Source of the DNA: Nitrososphaeria archaeon
GTDB taxonomy: Archaea > Thermoproteota > Nitrososphaeria > JACIWG01
Assembly (NCBI GenBank): GCA_963752255.1
Contig: CAVVXT010000014.1
Span: 1 to 64,000 of the forward strand
DNA: 64,000 nucleotides
Direction: 5' to 3'
Both the position numbers and the translations under genes were made by a program. This document shows positions 1 to 64,000 of the stretch, piece after piece (the first letter of the stretch is position 1; each line of letters starts with the position of its first letter). The notes beneath the pieces are model-generated. The model saw only the letters and a program-made list of their open reading frames with translations. It had not been told where the DNA came from and made no database searches.

Positions 1-316
1 CTGGCCGGCGGAGACGACGATCCGGGAGCCGTCGGGCGAGATGCCGTGGTCGTTGTTAATGCCCTTGACGCTGCCGAGCGGGACCGGCTCCGGCTCTCCG
101 CCGGCGACCGGGATCTTCCACAACTTGCCCTCGGAGTTGAGCAGGAGGTATTTGCCGTCGGGCGACCAGTTGGGCGCTTCGAACAGACGATCCGCGGTGA
201 AGATGACGCGCTTGTTCGAGCCATCGCGATCGATGATGGTGACGAGGCTCCGCACTTTGGGGGGCGTTTGGGCGCCCAGCAGCGCGGCGAAGACTGCGGA
301 AAACGAGGAACCTCAT
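1..316 (-). CDS. TolB-like / PD40-repeat beta-propeller protein, N-terminal part (runs off window; 1-nt frameshift near start)
   Basis: Manual translation gives AVFAALLGAQ..FEAPNWSPDGKYLL..GINNDHGISPDGSRIVV. The ATG (MRFLVF) is one base out of frame. Confidence 0.7.
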
Positions 317-406
317 ACGCCCGAGTGTAGCGCAGCTCAGTGGGACAGGCCTCCGGCCGGTCGTATGTTACACTCACAACATACAAACTCAGCGGAGGGG
401 TAACCC

Positions 407-710
407 ATGTACGACATGAAGAACCTCGCCCAGACTCAAGACCCTCGAGGCCAATGCGCCGGAAGCCGTCAAGGCGTTCTGGGCACTCCACAAAGCGGCG
501 CTGGCCGCTGGAGCGATTCCGGCCAAGTACAAGGAGCTGATGGCGCTGGCCGTGGCTCTGACTACGCAGTGCCCGTATTGCATCGAAATCCACAGCAACA
601 AGTCTCGCGAGGCGGGCACCTCGGAGCAGGAGATCGCCGAAGTCGTCGCTGTCGCGGCGGCGCTGCGGGCCGGCGCGGCAATCACCCACGGCACGCACGC
701 CATCAAGTAG
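407..710 (+). CDS. Carboxymuconolactone decarboxylase/AhpD family protein (extra base at about 430)
   Basis: Removing one C from GCCC gives MYDMKNLARLKTLEANAPEAVKAF..KYKELMALAVALTTQCPYCIEIH..AALRAGAAITHG, with a CxxC motif. GGAGG RBS upstream. Confidence 0.85.
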
Positions 711-717
711 CGAGCGC

Positions 718-897
718 CTACGCCACGCCGTAACGCTTGAACCAATCGAGCATCTTCTTCCAGGCGTCTTCGGCGGGGCCCTGGCGGTAGCTGGGCCGGT
801 AGTCCGCATTGAAGCCGTGCGGCGCGTCGGGATAGACGTTGATCTGGGGACGGGTCGCCGGCGGCCGCGAGCGCGGCGCGCATCCGCTCGATGGAGC
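718..897 (-). CDS. Dienelactone hydrolase family protein, C-terminal fragment
   Basis: Manual translation [39 protein letters not shown]; cut at the contig junction. Confidence 0.8.
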
Positions 898-1321
898 TAT
901 TTACGCGGGCTTTCTCCAATGCCTCCTTCTCTTCATCAAGCTTATCTGCTTTTTCTTTATATTTAGGATCACGGTTATATTTATAATCTGCCACGGCAAT
1001 AAACGGCCAGCGTAAAATACCTCCTACAAAATCCACCAACATCGCCGGAACATCCCAGAGATATTCTTTAAACGAGATTCTATCTGTCCGTTTTTTTACA
1101 ATAATACTCAACTGTCGATCGGCGGCGTTTAAAACGCTCCTTAGCCAAAGTTAAATCCGGCAGGGATTTTTCTTTTCCAATAGTATATTCTAAAATAGGC
1201 TTACCATCATAAGTAACCAAATAACCCTGGTTGCCGGGAGAAGTAGATTTCTGAAATTTATAAGTAGCACAGCCGGATACAATAAATCGCAAGAAATAAT
1301 TAAAATTAAAATTTTTTTCAA
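898..1321 (-). CDS. Hypothetical bacterial lipoprotein (frameshifted, truncated)
   Basis: MKKILILII signal peptide and VSGC lipobox; ORF pieces 1080..1292 and 898..1111 lie in different frames. Confidence 0.55.
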
Positions 1322-1353
1322 AGCCTATTCCTTTCTTCCTACTTAAAAATTTC

Positions 1354-1912
1354 TTATTGCCGCATTAAAGCCAACGCTTCAGAACGAGTCTTTTCATTAT
1401 CTTTAAAAATCCCCCGCACGGCACTAGTTACTGTCATCGTCCCGGGCTTTCTTACCCCACGCATAGACATACATAAATGTTCCGCTTCAATAACCACCAT
1501 TACTCCTAAAGGTTTTAATTTACCCATGACAATCTCGGCAATCTGCGTAGTCAATCTCTCCTGAACCTGCGGCCGGCGAGCTAGAATATCCACTACCCGG
1601 GCAAGTTTGCTTAATCCGGTTACCCGGCCATTTTTGGGAATATAGGCGATGTTTGCCCTGCCTAAAAAAGGCAAAAGATGGTGTTCACAGACAGAATACA
1701 ACGGTATCCCCCGTAAGAAGAATAATCTCATGATGCTTTTGCTCTAAAATAACCTCCAGCTCTTTTTCCGGATCTTGCTTAATCCCGGAAAATATCTCTT
1801 CGTACATTTGGGCAACCCGGCGCGGAGTTTCTAAAAGATCTTTCCTTTTGGGATCCTCACCGATTGCTTCTAATATCTGGCGCACTGCCTTTTCAATTTT
1901 TAATTTATCCAT
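1354..1912 (-). CDS. folE: GTP cyclohydrolase I (split by one frameshift near 1710)
   Basis: [36 protein letters not shown] and HLCMSMRG motifs. Confidence 0.95.
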
Positions 1913-2081
1913 AAACTATCGTCTCAAAAATTAATTAAACAAAACTTGTTGCTTATTATCTAACGAAAACTGTCTTTCTGCAATAAGTTTTTCATAAACA
2001 GCCCTCTTGACTATTTTCCCAAATTAATTTATACTATATTTAACTAATATAAATTATAAACTTTTGTTGATTTAAAAACAG

Positions 2082-2469
2082 ATGCCGAAAAAGAAAATAT
2101 TTATCGCTGATGACCAAGAGGATGTTCTGTCACTATTAAAAGATTTTCTCACTGGCCATGATTTTGAGGTGATGGTCCTTAAAGAGCCAAAAAATATTCT
2201 TAACTTCAATAATTTCATTTAAGCCCGATCTTATCTTACTTGATTTATTAATGCCGGACTTAGGTGGATTTGAAATCTGCGAGATTTTAAATAAAAATTT
2301 GCAAACCCGTGAAATCCCAATAATTATTATCACGGGTTTTGGCGATTTAGTGGATGTAAAAAAGGCTTACAGTTTAGGGGCGGTAGGATATTTCGTTAAG
2401 CCCTTTTCACTCGTGGATTTATTTACTAAAATAATTAAAACTATTAATAATAAAGAACCCAAGCTTTAA
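2082..2469 (+). CDS. Single-domain response regulator (receiver), frameshifted
   Basis: MPKKKIFIADD.. and DLILLDLLMPDLGG..IIITG..GAVGYFVKPF, in two frames. Confidence 0.85.
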
Positions 2470-2503
2470 TTATTTTCCGATACAAAAATCCGAAAAAATT
2501 TGA

Positions 2504-3112
2504 ATTTAACAAAAAAGCATCAAGTGTTTCATCTAATACAGGACCATCTAAAGAGAATGAGTGTCCTGTAGACCCTGTTGGTGTAGAAATGATTAAACCA
2601 TCCATTCTTTTTTTTATGAGAAGTTCCTTCTGCGCTATAGTGAACAGAGGCAGCTCCGTCAACGATCCCCTGTATAAAAGTACCTCATTAAGGGCGGTTA
2701 ATTTTTTACCATGGTCACCGACGTCAAGTTTAAGCATCATATGCTCTTGAACGTGAAACCTATCCCTTTTTATTGAATCGATTGCCAAATCTATTTCATC
2801 AGGAAATATTTCCGTTAGGACGCCCTTTGAGCCGACGTTTATTCCTAGGATGGGGATCTGTTTTGATAAACTTCTAATCACACCTATTATCGTGCCGTCT
2901 CCACCTAAAATGCATAGAAGATCTGTATTAGATTGATTCACATCTTCTATATTTAGACTATTTGTTGATTGATATTTTATTGGTGTTATCGTATTTACGT
3001 GAAAATTATTCTTCTTGAAGGACTCGATGATGAACTTTGTCACCCTGTGTTGGTTTATCTTTTTGATATTTCCTGCGATCGCGATCCTGTTTATTGCGGT
3101 CAAATGTGCCAA
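2504..3112 (-). CDS. nadK: NAD(+) kinase (C-terminus lost at the contig junction)
   Basis: LGGDGT, GINVG, ALNE and DGLIISTPTGSTGHSFS motifs. Confidence 0.9.
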
Positions 3113-3186
3113 CCATATTTGTCCTTTAGTGGTGATATTAAATATTGTCGGGAAAAACCTATTTTTACTGGCATTAACAATTATAT

Positions 3187-3261
3187 GGTGCCCGATGAAT
3201 TACAGGAAGAGCCGTCTGAGCATTATATGTTATGAAGATGATTATGAGTTACGAGGGCACC
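3187..3261 (+). ncRNA. Box C/D guide sRNA (predicted targets tRNA-Met C34 and 23S rRNA)
   Basis: 7-bp terminal stem GGTGCCC/GGGCACC, C box GATGA, D' CTGA, C' ATGAAGA, variant D box ACGA. Both guides are complementary to RNAs encoded in this window. Confidence 0.75.
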
Positions 3262-3262
3262 T

Positions 3263-3664
3263 TTAGGATTTGCCTTTTACTCGCATAATCTTGCTTTTAC
3301 CTAAGACGTTCCAATACTCTACTTCCGTGCCTTGACTTATTAACTTGGCTACCTCGTCTTCTTTTGGAAATGGCAATTCAAACGTTCCAAACGTTTCCAG
3401 GTCCATAATCTGTAGAATGTCTCCTGTGATAGAAATTACCTGACCACTCTTTTTTTCAATAAGCGGAACTTCGACCATAGATGCAACGGGACTTAAAAGA
3501 CTCTTCTTTGAACCATCAAATACACCTATGGCAACAATACGTGCTTTTGCAGAACCGTGCTTTCCAGTTTTACTTTTATCATATTCCACAATTCTGCAAG
3601 GCTCTCCATCAATAATTATGTATGAGCCTATTTTAAGACTTGAAAGATCAGCTGGTCGACTCAA
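3263..3664 (-). CDS. eif5a: Translation factor aIF5A
   Basis: SKTGKHGSAK hypusine motif. Confidence 0.97.
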   Translation of the reverse strand: MSRPADLSSLKIGSYIIIDGEPCRIVEYDKSKTGKHGSAKARIVAIGVFDGSKKSLLSPVASMVEVPLIEKKSGQVISITGDILQIMDLETFGTFELPFPKEDEVAKLISQGTEVEYWNVLGKSKIMRVKGKS

Positions 3665-3937
3665 AAATTATCACCTTTATTATCATCAAAGAAGAAGAAA
3701 CATATGTCTATATAAAATTAATGAAGGTTCTGCAATAATTAAATCTCTCTTGGTCAAACACTTTATGGTAGAGAAGGATTTGACCTGTTTAAGATTTCGA
3801 ATACATAATCCCCTTATCGTATGTTTTACATCTTGTAGAAACTTGGAACATAAATGGTTATTAGTCCCTTTAAATGTAAGGAAAAGGCTGAATTTGAATA
3901 ATATGATTAAGGGTATATTTATAATTCTAGTCGGAGT

Positions 3938-5254
3938 GTGAAAAGTTTGTTAGATCAATTAAAAGAAAGCCTAAGGAATGCGATAAAGAAACTGATCTAT
4001 AGTGATGTAGTAGACGAGCAGGCGATAAAGGAATTTGTAAGGGATATACAACGAAGTCTACTACAAGCTGATGTCAACGTTAAGATCGTTTTAGATATAA
4101 CATCAAAGATAGAAAAGGAGGCGTTAAAAAGTGACATCCCTACTGGATTATCAAAGCGTGATTATATCATTAATCTGCTTTATGAAGAGCTTGCAAAGAT
4201 TCTTGGCACAGAAAGTAAAGTTGAGTTCCCTAGAAATAAATCTAACGTAATTTTATTAGTCGGAATTCAAGGCTCTGGTAAGACAACTTTTGCAGCAAAA
4301 TTAGGAAAATATTTCTTAAGGGAAGGATACCAAGTCGGAATAGTTTGTGCCGATACATTTAGGCCTGGAGCCTTAGAGCAATTGAAGACTACATGCGAAA
4401 GAGGAAAGATAGACCTTTTTGGAAAACAGGAGGAAAGAAACGCTATAAAGATTTGTGTGGAAGGAAAAAAAATTTTTGAACAAAATAAGAATATCATAAT
4501 AATAGATACTGCCGGAAGACATAAAGAAGAAAAGGAGCTAATTCGAGAAATGAAAGAAATAAACGATGTACTAAAACCCCAAATGGTACTACTAGTTATT
4601 GATGGAACAATAGGGCAGCAGAGTTTTGCTCAGGCAAAAGCTTTCCATGAAGCCACCTCTATAGGTGGAATAGTTATAACAAAACTGGATGGAGCAGCAA
4701 AGGGAGGTGGAGCAATAGCAGCTGCTGCGTCAACCCAAGCAAGTATCCTTTTTATAAGCACAGGGGAAGGAATAGATGATATCGAAAGGTTTGCCCCAGA
4801 AAGATTTGTAAGCAGATTACTCGGATTAGGCGATATTAAGGCAATATTAGAGAGAGTAAAGCAAGCAGAAATAGAGCAAGATGAGCCGAGAGCAAGAAGG
4901 ATAATGTCAGGAAAGATGACGATAGACGACCTTTATGATCAATTGATGCAGTTAAAGAAATTTGGTTCTTTGAAGAAACTTTTGGAACTCATACCTGGAA
5001 TGCCAGAAGTTGATCGTTCTATAAACATGGACGAACTAGAAGGTAGGTTAGAGAAATGGCGCTTTGTAATACAATCGATGACAAAGGAAGAAAAACGAGA
5101 TCCAGATATACTTAATGCATCAAGAATGAGAAGAATAGCTAGAGGATCCGGAGTGGACGAAAAAGAAGTTAAAGAAATGGTTAAGCAGTACAACAATATG
5201 AAAATTGTAATGAAAAAAAACAAAGGCAAACTTCTACGCGGGTTTATGAGGTGA
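3938..5254 (+). CDS. srp54: Signal recognition particle protein SRP54
   Basis: GIQGSGKTT, DTAGR, TKLDG and a Met-rich M domain (SRMRRIARGSG). Confidence 0.97.
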   Translation: MKSLLDQLKESLRNAIKKLIYSDVVDEQAIKEFVRDIQRSLLQADVNVKIVLDITSKIEKEALKSDIPTGLSKRDYIINLLYEELAKILGTESKVEFPRNKSNVILLVGIQGSGKTTFAAKLGKYFLREGYQVGIVCADTFRPGALEQLKTTCERGKIDLFGKQEERNAIKICVEGKKIFEQNKNIIIIDTAGRHKEEKELIREMKEINDVLKPQMVLLVIDGTIGQQSFAQAKAFHEATSIGGIVITKLDGAAKGGGAIAAAASTQASILFISTGEGIDDIERFAPERFVSRLLGLGDIKAILERVKQAEIEQDEPRARRIMSGKMTIDDLYDQLMQLKKFGSLKKLLELIPGMPEVDRSINMDELEGRLEKWRFVIQSMTKEEKRDPDILNASRMRRIARGSGVDEKEVKEMVKQYNNMKIVMKKNKGKLLRGFMR

Positions 5255-6060
5255 TTCAAATGAGGCCTCCACAAGAGGTGGCCTTAACTGAAAGGATACT
5301 GAATGAAAGACAACTCTGTGACAATTGCTTGGGAAGACAGTTTCCCAAGTTCCAACCGCAACTTGCAATCAAAGAAAAAGGAATACTGTTAAGGTTCTTA
5401 GCCGAGACTAAGACTAAAGGTTGGAATTCAGAAGGCTACACTTGGGAAGAACTTTATAATCTCTTTGAGAAGCAGCCATGTGAATTATGCAGAGGTATTT
5501 TTGATAAGATCGATGATATTGCAGACAGATTAGCCGATGAAATGAGGGAATACGAATTTAAGAATTTTTTATGTGGAGCAAATGTGCCCTTCCAGATAAC
5601 AGAGAAAGAAGATAAAATAAGATCAAAATACAAACTTAGAGGTGAAAGTTTAAGGAAAGAGATAGTACGTGAAGTTGGATTAAAGTTAAATGAATTGTTA
5701 AAGAGGGATACCAGCTTTTCGGACCCGGATATCAAGATCATATTTCAACCTTTTGAGGATCAATTAAATGTCAAAATCATCACCAAACCTATCTTTATGC
5801 ATGGACAATATGAAACAGAAAATGATCTAAACATTAAAGAAAGGCTAAAAGAGTTTTTTCTTGGAGAGTTTCAAGCAGAATCTGTAAAAGTGAAAATCAG
5901 CCCTTCCCATGACCCCCTTGTTAAAAGAAACTTGTTTACAATAAGAATTATTCATCCAAAAAAGAGAACGATTCATGTCGAAAAAATTATAATTTCGGGC
6001 GGCATAGAAGTTACTGAAATCAAAGAAATGGTAGGAGGAGGTCGTAGGCGGTCAAAATGA
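5251..6060 (+). CDS. Pus10-like protein: N-terminal Zn/THUMP region, catalytic domain degenerate or absent
   Basis: LCDNCLGRQF and CELCRG motifs; sits in the srp54-pus10-rpl21e context. Confidence 0.75.
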   Translation: MIQMRPPQEVALTERILNERQLCDNCLGRQFPKFQPQLAIKEKGILLRFLAETKTKGWNSEGYTWEELYNLFEKQPCELCRGIFDKIDDIADRLADEMREYEFKNFLCGANVPFQITEKEDKIRSKYKLRGESLRKEIVREVGLKLNELLKRDTSFSDPDIKIIFQPFEDQLNVKIITKPIFMHGQYETENDLNIKERLKEFFLGEFQAESVKVKISPSHDPLVKRNLFTIRIIHPKKRTIHVEKIIISGGIEVTEIKEMVGGGRRRSK

Positions 6061-6191
6061 AGGATATTGTTCCATATAACCAGAGATCCGAAATGTAATA
6101 GAACTATGAAGAGTAGTAGGAGCAGTAAGGTACAGGGGAAGACTTTAATAAAACTATATTACATAAGAAAAGGAATGGGTGGCGAGCGAAT

Positions 6192-6479
6192 ATGACAAGG
6201 TCGCATGGGTATAGAAGGAGAACAAGAAGCTTGTTCACGAAGGATTTGACGAGTGAGCAAGGTTTATCCTATATTATGAGAGAGTATAATGTTAATGATA
6301 AAGTTATTATTAAAATTAACCCATCAATAGTAAAAGGCATGCCTCACCGTAGATTTCATGGGAAAGTAGGAGTAGTGGAAAAGGTAATGAGAAGATCCCT
6401 CCTAATCGATGTTAAGGTGGGAGATAAAACCAAGAAAGTAATTGCCCGACTTGAGCATGTTAAGCCTCTGACTGCGTAA
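6192..6479 (+). CDS. rpl21e: 50S ribosomal protein L21e
   Basis: SHGYRRRTR and KGMPHRRFHGKVG. Confidence 0.97.
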   Translation: MTRSHGYRRRTRSLFTKDLTSEQGLSYIMREYNVNDKVIIKINPSIVKGMPHRRFHGKVGVVEKVMRRSLLIDVKVGDKTKKVIARLEHVKPLTA

Positions 6480-6483
6480 GAGT

Positions 6484-6834
6484 GTGGATTTCATGGAGAA
6501 GAAGGAGGCCGTTAAAAAGCCAATAACAATGGCAGAAGCAAAAGAGATCCTAGAGAAGATAAACGTAGAGGAAGCAGATCAGATTCAGAAAAGAACCATT
6601 GATTATCTGACAAAGTTCACTAAGGTAAGTTTAAAAATTGCCATCAGGATAAAGGGAAGGCTCATTAAAGAATTAGGGTTAACAGAAGAAGAAGCCATAG
6701 AGGTGACTAATATATTACCCTCCTCATTAGGAGAATTGAATACAATTATCGCTGGTTGGAGGAAGATCTTTTCCACAGAAAAGAAAAATTTAATTCTGAA
6801 TATTATTAATGAAGAAAGGAAGAAGGGTGAGTAA
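6484..6834 (+). CDS. rpoF: RNA polymerase subunit Rpo4 (RpoF)
   Basis: QKRTIDYLTKF and NILPSS..EL; conserved rpl21e-rpoF-DUF655 order. Confidence 0.9.
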   Translation: MDFMEKKEAVKKPITMAEAKEILEKINVEEADQIQKRTIDYLTKFTKVSLKIAIRIKGRLIKELGLTEEEAIEVTNILPSSLGELNTIIAGWRKIFSTEKKNLILNIINEERKKGE

Positions 6835-6836
6835 AC

Positions 6837-7394
6837 ATTTCCTTTCGTGAGCGAAAATTTGAAGAGTACGCTTATCTTTTGGATTTTATTCCTAATGGCA
6901 GATCTTCTGTGATAAGGGGGCGGGAAGGATCAATTGTACAGGCAATAGGAGAGGAAAACCTTGTGCTATTGGAGATTCTATCAACAAATAACGTCACATT
7001 TGATGCAGGAGAAAGGATTTACATTGGGAAGGAGGGTAGGAAGAAGATAATAAGTGTACTCGGTAGACTCAATTATGGAGACCTTTCACCCAATGCAAAG
7101 AACGAAATACCTTACGTATGCGAAAAAATAGTTTTAGCAAATGAGCAGAGATTTGTAAAATATTTTAACGAATCCATGCCCGTAACGCCTAGACTACATA
7201 GTTTAGAACTAATACCGGGCATAGGAAAAACCTACATGATGCAAATATTGAACGAGAGGGAAAAAGGTCCTTTCGTTTCATTCGAAGATATTAATAAAAG
7301 GAGTGGATTAAGAGACGTTGCGAAACTTATAACCAAAAGGATACTCGAGGAACTTCAAGGCGATACAAGAATATTTCTCTTCGTAAAAAAGTAG
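6837..7394 (+). CDS. DUF655 putative RNA-binding protein (start uncertain)
   Basis: EEYAYLLDF lies upstream of the tracked start; RLHSLELIPGIGK HhH motif. Confidence 0.9.
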   Translation: MSFRERKFEEYAYLLDFIPNGRSSVIRGREGSIVQAIGEENLVLLEILSTNNVTFDAGERIYIGKEGRKKIISVLGRLNYGDLSPNAKNEIPYVCEKIVLANEQRFVKYFNESMPVTPRLHSLELIPGIGKTYMMQILNEREKGPFVSFEDINKRSGLRDVAKLITKRILEELQGDTRIFLFVKK

Positions 7395-7396
7395 CG

Positions 7397-7738
7397 CTAT
7401 TTTGAAGACAGTTTAAGAATTGCTCGAGCTAAGTCTCCGTCACATTCCTTTAAGGCTTCTTCGGCGACAACCTTCGTAACACCAGCCTGCTGAGCCACAA
7501 GGAGAACATCTTCTTCGCTGTACTTTTTAGCAGCACCCTGCTCTTCTATTGAACCGCCCATTATTTGATATATCTGCACTCCTTGAGCGCTAACTTGGGA
7601 TACGGATGGTTTTTTTATCAAGATGTCTTTACCCTCCGTTCTTATGATAACTTCTTTTACGTTAGGAACTTCTTTCATATCTAAACCTAATTTATCCATC
7701 ATTCGTTTTGCGTCTCTCTGATTTAATCTGAATCCCAA
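7397..7738 (-). CDS. nac: Nascent polypeptide-associated complex protein
   Basis: RMMDKLG and a C-terminal UBA (EEDVLLVAQQAGV..GDLARAIL). Confidence 0.93.
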   Translation of the reverse strand: MGFRLNQRDAKRMMDKLGLDMKEVPNVKEVIIRTEGKDILIKKPSVSQVSAQGVQIYQIMGGSIEEQGAAKKYSEEDVLLVAQQAGVTKVVAEEALKECDGDLARAILKLSSK

Positions 7739-8190
7739 TCTTTTACCACCCTATTTTTAACACACAGACCGGATTTAAAACGTTCGATTTGTTCAAAGGA
7801 AATCGTGGATCTGCCAACACCGATTAATGTTTCATTTGGTTCTAGTATGAAAACGTCTGACCCTACAAAAACGTTCTCCCCAATCTTTTTAACATTCTTG
7901 ACGAAAACAGATGAACCATCCTTGATATGGGTTACAGCGTCTTCTTTGACAACCACAGTATTTCGTTTAAAATCTTTGGCCTTGTACAATAGATCGTAAG
8001 CGTAAGGCGTAGGAGCAAAACTTCCATTTGAACGGAATGTGCCTAATAATTTATTTTTGTAAAATAACTGTTTTATCTTACCTGTTCTCTTTGAAACTAT
8101 AGCCTTGATCTTTTCAATGTCTACTCCTTCGTGAACTGAACGTCCATAGAAATAATCTAATATATAGGGGAGATCTTTTAGTTTACGCAT
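7723..8190 (-). CDS. PUA-domain RNA-binding protein
   Basis: SKRTGKIK and GSSVFVKNV..LIGVG, typical of stand-alone archaeal PUA proteins. Confidence 0.85.
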   Translation of the reverse strand: MRKLKDLPYILDYFYGRSVHEGVDIEKIKAIVSKRTGKIKQLFYKNKLLGTFRSNGSFAPTPYAYDLLYKAKDFKRNTVVVKEDAVTHIKDGSSVFVKNVKKIGENVFVGSDVFILEPNETLIGVGRSTISFEQIERFKSGLCVKNRVVKDWDSD

Positions 8191-8244
8191 GCTGACATCG
8201 TCTTACAACATGGTGAACAACTTAAATTTTGGGGTAGGAAAATA

Positions 8245-8661
8245 TTGAGCTGTGAAATCTGCGGAAAACGGGTGGACGGAAAACCTAACAAAATTATGGT
8301 TGACGGCTCAATACTTGAAGTCTGTAATTCGTGTGCTAACCTAGGAGAAGAAGTTAAAGAAATCTCCAGAAGCAAATTAAAGCCTAGGCCAAAGACGATG
8401 ACGCCTAGGCTAAAGACGATGACGTATCCCCAAAAAATTGATCTTGAAGAAATGGAAATCGTACCAGATTATGCTCTAACAATTAAAAGAGCTAGAGAAA
8501 AAATGGGATTATCTCAAGACGACCTCGCAAGGAGGGTCAACGAAAAAGCATCTGTAATTAGCCTTATTGAATCTAGCAAAATGAAACCTAGTATATTGAT
8601 AGGTCAGAAGTTGGAACGCGCACTAAAAATAGATCTATTTACAATGATCGAGGAAAAATAA
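8245..8661 (+). CDS. mbf1: Multiprotein bridging factor aMBF1
   Basis: N-terminal CEICG..VCNSC zinc ribbon plus HTH (AREKMGLSQDDLA). Confidence 0.93.
   Translation: MSCEICGKRVDGKPNKIMVDGSILEVCNSCANLGEEVKEISRSKLKPRPKTMTPRLKTMTYPQKIDLEEMEIVPDYALTIKRAREKMGLSQDDLARRVNEKASVISLIESSKMKPSILIGQKLERALKIDLFTMIEEK
8383..8424 (+). repeat. 21-nt in-frame tandem duplication in the aMBF1 linker
   Basis: CCTAGGC(C/T)AAAGACGATGACG twice (PRPKTMT PRLKTMT). Confidence 0.85.
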
Positions 8662-9882
8662 ATGTTAAGCGAAAGAGAAAATGTTATACTTATCACTTAT
8701 CCTGAACAATCCGTCATAAAGGAGGCTATCGCATTAGCAAGCACAGCAGGATATAACGTGACAAACGTCATCACACAAAAATATTTGAACAGATCTAGTT
8801 TTGGTATAGGGAAAGGTAAGTTGAAGGACTTAGAAGAAATGGTAAAGAATACGGAAGTTGACAAGATACTCTTTGATGAGACGTTAAGACCGACTCAAGC
8901 ATATAATCTCGCAAAGATTCTGAAGAAAGAGGTAATTGACAGGGAAAAGCTAATATTACAAATTTTCACAAAACATGCAGTAACTTCAGAAGCGAAACTG
9001 CAAATAAAGCTCGCTGAACAAAGATATGAACTAATCAGAGCAAGGAACAAAGTTAACCTAGAAAAGAAAGGTGAACAGCCAGGATTCTTCGGTTTAGGAG
9101 AATATGAAGTTGAGGTTTATGTTAACCAAATTAAGAGACAGATCGAGTATTTGAACGTCAAATTAGCAGATATTCGCAAGCAAAGGGAAACCCAGAGGGC
9201 GCAAAGAGAAGAAAATGACATCCCATTAGTTTCATTAGCAGGGTATACTGGTGCCGGCAAGACATCCATATTTAATCTGCTTACCGGAGAAAAACTACAA
9301 GTGTCTGATCAGATCTTCACTACCCTAAGGACTACAACAAGAAAAATCCTTAACGAGAGAAACATCCTTATTTCAGATACGGTTGGATTCATCCGAAATA
9401 TACCACCTTATATGATTGAAGCTTTCAAGTCCACCTTAGAGGAGTTAAAGTTTGCTGATGTTATTCTTTTAGTAGTAGATGTGAGCGAGCCGATATCAGA
9501 AATCCGGAAAAAATTTTCCACATCTTTGAATATCTTGCACGAGTTAGGAGTCATTATCAGTGATATAGTTGTAGTTTTGAATAAACAGGATCTTGTATCG
9601 GAAGAAAAAATCAAGGAAATCGAAAACCAATTTAAAAACGATGAGCTTGAGTACATAATCATCTCTGCCAAAACTAATTATGGAGGCAACGAACTCTTAG
9701 AGAAGATCAGGATTAAGCTCGATGAGGTAACAAAAGAGTTTTTTGTTGATTATCAGAGCGTTGCTTTAATCTCTAACTTTTTAGACTGGTTGAAGCAATC
9801 CTCGCGTGTAGAAACTAGAAAAGGACCAAAATTATCTATATATCAAAGTTACTGGAAGAAAAACAATTTTAAGTCAATTTGA
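8662..9882 (+). CDS. hflX: GTPase HflX (C-terminus probably frameshifted near 9820)
   Basis: GYTGAGKTS, FTTL, DTVGFI, FKSTLEE and NKQD. Confidence 0.95.
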   Translation: MLSERENVILITYPEQSVIKEAIALASTAGYNVTNVITQKYLNRSSFGIGKGKLKDLEEMVKNTEVDKILFDETLRPTQAYNLAKILKKEVIDREKLILQIFTKHAVTSEAKLQIKLAEQRYELIRARNKVNLEKKGEQPGFFGLGEYEVEVYVNQIKRQIEYLNVKLADIRKQRETQRAQREENDIPLVSLAGYTGAGKTSIFNLLTGEKLQVSDQIFTTLRTTTRKILNERNILISDTVGFIRNIPPYMIEAFKSTLEELKFADVILLVVDVSEPISEIRKKFSTSLNILHELGVIISDIVVVLNKQDLVSEEKIKEIENQFKNDELEYIIISAKTNYGGNELLEKIRIKLDEVTKEFFVDYQSVALISNFLDWLKQSSRVETRKGPKLSIYQSYWKKNNFKSI

Positions 9883-10430
9883 AAACCAGCTTAAGCGTGT
9901 CAGAGCAGATATACGTACTTAGAATAGGGCATAGAATAGAAAGGGACAAAAGAGTTACAACGCATGTTGGTCTAGTGGCAAGAGCCTTGGGAGCAAAGGG
10001 AATCTTCTTTGTCAACACAGAGAAAGAAATAAAGGAAAAGATTGATGAGGTAACAAACTTTTGGGGGGGTCCATTTAAGACGGAGATCATCGAAGGGAAT
10101 TGGCTAAAATTTATAATTGACTGGAAAAAGGAAGATGGGATAGTTGTTCACTTGACGATGTATGGTTTGCCTATTGATAATGTAATTGAAGAGATAAGGA
10201 AAAAAGAGGAAAAGAAATTAGTCGTTGTAGGAGCAGAAAAAGTTCCAAGAGAGCTCTATGAAATAAGTGATTATAATGTATCGATAACCAGTCAACCACA
10301 CTCCGAAATCGCCGCATTGGCAATCTTTTTAGACCGACTTTACATGGGAAAAGAGATAAGTTTAAGATTTAGTGGTGCAAAAATGAATATCATACCTACA
10401 AAAAGAGGCAAGAAAATAGTTGAAAGTTGA
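9879..10430 (+). CDS. trm56: tRNA (cytidine-56-2'-O)-methyltransferase (start possibly GTG at 9897)
   Basis: LRIGHRIERDKRVTTHV, VHLTMYG, GAEKVP and QPHSE. Confidence 0.95.
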   Translation: MKTSLSVSEQIYVLRIGHRIERDKRVTTHVGLVARALGAKGIFFVNTEKEIKEKIDEVTNFWGGPFKTEIIEGNWLKFIIDWKKEDGIVVHLTMYGLPIDNVIEEIRKKEEKKLVVVGAEKVPRELYEISDYNVSITSQPHSEIAALAIFLDRLYMGKEISLRFSGAKMNIIPTKRGKKIVES

Positions 10431-10938
10431 ATATGAAGATTCCTTCGTAAAAGCGTCTAGCCTTTTAGGCGGAGAAGAGCATATAAGAGTAGCTAGAGCA
10501 CTATTAAACAATGAAAATGCAACAGATGAGGAAATAGCAAGCGCCACGGGATTGAAGATAAACATCGTTAGACGGGTTCTGTACGATCTCTTTGGTCATT
10601 CCTTAATTTCTGGAATAAGAGTAAGGGATCCGAAGAAAGGGTGGTTTGTCTATAGGTGGCAAGCACGGAGAGATCAAACTGAAAGCTTTATAGAGAGTCA
10701 GAAAAGAAAGATTCTTGAGAGACTTAAACATAGACTTGAATATGAGGAAACGAATGAATTTTATTACTGTGGAACTCCAGGCTGCAGGAAGATGCCGTTT
10801 GTGGAGGCAATGGAGAACTTGTTTAAATGTCCCAAATGCGGCAAAGCTGTGAACCTTATAAAAGATGAAGAATTTAAAGAGGCACTTAAATGGAAAATAA
10901 AACAGATAGAAGGAGAACTAGAGGAAAGGACACATTAA
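10420..10938 (+). CDS. tfe: Transcription factor E alpha
   Basis: wHTH (TDEEIA..VRRVLY..GWFVYRW) plus zinc ribbon FKCPKCG. Confidence 0.93.
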   Translation: MKVEYEDSFVKASSLLGGEEHIRVARALLNNENATDEEIASATGLKINIVRRVLYDLFGHSLISGIRVRDPKKGWFVYRWQARRDQTESFIESQKRKILERLKHRLEYEETNEFYYCGTPGCRKMPFVEAMENLFKCPKCGKAVNLIKDEEFKEALKWKIKQIEGELEERTH

Positions 10939-11468
10939 TAAAAAAAGAAGTGGAAGAGCTAATAAAACATGGATGCAATGATTACATCATCCAACATGGC
11001 CTACTTGTAATGAATGTTTCTAATAAGATGATAAAGGAACTGAAGCGCGCGGGAGTCGATATAGATGAAAAATCCATTTTAAGGGGGGCAATACTTCATG
11101 ATATCGGTCGCTCAAAGGAGCATTCGGTTAGGCATGGATTCCTAGGAGGAGAAATACTAAAAAAAGATGGATATGATAGAAAAGTTATCAAAATTGTAGA
11201 AAATCACGTTGGTGGAGGAATAGACAGGCAAGACTGTGCGAAACTTGGAATACCTGAAAGAGACTTTATACCTACATCATTGGAAGAAAAGATTGTTTGC
11301 TTAGCAGACAAATATGTAGAAGACAATCAGATCAAACCTCTCGAAGAGACGCTTAGTAAATTTGATGAAATTCTAGGTGAGGGAAACAAGGCCAACAAAA
11401 GAATATTAAAGATAAAAAAAGAAATCGAATTACTAGCTGAAGAAAGGGATGGAATCAATAATCATTGA
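10890..11468 (+). CDS. HDIG-domain metal-dependent phosphohydrolase (true start probably further downstream)
   Basis: LHDIGRS, HVGGG and EEKIVCLADK. Confidence 0.88.
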   Translation: MENKTDRRRTRGKDTLIKKEVEELIKHGCNDYIIQHGLLVMNVSNKMIKELKRAGVDIDEKSILRGAILHDIGRSKEHSVRHGFLGGEILKKDGYDRKVIKIVENHVGGGIDRQDCAKLGIPERDFIPTSLEEKIVCLADKYVEDNQIKPLEETLSKFDEILGEGNKANKRILKIKKEIELLAEERDGINNH

Positions 11469-11513
11469 AGGCTAAAAATATAGCGTACTATAATAATTGG
11501 ATGTTAATTATGA

Positions 11514-11591
11514 TGGTAGCGAGGGGTGGATTTGAACCACTGATCTGCGGGTTATGAGCCCGCCGGGATAACCTAGCTTCCCCACCTCGCT
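11514..11591 (-). tRNA. Initiator tRNA-Met (CAT), CCA encoded
   Basis: A1-U72 pair, GGG/CCC in the anticodon stem, CTCATAA loop. Confidence 0.95.
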
Positions 11592-11640
11592 ATTGTTTTC
11601 TTGAGGTTATAATCTGCTTTTTAAAGCTTTTGAAAAAGCT

Positions 11641-12978
11641 TTACCTGAAGATTTTTAAAAACATGTTGTTAAAAGGTGCGTTGATTGTTAAGTCGGTGGA
11701 ATAATATTGCAAAGGCTTAGTGAGATGGCGATGTGCTGAAGGGGGAGGAATGTATAGACCTGGTTTAATATCACGAGAAATAATTTTTTTTACTTTCGAA
11801 GCTTTTACCAATTTGACTTTACATTTGTCACATTCAAAACCTTTGCTTTTACCCAAAGATTTCATATGCCTACTACATATGGGGCATAAAGGGTTCTCAT
11901 AAACGGAGTCGTCCGATAAATTTAAGATTTTCAGGTACTCAATATTTAGTGCCATAGAATCTTTTTTGCTTGGAGCACGAACTCCACCTCCTATCTCAAC
12001 TTCGTCTCCAGGCCTTAGTTTTAATACAGAAAATCTAAAGATTTTAGTCGGCTCATATGCAGCACATTTAACAGAAGAGGTATCGTCTTCTAGTAAAAAG
12101 AATACGTGACCACCTATTTCTATTTTTGGAACCGTTTTCACTTTTCCTTGAACTTTGACCGAATAATATGGTTTAATATCCTTTATTTTAAAGAAATTTA
12201 CGAAGTGTGAGTTTGTCCCCTGATTTGTTTTGAAGATCACATAATGTGACACTTCTTCGTCGATCTCTAGCATTTTGAAAGCAGTCAATAGTTTTTCTGG
12301 AGTTAATCCTCTGATCCCAAATAGTATTGGGTCAGGACCATGAGGAGTTATTATAACACGATCTGTTATTGGATCATAATTATTATATGTAAAAGGATAA
12401 GTTTTAGCTGACATTTTTATTACAGACTTTTTGTTCACCTTTCTCGGCTTATCGAAATTCTCTTCTTTACGGTAACATATCAGTTCGTAAGTATGTTCTA
12501 CTAGCTGGTTGCATAACCCCGCTAATGCGCCTACAAGCCCTATTTCACCACCATAAGTTGAATATATGAAATTGTACTTATCAAGCAGCTGTTTAGCCCT
12601 CTTAACACTTAAAACTCTGTATAAGGCTTCTTTTGAGAATTCCAACAGTTCATTATTGAAACTGTTACCATTAAACAGAACTATTGCTGGTGTTGACTTC
12701 TTACCAGCCTTAACGTAATTTATATACGATATCTTTTTGGCGACCTTGAAGACATGTTCTGGGTCTTCATGCTCTAAAATAATGGAAACTGCCCCATTAC
12801 CTCGAGTCTTCCATGGTATGTTGGGGTTAAGACGGATAAGATGGGGGTAATCCAAGAACTTTATCCGTGCAGCCTTTAACTCTTTTATAATCAAAGATAG
12901 AGCGTAAGTTGTACAACCATAGTTCGGTGTGTCTACATCGTCTAGGGAGACGTGTATGACTTTATTCTTCGACAACAA
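11641..12978 (-). CDS. tiaS: tRNA(Ile2) agmatinylcytidine synthase
   Basis: DDVD..GCTTY, RLNPNIPWKTRGNGA, PHGPDPILFGIRG, OB fold, zinc ribbon and RHLTKP. Confidence 0.95.
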   Translation of the reverse strand: MLSKNKVIHVSLDDVDTPNYGCTTYALSLIIKELKAARIKFLDYPHLIRLNPNIPWKTRGNGAVSIILEHEDPEHVFKVAKKISYINYVKAGKKSTPAIVLFNGNSFNNELLEFSKEALYRVLSVKRAKQLLDKYNFIYSTYGGEIGLVGALAGLCNQLVEHTYELICYRKEENFDKPRKVNKKSVIKMSAKTYPFTYNNYDPITDRVIITPHGPDPILFGIRGLTPEKLLTAFKMLEIDEEVSHYVIFKTNQGTNSHFVNFFKIKDIKPYYSVKVQGKVKTVPKIEIGGHVFFLLEDDTSSVKCAAYEPTKIFRFSVLKLRPGDEVEIGGGVRAPSKKDSMALNIEYLKILNLSDDSVYENPLCPICSRHMKSLGKSKGFECDKCKVKLVKASKVKKIISRDIKPGLYIPPPSAHRHLTKPLQYYSTDLTINAPFNNMFLKIFR

Positions 12979-13195
12979 TCATCGTTAGGGTTGAACGAAC
13001 TTTTTCTAGACGGCGAATCTTCCAAGTTATGGTATCCTTTACCTTGTCCATTGTATCTGCTTGAATCTTGGCTATTATATCATAAACACCATAGACGACA
13101 TAGACTTCCTTTACCTCTTCGATTTTCTTAAGTTCCTTAATTAATTCTTCTTCTGTGCCTAAATCTGCATTTATTAAAACAAAAGCAAGTGGCAT
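12962..13195 (-). CDS. Stand-alone Lrp/AsnC ligand-binding (RAM) domain protein
   Basis: AFVLIN..VYGVYDIIAKI..IRRLEKVRSTLTMI. Confidence 0.9.
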   Translation of the reverse strand: MPLAFVLINADLGTEEELIKELKKIEEVKEVYVVYGVYDIIAKIQADTMDKVKDTITWKIRRLEKVRSTLTMIVVEE

Positions 13196-13260
13196 TTTTA
13201 CCCATATATTATAAAAAGAAAAGAATATTAAACTTTTCTTTTAGTATAAGAAAGCGTATC

Positions 13261-13797
13261 ATGCGTCAAATTAGGATTTACATATTACACCTAGGTGAAT
13301 GCGATGTTCGGAGGTGCACAGCAATAAAACTGAGAAAATTTGATCTAGTTGATTTCATACGTAGGAGGGATAGCAGGGCAAAAGGAGCCATCTTCCTAAA
13401 TCCATTTACAGAAAGAACGATATCAAAAGAAGATAGAACAACGATAGAAAGCAGGGGGCTAATCGCTTTGGATGGAAGCTGGAATAAAATCAACGAGGAA
13501 AAGTTTATGATATATAATAGAAAATATGAATTTCGTGCTTTACCATACTTGGTGGCTGGAAATCCTACACACTATGGCTTGCCAACGAAATTAAGTACAG
13601 TCGAAGCGCTATCCTTTGCTTTATACATCACAGGGTTCAGGGAAGAGGCTCTAAAATTGCTGAAGATTTTCTCTTGGGGAATCAACGCGTTTAAACTAAA
13701 TCAGTATCTACTTCAGATGTATTCGGAAGCAAATACATCAAAAGAGCTCATAGAATTACAGAACAAATTTTTAGACGAACAAACAAGAAAGAGTTAA
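13261..13797 (+). CDS. tsr3: 16S rRNA aminocarboxypropyltransferase Tsr3
   Basis: ECDVRRCTA, LDGSWN, RALPYLVAGNPTHYG, KLSTVEA and FSWG. Confidence 0.92.
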   Translation: MRQIRIYILHLGECDVRRCTAIKLRKFDLVDFIRRRDSRAKGAIFLNPFTERTISKEDRTTIESRGLIALDGSWNKINEEKFMIYNRKYEFRALPYLVAGNPTHYGLPTKLSTVEALSFALYITGFREEALKLLKIFSWGINAFKLNQYLLQMYSEANTSKELIELQNKFLDEQTRKS

Positions 13798-13820
13798 TAA
13801 GAACAATCCGAAATCTTTGA

Positions 13821-14113
13821 TGAACATACGCCGGTGGACAGATTACGGAAGAAATCCTGTGGAAACTCCTTCCTCCGAGTAAAAGCGTGGCGCTGAGAAG
13901 CGCAGCGGTAGACCGTTGGCAACGGAACAGAAACGACACCAACCTAGACGCATGACGATGATAGATATTTGAGAAGGTCTAGCAATTGGGTTAAACGGCC
14001 GACCCACGCGGAGCAAGACCAAATAGGGCAATGTGCATTTACTCAAAGCCCAGGTAGGTCGCATAGTCTAATACTGTCAAAACAGAAGAAGGGTTACAGC
14101 CGGCTTATGTTCA
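13821..14113 (+). ncRNA. rnpB: RNase P RNA
   Basis: Terminal helix TGAACATA.GCCGG / CCGGC.TATGTTCA; conserved GGAAACTCC, ACAGAAAC, GGAGCAAG and AACAGAA..GGGTTA elements. Confidence 0.92.
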
Positions 14114-14125
14114 CTAAAAGTAAGA

Positions 14126-14536
14126 TTATTTTTTTAGTGAATCGAGATAAGCAATATACTCCCTGCTTTTCATTAATTTTTTGAAGTCAGCCTCTAAGTT
14201 GATTGGTTTCAATTTGAATATCCACCCTTCACTATAGGGTGATGTGTTAATCTTCTCTGGATTTATGTCAAGAGCTTTGTTCACTTCAACCACTACACCT
14301 CCAACAGGACTATACACTTCAGATACAGCCTTTATCGATTCGACCGTAGCAGCAACACTGCCTTGGTCTATCTTTAACCCAACCTCAGGTAAAGAAACGT
14401 AAACGACGTCATGTAGTGATTTCACAGCGTAGTCGGTAATGCCTATTATTGTAACATCATCTTCGATTTTGACCCATTCATGCTCTTCGCTGTATCGCAA
14501 GTCTTCTGGTATATTATAACTGGACATACCCATCAA
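14126..14536 (-). CDS. gcvH: Glycine cleavage system H protein
   Basis: YSEEHEWV, GITDYA, VESIKAVS lipoyl-lysine and SPYSEGW. Confidence 0.95.
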   Translation of the reverse strand: MMGMSSYNIPEDLRYSEEHEWVKIEDDVTIIGITDYAVKSLHDVVYVSLPEVGLKIDQGSVAATVESIKAVSEVYSPVGGVVVEVNKALDINPEKINTSPYSEGWIFKLKPINLEADFKKLMKSREYIAYLDSLKK

Positions 14537-14588
14537 CCGAAGATTATGGAACTGGGAAATAAATTTTTCAGAAATGGCAGATAAAAAG

Positions 14589-14753
14589 TTATGATTCCTT
14601 GTTCTTAGATACCGTCATTTGATAATCCTTTGAAAATTTTGAACCACATGATGGACACTGAAAATTGTAAAGTTTAAGAATAGAATATACTGACTTAAGG
14701 TTCTCATCAGAATAGATTTTATATTTGCAGGTACCACAAACGATTTCTATCAA
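14589..14753 (-). CDS. Small zinc-ribbon protein (54 aa), not in the ORF track
   Basis: MIEIVCGTCKYKIY..YNFQCPSCGSKF with two CxxC; TTG start. Confidence 0.75.
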   Translation of the reverse strand: MIEIVCGTCKYKIYSDENLKSVYSILKLYNFQCPSCGSKFSKDYQMTVSKNKES

Positions 14754-14822
14754 CTTAGGTAGGTTAAGTAGGACACAGATAAAAACTCTTTATAAATGCT
14801 ATTTTAATGGAAGCATAGCAGT

Positions 14823-16898
14823 TTGGATAGAATACCAAATATTTCAGGCTATACATTAGTCATTTGCGAAAAAGCAGACGCGTCAAAGAGGATAGCATCT
14901 GCTTTAAGTGATAAATTTAAGACGTACACATCCAATGGGACACAAATTTATCTAGTTGAAAATGACAAAAAAAAATACATCATTTGTTCTGCATTAGGTC
15001 ATCTCTATGGTCTAGGAACATCAAGAAAAAAAAGGGATGTTTTTCCCATTTTCGATTTAATGTGGTTTCCCTTAAGTCAAATCGACACAGATAAGAAAAT
15101 CGTATGGAATCGAATACAAACGATATCATCACTTTCAAACCGAGCAAGTGCTTTTGTGAATGCATGCGATTATGATACTGAAGGGAGTATAATAGGACGT
15201 AATATAATAAAATACTCATGCAATGCGGACATTTCAAAGGTGTTACGTGCAAAATTTTCAACCTTAACTAAAGAAGAACTTTCTGAAGCATTTGAGAATC
15301 TTAAAGTTGGAATAGATGATGGGCTCGCTAGAGCAGGAATCACACGACATATTATTGATTACATGTGGGGAATCAACCTATCGAGAATTTTAATTTCAGC
15401 TTTACAACATTCAGCAAGCAGTGGAGGTTCCATAAGTACGGGAAGAGTGCAGGGACCCACACTAAAGTTCATAGTGGACCGTGAAATCGAAATAAGATCT
15501 TTTGTTACAAGACCTTATTGGACAGCAAAAGCACTAGTCGATTCAAGCAAAGAAACTTTCTATGCAGAATACTCGATAGACAGAATAACCAAGAGGAAAG
15601 AAGGCCATCTTATAAAAAATGAAAATGAGGGACGTGAAGGGATAGTTGAACAGTTAAAGAAGACGGAAGTCAAACTCATTCCACCAACGCCATTTAATAC
15701 AGGTGATCTTCAGAAAGAAGCTTTTAGACTCTTCGGCTTTTCACCTATCTTGACGTTAAGTATAGCAGAGAGACTCTACTTAAACGCCCTAATATCATAT
15801 CCTAGAACTAACAGTCAAAAACTTCCTCCATCAATAAACTACTTAAAGATAGTGAATGGGTTAGGTCGATTAGAAGAATATAAGAAAGAAGTAAAAGCCC
15901 TACTGAATACAAGACTTAAACCCAGAGAAGGAGATAAAGATGATCCAGCACACCCAAGCATATACCCTACAGGAGAGATTCCAGCAGGAGGACTTGATGC
16001 GAGACAAATAAAATTATATGACCTGATAGTAAGAAGGTTCTTTTCCGTCTTCGGTGAGAAAGCAATAAAAGAGAGAATGCAACTTTCAATTAATGTTCAA
16101 AACAAACATCATTGGGAGGTTAACGGCCTAAGAACGATATATGCGGGTTGGACATTTTTCTATGGAAAATACGTGAATATGGAGGAACACGATCTGCCAC
16201 TGTTGCAGGAGGGGGAAAGGGTTTTGATAAAATCTGTTGAAATTGCTGAGAAATTTGATAGGCGTCCTCCACGGTTCAACCGAGGAAGCCTATTAGAGAA
16301 GATGGAGGAAGAGAACCTTGGTACAAAAGCTACCAGAGCAGAAATAATTGAGACCTTGTACAAAAGAGGGTACATAGTGGGAGATAGCATGGCTCCAACA
16401 AATCTTGGTTTCCAGATAACATTAACGCTTTCAAAATACTCTAAGGAAATTGTTTCAGTAGATTTGACTAAAGAGATGGAGCGGAAGCTGGAACAAATAG
16501 AGGTGGGAAAGGAAACGCCAGAAAATGTATTAGAGGACACATTCTATCTTACGTTACATTCAATAAGCGAGCTTGTTGACAACATGGATAAGGTTGGAGA
16601 GGAGTTAAAGATAGCTCTCAAAGAAACCTTTTTTGAGAAGAACATTTTGGGAAAATGTCCCAAATGTAAAGTGGGAAATCTCATAATAATAAGAAGTAAA
16701 AGGACAGGAAAACGTTTTGTGGGATGCACTAACTATAAAAATGATTGCCGAGCATCATCACCTCTACCTCAAAGAGGAATAATACAAAACATAGGAAAAG
16801 CCTGTGTAATGTGTGGATGGCCAATAATAATTGTACGGGGAAGGAGAATTCCCTGGAAGTTGTGCATAAACGTGGATTGTCCATCAAAGAAGAGATAA
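14823..16898 (+). CDS. topA: Type IA DNA topoisomerase
   Basis: ICEK, ALGHL, ACDYDTEG, GRVQGPTL, ISYPRT, LGTKATR and C-terminal zinc fingers. Confidence 0.96.
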   Translation: MDRIPNISGYTLVICEKADASKRIASALSDKFKTYTSNGTQIYLVENDKKKYIICSALGHLYGLGTSRKKRDVFPIFDLMWFPLSQIDTDKKIVWNRIQTISSLSNRASAFVNACDYDTEGSIIGRNIIKYSCNADISKVLRAKFSTLTKEELSEAFENLKVGIDDGLARAGITRHIIDYMWGINLSRILISALQHSASSGGSISTGRVQGPTLKFIVDREIEIRSFVTRPYWTAKALVDSSKETFYAEYSIDRITKRKEGHLIKNENEGREGIVEQLKKTEVKLIPPTPFNTGDLQKEAFRLFGFSPILTLSIAERLYLNALISYPRTNSQKLPPSINYLKIVNGLGRLEEYKKEVKALLNTRLKPREGDKDDPAHPSIYPTGEIPAGGLDARQIKLYDLIVRRFFSVFGEKAIKERMQLSINVQNKHHWEVNGLRTIYAGWTFFYGKYVNMEEHDLPLLQEGERVLIKSVEIAEKFDRRPPRFNRGSLLEKMEEENLGTKATRAEIIETLYKRGYIVGDSMAPTNLGFQITLTLSKYSKEIVSVDLTKEMERKLEQIEVGKETPENVLEDTFYLTLHSISELVDNMDKVGEELKIALKETFFEKNILGKCPKCKVGNLIIIRSKRTGKRFVGCTNYKNDCRASSPLPQRGIIQNIGKACVMCGWPIIIVRGRRIPWKLCINVDCPSKKR

Positions 16899-16901
16899 AA
16901 G

Positions 16902-17150
16902 ATGAACATTGAAAATAATACTTGCGCAATCTGCAGTAAAGAGAAAGTGTTGAATGGACAATTTTGTGAGCACCATAATATCGCATACCAAAAAATTGAA
17001 CGAAACTATGGTTATTGGAAGGAAGCTTATGAAGAGCTTTCATGGGAGGCATACTTAAAATTAACCATAGACAACCCTGAAAACGGAGTGTGGGTAAAAG
17101 AAGTAGCTAAATACTTAATAACTAAAAAATCGGAGGATCTGAATGTATGA
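16902..17150 (+). CDS. Hypothetical protein with a CxxC..CxxH motif
   Basis: ORF immediately after topA; CAIC..FCEHH. Confidence 0.7.
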   Translation: MNIENNTCAICSKEKVLNGQFCEHHNIAYQKIERNYGYWKEAYEELSWEAYLKLTIDNPENGVWVKEVAKYLITKKSEDLNV

Positions 17151-17554
17151 GTTTAAGGAAATGGATAGACTCGATATCCAAAAGGGTTGGAAGGATTGAA
17201 AAAAATTTAGGCAGATCATTTAGGTTTGATCTAATCAAACAGAACATTCTGTTCATAATAATTATCATATATTTTGCAGTCTATTTAGGAGGAATAATAA
17301 ATACAATTGAATCTGCTGCAGCGTTACCCCCTGCAACAATCTTTGTACCGGACAGAGCATATGAAACAGGAACGGAGTTCCTCATCTCTTTGATGAATTT
17401 TTTTGTAGGTTGTGGAGGCATGTATTTAATATACAGAGGAGCGAACAGTATAAACCAACGAGATTCCCGTAATAACTTTGTAGCTGGAACGATTGTACTG
17501 ATCTTGGCAACTATAGTTATGATTTTGTTCCTCTATTCAAAAAATATGCTTTAG
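17147..17554 (+). CDS. 3-TM membrane protein, OST3/OST6/OSTC(DC2)-like
   Basis: YLGGII..PP..F....ETGTE..GCGG pattern and three hydrophobic helices. Confidence 0.6.
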   Translation: MSLRKWIDSISKRVGRIEKNLGRSFRFDLIKQNILFIIIIIYFAVYLGGIINTIESAAALPPATIFVPDRAYETGTEFLISLMNFFVGCGGMYLIYRGANSINQRDSRNNFVAGTIVLILATIVMILFLYSKNML

Positions 17555-18047
17555 CATTTCTATTTATAATAAACTTGTCATAGAACCTTTTATCAAAAAT
17601 TGGAAAAGAAGGAATTCCCTTTTCTGAGTCAAAATATACAAAAACAATCATATGTAAAAAATGCTTGGTTTTTGCTAGAAGATACATGAAAAAACGGTCT
17701 GCTTTTTCCTCTTCCTCAAAAAAGGCATTTATGATAAAGGGATACGAATCTATTACGATTATTGAACCTCTAGGACAACATAAAAGTGTAGAAAAGAACT
17801 GTTGTAACGACATATCAAAGGGAGAAATCACTATTAGATTCTCTGGCTTTTCCCAAAGCTGTATAAAATTTGAGAAAGTGTCGACGTAGATGACCTGCTT
17901 TTTCAGCATAAAAGAAGTATTGACTATATCATTTAGGAAGGATGTCTTTTGAGCATTAGTATTGTATCCAAAAAGGACGCTAAAAGGGGGCCCTTTTAAA
18001 AAAGTATTAATAACAAGCGTTGGAGAATTTTTTATCATATAGGACAA
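17517..18047 (-). CDS. Hypothetical protein, degenerate RecA/KaiC-type P-loop fold
   Basis: VLFG..AQKTSF, VIYVDT and IIVIDS motifs. Confidence 0.55.
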   Translation of the reverse strand: MSYMIKNSPTLVINTFLKGPPFSVLFGYNTNAQKTSFLNDIVNTSFMLKKQVIYVDTFSNFIQLWEKPENLIVISPFDMSLQQFFSTLLCCPRGSIIVIDSYPFIINAFFEEEEKADRFFMYLLAKTKHFLHMIVFVYFDSEKGIPSFPIFDKRFYDKFIINRNAKAYFLNRGTKS

Positions 18048-18057
18048 ACGGAATCAA

Positions 18058-18681
18058 ATGACTAAAATAAATAAAGTTTTAGCACCGTACATCAATATAC
18101 ATTTTGATACCACAAATGCTAGGATCATATATTACATTCTAGGAATTATTAAAAAGAAAAATATCCGTTTTAGTGTTGTAGATAAAGATAATTTAAATGA
18201 TGCAGATATGATTATATCTGATAGCGGAAGGGCTGATGGAACGGTTCTAGAAACAAAAGAAATAACTTATGATCCAATAGTTGATTTTAAAAAGATCACT
18301 TTGAAACTATTTGGAGGAAGAAAGGAGGGGCTATGTATAGGAGTTGATCCCGGAAAAAGAACTGGTGTAGCCGTTTTTTATGGAAAAAAAATGATCTTGA
18401 ATGAAGTGGTTTCTCCTTGGGAAGATGCAATACTTTATGTTGTTGAAATACTTAAGGAGATAGGGTTTGGCAAAAAAGTAGTCAAGATAGGTCAGGGAAA
18501 TCCGCAGGCTGCTGAGGAGCTCAGAAAAGTCCTCCAATACAGGTTCAACAATTTGGAAGTGTACTTCATCGACGAACAGAGAACCACAAAGACCGCGAAA
18601 GCTAAAGCTAACCAAGGGAAAGAAAGGGACAAAATTTCAGCTGTTACAATTGTTCATAAAAATGGGAAAAGAGTTGTATAA
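18058..18681 (+). CDS. YqgF/RNase H-fold nuclease-like protein
   Basis: IGVDPGKRTGVA, IGQG, IDEQRTT and DKISA. Confidence 0.75.
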   Translation: MTKINKVLAPYINIHFDTTNARIIYYILGIIKKKNIRFSVVDKDNLNDADMIISDSGRADGTVLETKEITYDPIVDFKKITLKLFGGRKEGLCIGVDPGKRTGVAVFYGKKMILNEVVSPWEDAILYVVEILKEIGFGKKVVKIGQGNPQAAEELRKVLQYRFNNLEVYFIDEQRTTKTAKAKANQGKERDKISAVTIVHKNGKRVV

Positions 18682-18750
18682 AATCCTTCCAAGTGAAATT
18701 TCATCAAGATTTGCGGAAACCAAGTTTTTTCAACAAGCATCATTATATGG

Positions 18751-18921
18751 TCATAACGAATGAAGTTCAGATATGATACTAGATAGATTATGGTATTCAT
18801 CTAATATTATCATTGTTCTTGAAGGATCTTTTATTAGTGATTCAGTAGGTGCAGGAAAGCATCTCATAAATCGTAATTCGACTTGCCCTTCACGATAATG
18901 ATCGTATGGAAAATATGACAT
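18751..18921 (-). pseudogene. Collapsed remnant of an XPD/DinG-family helicase
   Basis: 56-aa ORF MSYFPYDHYREGQ..PAPTE..MIILDEYHNL holds the Q-motif, part of motif I and motif II. Confidence 0.65.
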
Positions 18922-18996
18922 TAAAAGACTAATTTAGAATGATATTTATTCACCAAAGTTTTGTAAGATATAAAGCTGGTTTATATTTTAATAGGG

Positions 18997-20304
18997 ATGT
19001 CCTATAGAGGGAAACAAATGGCGAGCACCTATAGAGAATATTTAGCAGAACTTGACAGGCTAGGCAAAATTAGACGGATAGAAGAAGAAGTAGATACAAA
19101 TTTTGGTGTTTCAAAGATCATTAGCCAGAGCCAAGAAGTTCCAATTCTCTTTAAGAAGATCAAAGGGTTAGAGAACTCCCAAGTTATAGGAAATATTTGT
19201 CCTACTCGACATGATTTAAGTTTTTCATTGAATACTGAAGAAAAAGATTTATCAGAAACTGTGATCAAAGCCTTTTTAAATCTGAAGAAGCCTGTGAATA
19301 TTTCAATAGATAATTCTTGGATTACTGAAAAAGCGGATTTAGAAAGATTACCGGTGCCCAAATACTATGAGAAAGATGGAGGAAAATATTTTACATCTTC
19401 AATAATTGTTAGTAAATTTCCAAACATCAACAGAGAAAATCTATCTATACATAGAATCATGGTTCTAGATAAAAGAAAAGGGGTCATCCGAATTCTTCCC
19501 AGACATCTTAACAAAATATTAGAAGAAAGGGGTGGTAAAGCAGATGTAGCTATGTTAATTGGGGTTCATCCAGCCATATTCCTGGCAGCCGCACTTTCTG
19601 CCAATTATGGAATATCTGAATATGACATAGCAAATGCACTCCTATGCGGAAAAATGGAATTGGTTGAAATGGAAAATGGAATCATGGTACCTAAAGGAGT
19701 GGAAATTGTTCTTTTAGGAACAATTAACACTGACCGTAGAAGGAAAGAAGGACCCTTCGTTGATATAACCGGAACCTACGACGCCATAAGGGAAGAGCCA
19801 GTTATATCCTTTGAGAAGATGCTCACACCTTCGGACGGCGTTATTTTCCAAGCACTGTTACCTGCAGGAAGTGAGCATAAATTGTTCATGGGAATACCTC
19901 AAGAAATCAAGATAATATTAAATCTACAAAGTATTGGTATAGAAGTTAATCAAATCAATTTGACAGATGGTGGATGTGCCTATTTCCATTGCATAATAAG
20001 TATAAAGAAAAAGGGTGACAACGACGGTTTGAAGGTTATAAAAGAAGTCTTTAATACGTCGCATCCAATCAAACTAGTTACAGTCGTTGACGATGACATA
20101 AATCCGTTCGATTACAGAATGGTTGAATGGGCTCTGGCAACACGCTTTCAAGCAAATCGAGGTTTAGAAGTCGTCCATAATCAACACGGGTCGAGTTTAG
20201 ACCCCTCCTCCTTTAAGACGTCCATAACCTCCAAGGTAGGCATAGACGCTACACTTCCACTTCATGTTGACAAAAACAGTTTTAAAAAAGGGAAAATCCC
20301 GTGA
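18997..20304 (+). CDS. UbiD-family decarboxylase, probably anhydromevalonate phosphate decarboxylase
   Basis: LSIHRI, EGPFVDITGTYD, VDDDI..VEWALATR and SLDPS; in an operon with AcnX subunits. Confidence 0.9.
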   Translation: MSYRGKQMASTYREYLAELDRLGKIRRIEEEVDTNFGVSKIISQSQEVPILFKKIKGLENSQVIGNICPTRHDLSFSLNTEEKDLSETVIKAFLNLKKPVNISIDNSWITEKADLERLPVPKYYEKDGGKYFTSSIIVSKFPNINRENLSIHRIMVLDKRKGVIRILPRHLNKILEERGGKADVAMLIGVHPAIFLAAALSANYGISEYDIANALLCGKMELVEMENGIMVPKGVEIVLLGTINTDRRRKEGPFVDITGTYDAIREEPVISFEKMLTPSDGVIFQALLPAGSEHKLFMGIPQEIKIILNLQSIGIEVNQINLTDGGCAYFHCIISIKKKGDNDGLKVIKEVFNTSHPIKLVTVVDDDINPFDYRMVEWALATRFQANRGLEVVHNQHGSSLDPSSFKTSITSKVGIDATLPLHVDKNSFKKGKIP

Positions 20305-20310
20305 AATAAT

Positions 20311-21414
20311 GTGTCATATACTAAGGATACCTCTGAAAGGATCTTAGCGTCACTTGCAAAATATTACGGAGAAGCTAGTAGGATCAAGATTTCCAGTGCA
20401 CATCTCTCAGGAGTTTCCTATGAAAACATTGGAGATGAAGGATTATATTTTTTAAGGCAAATATCAAATAATGGCAAATTTTCAGTCTTTACAACAGCCA
20501 ATCCCATGGGAGCGGATATTTATGATAACACCTTTGGCATTCATGATAAGTTCATCGAAAAACAGAAGGAAATTGCGCAAGCACTCATTAAATTAGGTGC
20601 AGTAGAATCGTTTACGTGCACTCCCTTTGATTATTTTCCGGCTCCAAAAACGTTTTCTCACGTATCCTGGGCAGAGTCTTCAGCAGTAGTCTACGGAAAT
20701 ACTTTTCTTAATCTTCTTACAAACAAAGAGAGTTCATTAAGCGCGTTGGCAAGCGCAGTACTAGGAGAAACCATCAATTCTGGATTACACCACCAGAAAA
20801 ATCGTATACCACAAATTGGGTTCAAAATTGAATGTATAAAAAACGAAGTTGATGCAGGCTTATATGCTTACCATATAGCCAAGTTGATTGATGTACCTTT
20901 TTCAATTAATTCTTATAGACCAATGACGTCCTTAATGAAAAAAGCATTTTCCGGAGCCCTAGGAGCAGTAAGTAATGTTTCAGTTTTTAGATTAAACCAA
21001 GCAACGCTTCATAATCGGGAAATTAAGCTTAGTGATTTAAAAAGAGAGAAGATGGAATTGTCCACAGACGAGCCAGGAGAAATGATTATTCTTGGTTGCC
21101 CCCATTGGAATCATTATGAAATTGGGGAATTCTTGTCAAAGCTCGGAAACAAACGTCTAAAAAAAGACTGTTTAATCGCCTGCTATAAAGGCGCATGCCA
21201 GAGAGTTATAGAAAAAAATAGTATCGACAAATTTACAAAAAAACACATATCCTTCTTTAAAGGAGCTTGCCCGATCTTCTCACCATTACTTAAGGAGTTG
21301 GGAGTTAAGAAGGTAATAACTAACTCTGTTAAGGCAGCACACTACTATAAACTAAGGGGGATCCAAGTAAACCTGAAAACCATAGATCAAATAATTAATC
21401 AAGAGACGCAATGA
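20311..21414 (+). CDS. Aconitase X catalytic subunit, probably phosphomevalonate dehydratase large subunit
   Basis: AHLSGVSYENIG, FTCTP, WAESSA, LGCPH and TNSVKAAHY. Confidence 0.9.
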   Translation: MSYTKDTSERILASLAKYYGEASRIKISSAHLSGVSYENIGDEGLYFLRQISNNGKFSVFTTANPMGADIYDNTFGIHDKFIEKQKEIAQALIKLGAVESFTCTPFDYFPAPKTFSHVSWAESSAVVYGNTFLNLLTNKESSLSALASAVLGETINSGLHHQKNRIPQIGFKIECIKNEVDAGLYAYHIAKLIDVPFSINSYRPMTSLMKKAFSGALGAVSNVSVFRLNQATLHNREIKLSDLKREKMELSTDEPGEMIILGCPHWNHYEIGEFLSKLGNKRLKKDCLIACYKGACQRVIEKNSIDKFTKKHISFFKGACPIFSPLLKELGVKKVITNSVKAAHYYKLRGIQVNLKTIDQIINQETQ

Positions 21415-21839
21415 TCATGATAGTAGCTTCGATTAAAGGAAGGGGATTAGTTGAAGGGACCGCGCGTGGAGAAATTATTGCCACTAGACAAGCTTTATCA
21501 TTTTTAGGCGGAGTAGATAGACTAACAGGAAAGATCGTTGATCAAAAGAATGATCTCTATCAAGAAAAAGTTGGAGGCAAAGTTCTCTACATTCCTAAAT
21601 CTGTTGGAAGTACCGTTGGTGCTTATGTAATATATGCAATAAGTAAAAGAAAGCTTGGACCCAAGGCTATTATATGCAAGGATGCAGATTCCATGCTTGT
21701 TACAGGTTGTGCAATTTCTGGAATACCCTTAATTGATGGAATAAGTTTTAGTAAACTCTTTAATTCAAAGTTATATGCTATTGTAAATGGAAATAATGGT
21801 ACATTAGATTTACTGGACGAAATAAGTAATTCTGATTAA
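21411..21839 (+). CDS. Aconitase X swivel subunit (DUF126), probably phosphomevalonate dehydratase small subunit
   Basis: SFLGGVD..TG and GSTVGAYV. Confidence 0.9.
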   Translation: MIMIVASIKGRGLVEGTARGEIIATRQALSFLGGVDRLTGKIVDQKNDLYQEKVGGKVLYIPKSVGSTVGAYVIYAISKRKLGPKAIICKDADSMLVTGCAISGIPLIDGISFSKLFNSKLYAIVNGNNGTLDLLDEISNSD

Positions 21840-23125
21840 ACAGAAAGTTTGGAAATAAAGTCTTGATCAATTCCAAAGAATTCGTCAGTTACTTTTTCCA
21901 CAATTTCTCTATTCTCTACAGTCGTGTACACCCTGAGCATGTCAACATAGCCTCTGATTGCGTTCAGGACTACGTTTTCTTGAAATGACATCATCCATAC
22001 ACTTTTACCTTTTGAAGATTTACTGAAAACACAAAGTTCGTCTAGTGCTTCACGTTTTGATGATACAGGGAGGGAAGGAGCTGTTGTAACATCGACGTAC
22101 AGAGCTTTATCAGAGATTTTGGCCCGATTACTTATGGTTTTGACAAGAGTTTCACGAACATCTTTTTGAGTTAATATCTGATATATTAGGGGATCTTTTC
22201 TGTGTACAACCTTTTCATAAACACATTTGACTAACTTCCGATCTTGAACATCTTTGATTAATTCTTGAGATTCCTGAAGTCTTAAATCATCAGAGCCTAA
22301 TATCTTGTATAAAATGGATTCGTCATCCATATTTATTAGATCTTTAATATCTTCAAAGTTAGAGAAGTCAAGAATATCATCAGCCAGTGAGAGGGCACGA
22401 ATCATCATTATTTCAGATGCTCGAACCGTCTTATGAAAGTAAACCGCTTTGAACATTTCATACCGTGAAATCATCATTGCTTCCAAAGAATAAACAGCAC
22501 TGTGATCGAGTGCAAGATGACCGTCTTTTTCGCAAATATCAAAAGAATTTAATAACCTATTTACATCTATTTTCCCATATTCAACGCCAGTGAAGTAAGC
22601 GTCTCTTAGAACATAATCCATAATGTCAACGCTTAATCCACCGCCGACTATCTCATTCATAAACATCGGATCCTTCTTTGAGCGACCAATAGCTAGGTCA
22701 GCTATATTTTTCGGAGAAAAACCGTACTTTTGCAGAATATCTTTTATTCCCGTTTCCTTGATGATCCTTTTTGTCAGATCTTCATGCGTTAGATTCCTTT
22801 TTGAAAATATAACTTCTTCAAACAAATGTGAAAAAGGACCATGTCCAACGTCGTGCAAAAGGGCAGCTGCCCTAAGCTTTTGCATATCATCTACGGTTAT
22901 AATCTTTTTAGCAAGAAAAAGGTCACCGATATACCCAGCGAGGTATAGGGCACCAAGAGAATGGCTGAACCTGGTATGCACTGCACTAGGATATGTCAAA
23001 TGTGCGCCTGAAAGCTGTTTTATCCGCCGTAATCTTTGAAATTCCTTTGTATCAATTAAATCGCGCTCCAACTCTGTTAGTTTTATGTACCCATGCACGG
23101 GATCTTTAATCTCTAAAACTTCCAT
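21836..23125 (-). CDS. HD-domain dNTP triphosphohydrolase-like protein
   Basis: DPVHG, FQRLRRIKQL, HTRFSHSLG, LHDVGHGPFSH, DYVLRD and VYFHKT. Confidence 0.93.
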   Translation of the reverse strand: MEVLEIKDPVHGYIKLTELERDLIDTKEFQRLRRIKQLSGAHLTYPSAVHTRFSHSLGALYLAGYIGDLFLAKKIITVDDMQKLRAAALLHDVGHGPFSHLFEEVIFSKRNLTHEDLTKRIIKETGIKDILQKYGFSPKNIADLAIGRSKKDPMFMNEIVGGGLSVDIMDYVLRDAYFTGVEYGKIDVNRLLNSFDICEKDGHLALDHSAVYSLEAMMISRYEMFKAVYFHKTVRASEIMMIRALSLADDILDFSNFEDIKDLINMDDESILYKILGSDDLRLQESQELIKDVQDRKLVKCVYEKVVHRKDPLIYQILTQKDVRETLVKTISNRAKISDKALYVDVTTAPSLPVSSKREALDELCVFSKSSKGKSVWMMSFQENVVLNAIRGYVDMLRVYTTVENREIVEKVTDEFFGIDQDFISKLSV

Positions 23126-23138
23126 TATGAACCAATCA

Positions 23139-23735
23139 TTAGATGCGACGTTTTAACCTTTCGGAAACAGCTTTCCAAATTAAATTATGAACAGCGTTTA
23201 TCGACAGATTTCCGTCTACAATGACCCACTTGTTTTCACTTGCTAATTTAATAAAACACCTTCTTACGCGTGCCAAATATTCCAGATCTTTCTCATGAAT
23301 GTCACGATCATGCTCCTTCCTTCTAAAGGAAACATTAGGTTGAAGATCCAAAACTATCGTTAAATTTGTACGGGGCAAATGCGAATCTAAACTTTTTAAC
23401 CATTGAATAGGAAGATTGTTGGCTAATCCATAAGCCCAATTCGATTGATAATACCTATCAAACACAATTGTATATCCTTGTTCAATTAATTCTTCAATCT
23501 TAGGTTTTAACTCCCACCTATTAGCTGACAATAACATATGTTTCACTTCTAAAGGTACTTGAATTTCATTTGATAATATTCTCTTAATTAGTTTGCCAAC
23601 AGGTGTCTTGTAATCTGGAAAGGACATTTTAGTTGCGTTAACGCCGTTTTCCTTTAGCTTTAAAACTAGTAATTCTGTTTGAGTCTTTTTCCCAGATTGG
23701 TCTATTCCTTCTATTGCAATTAGCGGCGGAATCAC
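23139..23735 (-). CDS. tmk: Thymidylate kinase
   Basis: IEGIDQSGKKTQ, SANRWE and DRYYQS. Confidence 0.95.
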   Translation of the reverse strand: MIPPLIAIEGIDQSGKKTQTELLVLKLKENGVNATKMSFPDYKTPVGKLIKRILSNEIQVPLEVKHMLLSANRWELKPKIEELIEQGYTIVFDRYYQSNWAYGLANNLPIQWLKSLDSHLPRTNLTIVLDLQPNVSFRRKEHDRDIHEKDLEYLARVRRCFIKLASENKWVIVDGNLSINAVHNLIWKAVSERLKRRI

Positions 23736-23790
23736 ACATCAATATATTAAAGATAGACTTAAAAAATGATGCCATTATTGGTATAAACAT

Positions 23791-24923
23791 ATGAAAAGGA
23801 TAGGGTTCATAGTGAATCCCATAGCCGGGCTAGACTGAAATAAGGGCCAAGCGGCGTTTTGGGATTAAAAGGAACCGATAATCTGGAAATAATAGAATTA
23901 GCAATGGTAGAAAAGGTTCCGCAGATAGCCCAGAAAAGAGCCTTCGAATTTGCCGAGAAGATTGCGACGCTTAGAAAAAATGATTTCTTTTTCTATACTT
24001 CTAACTCTAAAATGGGTGAAGATTATTTACGGAACAAAGGAATTAATTTTGAAGTAGCCTATGAATATAAAGGTAAGTTTAGCACAAGTAGAGATACTGA
24101 GAAGCTTTGTGAAAAGCTTATGACAGTTCGTGTTGAAGCAATATTTTTTGTAGGAGGAGATGGCACTGCCTGTGACATCTTTCGGGTAATAGGAAATAAG
24201 GTGCCTCTTATAGGAATACCTGCCGGAGTTAAAATGTACAGCGGCATATTTTGTACTACAGTCAATACTTCAGTCAAAGCTCTCTCCAATTTTTTGGAAG
24301 GATCTTACGAATTATGCGAAGAAGAAATAATTGATATAAATGAGGAAGACTATAGAAAGGATGAATTTAATCTTAAAGTATATGGTTATGCTTCGACTTT
24401 AAAAGAATCGGAGAATATCCAAGGATCGAAATCAGATTATTATGGACAGGACAAGGATAATCAAGAAAGGATTGCAAAGTACTTTACAGAAAATATGGAG
24501 AAAGAAACTTACTACATATTGGGACCCGGAACTACAGTTAAGGCAATACCAAAAATGCTTAATCAACCGTATACGCTCTTAGGTGTCGATATACTTCTCG
24601 AAGGAAAGGTGATTGCACGAGATGTTGATGAAAAACACATCTTAAACATTACTAAAGGAAGGAATGTAAAACTTGTTCTAAGCCCCTTAGGTGGACAGGG
24701 GATAATACTAGGCCGAGGCAACCAGCAAATCTCCTCAAAAGTGTTGCGAAGAATTAAAAGGCATGACTTGATATTACTAGCAACAGAAAAAAAACTAAAA
24801 GGTTTACGGAGGAATTATCTAATTGCTGATATTGATGATAGTTTTGTTCGAAAAATATTTGGGGGATATGTACGGGTATTGGTAGATTATAACATAGAAA
24901 GGGTTCTGAAATTAATCTATTAA
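23791..24923 (+). CDS. ATP-NAD/AcoX kinase-family protein, interrupted by a 17-nt BHB intron (exons 23791-23833 and 23851-24923; 371 aa spliced)
   Basis: Spliced N-terminus [46 protein letters not shown] and GRGNQQ. Confidence 0.9.
23834..23850 (+). other. Predicted archaeal pre-mRNA intron with a canonical bulge-helix-bulge motif
   Basis: GCCG-GGCT-AG^A-CT(GAAATA)AG-GGCC-AA^G-CGGC; excision restores the frame and the motif. Confidence 0.88.
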
Positions 24924-24964
24924 AAAGCTTTAACCTACAATTATTTTAAGGTAGGAGCAGGAGC

Positions 24965-27055
24965 ATGAACCTAAAAAGACTTTTTCCTAAGGGAGAGTTT
25001 CCTAAAAGGCTAACCATAAAAAGGGAACAGATGTTAATCGTCTACGCTATCGCAGCGATATTTACATTAAGTGTAGGAACAAGACTGCTCTCTGCAAAGT
25101 ACGGCTTCTACTTGAACGAGTTTGACACTTATTGGCACTATCTTCAAACTTATAACATCGTCCAAAGCTTTGACCAGAAAGGTTTTTCAGGTCTATTTAA
25201 TTTTTTCCATTTAACAGATACGATGTCGTGGTATCCCGAAGGAAGAGACGTTGCTTCAACTTCTTTCGGTGGACTATATTATATTGGAGCTTTATCATAT
25301 ATTACCCTACGAAATGTATTCGGCATGAACATAAGCTTGTATGACTATTTGGTCCTATTGCCAGTAGTAGTTGGAGGATTTATTTCAATAGCAGTTTACC
25401 TCCTAGGAAGAAAGATAGACGGTGAGGCGGTAGGTATTTTTGCAGGAATCATTACTGCTATTTCACCACCTCTAATTTCTAGAGATTCCTTTGGATGGTG
25501 GAAAACCGAACCATTTGCTTACCTTTTTGGAGTACTTGCTCTTCTTCTATTTATTTCACTGGTGGAAGGAGACCGTGCGGACCTTAAAAGCATCATAAGT
25601 TCGTCTATTGCAGGAATCCTGCTTGGCCTTGGGATGACAATCTGGGGTGGCACAATGTACTTTATTGGAACAGTGGGAATTGTTCTTTTTATTTCCCTGT
25701 TCTTCATTAAATCCTACAAAGCTCTCTTTGAAAACGTACTGGTCTTGGTGGTTTGGAACCTAGTAATTAGCATGATGTTCCAAAAGCCAGGGTTTACCGT
25801 ATTTATCAACCCAGCAAATATTGTGATCTACGGTGGGTTACTGAGTTGTCTAATTCTCATTGTGAGGCAGAAGATTACTCCCCTGGTCACAATCAGGGAT
25901 AAAATATATTCAATTTTACTTGCAGCGTTATTCGGTGTTGCACTAGTTGGATTGGGAGCCGTAGGTGGACTTAGTGCAAGATATCTTACAGTTATTTTTC
26001 CCACGTTATCTACGTCAACGACTTCTGTAGATCAGCTCGTGGCATCCGTCGCTGAACAGACATCATCCACTATTGCAGAATATTTTTCATATTTCTCTAT
26101 AATACTGTTCATTTCAGGATTTAGTGTCTATTATATCCTAAAGAAAGGTGAATTCAAAAAAATCGCTGCACTTTTGTTCGCTGCAACAGCGTTATATTTT
26201 GCTGCGTCATTTGGAAGGCTTGCAATTTATATGAGCTTTGCGTTTCCTATTTTAGGTGGGATTGGCATTTTAGCAATTCTCAGAGCTTTACTTGTCCAAC
26301 CGACACAACTTTCAACCAAGAAGAGAGCTAGTAAGGGACCTTCTAACACTAACTTGGAAATAGTTTTCGTAGTCTTCATAATAACCTTATTACTCTGGAG
26401 TAGCATCATATGGATTAGCTATGCTAATCAGCCGGTTTCCATAGCCACGGGATCGGTTTCAACTACGACAACGAGCCCAGCTTGGCTGGACACTCTCACA
26501 TACATCAGAGAAAACACGCCGCAAAACGCAGTGATCATATCCTGGTGGGACTACGGCTATTGGATAAGGGTAGTAGGTAACAGAACTACATTAATCGATA
26601 ATGCAACTCTTAACGCAACTAAAATTGCGCTAGTTGGACAGATGTATATGTCAAATGAAAGTGAAGCTATCAAATTAATAAAGGAGCTTGTGCCAAATAG
26701 AACGAGTATATATGTGGTAGTTTACGCCGTCACCTATCAAGAGCTTCAACAAGGCCTATATTTAATAGGTGGTGGAGGGGAGGAGAGCAAATACGTTTGG
26801 ATGGCAAAAATAGCACTGCTTAATTCCTCTCTCTATATGGACCCTTCAACTGGAAATCCGACAGATTATTTCTGGGCTAATACTACGCTAGGACAATTGT
26901 ATCCTTTTATCCCTGAGCAGGTTCAATACGGCCAACAAGTAATAACGGCCTATTATTATACCCAAAAGATGACTAACGATCCGCACTTCCAACTAGTTTA
27001 TAATTCGACATTCACCTCATACGATCAAGTATTACTTTACAAAGTCAACTTTTAG
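24965..27055 (+). CDS. aglB: Oligosaccharyltransferase AglB/STT3
   Basis: LNEFD, WYPEGR, SVAEQ, SWWDYGYW, DNAT and ESK motifs; many TM helices. Confidence 0.96.
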   Translation: MNLKRLFPKGEFPKRLTIKREQMLIVYAIAAIFTLSVGTRLLSAKYGFYLNEFDTYWHYLQTYNIVQSFDQKGFSGLFNFFHLTDTMSWYPEGRDVASTSFGGLYYIGALSYITLRNVFGMNISLYDYLVLLPVVVGGFISIAVYLLGRKIDGEAVGIFAGIITAISPPLISRDSFGWWKTEPFAYLFGVLALLLFISLVEGDRADLKSIISSSIAGILLGLGMTIWGGTMYFIGTVGIVLFISLFFIKSYKALFENVLVLVVWNLVISMMFQKPGFTVFINPANIVIYGGLLSCLILIVRQKITPLVTIRDKIYSILLAALFGVALVGLGAVGGLSARYLTVIFPTLSTSTTSVDQLVASVAEQTSSTIAEYFSYFSIILFISGFSVYYILKKGEFKKIAALLFAATALYFAASFGRLAIYMSFAFPILGGIGILAILRALLVQPTQLSTKKRASKGPSNTNLEIVFVVFIITLLLWSSIIWISYANQPVSIATGSVSTTTTSPAWLDTLTYIRENTPQNAVIISWWDYGYWIRVVGNRTTLIDNATLNATKIALVGQMYMSNESEAIKLIKELVPNRTSIYVVVYAVTYQELQQGLYLIGGGGEESKYVWMAKIALLNSSLYMDPSTGNPTDYFWANTTLGQLYPFIPEQVQYGQQVITAYYYTQKMTNDPHFQLVYNSTFTSYDQVLLYKVNF

Positions 27056-27206
27056 AGTGCTTCAATTTGGTTCTTAGGTAAGAATATTTATCATCAGGCG
27101 AGAATTTAGGGGGATGTGGGACTATCGTTAGACTTCCACATTTTGGACAGTGTTCACTTAAAGTATAAACAGTACATTTTTCACATATTCTTAATAAGGA
27201 CTTCAT
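27045..27206 (-). CDS. nop10: H/ACA RNP protein Nop10, not in the ORF track
   Basis: CEKCTVYTL..CPKCG..PHPPKFSPDDKYSYLR. Confidence 0.95.
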   Translation of the reverse strand: MKSLLRICEKCTVYTLSEHCPKCGSLTIVPHPPKFSPDDKYSYLRTKLKHSKS

Positions 27207-27219
27207 GTCTACCTGCTCT

Positions 27220-28005
27220 TTATATCCTTTTCAGGGATACAGTACACTTGTAACGTTTAGCTTCCTTTTGGACTATTTCGTTCGCTTGTCTTAGGAACTG
27301 TTCAGCAATTTTATAATTCGGAGCTATTATTGAAACACGGTAATTTGGTGCGCTCACATATTTTATTGACGCCTTAACGTCTTCTCGCTCTATTTTTGTT
27401 GTGGAACTCAAAATTTGCTTTATTATATCTAATCCGTTAGAAGCTGAAGAGGAGAGTTGTATTATCTCGTTGACTACAACTGGAGGGGGAGCTAATTTTT
27501 CTTTTGCAACTTCATACACCCTTTGCGCAAATTCTTCCGGTAAAGATAATTTTATTAGAATTGAAGTACCTTTTTCAAGCAACGAATCTATCATTGTATA
27601 CAAAGATGGATATTCTTCGAGAATTTTTTCTTCAAAACTCGCTACTTGGCTATCAGAGAGTTTTAGATCTAATGCAACCTTCTTTATCACGCTTTTACTT
27701 TTTTCCTCTTTCTTAAGCAAAATCAACTTATCTCTTCTTTCTTCGTCTGTCAGACGTCGGAGAGAAAGATCTACTTCTTTCCTAGCCTTATTTATTCTAG
27801 TTACTTTAAGGATTGTTTTTTGCTTCTCTTGTATAAAACGATCAATATGCTTTACCCACCCAGAGGCAATTTCGGAGATGTGTAGAAATCCCCTCACATT
27901 CTTATATTCATCAAGTGTAACATAGGCGCCATAGGACGTTATCTCCGTTACTGTCGCAAGGACAACTTCTCCTTCATCAGGGAGCAAAAGGTCTTTTCCT
28001 GACAT
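27220..28005 (-). CDS. eif2a: Translation initiation factor aIF2 alpha
   Basis: PDEGEVV, GAYVTLDEY, LHISEI, VDLSLRR and APNY. Confidence 0.95.
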   Translation of the reverse strand: MSGKDLLLPDEGEVVLATVTEITSYGAYVTLDEYKNVRGFLHISEIASGWVKHIDRFIQEKQKTILKVTRINKARKEVDLSLRRLTDEERRDKLILLKKEEKSKSVIKKVALDLKLSDSQVASFEEKILEEYPSLYTMIDSLLEKGTSILIKLSLPEEFAQRVYEVAKEKLAPPPVVVNEIIQLSSSASNGLDIIKQILSSTTKIEREDVKASIKYVSAPNYRVSIIAPNYKIAEQFLRQANEIVQKEAKRYKCTVSLKRI

Positions 28006-28051
28006 CTAATCCAAAGTAGGTAAATAATTAGGATATTATAACCTTTGAATT

Positions 28052-28798
28052 TTATTCGATTCTTGGGGCTAGATAGTAGCAAAGGTCAATTCCATATGCT
28101 CCAATCTTGAATAATAGCTTTATAGGCATCTTGGTTGAGAATTCCAATGAAACGTTTTCTGATACGGAAGATAATGAACCTATTATATTATGTAAATGCG
28201 ATAGACTGTAGGTTGCAGTACTTTCTTCTTTTACGTCAACAGAAATTATATCTTCATTTGTTTTATCAAGAAGTATTTTGGCATTTCCTGTATCACCTTG
28301 GCCCTCTAGTATTATTTGATCTTTCTTTGCAGAAATATTTACAGTTTCTGAGACGACTTGAACGTCGTCCAGAAGTTTCTCTAATGCTTTAGTCTTTATG
28401 ACAGCCTTTGAATTAAGTGAAATCTTGGGTAACGGTGTAGATGAACTATAGGGCTCAATTAAATGAATTAAATATTCCTTTTTATAAGAGTTGACGAATT
28501 TAATCATAAGGCTGTTGTCCTTTGTTTCTAGCTCAACTTTATCGTTTGATGAAGCACGCTTTATTAGTTTGACGAAATCTTCGATCTTTAATCCTATTTT
28601 TAGAGGCTGTGAACATTCATATTTTTCAAATGCAGAATTAGGCCAGTTTAAATCTATCAGTGCAATATGCGAGGGATCCATTCCTCTAAAGTTCAGTCCT
28701 TGAGAAGTTGCTTCAAACGTTGCTTCTTCGACGATTGTGGAGATAGCGACAGCGATTGCTTTCCATTCTTCTGGGGTTTCACTTCTTGCGACGAACAT
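28052..28798 (-). CDS. pcn: PCNA sliding clamp
   Basis: GMDPSHIAL, FEKYEC and C-terminal YYLAPR. Confidence 0.96.
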   Translation of the reverse strand: MFVARSETPEEWKAIAVAISTIVEEATFEATSQGLNFRGMDPSHIALIDLNWPNSAFEKYECSQPLKIGLKIEDFVKLIKRASSNDKVELETKDNSLMIKFVNSYKKEYLIHLIEPYSSSTPLPKISLNSKAVIKTKALEKLLDDVQVVSETVNISAKKDQIILEGQGDTGNAKILLDKTNEDIISVDVKEESTATYSLSHLHNIIGSLSSVSENVSLEFSTKMPIKLLFKIGAYGIDLCYYLAPRIE

Positions 28799-28850
28799 TT
28801 GGGCTCACAATATCATAAAAATCTATGTTAATAAAAGTAACTGTAATTCC

Positions 28851-29075
28851 TTAAACAGAATCAAGCCTCTTAGTTACGCTGCCGTTGATTATTGCCTTAC
28901 CACCTGTATTCTCACATAAAACTTCATTACAAGAAGGACATTTGATTGTTTCAGTTGATGCGGAGAATATTACCTTCTGAGCCTTACAATTGTTACATTC
29001 CACGACATAGAAGGCACTGTTCGGCTTTGGAACAAGAATTTTCTCCTTTTTGTTCATATAAAGATCACTTTTCAA
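28851..29075 (-). CDS. rps27e: 30S ribosomal protein S27e
   Basis: PNSAFYVVECNNC..CPSC..TGGKA. Confidence 0.95.
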   Translation of the reverse strand: MKSDLYMNKKEKILVPKPNSAFYVVECNNCKAQKVIFSASTETIKCPSCNEVLCENTGGKAIINGSVTKRLDSV

Positions 29076-29346
29076 CGATCTCAGCTTTCCTGAGTCTTAT
29101 GCCTGGTTTCTGCAGGGTTTTATTACATTGTTTGCATTTGAGTTTTAGTGAAACTTTTTTCGTTGTCTTAGCAGTCCTTATAAGCTCAGGAAACTTTTGC
29201 CCACCATAACCTTTTCTATCTTGCTCATGGTGACGAGCACCTGCGGCAGAACGCCTCTCTTTTCCCTTTTTATAAATAGAAACAGTGTGAATAGTATGTG
29301 TTTTACATTTTGGACAGTATGTTTTTACTTCTTTAGGTATCTTCAA
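29065..29346 (-). CDS. rpl44e: 50S ribosomal protein L44e
   Basis: TYCPKCKTHT, GYGGQKFP and KTTKK. Confidence 0.96.
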   Translation of the reverse strand: MKIPKEVKTYCPKCKTHTIHTVSIYKKGKERRSAAGARHHEQDRKGYGGQKFPELIRTAKTTKKVSLKLKCKQCNKTLQKPGIRLRKAEIVEK

Positions 29347-29906
29347 GAGAGCTCTACCCAGCCCTCGCTCAACGATAACTTGTTTAAAAAGGGTTCGATA
29401 TTACTATAGGGTAGAACTGTGACATCCTCTTGTTCTAACGGACCGTATTTCTGAAGATCAACGCCCATGAACGGTGGAATATCTGCTTGGACCTTAACTA
29501 GTACAGCTCTTTTAGTAACCTTTCTCTTCATTTCATTTAACACACTTATGTTTCCTATTTCCATATTTTTAAGCAATTGATCAGTGGAAATCCTAAGTCG
29601 TTTATAAATTTCATACAAAAATCTTTCTTCTGGTGTCAAGTTTGAAAGGGTCAATTTTCCACTAGAATTTAGAAAAATTTTTTTAAATCTTGTTTCCAAA
29701 AGCCTTTTAATTAAAGACATAATAAGAGATCTCTCTTCTGAAGATAAGATGTTACTTATGGATTTTGAGTTATTTCCATTGTTACGACTTTGCTTAAAGT
29801 AAATCGCTACATTTTCATAAAGAGAATCATCTATTTTAGTCAAATCCGAATTTAAAACCTCTTTAAGAAGGTAATCGTAAATAATATCCATATTCAATGA
29901 TGACAT
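29343..29906 (-). CDS. GINS subunit (Gins15/51-type)
   Basis: R..KI, NLTPEE and FMGVDLQKYGP..DVTVLP; follows priS. Confidence 0.88.
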   Translation of the reverse strand: MSSLNMDIIYDYLLKEVLNSDLTKIDDSLYENVAIYFKQSRNNGNNSKSISNILSSEERSLIMSLIKRLLETRFKKIFLNSSGKLTLSNLTPEERFLYEIYKRLRISTDQLLKNMEIGNISVLNEMKRKVTKRAVLVKVQADIPPFMGVDLQKYGPLEQEDVTVLPYSNIEPFLNKLSLSEGWVELS

Positions 29907-29941
29907 CCAGCTTTATCATATCTCCTATAGTAGAGATGTTT

Positions 29942-31138
29942 TTATTTGTTTAGGTGATTCTGATCATTCTGCAATGGTTCAGCAAGATTCATTGCCACTA
30001 AAAATACAGCAGCCATTTCAGGTAGAGTCACTTCTTGGTTATTGTATGGTCCAAACTGTTGCTCCTTTAATTCGAATTTTGGAGAGTAGAAGACGTGAAC
30101 TTTGGTCGGTTCATCTGATAGCACTGCTGAATCTACTAGAGGTGAGAAGGAGTTTATATCTACAATTTTCTTCTTTACAAGACCAGTTCCACCATGCAGT
30201 GTATCAGGCATTCTGAAGATTCTATGTATATCTGTTGTAACGGCAACATCTATTTTTATGCTTAAGTTTTGTTTAATTGACTCGAGTATAGTTAAAAGAT
30301 CTTTGAATGAATTCTTTGAAATATATTCAGAAATTGTTTTCCTGAAGAAATCTTTGTCTAGGTCATTAATTTGTAAATGGAGTATTTTTTCACAAAAATC
30401 TTTTGAAAATCGTCCGGGCCAACCTTTCTCCCATGGTGTAGGAAAAAGTTGTTGCTCTGAAGATGAGCGTTCGTCTATGATCCTTTTAAGTCTAAATCCA
30501 TTTAATGTAAGGTAGTCGGAGAGCTCCAGTCTAAAGGTTTGATCAGCCTTCTCATATGGAGAATTTTCTACTGCAAGATGATATCCTCTTTTTCCTGAAA
30601 AGTATATTTTTAAATCGTTCTTTGACAGTCCAAAATCTCTGATAAGAACATCAGAGAGTTTAACAATTTCTTGTTTGCAATATTCTAAACCGTTCTTTGT
30701 AGCAATCTTGATTTCTTCTATTTTATGCGAACCACAATTTGTACAATTCTTCTTCGTACCAGAAAAGAAAGTTCTACAATCGTTACAAAAAAATAAAATC
30801 TCCATTAACCCTTCTACTTTAGGCAAATGATCTAAATCTATATCAAATATCAGATCTGCACCTTTCCAAACTCTAGAATTAATTGGGGCAGAGGGGTCAT
30901 CGTAATACGCTGAGGAATAATAAAAGGCTTTAGGGGCTTCATGCAATATTAACGCACTTAGTTCGCCTTCGTTTTTTATCTTTAAATTACGGATCATCCC
31001 ATCATGAGAAAAAGTAAGGTAACCAATTTCCCTTTCAGGCAACCTAGCTGGAATAGTTATTTTTGTTATATTGTTATAATAATACTTCTTAAAAATCTTC
31101 TTTAGAAAAACTTCTTTTTCTGTCAAAATTTTTTTCAC
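29942..31138 (-). CDS. priS: DNA primase small subunit
   Basis: DLIFDIDLD, FSGKRGYH, IDVAVT.D and RIFRMP. Confidence 0.95.
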   Translation of the reverse strand: MKKILTEKEVFLKKIFKKYYYNNITKITIPARLPEREIGYLTFSHDGMIRNLKIKNEGELSALILHEAPKAFYYSSAYYDDPSAPINSRVWKGADLIFDIDLDHLPKVEGLMEILFFCNDCRTFFSGTKKNCTNCGSHKIEEIKIATKNGLEYCKQEIVKLSDVLIRDFGLSKNDLKIYFSGKRGYHLAVENSPYEKADQTFRLELSDYLTLNGFRLKRIIDERSSSEQQLFPTPWEKGWPGRFSKDFCEKILHLQINDLDKDFFRKTISEYISKNSFKDLLTILESIKQNLSIKIDVAVTTDIHRIFRMPDTLHGGTGLVKKKIVDINSFSPLVDSAVLSDEPTKVHVFYSPKFELKEQQFGPYNNQEVTLPEMAAVFLVAMNLAEPLQNDQNHLNK

Positions 31139-32151
31139 CAGATTTTACTAAATGCCTTCCGTATTGAAAGGGATGCGAGACATTATAGCATGTTTGATTC
31201 TTAAAACATAAGGATTGAGCGAAAAGGGTTTTACAGTCTGGTACGTTGTATGCTTTCCTTCCTCCCCTTAAACCAGCAATATGTTCAACTTGATACCTTG
31301 CAACCTTTTCGTTGAAATCAGGAGAATTAGAGAAGAATTTTATTACATCATCAACGCTTTTTCCAGTTTTAAGCAAAAAGGCGGTTAAGAAGAAACGTTC
31401 AAAATGCGCTAGGTTTTCATTTGCTTGAGACCTAACAATAGCATGAGTTACACAAGGAGGGTACTCCGTTATCCTAGTTTCTTCAAATGCAGTCCTAGGT
31501 AGAGGACGATTTTTTATTATATCAACAAGATATTGTAATTGTTGAGGTATAGCAGGTGTAGCAGATTCTTTTATTCTTTTATATATTTCATGACGGATTT
31601 CGTCACGCGCAAGTCTTATTATTTCATTTCTTTTTACATAAACTAATCCACAGTCAATAATCCTATTAACAATTCTCCAATAATCACTTTTCAGCGGAGA
31701 AGATAGCGTCACGTAGTCAGTAATACTTACCAAATATTCATAGAAGGAATTTCCTATTGAATATTCGTTTTCGTATACTGGTATCTTTAAGATTTGTTGA
31801 ATAATATATGTTATTGTTTTCTTATTTTCAGTTTTTAGAAAAACTTCAGCACGACTTGCCTCGTTTAGAGAAAATCTAGAAATAGCGTCTTCTCTTTGAC
31901 TTGCTTTGATGACCGCGACTGTTAGAATAAAGGATAAAAGATCGGAATCGATATCCAAGACATAAAGTTCTGGAGGATATCTTGAAGATTTTAGCCTAGA
32001 CTCACATCTTTTAACTACTCTTTCAAATTCTTCGGAAGAAAGATCATCTAGGGTTAATCCCAGCTGAGATACCCGCGTTCTAGCTTCTTCTAAAAATGGG
32101 TACTTTGCTAAGTCTTCTTCGCCTAAAATGACCTTTTCCGTAGTTTTCCAT
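31089..32151 (-). CDS. priL: DNA primase large subunit (ATG at 32151 one base out of frame)
   Basis: DLAKYPFLEEA upstream of the tracked start; YPPC, H.ERF, YQVEHIAG and Fe-S cysteines. Confidence 0.93.
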
Positions 32152-32244
32152 CTCCTCTTTTATTTTTAGAGGAACCTATTTAATAAGTTTCGTGGAAAAG
32201 TTTTAATTGTTAATAACATTGACAGAAGTAGTAATATAGCAGGC

Positions 32245-34407
32245 ATGAGTTTTATAAATTTAGAGTTCATAAAAGAAAATAAGGTGGAAAAGAGAGACTA
32301 TCAGGATAGACTTTCTGACATCTGCCTTAGACAAAACTGTCTAATCATAGCACCTACTGGTTTGGGAAAAACGATCATAGCAGCTTTATTTATCGCTAAA
32401 AGTTTGATAGAAGAACAAAATCGAAGATTTTTATTGATCGCACCAACTAGAGTCTTAGTAGGCCAACACACAACGACTTTAAAAGATGTACTTAGTTTAG
32501 ATCCAGAAACAATCACAGAAATAACCGGTGAAGATAGTATAGAAAAGAGGATAGAGAGATGGAAAAAGAAAATAGTTGTAGCAACTTCTGAAATTACTAT
32601 AAGTGATTTAGATAAAGGTATTTTTAAGCCAGAAGAATTCTATTCAATAATATTCGATGAAGCCCATCACGCAATTGGTAACCATCCTTATACTTTACTT
32701 AGTAGCAGTATTCACATCAGGAAACCTGACATTCGTGTCATTGGATTTACTGCATCTCCACCGTCAGAAAAAGATAAACAAGAGGAGGTGTTAAACAAAC
32801 TTAACATAAAGCACGTAGAGGTTATCACAGAAAACAGCCCGGAAGTGAAGAAATACTTTCTTGGATCTGAAATGGAGATCATTAAAATAAAACCCACGCC
32901 AGCACTATTAAAGATCAGACAAGACTTATTGACAACAATTCAAAGAATTAGGGAGAATCTGGATAAAAAAGGCATTTTAGGGAATGTTGAAACATCGTCA
33001 CTTAAAAAATTAATTGAAATTGGAAAAAAAGATCTCGGAATTGAGGAAAGAAGTCAGATAACATCTCTGATAAGATTGTATCATTGTCTAGATATAGCAG
33101 AATCTCATGGAATAGAACCTTTTATTATCTTCTGTGAAAAGATATTTTTGAAAAGAGGAAAAAGCGCGGCGAATTTAAGGGATGACCTGAACTTTAAAGC
33201 AGCTTATGAAACAGCAAAAAGTATGTTGATTGTAAGAGAAGAACATCCTAAAGTCTTAGAATTAAAGAAAATTCTAAAAAACAAGAATGAAGGAGATAGA
33301 GTAATTATCTTTTCTAATTATAAAGACACTATTAAAATGCTTTATGAAAAGGCCTTGTTATGGGGACTTAGTGCAGATTATTTAATAGGAAAAAGAGGAG
33401 AATTCAGTCAAAGCCAAAAAAAGCAGTTAGAAACTTTAAACAAAATGAACAAGGGTGAAAAAAATATACTCTTCGCAACTAGAGTGGGGGAAGAAGGCCT
33501 TGACATAATAGAATGTAATTTAGTGATATTCTATGACAGTATATCTGATGCTGTTAGATTTATTCAAAGAAAAGGTAGAACAGGGAGAAAGAAAAAAGGT
33601 AGGGTCCTTGTTCTAGTCATGGAAGGTACGAAGGAAGAAGTATTATTCTGGATAGGCAAAAAAAGAATTGAGAAAGGAATGGAAATTATAAAAAAAAGTG
33701 AAGTAGCGCAGAATACAGTTCCTTTGGAACGATTTATCAATGGGAAAAATCAAGGAGTAAAAGTAATAGTTGATACACGTGAGAACATAGTCATTAAGAC
33801 TATGTTGAATAATAATCCTAATATTGACGTTGAAGAACAAATGTTGGATGTAGGGGATTTTGTTCTTTCTGAAGATGTCTGTGTAGAAAGGAAAACGTTA
33901 AAGGACTTTGCGTCTTCAATAATTGATGGCAGGTTATTTCCTCAACTAATTCAATTAAAACAAAAATATAGTAAACCTATTCTAATATTAGAAAAAGGTC
34001 CACAATCAGATAGAATTAGCCAGAATGCATTTTTTGGAGCTTTAGCGAGCGTTATTACAGACTTTAACATAGCTCTAATTATAACCGAGTCTACAGAAGA
34101 GAGTGCAGCTCTAATGTATGTAATAGCAAAAAGGGAGCAAGTAGAGAAAAAAAAGGGTATTAAAATTCGTGAAGGTGAAAAACCTATTAGCATAAAGGAA
34201 ATCCAAAGGTACATTTTGGCTGGAATGCCAGGTGTAAGTAACATCTTAGCAACCCGTTTACTTGAAAGGTTTGGAACTTTACAAAATGTGTTTAATGCAT
34301 CAGAAAATGAGTTATTTGATGTAAAAGGTATAGGAGACGTTATGGCAAAAAGAATAAAAGAAATAACTATAGCTGATTTTAATAAAAATCAAAATAAATG
34401 CAATTAA
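32245..34407 (+). CDS. hef: Hef/FANCM helicase fused to an XPF/ERCC4 nuclease
   Basis: PTGLGKT, DEAHH, TASP, EEGLDI, QRKGRTGR; then VDTRE, GDF, ERKT and tandem HhH. Confidence 0.93.
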   Translation: MSFINLEFIKENKVEKRDYQDRLSDICLRQNCLIIAPTGLGKTIIAALFIAKSLIEEQNRRFLLIAPTRVLVGQHTTTLKDVLSLDPETITEITGEDSIEKRIERWKKKIVVATSEITISDLDKGIFKPEEFYSIIFDEAHHAIGNHPYTLLSSSIHIRKPDIRVIGFTASPPSEKDKQEEVLNKLNIKHVEVITENSPEVKKYFLGSEMEIIKIKPTPALLKIRQDLLTTIQRIRENLDKKGILGNVETSSLKKLIEIGKKDLGIEERSQITSLIRLYHCLDIAESHGIEPFIIFCEKIFLKRGKSAANLRDDLNFKAAYETAKSMLIVREEHPKVLELKKILKNKNEGDRVIIFSNYKDTIKMLYEKALLWGLSADYLIGKRGEFSQSQKKQLETLNKMNKGEKNILFATRVGEEGLDIIECNLVIFYDSISDAVRFIQRKGRTGRKKKGRVLVLVMEGTKEEVLFWIGKKRIEKGMEIIKKSEVAQNTVPLERFINGKNQGVKVIVDTRENIVIKTMLNNNPNIDVEEQMLDVGDFVLSEDVCVERKTLKDFASSIIDGRLFPQLIQLKQKYSKPILILEKGPQSDRISQNAFFGALASVITDFNIALIITESTEESAALMYVIAKREQVEKKKGIKIREGEKPISIKEIQRYILAGMPGVSNILATRLLERFGTLQNVFNASENELFDVKGIGDVMAKRIKEITIADFNKNQNKCN

Positions 34408-34413
34408 TAAATT

Positions 34414-34749
34414 ATGGTACATAACAGAAAGCTTTATGGTTATATTAAAACAAGAGAGATAAGGGAGGGATGTAAATTGTTAACTACAAATAAAGAGAAT
34501 CAAGAAAGAGTAACTAAAACATTATCTGTACTACAAGGAATATCGGAAACAGTTACAGTTCCAAGAAATATACGTAAAACAATAAAAGAAATAATGACAG
34601 ATTTACAGAAAGGAGCAGGTAAACTAGGTGTAAGAGCGGCAAACGCAGTAGCAACATTAACTGAAATAAGTGAAGACCCCAATTTGCCAATTTTTGCAAG
34701 AGTAAAAATTTATGATGCAATCAGTTGTTTGGAAAATATCCGTGATTAA
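34414..34749 (+). CDS. UPF0147 family protein (start probably near 34477)
   Basis: TVPRNIRK..RAANAV..EISEDPNLP..R. Confidence 0.9.
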   Translation: MVHNRKLYGYIKTREIREGCKLLTTNKENQERVTKTLSVLQGISETVTVPRNIRKTIKEIMTDLQKGAGKLGVRAANAVATLTEISEDPNLPIFARVKIYDAISCLENIRD

Positions 34750-34909
34750 TAATAAAATGGTAAATATAATAAATTCTTCGGGATTATTATTATATGCGTA
34801 GGTTCCTCAGTATTTAAATAATTAATTCAGATAATTAATTAATTTCTAGCGCAGCAAACTAGAAAAACGTTCTTTATTTTCAGATAAGCATAACGACCTT
34901 CAAAGAAAA

Positions 34910-34997
34910 TGGTGCGGGGGGTGGGATTTGAACCCACGAACCCCTGCGAGACGAGGTTCTGAGCCTCGCGCCTTTGACCTATCTTGGCAACCCCCGC
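34910..34997 (-). tRNA. tRNA-Leu (CAG), CCA encoded
   Basis: Cloverleaf with long variable arm; CGAGG-CTCAGAA-CCTCG. Confidence 0.95.
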
Positions 34998-35051
34998 TCG
35001 TTAATAGACTTCTATCCTTTTTTATATGAACTTTTCATAAAAAAAAGAAAA

Positions 35052-35150
35052 CGCCGGGGAAGGGACTTGAACCCTTGAAACGGTAGAGCCGTTACCGGCT
35101 ATCTTGTTGGATCTCGAGGCCGGCCCTTTCGACCACTCAGGCACCCCGGC
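35052..35150 (-). tRNA. tRNA-Ser (CGA) with a 12-nt intron at 37/38 (35101-35112)
   Basis: CCGGC-CTCGAG^ATCCAACAAGAT^A-GCCGG, relaxed BHB; long variable arm. Confidence 0.92.
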
Positions 35151-35191
35151 TTAAATGATACTTTAAGAACATGATTTAAAAAGTTTAATAT

Positions 35192-35875
35192 TTATAATTC
35201 GTAATCGAACAATTTATTGAATTCTTCTTCGGCGGATTTGATCCTTACCTGTCTTTTAGTGAATATATCTAAAGCAGTTAGTATGTCGTTAGGCTCTTCA
35301 CCCTCCTTCATTTCATCTTGATAAATAGTTTTGGCCTTACGCAGTATGTCACCATTCAACTTAGAGTCAATATAGTCGGCAAGGTGAACGATCATGGCTT
35401 CTAAGGTTTCTGGCCTTACAGGCCCTGAATCTCCATGATGAGCTGCCACAGCGTGCACGACTTTAAATGGAAACTTATTCTGAGTCAACTTTATAACAAT
35501 CATAACGAGATGATCCATATAATTTCCCAAAGGTGAATTTGAAGTAGGATCATTGTTATCATATGTGTAAGGCTTGAAAAGATCGTGAAGTAGACATGCG
35601 GCGATAACGGTGTCTTTATCAGTTTTATACCCGTAGATCTCATCAAGCTGTTGAGATATTGATAATCCTATTTTAGTTGTCGATAAAGTATGATCAATGA
35701 GCCCACCTGTATATGAATGATGAACTTTCTTAGCAGCAGGTGATAATCTGAAAGATTCCTTAAAAAGTGTTGAATTCAAAAGGCCAATCGTTTTTTGTTG
35801 TAATACAGGGTCTTTTATTATATTAGCAAAAACTTTTATTTCATCGATTTTTAAATCAATATTATTAGCCATCAC
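35192..35875 (-). CDS. HD-domain protein (YhaM-like)
   Basis: SPAAKKVHHSYTGGLIDHT, LLHDLFK, AHHG and HLADY.D. Confidence 0.85.
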   Translation of the reverse strand: MMANNIDLKIDEIKVFANIIKDPVLQQKTIGLLNSTLFKESFRLSPAAKKVHHSYTGGLIDHTLSTTKIGLSISQQLDEIYGYKTDKDTVIAACLLHDLFKPYTYDNNDPTSNSPLGNYMDHLVMIVIKLTQNKFPFKVVHAVAAHHGDSGPVRPETLEAMIVHLADYIDSKLNGDILRKAKTIYQDEMKEGEEPNDILTALDIFTKRQVRIKSAEEEFNKLFDYEL

Positions 35876-35968
35876 AATTGCACGACAATCTAGTAGTTGT
35901 TTAATATTTATATCATTTATTTATAATTTATAAAATACGTTTTATAATACTTATAGTGGCATAAAAGT

Positions 35969-37453
35969 TTGTCCCTTGATCAAATAGAAAGTATTGTCTA
36001 TGAGTTAACGAAAAAAGGCTTTCAGCTTGATCCAGGGGCTTATAATAAAATATCAGAATTTCTAAATTTAAATAACGATATTGATTTAAAGAAATCTCTG
36101 CTAGAAATTGTAGAAGAAAAGAAAAAGGTTGACCAAACTAATATCTTCATAAACGAAAGTGACATTGTTTCTCTTTTTCCAAAAAAAGAAGAATTAATTA
36201 ATGAAAATCTAGTATATGATGAAATCCAAGCAGAAATTAAATTAGTCAGGGATCCTGGAAACGACATTGAAATGTTAGAAGGAATAGATGGTTTTAAGAA
36301 TTATTTTCTAGATCGATATAATAAACTAATGAAAATTGTAAATAGCCGTGCTTTCCAAAAAACTATTACAAAAATAGATCAAGTCAATAATAATACTAAA
36401 AATGTAAGAATTGCAGGTCTTGTTAAAGAAAAAAAAGTTTCAAAAGAAAAAACATTATTAGAAATAGAAGATGACACAGGCGTATTAAGAATTATAGCTA
36501 AATCAGAACCTCATACACAGGCTGCAATTGAAGCTTTGCTAGATCAAATGTTAATTGTTGACATAGCTACATTTAATGGAGGAGTAGCCTTTGCATCCAG
36601 AATAGAGTTTCCAGAAATACCAGATAGAATATTTCATAGTAGTTCTTCTGAGATTTACGCATTACTCCTATCTGACTTGCATATAGGAAGTAAAACATTT
36701 CAAAAGGAAGCTTTTGAACATCTTATTCACTGGCTAAAGGGATACCATGGCGAACGTGAAATAGTGAAGAAGATTAAGTATATTATAATTGCTGGTGATA
36801 TTGTCGATGGAGTTGGTGTCTATCCTCATCAAGATGACGATCTAGAAATAACTAATATTAATGAACAGTACTTTCTTGCAGCACAATACATAGAACAACT
36901 ACCAAAAAATATGCAAATAATAATAATTCCAGGAAATCATGATGCAATTCGACAAGCGTTACCCCAACCATCGATACCAAAGAAATATAGTCAGGAACTT
37001 TATAGACTACAAAATGTTAAAATATACGGAAATCCTTTAGAAGTCAAATTAAACGGAGTGAACTTTCTAATTTACCATGGTAGAAGCTTAGATGATGTTT
37101 TTGCTCATTCACCAACGGTAGAATCGGCGAAACCGGAAAACGCAATGAAAACTCTGTTAAGAGCCAGACATCTTGCACCAATATTTGGAGGACGTACAAT
37201 AATAGCACCATCAAAAGAAGACACTCTAGTAATAGAAAATCCTCCTGATGTATTCCATGCTGGCCACGTACATGTTTTTGGATATTCAAAATATAGAAGT
37301 ACTTTAATCGTAAACTCAGGTACATTTCAAGGCCAAACTTCTTATCAAAAGTCTATAGGGATAAATCCTACGCCAGGAATAGCAGCTGTAATAAACTTAA
37401 AATCGTTAGAAATTTATGAAAAAGACTTCAATAAAATTGCTATTATTCAATAG
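35969..37453 (+). CDS. polB: DNA polymerase D small (exonuclease) subunit DP1
   Basis: SDLHIGS, AGDIVDG, PGNHD, YHGRS, RHLAP and GHVH. Confidence 0.95.
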   Translation: MSLDQIESIVYELTKKGFQLDPGAYNKISEFLNLNNDIDLKKSLLEIVEEKKKVDQTNIFINESDIVSLFPKKEELINENLVYDEIQAEIKLVRDPGNDIEMLEGIDGFKNYFLDRYNKLMKIVNSRAFQKTITKIDQVNNNTKNVRIAGLVKEKKVSKEKTLLEIEDDTGVLRIIAKSEPHTQAAIEALLDQMLIVDIATFNGGVAFASRIEFPEIPDRIFHSSSSEIYALLLSDLHIGSKTFQKEAFEHLIHWLKGYHGEREIVKKIKYIIIAGDIVDGVGVYPHQDDDLEITNINEQYFLAAQYIEQLPKNMQIIIIPGNHDAIRQALPQPSIPKKYSQELYRLQNVKIYGNPLEVKLNGVNFLIYHGRSLDDVFAHSPTVESAKPENAMKTLLRARHLAPIFGGRTIIAPSKEDTLVIENPPDVFHAGHVHVFGYSKYRSTLIVNSGTFQGQTSYQKSIGINPTPGIAAVINLKSLEIYEKDFNKIAIIQ

Positions 37454-38657
37454 ATTCAATTTTGTTTATGATTTCTAATAGAATAGGATCATTTGATAAA
37501 ACAGATTTTATTGTTGAATAAGGAATAAGAAGTTTAGGCCTCTTGCTTCTTCCTTGCCTTCCCATGCTAGTCGTATAGGCAGATAGAATACCAAGCATAG
37601 ATAATTCGTTTAATAAACCACTTACACGCCTAGGAGTCAATTCTTGGACACCTAAATTATTGCAATATGAGCAGTAGCTAGTGTAAACAGCACCTGTAGA
37701 TAAACTGTCTTTAATAGATGCTACACTTAAAACAATAAGTTTACTATGTAAAGGGAGTGACTTTAACGCATCAGATAACCTATCTTGATCTATTTTTAGA
37801 AGGGCTTCTCTAATTTGTTGCTCCTCAACATTTTTTAAACCGCTTCTTTCAGAAATTTCGCCTGCAACTCTTACAAGATCAACAGCACGTCTAGCATCAC
37901 CGTGTTCAGAAGCTGCTAAAGCAGAAGCAAGATTAAGTGCTGAATCTGCAAATACATTTGGCATAAAACCTAACTTAACACGTTCAGAAAGTATGACTTT
38001 AAGTTCCTCAGCTGTATAAGGTGGAAATACTAATTCTTCTTCGCTTAGACTACTTAAGACCCTAGGATCAAGGAAGTCCTTAAAAGTTAAATCATTAGAA
38101 ATACCAAGTATAGATAGGAATCCTCCCGATAATTTTTCATTTGACCTAGTCAATTCATAAAGTAAATCATCGCCATGGCTCTTCACTAAAAAATCTATTT
38201 CATCCAATGTAATAATGCCTAACAAATTCTCTCTTGAAATTGTTTTAAATATTCTATCAAAAATTTCACTAATAGAAAGACCAGTGTGAGGAACAATAAT
38301 ACCAAAATCTCTTGCCACTTCATATAAAATACGATATTCTGTACCGGCCATTCTAGTATTAACATATGAAAATTTGAACTGTATTTCTTTAGATGATGCT
38401 GTTTTTTTTAATCTGGAAAGAACGAAATTAGCGACAGCAGTTTTTCCTGTACCAGTCTTACCATATAAAAAAATATTAGAAGGTCTAACACCATGGAGAA
38501 CTGGCGAGATGGCCTCTGCAATAATTTTTATTTGATCATCTCTAAAATAAAGTTTATCAGGAATATAATCAGATCTTAAAGAATTTCTATCTAGAAAAAT
38601 ATTCGCGCTTTTTAGAGCTCTAGAAAAAATATCATCGATAGAGGAGTTATTGTACAT
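37443..38657 (-). CDS. cdc6: Orc1/Cdc6 replication initiator
   Basis: YGKTGTGKT, LDEID, LDPRVLSSL, FPPY, HGDARRA and C-terminal wHTH. Confidence 0.96.
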   Translation of the reverse strand: MYNNSSIDDIFSRALKSANIFLDRNSLRSDYIPDKLYFRDDQIKIIAEAISPVLHGVRPSNIFLYGKTGTGKTAVANFVLSRLKKTASSKEIQFKFSYVNTRMAGTEYRILYEVARDFGIIVPHTGLSISEIFDRIFKTISRENLLGIITLDEIDFLVKSHGDDLLYELTRSNEKLSGGFLSILGISNDLTFKDFLDPRVLSSLSEEELVFPPYTAEELKVILSERVKLGFMPNVFADSALNLASALAASEHGDARRAVDLVRVAGEISERSGLKNVEEQQIREALLKIDQDRLSDALKSLPLHSKLIVLSVASIKDSLSTGAVYTSYCSYCNNLGVQELTPRRVSGLLNELSMLGILSAYTTSMGRQGRSKRPKLLIPYSTIKSVLSNDPILLEIINKIESIE

Positions 38658-38659
38658 AT

Positions 38660-39160
38660 ACTATCATTTCCATTGAACAACTATTTATCATTTTTAACCA
38701 CCCCTACATTTCCCCTGTAAATAATAAAATAAAATTATGTTAAGTAATTTGATTATGTAAATAATAATCCGATTTAAATTACAATTTAAAAAATAAATTA
38801 TATATTGTCATATACTATAAACAAGATAGTTAAATTTCTTAAACATGTGATTATCACATCATTTCCTTTAAGATTCTACTGGAAGAAATGGGGTAGCTAT
38901 ATTTTGTTAAAACTTAAAATTAATATAATTAAGCTAACCCCTTTATTTCCATTGGAGCCTATTTTTGGCTAATTAACAGTTAACAAACAATAAGCAAGAC
39001 CCCTTTGTTTCCACTGGAGATAAATAAGAAATAAAAATATTAAAACTAATTATGCTGCTAACAAGATCTTTAGAATAAACCTTGTAAATTTTCTTAAATT
39101 AAAAGGTTAACAAGTTAACAGTTTATCCATTTATCTTCAAAGATATTAATAGCTAATTAA
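38660..39160. other. Replication origin (oriC) with ORB elements and an AT-rich unwinding region
   Basis: ORBs TCCAGTGGAAACAAAGGGG (minus, 39000-39018) and TCCAATGGAAATAAAGGGG (minus, 38938-38956); weaker copies at 38874-38893, 38701-38720 and 38665-38678; directly upstream of cdc6. Confidence 0.9.
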
Positions 39161-39162
39161 GC

Positions 39163-39564
39163 ATGCATGCTAATTCTAAAAGGATAAAAATAGAATTTCA
39201 AGACTCTAGTGGAAAGAAAATAAAGATAGAGTTCAATGGTAATACCACTGGTCAAGAGATACAAAGAATTTATGATTTTTTATGTGATTCCCCTGTACTG
39301 CCAAATGACTTAGGTCTTAATGTTGAAGAAAGGGATACAAAATTTCAAAAGTTTTCAGATATAATAATAAAACATTTCCCTATTGGAGAGTTTACTTCTT
39401 CAGATGCTCTACTCATTACACAAGAAGTATTAGGAGAACAAATAAAACATGCATTAATTTCAACATATCTTATGAGATTAGTTGATAGAAGCCAGTTAAA
39501 TAGGAAATGGAGTTCAGCAGGATGGGTATATTCTTTAATTAAAAAATCTATTATTCAACAATAA
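39163..39564 (+). CDS. Hypothetical protein with a probable C-terminal winged helix
   Basis: EFTSSD..ISTYLMRLVDR..GWVYSL. Confidence 0.7.
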   Translation: MHANSKRIKIEFQDSSGKKIKIEFNGNTTGQEIQRIYDFLCDSPVLPNDLGLNVEERDTKFQKFSDIIIKHFPIGEFTSSDALLITQEVLGEQIKHALISTYLMRLVDRSQLNRKWSSAGWVYSLIKKSIIQQ

Positions 39565-40102
39565 TTCTTTTACCTTGATCTGTTATAAAATAAACAAAAT
39601 ATTTTCCTTTATTTTCCCTTCCCAAGTATTTTTTCTCAAATAAAATTTTTAATAATCTTGCAGTATGTTCTCTTGACTTCTTGATTGAGTCTTGTACTTC
39701 TTTAGAAGTCTTCGGGCTATCTGATATAAACTTTAGAATAAGAAGTTCTATAGGTCCTATATTTTTGTTTAATATATTAACAGACTTATCAATGTATGAG
39801 GATAATATTTTCATTGATGTTCCTTTTTGACTTAATTCGAAGGCTTTTCTTTGGTTGTTTTTTTCAGAAAATTTTTGGTCTAAAACATCTATTTTAACCA
39901 TCAACTCTGCAATTTTTCGATTCTGATTTTCTTCTCTATTATTAAATTCGTTTATTATAACTTTGACAATTCCATAATCCTGTTCAACTTTGTTCTTTTC
40001 TGTTCGTGACTTACTTAAATTATAAAATAGATACACTGAGATAACAATAAGTAATGTTGCAATAGTGACGACTATGATGTCATAACTGGACATGCAACAC
40101 AT
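39551..40102 (-). CDS. Membrane-anchored coiled-coil protein with a C-terminal winged HTH
   Basis: N-terminal TM helix; KSREHTARLLKILFEKKYL.R..FVY.IT..G. Confidence 0.75.
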   Translation of the reverse strand: MCCMSSYDIIVVTIATLLIVISVYLFYNLSKSRTEKNKVEQDYGIVKVIINEFNNREENQNRKIAELMVKIDVLDQKFSEKNNQRKAFELSQKGTSMKILSSYIDKSVNILNKNIGPIELLILKFISDSPKTSKEVQDSIKKSREHTARLLKILFEKKYLGRENKGKYFVYFITDQGKRIIVE

Positions 40103-40149
40103 AATATCACAAAAAAAGAATTTAAACTTTTTTTAAAAAATATATTAAA

Positions 40150-40542
40150 CTAAATTAGTAAAATATGCTTTATTAAATCTTCTAAAGCAGAAACAATCTG
40201 TAGAGACTGATCATCATTTAACTTTTTATCTTTTGCATTCTCTAATATGGCAACAGTTTTTTCTAAAGATAGAAAGCAATCAGAACTTAACAAACCTAAA
40301 TATTTAGCAATAATTAATGAATATAAAGCACGTTTTAAATTTTTTCGCCCACGATCTCTAGTTATAACAAAAGAAGATTTAGACAAATCTTCTTTATTAG
40401 CCCTTAGCATTTTATCAAATATTTTTTCTTCGGCGTTACCTGATCGTTGAATTAGAAGATAATCAAGCTGTTTGAAAGTAAAATTACTCCTATTAATTAT
40501 TTCCTTTAACAATAAATCTTGTTGAATTCTTTCTTTTAACAT
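40150..40542 (-). CDS. Conserved hypothetical archaeal protein (possible HTH)
   Basis: 130-aa ORF; SNFTFKQL..R.NLKRALYSL..YLGLL. Confidence 0.65.
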   Translation of the reverse strand: MLKERIQQDLLLKEIINRSNFTFKQLDYLLIQRSGNAEEKIFDKMLRANKEDLSKSSFVITRDRGRKNLKRALYSLIIAKYLGLLSSDCFLSLEKTVAILENAKDKKLNDDQSLQIVSALEDLIKHILLI

Positions 40543-40769
40543 TATCCCCGTTTTACGATAACGTAAAACAATTTAAAGTTTTTCTTAATAATAAAACCTG
40601 TTTAAATATATTTATTATAGTATTTTAATATAAGATTATTTTTAATAAATAGCCATAATAATTAAAATTATTATAATATTTAGTCTATTTAAAATAATTA
40701 TTTTTTTATACACTTCATGTATAAGAAAACAGTTAATAACATTTATTGACGTACTAACTGTCGATAATA

Positions 40770-41009
40770 ATGGGACGTAAAAGAAGAAAAGTTATTAAAG
40801 TTTTTAAAAAAACTTTACCCAAGATCCTCGCATGCCCTGTTTGTGGTAATATTTCTCTCGTTGTCGATAGAATTTCTGAAGATAGTGTAAAAATTAAATG
40901 TGGTACTTGTAAGTTATCATACGAATATCCTGCATCTAAAAACAAGGAAAACATCGATATTTATAATGAATTCGTTGATAAAATTAATCGTAACGAAATA
41001 GTTCTTTAA
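40770..41009 (+). CDS. elf1: Transcription elongation factor Elf1
   Basis: MGRKRRK..LPK...CPVC..CGTC..IDIYNEFVD. Confidence 0.92.
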   Translation: MGRKRRKVIKVFKKTLPKILACPVCGNISLVVDRISEDSVKIKCGTCKLSYEYPASKNKENIDIYNEFVDKINRNEIVL

Positions 41010-41024
41010 CAGAGAAGAAATCCA

Positions 41025-44000
41025 ATGTCACTAATGCAACAATATTTTTCTTTACTGAAGGAAAGAATTTCTTTGACTCAAAATTACGAATTTTATTATC
41101 AAAAAATGACAGAAGATATTGAAAAAGCTATTTCAATCGCTGAACTAGCAAGGAAAAAAGGTCAGGATCCTTCTTTAATTATTGAAAATAAATTAGTTTT
41201 TGATCTCTCTTCAAGAGTTGAAGAGTTAATTGGATTGAGAGGGTTATCTGATCGATTAAGGGAATTACTTAAATTTTATAAAAAAGAAGCAGCGGCTCTA
41301 GCTATAGCTGTCGAAGTTGCTTCTGGTCGATTTGGTTCACTAACCCAGGAACAAGCGCTGGATAAAGGTATAAGGACAGGATTAGCGGTAATAACTGACG
41401 GTGTCACTGTTGCACCGTTGCAAGGGATATCAAGAATCACAATAAAAAAGAATAAAGATGGTTCTAGCTATGCAAGTATATACTTTGCGGGCCCTATTAG
41501 ATCTGCTGGTGGCACAGATACAGCCTTTACTTTAGTTATAGCCAATGAAGTTAGAAAGATGTTAGGTATTGAAATTTATCACGTAAATGATTATGATGAT
41601 GAAATAGGACGATTTATTGAAGAACTGAGAACCTACGAAAGGGAAGTTGGCAATTTCCAATATAAGGTTTCAGATGAAGATCTAAGAACTGCTCTAATAT
41701 ATATTCCAGTCGAAGTTAATGGTGTTGAAACAGATCAAGTAGAACTTATGATGCATAGAAATATGCGAAGAATAGAAGCAAATAAAGTTCGTGGAGGTGC
41801 TTTAAGGGTTATAAATGATGGTCTTATCGGTCGTGCAAGAAAGCTCGAAAAACTTGTTAAGGAGCTTTCTATTTCAGATTGGGATTGGCTTTCCCACTTA
41901 AAAGGTGGTCAACAGGAATCAAGTACATTAACACATTTTGGGGACGTAATTGCTGGAAGGCCTATTTTATCATACCCTGGATCAATTGGAGGTTTTAGGC
42001 TAAGGTATGGTAGATGTTTTAACACAGGTTTATCTACTGTCGGCATAAATCCCGTAACCGCCGTGATTCTTGACTATGCAATGGTCACAGGCACTCAAAT
42101 TAAATTAGATAGACCTGGAAAAAGTGCAACAATCGCTTTAGTTGATACAATTGAAGGGCCAATTGTTAAATTACAAGATGAATCAGTAATTAAAGTTGAA
42201 GACATTAAAACAGCTGAAGAGTTAAAGAATAATATCTCTTCAATTCTTTTCCTTGGAGATATTTTAATATCTTTTGGCGACTTTGTTGAGAATAATGCAA
42301 CGCTTGTTCAATCAGCCTATGTTGAGGAGTATTGGGCTCAAGATGTGATAGATGCATGCAACAGTTTATATGGAAATATCACGATTGCATCACAGAATCT
42401 AAACATGCCTTTGGAGTCATTAACTAAATGGATTGAGCAACCCAATCAATTTTTTCCTAACTTTGATACTGCTTTTGAACTTTCCGAGAAACTAAACGTA
42501 CCTTTGCATCCGAGATACCTTTTTTTTTGGGATTTGCTAAGCATTACAAACTTTCTTTTTTTAAGGAATACATTATTGGGATCAACAATTAAGGACAAAG
42601 AGCTTATTGTCAATAATAATCCACAAATTAAGGATCTTCTCGAAACGTTATGTGTACCTCATAGAAAAGATAATTCCCTACTAATAATTCCAGAAGAAGT
42701 TACAAAGGTTCTAACTAAGTGTTTAACTCTTGAAAAAGAGGCAATACTACCCGGTGAGTATAAAACGACGCTAGAACTGGTATCTGCATGTTGTGGGATT
42801 ACTATTAAAAATAAATGCTCCGCATATATTGGAGTACGTCTCGGCCGGCCTGAAAAAGCAGAAGAACGTAAAATGAAACCACCTGTACACTTATTGTTTC
42901 CTGTAGGTTCCTTTGGTGGATCTTCTAGAGATCTTATCAAAGCTTCTTCTGCGACAATTAATGTTCCTCTAGTGAACAGGTTTTGTATAAGTTGTTCGTC
43001 TTTCCAATTATTTTCTAAATGCAAGAATTGTGGCTCTCCAACACAGATATCTTATATTTGTCCATTATGTAATTCAACATTAAAAAAAGATGAAATTTGT
43101 CCGCGATGTAAAATTCTTCCTTCACCATATTCGCAGAGGATAATTAATCTTAAGGATGAACTTGATTCTGCAGTTCAAAAATTTGATTACAAATTGGTTC
43201 CGCCATTGAAAGGTGTTAAAGGTTTGATGAATGAAAACAAACAACCTGAGCCTATAGAAAAAGGTATTTTAAGACAAAAACATGGGCTTCAAATATATCG
43301 AGATGGTACGGTACGTTTTGATGCGACAAATATGCCAATTACTTCTTTTTTACCAAATTTGATCTCAACTAATTTTGATATGCTGATTAAGATGGGTTAT
43401 TCTAAGGAGGACCTAAATTCTGGGAACCCCGTGTCTATTTTCGTTCAAGATGTTGTCTTGCCAAGGAATGCTACAACATATCTTCTTAAAACATCAAAAT
43501 TCATTGATGAATTGCTTGAAAAATTTTATAGCCTACCGACTTTTTATAATGCAAAAAAGGAAGAAGATTTAATTGGTCATCTGATTGTTGGTATCGCTCC
43601 ACATACATCCGTTGCGGTTATAGGACGTATAATTGGCTTTTCTAATTCCCAAGTTTGTTTAGCCCACCCCTTCTGGCATTCGGCAAAGAGACGAGATTGT
43701 GATGGCGATGCTGATTCCGTTGCTCTCCTTTTAGATATCTTAATTAATTTTTCTTTATCGTACGTCCCATCTCAGATAGGTGGTTTAATGGATACCCCCT
43801 TACTTCTACAGCCTTATATCATACCATCAGAAGTTGAGGATCAATCTCTTTCTATTGACTCTTCACCAAGATATCCAAGAGATTTTTACGAAAAAACATT
43901 AAAGGGTATATCGGCAAAAGATATTTCCTCAATTACCTTAGTAAAGAATAACATAAGCCAAAAAGAAGAATATATCAAAATAAATTATAACTACAACACA

Positions 44001-44444
44001 AGTATTATGTTCTTAAGTAAGGATAGAAATTCCCTTGCAACAGCACCCTCATTTGTTGAAAAAATTGAGAGACAATTTCATTACGAGCTGATAATCAAAG
44101 CTGTTAATATAAATGATGCTATTGTTTCTATTCTAAGCACGCATTTGTTGCCTGATATAATGGGGAACCTTAAAGCTTTTGGTTCACAAAAAGTTAGATG
44201 CAAGAAGTGTGGAGAAAAATACAGAAGAGTTCCCTTAAAGGGTGTCTGCTTAAAATGTGGAGGAGATCTACAACTCTCTGTGACAAAGAGGAGTGTTGGA
44301 AAGTTCCTAGAGTTAGCTGACAGTCTTGCAGCACATGAAGGTGTTCCAACTTACGTTAGAACAAGAGTAGAATTAGCAAAGGAAGACTTTGAAAGTCTAT
44401 TTGGTAAGGAAAAGAAACAAGTTCAATTGACGAACTTCACCTGA
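41025..44444 (+). CDS. polC: DNA polymerase D large subunit DP2
   Basis: AGPIRSAGGT, GGFRLRYGR, RDGTVRFD, AKRRDCDGD.D and zinc fingers; no intein seen. Confidence 0.97.
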   Translation: MSLMQQYFSLLKERISLTQNYEFYYQKMTEDIEKAISIAELARKKGQDPSLIIENKLVFDLSSRVEELIGLRGLSDRLRELLKFYKKEAAALAIAVEVASGRFGSLTQEQALDKGIRTGLAVITDGVTVAPLQGISRITIKKNKDGSSYASIYFAGPIRSAGGTDTAFTLVIANEVRKMLGIEIYHVNDYDDEIGRFIEELRTYEREVGNFQYKVSDEDLRTALIYIPVEVNGVETDQVELMMHRNMRRIEANKVRGGALRVINDGLIGRARKLEKLVKELSISDWDWLSHLKGGQQESSTLTHFGDVIAGRPILSYPGSIGGFRLRYGRCFNTGLSTVGINPVTAVILDYAMVTGTQIKLDRPGKSATIALVDTIEGPIVKLQDESVIKVEDIKTAEELKNNISSILFLGDILISFGDFVENNATLVQSAYVEEYWAQDVIDACNSLYGNITIASQNLNMPLESLTKWIEQPNQFFPNFDTAFELSEKLNVPLHPRYLFFWDLLSITNFLFLRNTLLGSTIKDKELIVNNNPQIKDLLETLCVPHRKDNSLLIIPEEVTKVLTKCLTLEKEAILPGEYKTTLELVSACCGITIKNKCSAYIGVRLGRPEKAEERKMKPPVHLLFPVGSFGGSSRDLIKASSATINVPLVNRFCISCSSFQLFSKCKNCGSPTQISYICPLCNSTLKKDEICPRCKILPSPYSQRIINLKDELDSAVQKFDYKLVPPLKGVKGLMNENKQPEPIEKGILRQKHGLQIYRDGTVRFDATNMPITSFLPNLISTNFDMLIKMGYSKEDLNSGNPVSIFVQDVVLPRNATTYLLKTSKFIDELLEKFYSLPTFYNAKKEEDLIGHLIVGIAPHTSVAVIGRIIGFSNSQVCLAHPFWHSAKRRDCDGDADSVALLLDILINFSLSYVPSQIGGLMDTPLLLQPYIIPSEVEDQSLSIDSSPRYPRDFYEKTLKGISAKDISSITLVKNNISQKEEYIKINYNYNTSIMFLSKDRNSLATAPSFVEKIERQFHYELIIKAVNINDAIVSILSTHLLPDIMGNLKAFGSQKVRCKKCGEKYRRVPLKGVCLKCGGDLQLSVTKRSVGKFLELADSLAAHEGVPTYVRTRVELAKEDFESLFGKEKKQVQLTNFT

Positions 44445-45753
44445 TTCTTATATACTCATGCGCTCTTCTGGTTGCTTCAAAGCAGAAGTGGACCTGTTGA
44501 AAGTCTTTTCTGAAATCTTTTACCTTTTCTCTGACTTCTCCTATATTTTTATTTTTAACTATTATATCTGCAATAAAACCTGCGACAACACTCATATCTG
44601 ATTCCCTCATACCTAATCTAGTAAGTTCTGATACTCCAAATCTTAATCCACCCGGATTAGTAAAGTGTCTTCCTTCTTTAATATCCCATGGTAATAGATT
44701 CCTATTACAGATTATATTTGCTTGCTCTAATATTCTTTCGAGATCTCCTCCTAGACCAAACTTTGTCACTTCAACCAATACTATATGCGAATCAGTGAAT
44801 CCTCTTTTCTCTCCAACCACCTTTAGTCCTTGACTATAAAGTGAAGTTGCTAACGACTTTGCGTTCTTAATGATCTGTTCAGCATACTTTTCTCCAAACT
44901 CAAGAACTTCTGCAAATGATATTGCTTTGGCAGCAACAGAATGTAAATGGTGATTACTTACATTGCCAGGGAAAACAGCCTTTTTTATCTTCTCTGAAAA
45001 GGTATCAAATGATAAAATCATTCCTCCCTGAGGTCCAAACAGTGTTTTATGGGTGCTACATGTAATTGCATCAGCACCTTCTCTTAAAGGATCTTGAAAT
45101 TTTTTACCGGCTATTAATCCAATAACGTGAGCTGCATCATAACAAACGAAAGTTCCTTTTTCTTTAAAAGTTGATGCTAACTCTTTAAGTGGTTGTGGAA
45201 AAAGTAGTACAGAACCGCCAAACATAGCTAACTTTATTTTTATTCCAGTCCTTTCAAATTCATTGATTTTATTTATCGTTTTATCCACATCAATATTCAT
45301 TTCTTCATAATCAAAAGGGAAATATTCAGTCCTAAGCCCATGTACAGCTCCCGCCGTGCCTCCTAGCTCAATTTTTCCTGTACTTATGTGACCACCAGAT
45401 GGAATGGATAAGGACATCATATAATCTCCAGGAGAAGTAAAAGCTGTGTAAATTGCGAGATTAGCGCACACACCAGAAATTGGTCTTACATCGACAAATT
45501 GACATTGAAATATTTTCTTGGCTTCTTCTATTGCAAGAAGCTCGATTTGATCGATATAAATGCAGCCAGCGTATACTCTTTCACCTGGCCATCCTTCTGC
45601 ATATCTATTTCCTAGATCACTTAATAACGCTTCTCTGACTGCTGGACTCGGAACGTTTTCGCTTGCAATTAAAGGTAAACTTTCTGAGAACCAGTCATGA
45701 TGAGCTTTCAATAATTTAAAAACATTATCATAAGCTTCTCTGTTATTACTCAT
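44437..45753 (-). CDS. glyA: Serine hydroxymethyltransferase
   Basis: LIASEN, RYAEG, DAAH, STHKTLFGPQGG and VFPG. Confidence 0.96.
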   Translation of the reverse strand: MSNNREAYDNVFKLLKAHHDWFSESLPLIASENVPSPAVREALLSDLGNRYAEGWPGERVYAGCIYIDQIELLAIEEAKKIFQCQFVDVRPISGVCANLAIYTAFTSPGDYMMSLSIPSGGHISTGKIELGGTAGAVHGLRTEYFPFDYEEMNIDVDKTINKINEFERTGIKIKLAMFGGSVLLFPQPLKELASTFKEKGTFVCYDAAHVIGLIAGKKFQDPLREGADAITCSTHKTLFGPQGGMILSFDTFSEKIKKAVFPGNVSNHHLHSVAAKAISFAEVLEFGEKYAEQIIKNAKSLATSLYSQGLKVVGEKRGFTDSHIVLVEVTKFGLGGDLERILEQANIICNRNLLPWDIKEGRHFTNPGGLRFGVSELTRLGMRESDMSVVAGFIADIIVKNKNIGEVREKVKDFRKDFQQVHFCFEATRRAHEYIRIR

Positions 45754-45836
45754 ACAAGTAAATACAATTTATCCTTATTTTAAATGTTTTCTAAGTTAAA
45801 AATGTTTAAATTATGAACTCTAACCTCTAGATAGGT

Positions 45837-46013
45837 ATGAGTTCTAAGAAGAAGAAACAGCCTGGAGGGCCAATGCCTGCATCGAGCGCTGGGTTACTAC
45901 GATTTTTTGAAGATGAAACTCCTGGGATTAAGATTAGGCCTGAATTCGTTATGGCATTTGCTATATCTTTGATTGTAGCTTCTATTTTATTACTTGTATT
46001 TGTGCCACCATAA
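45837..46013 (+). CDS. secG: Preprotein translocase subunit Sec61beta (SecG), not in the ORF track
   Basis: SSAGLLRFFEDETPGIKIRPE followed by one TM helix. Confidence 0.93.
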   Translation: MSSKKKKQPGGPMPASSAGLLRFFEDETPGIKIRPEFVMAFAISLIVASILLLVFVPP

Positions 46014-46028
46014 TCAGTGGTGCGCTGA

Positions 46029-47802
46029 ATGAATGACGACAGAACAGCGCATATTGCTAATTTATACAAGAAACTTTTTCGTCTTCCTTCAACTAAAATT
46101 GCACTTTTATTTTCATTATTGGTTACTCTTCTTATATCATTGCCGTTTATTTTAATTCTCAAAAATTTAATAGATTATTCTATTTTAACTTCTTTCATAT
46201 TGTTTTCAATAATAACTATAGCTTTTATTGATACATGGTTAACGTCTTTCTCCCCAATATCATCCTTCAGAAGGATTATATTTGCAATATTCTTTGAGCT
46301 TTTTCCTCTAATTTTGCTGTCGGTGTGTAGTTTTTTTTTAATTATCTCAGAAGTACTTACTAGGTCTCTTTTTTTAGGAATTTTTTTATTGTTAACAGGC
46401 TATGTTTTATCTATAAGATTTTTTTTGATGTATGTAATATTCTATAAAGATTTTTTTAAAACTATATTTCCAACTATTCTTCTTCCAGTCGCAATATACT
46501 CTTCAGTTTTTGTTTTTCAGCCTATCAAATTTCCGATTATCGTTCTTTCGTTACTCTTCAGCTCAATTTTCTTAGGTGCAACGGTTCTGTTTCTAAGATA
46601 TATAGATCGGGTTGGGACAAAAATGCTCAAAGTTAATTCATTCCAAATACTTACTTCCTATTTACAGTCTTGGATAAGTTCCATTCCAAATGAACTTGAA
46701 GAAATACTTGAAAAATATAGTGAACCTTCAATAATAAAAACATACCAGATAAATTTAAACCAAAATGGTCGCAAACTCTGCTCTAGTAATTCCAGGAATT
46801 CATCCAGGTCCTTTCTCTCCAATTGGAAGCTATAATTTACCTTCAGATATCATCTCCTTTTTTAAAGAAAAATCAATTCCTTCTATGGTTTTCCACACTC
46901 CTTCTTCACATGCCATAAATCTACCTTCAAGAAAAGAAGTCGAGAACTACCTAAATTCTATTGACATAAAAAAAGATGATACATTTACGGAAGGCAACAT
47001 CTGTTCTAAGCCTTTGAGGGTGAGCAAGAACAAAGCAACAGTAACAGGTCTAATGTTCAATAATACGGCTTTAGTGTTTTTATCTTTAGCTCCGTATGGT
47101 GCGGAAGACTTTCCTTCTGAAATTATAAACTATACTAAACAATTTATTGACAAGAATATCTTAGATGAAATAATTCTTATAGACGCACATAATGCTTTAG
47201 GAGATGCAATTTTTGATGATGACTTAAATGATATTAAGAATTGTTTAAGCGATTTGATCCAGGAATTAAAAGTAGAATCCAAGAGTAGGTTCAGTTTTAA
47301 CTTTGTTAGTTTGGATCACTTAGAATATAAAGAAATTGGGCCAGGAGGAGCAGGCTGTTTGTGTCTTACAATAAATAATGATAATTATTTGCTATATTCA
47401 ATAGATTCCAACAATTCTATACCATCACTCAAAACTAACCTAGAACAAGCTCTCTACAGAAGGGGTCTATTTCTATTAGAAATTTGTACAACTGATTCGC
47501 ATTTTCTGTCGGGTAAAACTAAAACAAAGAAAGGCTACTATGCGTTAGGAGAACTGTCTTCAGAAAAGGAAATAATCAAGAAATTGGTAGATCCAACTAT
47601 TTATATTTACATAAGAGATAATCAAAAAAATGCCAATTTTAAGATAGAGTGCCATACTTCAAATGTTAGAACTATAGGGCAAGCACAAATCAATTTATAC
47701 TCAAAATTCACGAATAAAATGTTATCTCTTTCATTAAAGGGCGCAATCTTACTTGTCCTTTTATCTATTCTATTGCTTACCATCTTTATTGAGATCTTGT
47801 AA
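46029..47802 (+). CDS. DUF2070 membrane protein (frameshift near 46773)
   Basis: Multi-TM N-terminal half, then IHPGPF..GSYNLP, IDAHN, DSNN and TTDSH. Confidence 0.88.
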
Positions 47803-47886
47803 CTTTGTCCATTGTTATTGCGATGAAGGCAATACTCTTTCAAATATTTTAAAATAGTATTTTTAATTAATAGATGTGTTAGAAGA

Positions 47887-49347
47887 ATGCGAGATTTAGA
47901 GTCTATAATAGAAGAAATTTTACATAAAAGGCCAGAAATCTCCAGGGAAAATGTTCTTCTACTAATTCATGAAAAAAAGGATAATATTGGAAGCGGATAT
48001 TTAACCGATACTGGGGCGGCATATCTAATAGCTGCTGATCTAGGGTTAACTTTGGATTTTGAACTTCCATCCGGATTAGAAATTAAAGATCTATATGTTG
48101 GAGCTAATTCAGTAAATTTAAGTTGTAGGGTTTGTTCTGTTTCAGAACTAAAGAACTATAAAAAACGTGACAGTACAGAAGGCAGTCTCGTATCTTTAAC
48201 AGTTTTTGACAAGACGGGTTTTATAAGGTGTAATCTGTGGGACTCTAAAGCTGAGGAAATACAAAACATGAACCTTAAACCTGAAGATGGAATTTTGATT
48301 GGAAAAGCCTATGTTCGATCTGACTTTAACAATTCTCCCTCTTTGCATGTTGGACAAAGAAGTACAATAGTTAAGATTGAAAATAAGGATCTGTTATCAA
48401 AACTTCCCACACTGAAGGATATCGCTATTTCTCTTGATGATTTTGTTGCACAGCAAGGTCTTTTCTGTTTAAAGGCAATAGTGAACTCCCTACCTATAAC
48501 TTATTCTTTCTCTAGAAAGGATGGTTCACAGGGTAACATTGAATCTTTTTTTATACGAGGTTTGAGGAAGGATATTAAACATCGTATTGTATTATGGTTG
48601 TCTTTGAACTCTTCAAAAAATATCCCTCCTGTTGGATCGCTAGTAGTAATTTGCCCTTTAAAGATGAAACCCCAAATGACAGGAGATATCGAATTTCATG
48701 GTGACGAAAAAACAATAATTATCCATCTTACAGAAGAATTTTTGTCATATACTCCAAAAGAGATAATTGAATCATCACTCCGATTATTATCGATTGGTGT
48801 ACCCCAAAAAACTAAGAAAGGCTCTGATTCAGTAAACGCTCTAGTATTAACTGAAGATGAAAGGATGCTTTCTTTGATTGGGTTAAATGACTTAGTGCCT
48901 TTTCTACTTTCAATGAAGATAGGTGACGTTATTGAGGGCTCGTTTACCTTTATAGATAAAGATAAACTGCTTTGTACAGATGTTAATAAAATAAGCAAGA
49001 AAAACAAAGCCATTCCCTTTGACATTTCGAACCAATATCAAAAAATATCAGATATAAAAGCAACCATTAATGAGAATAAAAAGTTTTTCTTAAAAGCTGT
49101 TGCAATATCCCAGGCAACTCAAAGAGAGGTTACCACAAGGAATGGAGAAAAAATAATTCTCTCAGAACTCCTAATAGGAGACGAAACAGATGAAATCAAT
49201 TTAATAGCTTGGAGAAGTCTATCAAAACTAATAGATAAAATAGCCCCTGGGGAGCGACTGATTATTAATGGCGTAATGCTTAAGGCAAAACCAACTTTCA
49301 CACTGGAAGTCAAATCCTTTTCCTCAATCATAAAGATTTCTGAATAG
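47887..49347 (+). CDS. rpa: Replication protein A-like multi-OB-fold ssDNA-binding protein
   Basis: GYLTDTGAAYLIA, DKTGFIRCNLW and IGDETDEINLIAW. Confidence 0.88.
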   Translation: MRDLESIIEEILHKRPEISRENVLLLIHEKKDNIGSGYLTDTGAAYLIAADLGLTLDFELPSGLEIKDLYVGANSVNLSCRVCSVSELKNYKKRDSTEGSLVSLTVFDKTGFIRCNLWDSKAEEIQNMNLKPEDGILIGKAYVRSDFNNSPSLHVGQRSTIVKIENKDLLSKLPTLKDIAISLDDFVAQQGLFCLKAIVNSLPITYSFSRKDGSQGNIESFFIRGLRKDIKHRIVLWLSLNSSKNIPPVGSLVVICPLKMKPQMTGDIEFHGDEKTIIIHLTEEFLSYTPKEIIESSLRLLSIGVPQKTKKGSDSVNALVLTEDERMLSLIGLNDLVPFLLSMKIGDVIEGSFTFIDKDKLLCTDVNKISKKNKAIPFDISNQYQKISDIKATINENKKFFLKAVAISQATQREVTTRNGEKIILSELLIGDETDEINLIAWRSLSKLIDKIAPGERLIINGVMLKAKPTFTLEVKSFSSIIKISE

Positions 49348-49349
49348 GA

Positions 49350-52081
49350 TTAATTGTCCCAAAAAGGTCTAGTTCTTATGAAAACCTTTTCAGCTCGGTA
49401 TATTTCCCTTAGTAATTCTTCTTCGCTTGCCTTTTTGTCAAGTATTCTAACCGCATTTGATGGACCAACTCCGTATCCTGAAAGAACGTAGACAGCTTTC
49501 TTACCATAATTTTGAATTAGCGAGGAAGTCTTCCATAACTTTTTGTATTCATCAAATTCCTCCTTTGAAAGCTTTTTGTTCTGAAGTTTTTTCTTTATTA
49601 TATCTCTCGCGGTTTCATTCCAACTCGAGACCATTGTCATCAATCTAGATCGACATCTCTGACAATAAATTGGCTCAGTTACTTCCTTTGTTAAAATTGT
49701 CTTCTCAAATTTTCCACAGGAGAGACATAAAAATTTATGTTTTCTATTTTCAAGTCTTTCCTTTATTGTATTCAAAATAGTTATACTTACATCGTACGCT
49801 GTTGTTGCACTTTAGATTTGTACCTGAATCCAATCTTGGCTAATGGGGAGAAATCTTTACTGTTTTTTATTAAAACATCAATTTTTCCTTCTCTAATATC
49901 GTTTAGAATTTTATTTGCGTTATCAATATCAAACTTATCTGTAAAAATTTCATTTAAAACCTCTAAATATAGTGGTGTACCAAAATATCTCTTTAAAATA
50001 AGAGAACTAAAGCGGCCATCATATGCTACACCTTTTGGAATGATACCAAATCGTTTACCTATATGCCATCCTCTGGTTTTCATTAAGCTAGAATCTCTAA
50101 CAGCAACTTCCAAAATTTCTCTGAGATTAAATTGCCCAGTTAATGTTTCCTTGATAATTTCTGGGGTTAAAATCTCACCTCCACTTATTATAATCCTATA
50201 AGGGTCGTATGTATATTCAATAACATAACCAAGCTTCGAAGTCAGAACCGTTGAAAGCAACGTTCCAAGAGTATTGTTTATTTTCGTCCCACAGCATGAG
50301 TGAATGACATAGGTACTGTCATCAATTTTTTTTTCAATAACTAGATGTTTATCATCTGGAATCATTCCTATCTGATCTTTTGTTTCCTCAAAAATCTTTT
50401 TAGCCTCTTGACAAATATTTTCACGCTTGTAATCTCTTCTAATCTTACCTACAAGTACAGCTGTTTTCTGATCGACTGGAATAAGTTCGCCCATCCAATA
50501 AGGAATTTCACTTTCTGGAATATTTTTTGGTTCAACTTTAACTATTTGTTTAACGTCGTCTATTGATAGAACATTCCAAGCAGTACCTCTTAAAACAAAA
50601 GGTCTTTCTTGCTCTAATGCTTCTCTGACAAAAAGTTGATCCACATTCCCTACTCTCATATTGTTTACAACATTAATAACAGAATACTGTAAATTTTCAG
50701 GGATCATTGAGACATTACCGAAGTAATAAGTGAAACATTTACTCCCTCTATAAACAGTATCACCATCAAAGTGAACTGCTTTTATTTCCGATAAAATTTT
50801 TATAATTTCAATAATGTTCTCAGAATTAAGCTCTGTATAAAATATAGTTTCCTTGGCCATTCCAATTATCTCTTCAGACTTTATTGCCTTGTATACTAAG
50901 GCTAGACCTACTATTTGATGTGCTAAAACGTCCAGAGCACAATAATGTAATACAGGTTCTTCAAGTTCTCCCTTTTCTATTAACTTGCATATTGCAGCCG
51001 TCTCGATATGATCGTCGATGGAATTATTTAAAATAAGTCCTTTAGCAATTCCTCCAACTTTATGCTCACTTCTTCCTACACGTTGCAAAAGCTTGACTGC
51101 TTGTCTTGGTGAGTCGATTTGTATAACAAGAGAAACAGCACCGATATCGATCCCCATTTCAAGAGACGATGTTGTGACTACAACCTTTGCTATTCCCTCT
51201 CTTAGCTCCTTCTCCGCTTGTTCTCTACTTTCTTTAGATAGAGAGCCATGATGAACCTCGATCAGTATCTCAGGATTTTTTGCCTTAATTAACGCTGCTA
51301 AATATTCTGCCGTTTGCCTAGTATTTGTGAAGATTATAGTTGATCTATTACCCTTGATTTGCTCAAATATATTTTCTATTGCAACTTTTGCAATATTGGT
51401 TAATTCACCATCGACGAACTTATTTTCAAATAAATATTGACGAGATATTTTATCGATTACAACAGCTCCCTTTCTTTTAACACCAAAGAGAAACTTCTTT
51501 GCTTTGTCTGGAGAACCAATAGTAGCAGATAGACCGATCCGGACAAATCTCGGACTAATTTTTTCCAATCTTTCCAGTGAAAATGCAAGATGCACTCCCC
51601 TTTTGCTGTTTATAAGTTCATGAACTTCATCAACGATGACCCATTCAATATTCTCTAATTTTTTAATAAATTTAGGTAATGCTAGGAGAATGCTCAATGT
51701 TTCTGGAGTAGATATTAGGAGGTCAGGTGGTTCTTCTTGTATCATTCTTCGTCTAGATGCTGATGTGTCTCCATGTCTAACGTCAACGTTTAGGCCGAAA
51801 TAATCTGCATAGCTCTTGATTCTACGAAATAGGTCTCTGTTGAGAGCTCTCAAAGGTGTGATGTACAAAATTCTGGGGTTTTTATGCTCTTTATCTTTTG
51901 AGATAAGGTAAAATATAGGTAAAATAGCTGCCTCAGTTTTTCCAGTGCCTGTGGGAGAAATAATTAACGTATTAACCTTGTTCAGTATGATTGGAAAAGT
52001 TTTTTTCTGAATTTTAGTTAGATCTTTAAAGCCAAGTCTACTTACATGTACGATCAGCTCATCCAGTCTGGTTTCTTTCAT
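49350..52081 (-). CDS. lhr: Lhr-like DEAD/DEAH helicase (frameshift near 49810)
   Basis: PTGTGKTEAA, PLRALNRD, DEVHE, LSAT, HHGS and QRVGRS.H; C-terminal zinc finger and GVGP. Confidence 0.92.
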
Positions 52082-52087
52082 ATAGAT

Positions 52088-52201
52088 CTAATGTTTTCGT
52101 TTGAAATTCGAATATTCGTAGAATAATACCATTATTAATCCTAAAGCAAATAGGCCAGACATTATAAGTATCCAAAAATTAAAGAAAGTAGTAACGTCCA
52201 T
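52088..52201 (-). CDS. Putative 37-aa single-pass membrane microprotein
   Basis: MDVTTFFNFWILIMSGLFALGLIMVLFYEYSNFKRKH; ends 6 nt before the lhr start. Confidence 0.55.
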   Translation of the reverse strand: MDVTTFFNFWILIMSGLFALGLIMVLFYEYSNFKRKH

Positions 52202-52269
52202 AGCAGAACTCTTCCCGCTTTCTATTATATATTTTTATCTAATTTTGCATACGATTTAAAAAGATTTAG

Positions 52270-52341
52270 AGCTCCGAGCGGGTTTTGAACCCGCGGCCTA
52301 TAGCTTACAAGGCTATCGCTCTACCACTGAGCTACCGGAGC
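52270..52341 (-). tRNA. tRNA-Thr (TGT)
   Basis: Cloverleaf; ATAGC-CTTGTAA-GCTAT. Confidence 0.95.
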
Positions 52342-52374
52342 TCGTCAAAACTTAATAAAGTAGGTTTAAAACTT

Positions 52375-52686
52375 TTACTTTATATCCATGAAGAGTATCT
52401 TCATAAAAGACTCGAGTTCATCATCACGATAATAGAAAGTCGAATATTCATCTCTTTTTTTTGCGATTAAAAATGCATACAGATGATAGCAGAACTGCCT
52501 CTTCTTCTTAAGTATGTTAAAATAGAAATCTTTGCAAGAACAAAAAGGGGGTTTCTCATTTACTAAATTGTCTCCCTCCTCTCCAATTACGGTCCAAATT
52601 TCTGATTGACTAGGTAAGAACACATGTTTTCTGATAGCTTTACGTTCTAAGGTTAATTGTACTTTGTTCCTAGTCGTTCTTTTCAT
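52375..52686 (-). CDS. SWIM zinc-finger protein
   Basis: FCSCKDF..FCYHL. Confidence 0.85.
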   Translation of the reverse strand: MKRTTRNKVQLTLERKAIRKHVFLPSQSEIWTVIGEEGDNLVNEKPPFCSCKDFYFNILKKKRQFCYHLYAFLIAKKRDEYSTFYYRDDELESFMKILFMDIK

Positions 52687-52730
52687 ATCTAGACGTTAAC
52701 TTATTTAAAGAGTCTTATTTATCAATATCT

Positions 52731-53474
52731 GTGGGTGGCCGAAGAATTGACATACTTTACGATAAAGCTGCTTTAGTTTTTAATTCTCCAAATAAAAACT
52801 TCTTTTGCATTACTGACTTACATTTGGGTTATACGCCTTCATCATCAATTCCATTACATAATAAGAGATTGGCTGAAGAACTTGCTGAAAAAATAGTTGA
52901 ATTATCAAAAAAAGCCAAAGCAGAAAACTTAATTCTCTTAGGCGATGTTAAACACACTATTGTTCGTGTTTCATATTCTGATCGATCATTACTTGATTCA
53001 TTCTTCGCAACCTTAAGGCTGTTCTTTAAAGAAATATACCTTATATTAGGAAATCACGATGGATCAATATCTAAAGCTCTTCCAACTTATGTTAAGCCTA
53101 TAAAAAAAGGCATATTGTTAAATAACGTATATTTTATGCACGGCCATGCTCTTCCAGGGCAAGATGTTCTAAAATCAAACTTGATCGTGATGGGGCATCT
53201 CCATCCATTGTTCTACAAGGAGCATTCACCGTTAAATGGACAACGAGTATGGATTCTCATGAAATTATCATTGAAAAAAGTGTTTCCTTGGAAAGATAAG
53301 ATATATCGGCTGATAGTTATGCCTCCATTTAACTATGAAATTTCTTTCCCTATGGGTCACATATACACTCCAAATCTCAATAGCAGAATATCTCCTTTGT
53401 TGAACAGATGCAAAGAAGATGTGCTTGAAACTAAGATAATATCCCTTGATGGAACTATTCTGTCACAAGTTTGA
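52731..53474 (+). CDS. Calcineurin-like metallophosphoesterase
   Basis: DLHLG, LGDVKH, GNHD, HGH and GHLHP. Confidence 0.9.
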   Translation: MGGRRIDILYDKAALVFNSPNKNFFCITDLHLGYTPSSSIPLHNKRLAEELAEKIVELSKKAKAENLILLGDVKHTIVRVSYSDRSLLDSFFATLRLFFKEIYLILGNHDGSISKALPTYVKPIKKGILLNNVYFMHGHALPGQDVLKSNLIVMGHLHPLFYKEHSPLNGQRVWILMKLSLKKVFPWKDKIYRLIVMPPFNYEISFPMGHIYTPNLNSRISPLLNRCKEDVLETKIISLDGTILSQV

Positions 53475-53570
53475 TCATTTAAGAATAAATTAAACTTATC
53501 CAAGTTTCGCCCCAAATGCCTTTCCGCTTGTAATAAGTTGTGGTCATGCAAACTATCTAACAGTTTAGTA

Positions 53571-53646
53571 TGGGGTCGGTGGGATTTGAACCCACGATTT
53601 CACGGGCCCGAGCCGTGTAGCCTGAACCATGCTAGCTGACGACCCC
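53571..53646 (-). tRNA. tRNA-Pro (CGG)
   Basis: Cloverleaf; CACGG-CTCGGGC-CCGTG. Confidence 0.93.
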
Positions 53647-53715
53647 CCCTTAACATCGATATCAAAAGGATAACCATATATACCCTTATCAAGTCTAAAA
53701 AAAATCGCCGAGGGC

Positions 53716-53818
53716 GCCGAGATACCATTTCGCTCGAGAGCTCAGCTTGGTCAGAGCGTTGGACTCATAATCCAGAGGCCGCGGGTTCGAAACATTCGCG
53801 AGAAGCCCGCTCTCGGCA
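53716..53818 (+). tRNA. Elongator tRNA-Met (CAT) with two non-canonical introns: 8/9 (53724-53738) and 59/60 (53792-53804)
   Basis: The spliced sequence forms a full cloverleaf GCCGAGA..TCTCGGC-A; both inserts have BHB geometry. Confidence 0.88.
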
Positions 53819-53849
53819 TTAACATTATCTAATTTTATAGAAAATAAAA

Positions 53850-53923
53850 AGCCCTAGGCGGGGATTGAACCCGCGGCCTCCGCCTTACCAAGGCGGCGCT
53901 CAACCAGGCTGAGCTACCAGGGC
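53850..53923 (-). tRNA. tRNA-Thr (GGT)
   Basis: Cloverleaf; CCGCC-TTGGTAA-GGCGG. Confidence 0.95.
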
Positions 53924-54063
53924 ACGAATACCCTTATCTTTTTTGTATTTATTATTTAAAGTAGTTGTTCTCAAGTTTTTTTTAATTTTTTTGTGCTTGT
54001 AACTGGTAAACCAAATATTTTTATATGAAATAACTGTCGGGTCTTTCGTAACATTGAGCTAAA

Positions 54064-56485
54064 ATGTCAGAAAATAAAGAGTCACGAAAAACCTTTGAAC
54101 CTAAGGATGAATTTGAAATGCTTGAGTATTGGAAGAAATTGGATGTTTATCATTCTTTTAGTAAGTCATATGACTGGTTTGTCATAGATATTCCTCCACC
54201 TTACGCAACAGGATCAATGCATGTTGGTGGCTCAGCGCATTACATTCAGATCGATATGATCGCTAGATATTTTAGAATGAATAAGATGAATGTTAACTTT
54301 CCTTGGGGAGTTGACAGGAACGGTTTACCTGTTGAATTAATAGCAGAAAAAAAGTTGAACAAAAGAGCGACAGAAATACCACGCGACATCTTCCTGCAAC
54401 AATGCAAAAAAATTCTTGATGAAACAGAGCATAGAATAGTAGATACACTCTTACGTGTTGGCTTAAGTTGTGATTTCGATCGAGGTTATAAAACGGATTC
54501 TCCAGAATTTCGTGCCTTCACGCAATCGACTTTTATCAAGGTTTGGGATAAGGGATTAGTTTATGAGGAAGAGCGACCTGTTAACTGGTGCCCAAGTTGT
54601 AGAACCACTATCGCTGATGCGGAATTGGATAAAGAAGAAAGAACTTCATCACTGTTCCACATAAGATTCGATCTTAAAAATGACAGAGATAAGGTTGATC
54701 AAATCGTTGTAGCGACAACGCGACCTGAGCTGATTGGAGCTTGTCAAGCAATAATATATAATCCTTCAGATTCTAGGTACTCATACCTAGATAGCAGATC
54801 TGCCATAGTACCAGTTTATGGTCACAAGGTTCCAATTATTTCTCATCCATATGCAAAACCCGAATTTGGGAGTGGCATAATTATGATTTGCTCTTATGGA
54901 GATCAATCAGATATCCGCCTCTTTAAGGAATTGAAGCTTAAGCCAAGAGTGTTACTTAACGAGGATGCACGGATAAAGGAAAATGCAGGACCGCTAGGCA
55001 GGGCTTAAAGTGAATGATGCGAGAAAAAAGATACTATCCATACTAGAAGGAGAAGGTAGACTAATCAAGAAAGAATCTACTGTACAAACAGTACCTGTCT
55101 GCTGGCGTTGTTCAACTCCTGTAGAATATATTAACGTGAAAGAATACTATCTTAAGCAAATTGATTTTCTTCAAGATATACTCAAATTTTCAAGGGAACA
55201 GATAAGTTTCTTTCCTCCCGAATCAGTTAACATACTGATAGACTGGATTAGTTCGATATCTTCTGATTGGCCGATCTCCCGGAGACGCTTCTACGGTACA
55301 GAATTGCCTGTATGGTACTGTAAAAAATGTGGCACACCAAATCTTCCACCACCTGGACCATATTATCAGCCTTGGAGAGAAAATTTTCCATTAAAGTCAT
55401 GCAAAAAATGTGGTGGTAAAGAATTCGTTGGAGAAGATCGTACCTTTGACACATGGGTCGATTCGAGTATTTCAGCTTTGTATATATTAGAAATGGCAAA
55501 GAAACTTGGCTATGCAGAACTGTCAGTCCCAGTAAGCATTCGTCCTCAAGGAATTGACATAGTTAGAACTTGGCTTTTTTATTCATTACTACGTATTTAT
55601 CAGCTAACTGATAAACCCGCCTTTAAATGGGTTCGTATTTCTGGAATGGGTCTCGACGAACATGGGCATGCTATGCATCGACACCTTGGCAATGTTGTAT
55701 ACCCTGAATCAATGGTAAACAGATACGGCGCAGATTCCTTCAGGTTATGGACTGCCAGCGAATCCAAATTGGGTTCTAATTATCTATTTTCAGAAAGTAG
55801 AGTTGCTGGTGCAAGAAAATTCATTACAAAATTATGGAATGTTTATAGATTTATCTCACAATTTGAGCCTCTTAAAGAAGGTGAGTACGAACTCGAGCCG
55901 ATTGACATCGCAATTTTAGAAAAGCTTGACGAATTAGTCTTAGAGTGTAAAAATTCCTTTAAACAGCTAGATCCATTTGGAGCTGCAAAGTCTATTAGAT
56001 ACTTTGTCTGGGATATATTTGCTGACCACTACATAGAAGCCGTTAAATCACGTGTGTACAACAGGAGTAATGATTTTTCATCTTATTCATCAAAAGGAGC
56101 CGTCTATACTTTATACTTTGTTTTAGACAATGTCTCCAAACTACTCGCCCCGATTTCACCATTTGTTACAGAAGGCATCTATCAGGCTATTCCGCATCAT
56201 AAGAAGAGCATACACATAGAAGATTATCCTTCTCCTAGGGGATTAGAAAAGAAATACTCACCTGTCTTTGACATGTTTATGCAGTTGAACTCTATGATTT
56301 GGAATTACAAGAAAGGAAAATCTCTATCTTTGACATCCGCCGTTTCTGGGTTATGTATTCCATCAGAGCTTAAGGTCTTTGAAAAAGAGATCACTTCTAT
56401 GCACAAAATCGGTGTTATCACATACGATACTGCATCAGTAAAAGATTTCGAAAAACTTTCTGAGAATTATTTCATAAAACTATAG
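54064..56485 (+). CDS. valS: Valyl-tRNA synthetase (1-nt frameshift near 54998)
   Basis: PPPY..HVGG, TTRPEL, DWPISRRR, FDTWVDS and MHRHLGN (KMSKS variant). Confidence 0.93.
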
Positions 56486-56489
56486 TTCG

Positions 56490-57752
56490 CTAATGGTCCC
56501 TTATTCTGTACCTTAAGAGAACGCCTATTCCCCCGAAGTTCTTTAACATCGCTCCAGACTCAGTCTTTGATGAAATAACCTCAACTTTCGCACCTATAGG
56601 GTCTGCTTTTTCTGCTATATAGTCTATATAGTCTTCTTCTTCCGTATCATAGTCTGTCTTTTGACATTTACTGCAAGGACTAGAAAGTACTTCCTGTTTT
56701 CTCTTAACATACTCTTCACGTGACAGATACTCTATTATTTCGTTGCCGCATGACTTACACTTTACCTTTAGCCTTATCAAGTTCAAATCATCAACTACTA
56801 CGACTGTTTCAGCGTTCCCTTGTTTAAGACTTTTTTCTACCGGTTCAATACCATAAGCTGCGAGACCATCCTCTCTTGAGGCTTCGCGGAGAAAGTTCTG
56901 AACTAGCTTTATCTCCTCAACCAATCTAAGATTTTCTAAGGTTTCTCCGGATTTCATTACTGTCTCCCGAATTCCCTCTTCACCAGAATACGAAGTGTCT
57001 ATAATGGCAGCTACCTTTTCCTTCAGTTGGTAGTGTAAGTAATCTCCTTTCAGGAAATCCTCTTTGGTGGGTCCTGGACCGCTGACTATTAATTTGCTTA
57101 TCTTGCTTTCTTCCATAAATGTCTTTACAGTATGCCTTGCAATACGATGGAAGAACTCATTAACCTCAGCTTCTCTTAGTCGTTCGAATCTTCTTGCAGA
57201 CTGGCCACCAGCTCTATGTTTCCCAGAGATTCCTGAAGTTAAGACGTCAACAACTTCAACCCTATCACCCGATAGAAGTCCTAAGCCAGCTTCCGTCGTA
57301 TCTATTGTAAGTACGCCAATGATTGTCTCTTCTTTCAGCATATCCTGTAGAATTTCAACATGGAAGTGGTCGTCGCAGCGGTAAAGATAGTTTTGTACAG
57401 GCTTTATCGGTACAACTTCATACATAAAAATTGTCTCGCTCCCTAATCCGTTTGTTGGTAACGCACCACAAAATATAACTAACCCATTTTCTGGAACTTG
57501 TTTGTAAAGCTTTAATCTCTGCATGGTTTTTACCAGAGCATCCTGTACATGAGTTCGAGTCGTATCTGATTTTATGTTCGATGCTGTTCCCCACTCATCT
57601 CTTAATGAATTGAGTACTTCATGAATAGGTTTTCCTGGAGGAATATATAATGAAACAAGTTCTGTTCCCCGACCACTTTTTTTTGATAGCTCTGATACTA
57701 ATCGCTTCAGACGATATATCTCTACTGAACTTCTATTTTGTGGGTTGCTCAT
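56490..57752 (-). CDS. prf1: Peptide chain release factor aRF1
   Basis: GTELVSLYIP, NIKS, YRCD and GGQSARRF. Confidence 0.97.
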   Translation of the reverse strand: MSNPQNRSSVEIYRLKRLVSELSKKSGRGTELVSLYIPPGKPIHEVLNSLRDEWGTASNIKSDTTRTHVQDALVKTMQRLKLYKQVPENGLVIFCGALPTNGLGSETIFMYEVVPIKPVQNYLYRCDDHFHVEILQDMLKEETIIGVLTIDTTEAGLGLLSGDRVEVVDVLTSGISGKHRAGGQSARRFERLREAEVNEFFHRIARHTVKTFMEESKISKLIVSGPGPTKEDFLKGDYLHYQLKEKVAAIIDTSYSGEEGIRETVMKSGETLENLRLVEEIKLVQNFLREASREDGLAAYGIEPVEKSLKQGNAETVVVVDDLNLIRLKVKCKSCGNEIIEYLSREEYVKRKQEVLSSPCSKCQKTDYDTEEEDYIDYIAEKADPIGAKVEVISSKTESGAMLKNFGGIGVLLRYRIRDH

Positions 57753-57807
57753 TCCCTCTCACGTCATATTTTTATTTTGCTTGATGTATACTTAGTGCGA
57801 GATACCC

Positions 57808-58500
57808 TTGCATCGTATAGTAATTAAATTGAGTGGTTCGGTCTTCAAGACTCCTATAAACGTTGGGCTAATAAAAGACCTATGTGAAGCGTTTACTTTT
57901 ATTATCAAAGAAGGCGTACAACCGGTAATCGTCACTGGAGGCGGTGAGCTAGCTCGAACCTATATTAATGTGATGAGAGCTTTAAAATCAGATGAAACGA
58001 CCTTAGATGAGATTGGTATCGCCTCATCGAGGTTGAATGCAAGAATTATCATTACATGTCTGGGAAATATATCATATCCCATTATACCATCTGACATGGA
58101 TGAGGTATCAATTGCACTTGACTCTAAAAAAGCTGTAGTTCTAGGTGGGCTTTACCCCGGTCATTCAACAAATGCTACAGCGGCTTTAGTGGCAGAAAAA
58201 TCCAATGCTGACCTTTTCGTTAACGCAACAGATGTCGATGGCGTGTATTCAAGTGACCCACGAATTAATAAGAAGGCAAAGAAATTCACTAAAATTGACA
58301 CCAAAACACTTTTTAAATTGATAGGAAAATCTCCTATGAATGCAGGTGCTTATGACCTTATGGACCCACTATCCATTAAAATAATTGAACGTTCAAAAGT
58401 AAAGACAAGGATTATTCTTTGTACTCCTAAGAATATCATGGCCACCTTTAAGGGCACTCCTATAGGTACAGAAGTTTTAGTGGATGGGACAATTTCCTGA
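57808..58500 (+). CDS. pyrH: UMP kinase
   Basis: KLSGS, TGGG..AR, PGHSTNA and TDVDGVY..DP. Confidence 0.95.
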   Translation: MHRIVIKLSGSVFKTPINVGLIKDLCEAFTFIIKEGVQPVIVTGGGELARTYINVMRALKSDETTLDEIGIASSRLNARIIITCLGNISYPIIPSDMDEVSIALDSKKAVVLGGLYPGHSTNATAALVAEKSNADLFVNATDVDGVYSSDPRINKKAKKFTKIDTKTLFKLIGKSPMNAGAYDLMDPLSIKIIERSKVKTRIILCTPKNIMATFKGTPIGTEVLVDGTIS

Positions 58501-59127
58501 GAAATCTAAAATGTTTTACCAATAGCTAAAAGACATTAATCTTATTCTGCAAGTAAAAGCTGTTATTTGTGCACAACTTCTCTAATTATTTTGATAGGGA
58601 ATGATAATTTTTAAGATAGTGGTTGTAAATTTATGGTAAAATCAAGTTTACAAGTGTTTTCTGTTCTCCAAATTATAACAGAGCACCTAAATATTCAGAA
58701 TTAAATTCGATACCAAGTAGAGGTAAGTGTGTAGTCAAAAAATAAGTGCAAATGAAAAATATATCGCACAAATATCTAAGAAAAACTCCAGAAAAATAGC
58801 ATAGGATGATTTATATATTATTCTGAATAAAATTGATTTCTAATATTCGTCTTCTGTGAATCAATAGCGGATCGAAGACAGATAGAATTTCTGTCTGCTC
58901 TTTACCGATTGATGCGTTATTACATCAAAAAACTTATGACTTCATAGTCACATACTTTTCCCGATAATTTTTGACCTATAATAAAAAGTACCCAAAAGCT
59001 ATCCAAACCTTCCATGCAACACCTTTTACTATTTAATGTTTGTTTGAGCAGTGTGATGTCAAGGCACTCTTCTTCTGATCACTATTAGTTAGCAAGTAAT
59101 AATCGATATTCACATCCACGAGAGCAG

Positions 59128-59212
59128 TGCGGGGGGTGGGATTCGAACCCACGAACGCCTTCGCGAACAGATCTTGAGTCTGTCCCCTTTGACCTAACTC
59201 GGGGACCCCCGC
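59128..59212 (-). tRNA. tRNA-Leu (CAA)
   Basis: ACAGA-CTCAAGA-TCTGT; long variable arm. Confidence 0.95.
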
Positions 59213-59479
59213 ACCTAAAATTTATCCTGCTCAATTTATAAAATTATAATCGAATAACTATTGTATATCTTATTTTTTTTGATATAGCAATACTTTTATA
59301 TCCCTCCTTAGCGGTTTAATGTTTGCGCACTAGGCGGCGCTTTGTTAGAGCTTAGGGACGTAGTCCCTTATGGTGATGAATAACTGGCCTCCAGTTGCGC
59401 GAACAAAGATGGAGATTCGAATGTAGAATTCGGATCTAACGTTGGTCATGCTACTCGTCAATTAATCAATTTGTATCCG

Positions 59480-60983
<1,504 letters not shown>

Positions 60984-61129
60984 TTGAACGTTGGTTAACT
61001 GACGAGTAGCATGATTAACGCCTTAGATGCAATTCGTGATCTAGACGATCATGGATGAAGGACATAGAGGGCTATATTCCCTCAATGATTGTCGTGCATA
61101 GTTGCGACAGCCAGAATAGTATTCCTGAT

Positions 61130-64000
<2,871 letters not shown>

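What the first reader, a model, noticed from the sequence alone, without database searches (positions are those of the whole stretch)
23791..23870. Candidate BHB-spliced mRNA intron in an ATP-NAD/AcoX kinase-family gene
Seen: the ATG at 23791 reads [15 protein letters not shown] and stops at TGA 23836. The rest of the gene continues in another frame. Removing exactly ACTGAAATAAGGGCCAA (23834-23850) gives [16 protein letters not shown], matching the family pattern NPIAG(M/L)GG.xGLKG.D. The insert folds as a canonical BHB: outer helix GCCG(23824-27)/CGGC(23852-55), central 4-bp helix GGCT/GGCC, 3-nt bulges AG^A and AA^G, and intron hairpin CT-GAAATA-AG. A further exon-exon helix AATCCCA(23815-21)/TGGGATT(23860-66) supports it. 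Cutting after the second bulge nucleotide, as EndA does, gives precisely the frame-restoring boundaries. Known: EndA processes tRNA and rRNA introns, and the well-characterised archaeal mRNA case is cbf5 in Crenarchaeota. Inference: this metabolic gene needs the tRNA-splicing machinery to be expressed, possibly as a regulatory switch. Gene callers would simply truncate the protein. A structured 17-nt insert is unlike the 1-nt errors elsewhere in the contig.
Basis: partly seen in the sequence, partly recalled or inferred. Interest (0 to 1): 0.93.

Follow-up and report, generated by a model that had tools for sequence, protein, structure and literature searches.

The report
Spliced mini-intron in archaeal kinase gene
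A 17-base structured insert that splits an NAD-kinase-family gene in a soil archaeon looks like an intron removed by the tRNA-splicing enzymes, a kind of interruption reported so far for only two archaeal messenger RNAs.

Summary
A 17-nt insert (23834-23850) breaks an NAD-kinase-family gene after codon 14. The lowest-energy fold is a canonical helix-bulge-helix-bulge-helix (BHB). Cutting two bases into each bulge restores the frame.

This is neither an error nor a pseudogene. Seven distinct related sequences carry an insert at the same codon: 4 species genomes and 3 distinct metagenome sequences on 4 contigs. Insert lengths are 16, 17 or 18 nt. The BHB core pairs in every sequence, two pairs show compensatory changes, and exon 1 changes mostly synonymously. 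Forty-five other orthologs are uninterrupted.

The genome encodes two EndA paralogs and RtcB. It holds tRNA mini-introns of the same build (tRNA-Pro 16 nt, tRNA-His 18 nt).

A genome-wide scan found a second case. The single-copy aEF-2 gene has a 31-nt BHB insert after codon 21. All 8 genomes of the order that I examined have it (26-32 nt). Twenty genomes of other families in the class lack it.

The best reading is a real EndA/RtcB-spliced mRNA intron in a Nitrososphaeria order. Splicing is inferred, because no RNA data were available. It is a new member of a known but very rare kind (cbf5; HVO_1309 5'UTR).

The parts
23749..23770 (+). Conserved A/T-rich box with a TATA-like run (23758-23766) about 29 nt upstream of the ATG. 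Putative promoter of a leaderless or short-leader mRNA.
   Evidence: Read directly. The same box sits upstream of exon 1 in all intron-bearing loci. The promoter function is inferred, not tested.
23791..23833 (+). Exon 1: 14 codons ([14 protein letters not shown]) plus the first base of the junction Gly codon.
   Evidence: Codon differences from the window's copy are mostly synonymous: 2-6 synonymous against 0-3 conservative replacements per sequence.
23834..23850 (+). 17-nt BHB intron. It holds the in-frame TGA at 23836-38.
23851..23923 (+). Start of exon 2 (exon 2 runs on to the stop at 24921-24923). The spliced CDS is join(23791..23833, 23851..24923), 371 aa.
   Evidence: Pfam PF01513 and PF20143 on 23853-24920.
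23924..24923 (+). Remainder of exon 2 up to and including the stop codon.
23815..23821 (+). 5' strand of the additional exon-exon helix. It pairs with 23860-23866.
   Evidence: It is paired in 95.9% of cells across 7 sequences.
23824..23831 (+). 5' strands of the outer helix (23824-27) and of the central 4-bp helix (23828-31). Both are exonic.
   Evidence: 100% of cells paired.
23832..23834 (+). Bulge 1 (AGA). The predicted 5' cut lies between 23833 and 23834.
   Evidence: The cut register was validated on tRNA introns of this genome.
23835..23844 (+). Intron hairpin: a 2-bp helix with a 6-nt loop.
   Evidence: The tRNA-Pro 16-nt intron of this genome has the same build.
23845..23848 (+). 3' strand of the central helix (intronic).
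   Evidence: Pair 24/41 of alignment A1 changes C-G to U-A in 2 sequences.
23849..23851 (+). Bulge 2 (AAG). The predicted 3' cut lies between 23850 and 23851.
23852..23855 (+). 3' strand of the outer helix (exon 2).
23860..23866 (+). 3' strand of the additional exon-exon helix.

Best explanation
The 17 nt at 23834-23850 are a bulge-helix-bulge intron inside the coding sequence of an NAD-kinase-family gene of a Nitrososphaeria archaeon.

Proposed mechanism:
1. The pre-mRNA folds so that exon 1 codons 12-14 and the first bases of exon 2 form the outer helix. Exon 1 and the 3' end of the intron form the central 4-bp helix.
2. The splicing endonuclease cuts two bases into each 3-nt bulge, at 23833|23834 and 23850|23851. 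The genome has two EndA paralogs, which I infer form the (alpha-beta)2 type.
3. RtcB joins the exons.
4. The mature mRNA encodes a 371-aa protein with the family's N-terminal NPxAGxGG motif intact. The unspliced RNA encodes only a 15-aa peptide.

What is shown: the structure, the exact frame restoration, conservation with length variation and compensatory changes, purifying selection on both exons, the presence of the enzymes, and the same cut register in this genome's tRNAs.

What is inferred: cleavage and ligation of this RNA in the cell, the endonuclease subunit type, and the promoter.

The intron arose once, in the ancestor of the clade holding genera g1, g3 and g4. An older BHB intron in aEF-2 shows that mRNA splicing is a trait of the whole order.
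For: **Geometry.** The MFE equals the centroid and equals a canonical hBHBh'.

**Frame.** Removal by the EndA register restores ...NPIAGL | [10 protein letters not shown].

**Comparative evidence.**
- Of 17 ortholog loci from 41 related genomes, 4 carry an insert at the same codon and 13 read NPIAGMGG without a break. The four are G000 17 nt, G001 17 nt, G004 18 nt with an in-frame TAA, and G003 16 nt.
- Of 8 further loci, 6 carry it: L029 and L030, which are identical to G001, and L031-L034 with 16 or 17 nt. Two do not.
- All 30 loci from a phylum sample are uninterrupted.
- The three insert lengths put exon 1 in all three frame relations to exon 2. The same BHB rule mends every one.

**Structure counts on 7 distinct sequences.**
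- 98.3% of 119 cells pair, and the three BHB helices pair in 100% of cells.
- Two pairs change on both sides.
- Sliding the 3' partners drops pairing to 28.6-59.7%.

**Selection.**
- Exon 2 stays open for 356 codons at 55-96% identity.
- Exon 1 differs from the window's copy by 2-6 synonymous and 0-3 conservative codons.

**Phylogeny.** The 7 intron rows form one side of a branch with 100/100 support in a 21-row tree.

**Machinery.** Two tRNA_int_endo genes and one RtcB gene are present.

**Controls in the same genome.**
- The same register gives ARAGORN's intron boundaries for tRNA-Met, tRNA-Tyr and tRNA-Pro (3 of 8 intron-bearing tRNAs).
- Removing 18 nt from the T-arm by this register yields the genome's only tRNA-His.

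**Second mRNA case.** aEF-2 has a 31-nt BHB insert after codon 21. Its fold has z = -4.67, with 0 of 200 shuffles as good. An insert of 26-32 nt is present in 8 of 8 examined genomes of the order. It is not found in 20 loci of other families.

**Databases.** All 13 closest protein clusters (54 listed members) are truncated at 355 aa or less. Of the other 107 listed clusters, 97 have the N-terminal motif.
Against: - The spliced junction has not been observed. All support is structural and comparative.
- Thermodynamic stability is ordinary: z = -2.29 for 63 nt and z = -0.79 for the 36-nt core.
- Covariation is thin. Only 2 of 17 pairs change on both sides. The sequences are related, and 7 of 500 shuffles reach the observed covariation score.
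- Most BHB positions are exonic, so they are also constrained by coding.
- The inner helix has only 2 bp.
- The strict motif at ARAGORN's boundaries was found for only 3 of 8 intron-bearing tRNAs, so my motif does not describe all of this organism's substrates.
- A TTG at 23859 could in principle start a 354-aa protein, and every gene caller chose that start.
- The gene is one of three NAD-kinase-family genes in the genome, so it need not be essential.
Confidence: 0.85

Rival explanations
1. There are two separate products and no ligation. Exon 1 is a 15-aa leader peptide. The kinase starts at TTG 23859 and is 354 aa. The BHB-like fold is a regulatory structure or an EndA-triggered decay site rather than an intron.
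For: A TTG is present at this position in all 7 distinct sequences. All database gene calls use this start or a later one. Eukaryotic TSEN is reported to cleave some mRNAs for decay without ligation (passages of PMC10485636).
Against: - Exon 1 encodes exactly the family's conserved N-terminus. The NPxAGxG motif is present in 97 of 107 more distant clusters and in all 45 uninterrupted loci.
- Exon 1 evolves mainly by synonymous change.
- The BHB cut sites restore the motif to the residue in all three frame configurations.
- The TTG is also part of the exon-exon helix, so its conservation is explained without a start role.
Confidence: 0.08
2. Translational recoding. Ribosomes shift frame or hop over the insert, as in phage T4 gene 60 (recalled), so no RNA splicing is needed.
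For: A stop codon lies just after the break, and a hairpin follows it. This is superficially like a bypass site.
Against: - Inserts of 16, 17 and 18 nt would each need a different shift. The 18-nt form would need stop read-through plus six extra residues.
- A GGG-to-GGG hop is possible in the window's copy. It gives residues unlike the family motif, and the landing triplet is out of frame in G004. I read this.
- The conserved features are the helices and 3-nt bulges, not take-off and landing codons.
Confidence: 0.03
3. Pseudogene, or a sequencing or assembly artefact.
For: The window's genome is a 19-contig assembly. At least one plain frameshift exists elsewhere in it (a hisB-like gene). One metagenome copy (L034) has a frameshift near its 3' end.
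Against: - The insert recurs at the same codon in independent assemblies with different lengths and sequences.
- 356-codon frames stay open at 55-96% identity in a genome of about 36% G+C.
- Fifty-four database members from many assemblies share the truncation point.
Confidence: 0.02

Closest known systems
cbf5 pre-mRNA BHB intron of Crenarchaeota (Watanabe 2002; Yokobori 2009, PMC2738675, abstract start and passages seen)
   Same: It is an intron inside a protein-coding sequence. It is defined by a BHB-like fold at the exon-intron junctions. It is cut by the tRNA splicing endonuclease and the exons are ligated. It occurs in lineages with a two-subunit endonuclease and is patchy in phylogeny (gain and loss).
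   Different: The gene differs (NAD-kinase family, plus aEF-2) and so does the lineage (Nitrososphaeria). cbf5 in this genome is uninterrupted, with a 346-aa open frame. Yokobori's table lists no cbf5 intron for Cenarchaeum or Nitrosopumilus. The BHB here is strict, whereas the cbf5 motif is described as 'more relaxed' (PMC10485636 passage). The intron here is very short (16-18 nt) and lies 14 codons from the start. The cbf5 splice is shown by experiment; this one is predicted.
HVO_1309 5'UTR BHB intron of Haloferax volcanii (Schwarz 2020, PMC7714728, passages seen)
   Same: It is an mRNA substrate of the archaeal splicing endonuclease with a BHB motif.
   Different: It lies in the 5' UTR and is 46 nt long. 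It does not interrupt a reading frame. It is processed by a homodimeric enzyme and was found by circRNA-seq. Here the intron breaks the CDS, so splicing is obligatory for the full-length protein.
Archaeal tRNA mini-introns, including non-canonical positions. In this genome: tRNA-Pro 16 nt, tRNA-His 18 nt in the T-arm, tRNA-Met 32 nt, tRNA-Tyr 45 nt.
   Same: The hBHBh' geometry and cut register are identical. The size range is the same. tRNA-Pro has the same 2-bp inner helix.
   Different: The host RNA is an mRNA. The exon halves of the motif must also encode conserved amino acids (Ala-Gly-Leu-Gly-Gly).
IRE1/RtcB unconventional splicing of HAC1/XBP1 mRNA in eukaryotes (mentioned in passages of PMC13149111; details recalled)
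   Same: A short intron is removed from an mRNA without the spliceosome, by a protein endonuclease and an RtcB-type ligase. Removal changes the reading frame of the product.
   Different: The endonuclease (IRE1) and its recognition motif are different. That system is a stress-regulated switch. No regulation is shown here.

Membership tests
Archaeal BHB (splicing-endonuclease) intron | Two 3-nt bulges on opposite strands, separated by a 4-bp helix | tested here: met
   MFE and centroid fold. The central helix is paired in 100% of cells in 7 sequences.
Archaeal BHB (splicing-endonuclease) intron | Flanking helices on both sides (h and h') | tested here: met
   There is a 4-bp outer helix plus a 7-bp further helix, and a 2-bp inner helix. 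The inner helix is short, but it equals that of this genome's tRNA-Pro intron.
Archaeal BHB (splicing-endonuclease) intron | Cuts at the symmetric bulge positions give a functional product | tested here: met
   The frame and the conserved motif are restored in 7 of 7 distinct sequences with inserts of 16, 17 or 18 nt. The register was checked on tRNA-Met, Tyr, Pro and His. The rule 'cut after the second bulge base' is itself recalled.
Archaeal BHB (splicing-endonuclease) intron | Structure kept in evolution by compensatory change | tested here: met
   Two pairs change on both sides. Pairing is 98.3%, against at most 59.7% when the 3' partners are slid. The support is modest, since 7 of 500 shuffles reach the covariation score.
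Archaeal BHB (splicing-endonuclease) intron | Splicing endonuclease and RNA ligase are encoded by the organism | tested here: met
   PF01974 scores 100.5 and 80.5 bits at two loci. RtcB PF01139 scores 563.9 bits. The ORFs are 182 and 180 aa. The alpha/beta assignment was made by eye and is an inference.
Archaeal BHB (splicing-endonuclease) intron | Excision and exon ligation observed in RNA, or cleavage shown in vitro | not testable with these tools
See Tried and rejected.
NAD kinase family (Pfam PF01513 and PF20143; database names 'ATP-NAD kinase family protein') | Both Pfam domains score above the curated cut-offs | tested here: met
   PF01513 scores 64 bits (cut-off 25.5) and PF20143 scores 35 bits (cut-off 23.7). 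The NCBIfam NAD kinase equivalogs score only about 25 bits against cut-offs above 300. So it is a family member, not a proven NAD kinase.
NAD kinase family (Pfam PF01513 and PF20143; database names 'ATP-NAD kinase family protein') | The subfamily's N-terminal NPxAGxGG...GLKG motif | tested here: met
   It is met only after removal of the 17 nt. The motif is present in 97 of 107 more distant clusters and in 45 uninterrupted loci.
NAD kinase family (Pfam PF01513 and PF20143; database names 'ATP-NAD kinase family protein') | Kinase activity and substrate | not testable with these tools
   The substrate is unknown. Two other family members are in the genome.

The most novel reading that the evidence does not exclude
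In this order of Nitrososphaeria, obligatory EndA/RtcB splicing of mRNAs is a standing part of gene expression rather than a one-off. It covers at least the single-copy elongation factor aEF-2 and an NAD-kinase-family gene. Both introns sit 14-21 codons from the start of what look like leaderless or short-leader messages. The BHB must therefore form and be cut before the first ribosome melts it. On this reading the introns act as a kinetic checkpoint. They tie the output of a translation factor and of a nucleotide-cofactor enzyme to the cell's tRNA-splicing capacity.
Probability: 0.2. Interest if true: 0.9.

Novelty: new member of a known kind. Interest (0 to 1): 0.8.

Why it matters
- The searchable literature reports only two archaeal mRNAs as splicing-endonuclease substrates: the cbf5 coding sequence in some Crenarchaeota and the HVO_1309 5'UTR in Haloferax. 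[quoted passage not shown]
- This finding adds two well-supported candidates in a different major lineage. One of them, aEF-2, is a single-copy core translation factor.
- The introns can be as short as 16-18 nt and can sit inside a conserved protein motif.
- There is a practical consequence for annotation. Every public gene call I saw for this kinase clade is N-terminally truncated (54 of 54 listed members). The aEF-2 genes of the order are presumably mis-called as well.
- The two introns give a concrete system for asking how splicing and coupled translation coexist in archaea.

Tried and rejected
**RNA evidence.** The look-up of sequencing runs (kind rna) on 23700-24923 listed no RNA holder ('no RNA holder listed'). 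Read laying was therefore not used. This is no evidence either way.

**cbf5.** It is uninterrupted in this genome.

**MFE filter.** Using 'the BHB must be the MFE structure' to filter candidates was too strict. It kept 2 of 250 and lost aEF-2. I replaced it with base-pair probabilities.

**Other scan candidates.** I read 18 of the 147 strict-scan survivors (17 chosen with L ≤ 60, plus the finding as control). I also read the top 40 of the 250 relaxed-scan survivors. These were rejected:
- EF-1alpha (C1:32194-32204) and GlmS (C12:113439-113457) have normal starts.
- uL14/uL24, an ABC permease/ATPase pair and others are adjacent genes.
- A hisB-like gene (C3, about 140831-140871) is a plain frameshift with overlapping frames.
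- Strong BHB-like hits inside long intact ORFs, such as C19:371151-371172, would break the frame if removed.

The 129 strict and 210 relaxed survivors that I did not read may hold further cases. Relaxed (hBH or HBh') motifs were not scanned.

**Ribosomal bypass or frameshift.** Considered and rejected; see the rival explanations.

**'MGG' clusters.** Eight protein clusters start exactly at MGG.VGLKGTD (P0017, P0035, P0057, P0065, P0074, P0080, P0098, P0106). They might mark another interruption at the same site in another lineage. Cluster look-up gave no taxon. All 30 loci from a 401-genome phylum sample were uninterrupted. This is left unexplained; start-codon miscalls are an equally good reading.

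**aEF-2 core.** It shows no covariation because it is invariant. Support there rests on length and frame variation and on the differing inner hairpins.

**Not run.** No structure prediction was run, so the role of the exon-1 strand is argued from conservation only.

**Literature.** The claim that no NAD-kinase, aEF-2 or Thaumarchaeota mRNA BHB intron is in print rests on searches. It holds only for the library held here. Supplementary files of papers were not consulted and could list predicted mRNA introns.
Full report
**What is there.** The window comes from a 2.1-Mb, 19-contig archaeal genome of about 36% G+C. Its same-genus relative is deposited as a Nitrososphaeria MAG. At 23791 an ATG opens a 15-codon frame, [15 protein letters not shown], that ends at TGA 23836. 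From 23853 another frame runs 356 codons to the stop at 24921-24923. That frame matches Pfam NAD_kinase (64 bits) and NAD_kinase_C (35 bits). It scores far below the NCBIfam NAD kinase equivalogs. It is therefore an NAD-kinase-family protein of unproven substrate. Two other family members are in the genome. Neighbours are a thymidylate kinase and an HD-domain gene upstream on the other strand, and an STT3/AglB gene downstream.

- a 7-bp helix, 23815-21/23860-66
- a 4-bp outer helix, 23824-27/23852-55
- a 4-bp central helix, 23828-31/23845-48
- 3-nt bulges at 23832-34 and 23849-51
- a 2-bp hairpin with a 6-nt loop.

Cutting after the second base of each bulge removes 23834-23850. It joins ...NPIAGL to [10 protein letters not shown]... 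through a rebuilt Gly codon. The spliced CDS is join(23791..23833, 23851..24923), 371 aa.

Folding energy alone is not special: z = -2.29, and z = -0.79 for the core. The geometry is rare. Among 2,655 strict-motif hits on both strands of the genome, 4 have at least 7 G-C core pairs and an intron of 30 nt or less, and this is one of them.

**Is the cut register right for this organism?** ARAGORN finds 46 tRNAs, 8 of them with introns of 12-56 nt. It returns ARAGORN's exact boundaries for tRNA-Met (32 nt), tRNA-Tyr (45 nt) and tRNA-Pro (16 nt). The other 5 do not fit the strict motif at those boundaries. ARAGORN found no tRNA-His. A strong BHB hit at C19:608500-608517 lies in a tRNA-like sequence. 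Removing those 18 nt by the same register yields a canonical tRNA-His(GTG). So this cell must cut strict BHBs with 16-18-nt introns, including at non-canonical positions. The genome encodes two tRNA_int_endo proteins of 182 and 180 aa, and RtcB. By eye, one EndA paralog keeps the catalytic His and Lys motifs and the other lacks the His. That fits the (alpha-beta)2 type. An abstract start I saw (PMC5829648) says this type is one of the two that cleave non-canonical introns. The subunit assignment is my inference.

**Comparative test.**
- Searching 41 related genomes with the exon-2 protein gave 17 full orthologous loci.
- Four loci carry an insert at the same codon. All four are from the window's family: G000 17 nt, G001 17 nt with two base changes, G004 18 nt, G003 16 nt. 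Thirteen read NPIAGMGG without a break.
- Metagenome and genome-collection scans added L029 and L030 (identical to G001). They also added four contigs at 78-79% protein identity with inserts of 16 or 17 nt, and two distant uninterrupted loci.
- Thirty further loci from a 401-genome phylum sample are all uninterrupted.
- The three insert lengths place exon 1 in all three frame relations to exon 2. The 18-nt form is in frame but carries a TAA. The BHB rule mends each one. A sequencing error, a decaying pseudogene or a fixed ribosomal frameshift would not produce this pattern.

**Structure and selection.**
- On the alignment of 8 loci (7 distinct), 98.3% of 119 cells pair, and the three BHB helices pair in 100% of cells.
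- The central-helix pair C-G becomes U-A in two sequences, and an inner-helix pair also changes on both sides.
- Sliding the 3' partners drops pairing to 28.6-59.7%.
- The covariation is modest and the sequences are related (7 of 500 shuffles reach the score), so I treat it as supporting evidence, not decisive.
- Exon 1 differs from the window's copy by 2-6 synonymous codons and 0-3 conservative replacements (K/R, I/L, I/M).
- Exon 2 stays open for 356 codons at 55-96% identity. One exception is L034, which has a late frameshift in an A-run.
- A conserved A/T-rich box with a TATA-like run lies about 29 nt upstream of the exon-1 ATG in all intron-bearing loci. This points to the ATG at 23791 as the true start of a leaderless or short-leader message. 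That is an inference.
- In a 21-row protein tree the 7 intron-bearing rows form one side of a 100/100 branch, which is consistent with a single gain.

**Databases.** In the 5.8-billion-protein collection the 13 closest clusters (55-100% identity) are 303-355 aa. They begin at or after the Leu of GLKGTD. All 54 listed members are 355 aa or shorter, and none is about 371 aa. Of the other 107 listed clusters (43% identity or less), 97 carry NPxAGxG within the first 60 residues.

**A second mRNA intron.**
- I filtered the BHB hits for those whose removal joins broken frames: 147 of 2,655 in the strict scan, and 250 of 17,295 in a relaxed scan of introns of 80 nt or less. I then read junction peptides.
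- One further convincing case appeared, at G000 C19:563956-563986 on the minus strand. A 31-nt insert lies between ...GNKDQIR and NLGVVAHVDHGKT..., the N-terminus and P-loop of aEF-2.
- The site folds as a 5-bp outer helix, a central helix UUCG/CGAA, bulges AAA and UUA, an inner hairpin and a further 8-bp helix. The energy is -27.6 kcal/mol, z = -4.67, with 0 of 200 shuffles as good.
- G000 has one aEF-2 match.
- All 8 genomes of the order whose N-terminus I could read carry an insert at that codon, of 31, 31, 30, 26, 32, 31, 31 and 30 nt. The frame relations differ and so do the inner hairpins, each of which folds. The order is the same set of 10 genomes as the family. G008 was not readable upstream of an intein-like insertion. 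G005 gave no match.
- Twenty loci from other families of the class read DQIRN(F/I)G without a break.
- The BHB core is invariant, so it shows no covariation.
- This independent case makes mRNA splicing hard to avoid as an explanation. It shows that the kinase intron, limited to the g1/g3/g4 clade, is the younger of two.

**How it most likely works.** The pre-mRNA folds into the BHB as soon as about 76 nt are made. The two-subunit endonuclease cuts both bulges. By established EndA chemistry (recalled) this leaves a 2',3'-cyclic phosphate and a 5'-OH. RtcB joins the exons. Unspliced RNA yields only a 15-aa peptide. Both introns lie 14-21 codons from the start, so a translating ribosome would unwind the 5' strand of the motif. 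Splicing must therefore win a race with the first ribosome. Whether the cell uses this as a control point is open, and I give it about 0.2.

**Compared with what is known.**
- Passages of PMC7714728, PMC2738675 and PMC10485636 state that the known endonuclease-spliced archaeal mRNAs are cbf5 (coding sequence, some Crenarchaeota) and HVO_1309 (5'UTR, Haloferax). They add that other cases had been predicted but not confirmed, and that more probably exist.
- Eight full-text searches found no report of such introns in NAD-kinase-family genes, in aEF-2 or in Thaumarchaeota/Nitrososphaeria mRNAs.
- The finding is therefore a new member of a known, very rare kind. The mechanism and motif are the same. 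The genes and the lineage are new, the BHB is strict, the size is minimal, and the position is 5'-proximal.

**Verdict.** My confidence that this is a real spliced intron is 0.85. The missing piece is direct RNA or biochemical evidence.

Noticed in passing
G000 C19:563956-563986, minus strand (L041:2457-2487): A 31-nt textbook BHB insert lies in the single-copy aEF-2 gene after codon 21, just upstream of the P-loop. An insert of 26-32 nt is present in 8 of 8 examined genomes of the order. It is not found in 20 loci of other families of the class.
   Followed up: yes
G000 C19:608443-608533, plus strand (intron 608500-608517): A tRNA-His(GTG) gene carries an 18-nt BHB intron in the T-arm. ARAGORN misses it. 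It is the genome's only tRNA-His once the intron is removed.
   Followed up: yes
window 35052-35150, minus strand: A tRNA-Ser(CGA) gene carries a 12-nt intron. The first ARAGORN run missed it. Rfam and ARAGORN with introns enabled found it. Its junctions do not fit the strict BHB at ARAGORN's boundaries.
   Followed up: partly
L049 (G008), L053 (G035), L054 (G010) and G036 C6:1216322-1217488: These aEF-2 genes have open frames of 1324-1372 aa, with a large in-frame insertion in the P-loop. In the three loci read (L049, L053, L054) it ends ...GIIVHN followed by T, which looks like an intein. Calling it an intein rests on a recalled motif. G036 was judged from its open-frame length only.
   Followed up: no
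proteins P0017, P0035, P0057, P0065, P0074, P0080, P0098, P0106: Eight clusters of the same kinase family (about 40% identity) begin exactly at the Met of the AG-M-GG motif. They could mark another interruption at the same site in another lineage, or start-codon miscalls. No taxon or DNA could be obtained.
   Followed up: partly
G000 C3, about 140831-140871, minus strand: An imidazoleglycerol-phosphate-dehydratase-like (hisB) gene is split into two overlapping frames. This is a plain frameshift (assembly error or decay), not a BHB intron. The gene name was read by eye from the peptide.
   Followed up: partly
L034 (metagenome contig), codon 315 of the kinase gene: This copy has a frameshift in an A-run near the 3' end. 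It also has a Gly-to-Arg change in GLKG that breaks one pair of the exon-exon helix. It may be an error-prone assembly or a decaying copy.
   Followed up: no
window 2762-3001, minus strand; G000 C12:171169-171303: Two further NAD_kinase (PF01513) matches have open frames of 251 and 345 aa. The intron-bearing gene is therefore not the only family member.
   Followed up: no
window 13826-14108 and 59480-64000: Archaeal RNase P RNA lies at 13826-14108. A 16S-23S rRNA operon runs off the window end. That explains the G+C rise at 60001-64000.
   Followed up: no
protein P0145 (member of the P0008 cluster): One member of an intron-clade kinase cluster is deposited under a bacterial MAG name (Brevinematia). 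This is probably a binning error.
   Followed up: no

What the first reader, a model, noticed from the sequence alone, without database searches (positions are those of the whole stretch)
53707..53818. tRNA-Met with introns at 8/9 and 59/60, and a 5' leader that mimics the acceptor strand
Seen: intron 1 (15 nt) lies between positions 8 and 9. Its central helix CGAG/CTCG uses acceptor nucleotides 3-6, with bulges AT^A and AG^A, so the acceptor stem must open for splicing. The 9 nt just upstream (GCCGAGGGC, 53707-15) nearly duplicate the 5' acceptor strand and can form 9 bp with GCTCTCGGC (53809-17). Intron 2 (13 nt) sits in the T loop (TTCG/CGAG, AA^A, AA^G). Known: non-canonical and multiple tRNA introns occur in TACK archaea with relaxed-specificity endonucleases; 8/9 is not a position I recognise as common. 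Inference: the leader acts as an internal chaperone that holds the 3' strand and frees the real 5' strand, forcing splicing to happen before RNase P cleavage.
Basis: partly seen in the sequence, partly recalled or inferred. Interest (0 to 1): 0.75.

Follow-up and report, generated by a model that had tools for sequence, protein, structure and literature searches.

The report
tRNA-Met with acceptor-mimicking leader
An archaeal methionine tRNA gene is broken by two tiny introns, and the short stretch transcribed just ahead of it copies the tRNA's own first strand, probably to hold the molecule open so that the first intron can be cut out.

Summary
Window 53716-53818 (+) encodes a tRNA(CAU), most likely the elongator tRNA-Met. 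It carries a 15-nt intron at 8/9 and a 13-nt intron at 59/60. ARAGORN and the Rfam threshold both miss the gene. Removing the two inserts by coordinates gives a perfect 75-nt cloverleaf. Each intron has a 4-bp helix flanked by two 3-nt bulges. For intron 1 that helix uses acceptor nucleotides 3-6.

The 9 nt upstream (53707-53715) copy the acceptor 5' strand plus the start of the T stem, and can pair with nucleotides 63/64-72. I found the gene in 11 sequences of one uncultured Nitrososphaeria family. All 11 have both introns and the leader copy. The leader varies at 2 of 9 columns, against 9 of 10 just upstream and 15 of 15 downstream. Both leader changes are A/G opposite U. Nine tRNA-Met genes from four other families have neither the 8/9 intron nor a conserved mimic.

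In folding models the leader lowers the cost of the intron-1 splice motif by about 7-10 kcal/mol. Composition-matched shuffled leaders do part of the same. There is no compensatory covariation and no RNA data. The chaperone idea is plausible and better supported than before, but unproven.

The parts
53676..53682 (.). TATA-like box ATATATA inside a near-palindrome (GATAACC-ATATAT-ACCCTTATC). It is probably a shared divergent promoter for tRNA-Pro (-) and this tRNA-Met (+).
   Evidence: Seen and conserved in 11 of 11 homologues (columns 3-19). The spacing of 24 nt from the box to the first G of the leader copy is the same where the leader is 9 nt and where it is 11 nt. Promoter function and start site are inferred, not shown.
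53707..53715 (+). 5' leader GCCGAGGGC. It copies acceptor nt 1-7 (G for A at position 7) plus GC, which matches T-stem nt 49-50. It can pair with nt 64-72. G1 can add a tenth pair with C63.
   Evidence: Nine contiguous pairs starting at nt 72. Conserved in 11 of 11 homologues, 2 of 9 columns variable, both A/G opposite U. P(leader helix) is 0.85 here and 0.97-0.998 in the other 7 genomes folded.
53716..53723 (+). Exon 1, tRNA nt 1-8 (GCCGAGAT).
   Evidence: Invariant in 11 of 11 (0 of 8 columns vary).
53724..53738 (+). Intron 1, 15 nt, at position 8/9. Its CTCG (53733-36) pairs with acceptor nt 3-6 (53718-21). Bulges are A7 U8^A and A G^A9.
   Evidence: In 11 of 11 homologues the ends (AC...G CTCG A R) are kept (1 of 9 columns varies) while the loop varies in sequence and length (6 of 6 columns). 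Metagenome contigs show G53738A and a 2-nt deletion at 53728, which are changes in the bulge and the loop only.
53739..53791 (+). Exon 2, tRNA nt 9-59: D arm, anticodon arm with CAT, variable loop, T stem 5' strand and TTCGAA of the T loop.
   Evidence: The Rfam tRNA model matches 53739-53799 at model positions 9-63. ARAGORN cloverleaf after splicing.
53792..53804 (+). Intron 2, 13 nt, at position 59/60. Its CGAG (53799-802) pairs with T-loop TTCG (53786-89). Bulges are AA^A and AA^G. The T stem is the outer helix.
   Evidence: Kept in 11 of 11, with one U:G to U:A change in the helix. A similar 12-nt insert sits at the same place in the tRNA-Met of another family (L009).
53805..53818 (+). Exon 3, tRNA nt 60-73. 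It includes the acceptor 3' strand. 53809-53817 is complementary to the leader.
   Evidence: Invariant in 11 of 11 (0 of 14 columns vary). No CCA is encoded.

Best explanation
The locus encodes the genome's elongator tRNA-Met(CAU), interrupted by two mini-introns of the archaeal bulge-helix-bulge (BHB) kind. They are cut by the splicing endonuclease, which in this genome has two paralogous subunits.

Intron 2 (59/60) sits on an intact T stem and needs no help.

Intron 1 (8/9) can only present its splice sites if acceptor nt 3-6, and probably nt 1-2 as well, leave the 7-bp acceptor stem and pair with the intron's CUCG.

The 9-11-nt leader probably begins at or within 1-2 nt of the transcription start. 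It is a copy of the strand that normally pairs with nt 63-72, that is acceptor nt 1-7 plus the first T-stem nucleotides. By forming 9-10 pairs with the 3' strand it outcompetes the true 5' strand, which forms 7 pairs. This frees the true strand for the intron-1 motif.

After excision and ligation the CUCG partner is gone, the body folds into the L shape, the true strand displaces the leader, and RNase P removes the leader. RNase P RNA lies in the window at 13826-14108.

Shown: the gene structure, the motifs, the conservation pattern, and the co-occurrence of leader copy and 8/9 intron. Inferred: the start site, the leader helix in vivo, that splicing needs it, and the order of processing.
For: Gene and introns:
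- establish the structure.
- This is one of three CAU tRNAs. The others are an initiator (A1:U72, three G:C pairs in the anticodon stem) and an Ile-like GGGCCCA tRNA, so this is the only elongator Met candidate.
- Two endonuclease paralogues of 186 and 182 aa each carry PF02778 and PF01974.

Leader:
- 9-10 contiguous pairs in register from nt 72 in 11 of 11 family members.
- 264 of 264 alignment cells are paired for the leader helix plus both motifs.
- Leader columns vary at 2 of 9, against 9 of 10 in the 10 nt before it, 15 of 15 in the trailer and 6 of 6 in the intron-1 loop.
- Both leader changes are A/G opposite U.
- DNA contigs from 3 of 4 metagenome runs list no change in the leader. They do vary in the spacer, the intron loop and a bulge.

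Co-occurrence:
- The pattern for the 8/9 insert was found in 8 of 401 genomes of the class, all in the one family.
- It is in 8 of the family's 10 genomes. The two without it are 76-77% complete.
- Nine tRNA-Met genes of four other families have no 8/9 insert. Their leader runs are 3, 7, 3, 3, 3, 3, 5, 4 and 3.

Energetics:
- The ensemble cost of forming the intron-1 helix with open bulges is 0.3-5.1 kcal/mol with the leader and 7.4-12.8 without, in 11 of 11 sequences.
- Without the leader, P(helix) is 0.000 and P(acceptor) is 0.87 in 8 of 8.

Start site: the TATA-to-leader spacing is fixed at 24 nt while the leader length differs.
Against: - No compensatory (two-sided) change supports any helix. 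The shuffle control is uninformative because almost all columns are invariant.
- The 11 sequences come from one family and are not independent.
- Composition-matched shuffled leaders also lower the cost, to a mean of 1.7-7.6 kcal/mol. The real leader is matched or beaten by 1-11 of 60 shuffles per sequence.
- P(intron-1 helix) with the leader is 0.008, 0.009, 0.037 and 0.001 in the four non-g2 genomes folded. Other pairings are predicted to win there.
- The outer helix of the intron-1 motif is only 2 bp and the inner one 1 bp. Whether the enzyme accepts this is untested.
- The model keeps the leader helix favoured after both introns are removed (P 0.60-0.998). The return to the native fold therefore rests on tertiary structure and RNase P capture, which the model does not include.
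- The TATA scan of other tRNA leaders is noisy.
- No RNA run holds the locus.
Confidence: 0.5

Rival explanations
1. The leader helix is a timing or quality gate and is not needed for cutting. By occupying the 3' strand it keeps the unspliced precursor from being taken by RNase P, 3'-end enzymes or the synthetase. The endonuclease would reach the 8/9 motif by breathing of the stem.
For: The same conservation data apply. The leader helix is predicted to dominate before and after splicing, which suits a block. Shuffled leaders also lower the cost of the motif, so the exact copy may serve another end.
Against: Without the leader the motif costs 7.4-12.8 kcal/mol, too much for simple breathing. 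A gate does not explain why the mimic occurs only with the 8/9 intron and not with other tRNA-Met introns.
Confidence: 0.17
2. The leader is a neutral relic. A short tandem duplication of the gene's 5' end, perhaps made by the event that created intron 1, has simply not decayed yet.
For: It is a direct tandem repeat. All carriers belong to one family. No compensatory covariation is seen.
Against: Only 2 of 9 leader columns vary, against 9 of 10 directly upstream, 15 of 15 downstream and 6 of 6 in the intron loop, in the same 11 sequences. The two changes both keep pairing. The 2-nt indel between genera falls at the junction, not inside the copy.
Confidence: 0.08
3. The leader is conserved for a reason unrelated to the 3' strand, such as an initially transcribed promoter element or a protein-binding site.
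For: It lies at a fixed 24 nt from a conserved TATA-like box.
Against: This does not explain identity with the acceptor strand or A/G-only changes opposite U. No similar sequence precedes the other 46 tRNA genes.
Confidence: 0.07
4. The first copy is the real exon 1. The intron's CUCG would pair with the leader's CGAG, and a 24-25-nt intron containing the second copy would be removed. The product would be a tRNA with G at position 8 whose 5' end is the transcript start.
For: The same 4-bp helix and two 3-nt bulges can be drawn with the first copy (sequence). The leader starts at promoter distance.
Against: The product would have G8. The 8th letter is T in 42 of 46 ARAGORN tRNA calls of this genome, and the other 4 calls appear to start one base early. 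The second copy plus AC is invariant in 11 of 11 while the first copy varies, the reverse of what an intron and an exon should show. The conserved C-G inner pair fits only the 8/9 reading. With the native acceptor formed, this pairing would be a pseudoknot.
Confidence: 0.04

Closest known systems
Non-canonical BHB introns in tRNA genes of Thaumarchaeota and Crenarchaeota
   Same: The introns are short, several per gene, and lie outside 37/38. Each has a 4-bp helix between two 3-nt bulges, and the genome has a two-paralogue endonuclease. Position 59/60 is a listed position (review PMC4090602, passages seen). tRNAscan-SE 2.0 has a Thaumarchaeota-specific intron model and reports 107 such introns (PMC8450103, passages seen).
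   Different: Position 8/9 is not among the positions named in the passages I read. The helix of this intron consumes the acceptor stem. None of these texts mentions a leader that copies the acceptor strand.
Intron at 3/4 in Thermoproteales tRNAs (Sugahara 2008, cited in PMC4090602; the primary paper was not seen)
   Same: The intron lies inside or next to the acceptor stem, so the splice motif must involve 5'-terminal or leader nucleotides.
   Different: It is in a different phylum and at a different position. Whether those genes have a strand-mimicking leader is unknown to me and was not tested here.
Split and permuted tRNA genes (Nanoarchaeum equitans, Caldivirga, Thermofilum pendens)
   Same: Sequences outside the mature tRNA (leaders and trailers) base-pair to build the structure that the splicing endonuclease needs (PMC4090602 and PMC4033280, passages).
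   Different: There the extra sequences pair with each other, form the BHB itself and are cut off by the endonuclease. Here the gene is contiguous. The leader pairs with an exon strand, is not part of the motif, and would be removed by RNase P.
Mutually exclusive helices in attenuators and riboswitches (general knowledge, recalled)
   Same: It works the same way: two copies of one strand compete for a single partner, and which pairing forms decides the processing outcome.
   Different: This is not a regulatory element of transcription or translation. No ligand is known. The switch would be driven by removal of the intron.

Membership tests
Archaeal BHB-type tRNA intron | A 4-bp central helix flanked by two 3-nt bulges on opposite strands, with each cut after the second bulge nucleotide. 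| tested here: met
   Intron 1: CGAG/CUCG with AU^A and AG^A. Intron 2: UUCG/CGAG with AA^A and AA^G. All helix cells are paired in 11 of 11 sequences.
Archaeal BHB-type tRNA intron | At least one flanking helix (h or h'), as in relaxed hBH / HBh' motifs. | tested here: inconclusive
   Intron 2 has the 5-bp T stem as its outer helix. Intron 1 has only G1-C11 and C2-G10 outside and one C-G pair inside. Whether that is enough is not known.
Archaeal BHB-type tRNA intron | Removing the intron restores a canonical cloverleaf. | tested here: met
   ARAGORN calls a 75-nt tRNA(CAT) after removal by coordinates. It calls nothing on the unspliced gene.
Archaeal BHB-type tRNA intron | The genome has a broad-specificity splicing endonuclease. 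| tested here: met
   Two paralogues of 186 and 182 aa, each with PF02778 and PF01974 above cut-off. The heterotetramer architecture and its specificity are inferred from paralogue number, not tested.
Archaeal BHB-type tRNA intron | Excision and ligation are seen in RNA. | not testable with these tools
   No RNA run holds the locus.
Elongator tRNA-Met | CAU anticodon, not an initiator (no A1:U72, no three G:C pairs in the anticodon stem), and not Ile2-like. | tested here: met
   It has G1:C72 and the anticodon stem UUGGA/UCCAG. The genome's other two CAU tRNAs are an initiator and a GGGCCCA tRNA close to tRNA-Ile(GAU) GGGTCCA. Isotype-specific models were not available.
Split or permuted tRNA gene | tRNA pieces are on separate transcripts or in permuted order, joined through leader-trailer BHB helices. 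| tested here: not met
   The exons are collinear and contiguous within 103 nt.

The most novel reading that the evidence does not exclude
The pre-tRNA is a built-in two-state switch. A leader that copies the acceptor/T-stem strand takes the 3' strand by strand displacement, which exposes the true 5' strand to the splicing endonuclease. It hands the 3' strand back only after intron 1 is gone, so splicing must precede RNase P. This would be a previously undescribed role for a tRNA 5' leader. It could also be the general way in which archaeal introns manage to sit inside or next to the acceptor stem.
Probability: 0.45. Interest if true: 0.75.

Novelty: new variant of a known kind. Interest (0 to 1): 0.6.

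Why it matters
Non-canonical tRNA introns are well known, but how an intron whose splice motif must break the strongest helix of the tRNA can be tolerated has not been explained. A conserved leader that copies the displaced strand gives a concrete, testable answer. It assigns a sequence-specific function to a tRNA leader, which is usually regarded as disposable. It also predicts an obligatory order of processing (splicing, then RNase P) in an archaeon. If the same trick accompanies acceptor-proximal introns in other lineages, it would bear on how tRNA introns spread to new positions, and on gene finders, which currently ignore leaders. Practically, this is the only elongator tRNA-Met gene of the genome and standard tools miss it.

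Tried and rejected
**Expression data.** No RNA holder is listed for the locus. The start site, junctions and order of processing could not be examined. The four runs laid were DNA contigs. One of them (X13) laid nothing.

**Covariation.** The 11 sequences are too alike. Zero pairs have changes on both sides, and the shuffle control equals the observed value in 500 of 500 shuffles.

**Wider search for 8/9 inserts.** The class-wide pattern search and the genome-contig search (7 records, all titled Nitrososphaeria or uncultured archaeon MAGs) found only this family. The patterns fix the D-arm sequence and parts of the intron, so 8/9 introns in other tRNAs or with other ends would be missed.

The metagenome scan used a pattern that was too loose. 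It gave 120 pattern hits in 119 stretches, of which only 3 are this tRNA.

**Family members without a match.** G005 and G009 gave only 3-mismatch hits to the anticodon arm that are not this gene. They are 76-77% complete, so this says nothing.

**Leader complementarity elsewhere.** One tRNA-Met of family f6 (L023) has a 7-nt off-register leader match. It is not kept in 5 other f6 genomes, so I treat it as chance.

**TATA calibration.** The crude scan of 46 upstream regions is noisy (box centres from -25.5 to -46.5, mode about -30.5). I use it only as a weak hint.

**Leader as outer helix, or leader-trailer stem.** Pairing beyond the 9-10 bp is not conserved between genera (by eye).

**Removal of the leader by the endonuclease.** The second cut would fall inside the 3' acceptor strand (by reasoning). 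Rejected.

**Literature.** Five searches and passages from five papers show no mention of an 8/9 intron or of a leader that copies the acceptor strand. Sugahara 2008 and Marck & Grosjean 2003 were not in the library, and supplements such as the tRNAscan-SE 2.0 intron tables are closed. They may list 8/9.

Full report
**What is there.** The window is an archaeal contig with a 16S-23S operon, an RNase P RNA and several tRNA genes. Public records that hold the same tRNA pattern are titled Nitrososphaeria or uncultured archaeon MAGs.

At 53716-53818 (+) neither ARAGORN nor the Rfam tRNA model at its threshold reports a gene. In the whole-genome search the tRNA model matches only 53739-53799, model positions 9-63, at 27.6 bits against a cut-off of 29.

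Reading the sequence gives this layout:
- exon 1 (nt 1-8) at 53716-23
- a 15-nt insert at 53724-38
- exon 2 at 53739-91
- a 13-nt insert at 53792-804
- exon 3 at 53805-18

Joining the exons by coordinates in a script gives a 75-nt sequence that ARAGORN folds as a complete tRNA(CAT).

The genome has three CAU tRNAs. One is an initiator (A1:U72, three G:C pairs in the anticodon stem). One has a GGGCCCA acceptor close to that of tRNA-Ile(GAU). The third is this one, so it is the elongator tRNA-Met by exclusion.

**The two introns.** Both have the archaeal splice motif, a 4-bp helix between two 3-nt bulges with the cut after the second bulge nucleotide.

For intron 2 the helix is T-loop UUCG with intron CGAG. 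The bulges are AA^A and AA^G, and the intact T stem is the outer helix.

For intron 1 the helix is acceptor nt 3-6 (CGAG) with intron CUCG, and the bulges are AU^A and AG^A. Outside it only G1-C11 and C2-G10 can pair, and inside only one C-G pair. The intron's CUCG is necessarily a copy of acceptor nt 67-70. The motif and the acceptor stem therefore exclude each other.

The genome encodes two splicing-endonuclease paralogues of 186 and 182 aa, each with both Pfam domains. This fits the two-subunit enzymes that are reported to cut non-canonical introns (PMC5829648 and PMC3239211, abstracts seen in the listing).

**The leader.** The 9 nt before the gene, GCCGAGGGC, repeat acceptor nt 1-7 with G for A at position 7, followed by GC. 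They can form 9 pairs with nt 64-72. G1 can add a tenth pair with C63.

The extra GC(G) equals T-stem nt 49-51. The leader therefore copies the whole strand that faces nt 63-72 in the stacked acceptor/T helix, and it can form more pairs than the true 5' strand.

By chance, a run of 9 or more pairs occurs in 0.126% of random 25-mers from the genome. Among the genome's 47 tRNA leaders this one is the longest, 9 against at most 7.

**Relatives.** Full-length homologues exist in 8 of the 10 genomes of the family. The two without a match are 76-77% complete and gave nothing usable. Three more homologues came from metagenome contigs.

All 11 sequences have both introns and the leader copy. It is 9 nt in six sequences (genera g1, g3 and g4 plus metagenome contigs L131 and L163). 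It is 11 nt, with GU added at the junction, in five (genus g2 plus contig L120). Leader runs against the 3' strand are 9-10 in 11 of 11, always starting at nt 72.

Column variability is as follows:

| Segment | Variable columns |
|---|---|
| 10 nt before the leader | 9 of 10 |
| Leader | 2 of 9 |
| Exon 1 | 0 of 8 |
| Intron-1 ends | 1 of 9 |
| Intron-1 loop | 6 of 6 |
| Trailer | 15 of 15 |

The two variable leader columns are A/G opposite U66 and U68, so pairing is kept in every sequence. In total 264 of 264 cells are paired for the leader helix plus both motifs. No pair changes on both sides, so there is no true covariation.

DNA contigs from three of four metagenome runs list changes in the spacer, the intron-1 loop, the last intron-1 base and the D loop. 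They list none in the leader.

**Controls from other families.** A pattern for the 8/9 insert was found in 8 of 401 genomes of the class, all in this family.

Nine elongator tRNA-Met genes from four other families have introns elsewhere or none. The positions are the anticodon stem, and in one family (L009) 59/60 as well. Their leader runs are 3, 7, 3, 3, 3, 3, 5, 4 and 3. The single 7 is off register and not kept in five sister genomes.

The mimic and the 8/9 intron therefore go together. The 59/60 intron is older and has no such companion.

**Folding models.** With the leader, the leader helix has probability 0.85-0.998 and the native acceptor at most 0.11 in 8 of 8 genomes. Without the leader, the acceptor has 0.87 and the intron-1 helix 0.000 in 8 of 8.

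The ensemble cost of forcing the intron-1 helix with open bulges is 0.3-5.1 kcal/mol with the leader and 7.4-12.8 without, in 11 of 11.

Three results temper this:
- With the leader, the intron-1 helix is the likely fold only in the g2 genomes (0.51-0.94). It is at most 0.04 in the other four genomes folded.
- Shuffled leaders of the same G+C-rich composition also lower the cost, to a mean of 1.7-7.6. The real leader is matched or beaten by 1-11 of 60 shuffles per sequence.
- The model keeps the leader helix favoured after one or both introns are removed. The return to the native fold must therefore rely on tertiary structure and on capture by RNase P, which the model does not include.

**Start of transcription.** A TATA-like box (53676-82) lies in a near-palindrome that is conserved in all 11 sequences. 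It probably serves tRNA-Pro on the other strand as well.

The distance from the box to the first leader G is 24 nt in both the 9-nt and the 11-nt leader forms. By the usual archaeal spacing (recalled), this places the start at or 1-2 nt before the leader copy. A crude scan of the other tRNA upstream regions is noisy, with a mode near -30.5 against -37.5 here. This is only a hint that the leader is a few nucleotides longer than usual.

1. The leader takes nt 63-72.
2. The true 5' strand pairs with the intron.
3. The endonuclease cuts at 8/9.
4. After ligation the body folds, the true strand displaces the leader, and RNase P removes the leader.

The rivals are:
- a gate that only blocks end-processing
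- a neutral duplication, which fits the conservation contrast poorly
- an unrelated promoter-proximal element, which does not explain identity with the acceptor strand
- a reading in which the first copy is the real exon 1

The last reading would give G at position 8. By contrast, 42 of 46 tRNA calls in this genome have T as the 8th letter, and the other four seem to start one base early. It also conflicts with the second copy being invariant while the first varies.

**Comparison with what is known.** Non-canonical and multiple tRNA introns in Thaumarchaeota and Crenarchaeota are established. Position 59/60 is a listed position, and 3/4 in Thermoproteales is called an extreme case (PMC4090602, passages; PMC8450103, passages).

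I found no mention of 8/9 or of an acceptor-copying leader in five searches and the passages read. The primary catalogues and all supplements were out of reach.

In split and permuted tRNAs, leaders and trailers build the motif itself. Here the leader would act one step removed, by sequestering the competing strand.

**Verdict.** The gene and its introns are a new member of a known kind. The conserved leader mimic is a new variant worth an experiment. Interest 0.6.

Noticed in passing
window 53665-53695: The TATA-like box between tRNA-Pro (-, 53571-53646) and tRNA-Met (+) sits in a near-palindrome, GATAACC-ATATAT-ACCCTTATC. It has purine-rich BRE-like arms on both sides and is conserved in all 11 homologues. 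It looks like one bidirectional archaeal promoter serving two divergent tRNA genes.
   Followed up: partly
L004 about 1586-1606 (genome G003): The same tRNA-Met gene in one genus carries a third, 21-nt insert at 45/46. Its CUGG can pair with anticodon-stem nt 40-43 (CCAG), with bulges AG^A and AA^G, and it has its own 4-bp inner hairpin. That makes three introns in one 75-nt tRNA.
   Followed up: partly
G000:C19:608443-608540 (+), outside the window: tRNA-His(GTG), with an encoded G-1, has an insert of about 18 nt in the T loop. ARAGORN misses it and the Rfam model scores it at only 20.3 bits. The splice motif was not worked out.
   Followed up: no
G000:C7:15739-15840 (-), outside the window: tRNA-Leu(TAA) appears to have an insert of about 24 nt in the D arm. 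The Rfam model reports only a weak 21-bit match.
   Followed up: no
G000:C10:174030-174144 (-), outside the window: A tRNA-like stretch has a good acceptor stem and T arm, but the roughly 70 nt between them do not fold as D and anticodon arms (Rfam E 0.19). It could be a heavily interrupted tRNA, a remnant or an attachment site.
   Followed up: no
L174 (genome G017), flanks of its tRNA-Met: In this family-f6 genome the leader and the trailer of tRNA-Met share a direct repeat of about 9 nt (CGCGGCCAC). Other f6 genomes have G+C-rich leaders without this repeat.
   Followed up: no
window 60984-61121: The 16S-23S spacer is only about 138 nt and holds no tRNA. The tRNA genes cluster upstream of the operon instead (52269-53923 and 59127-59212).
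   Followed up: no
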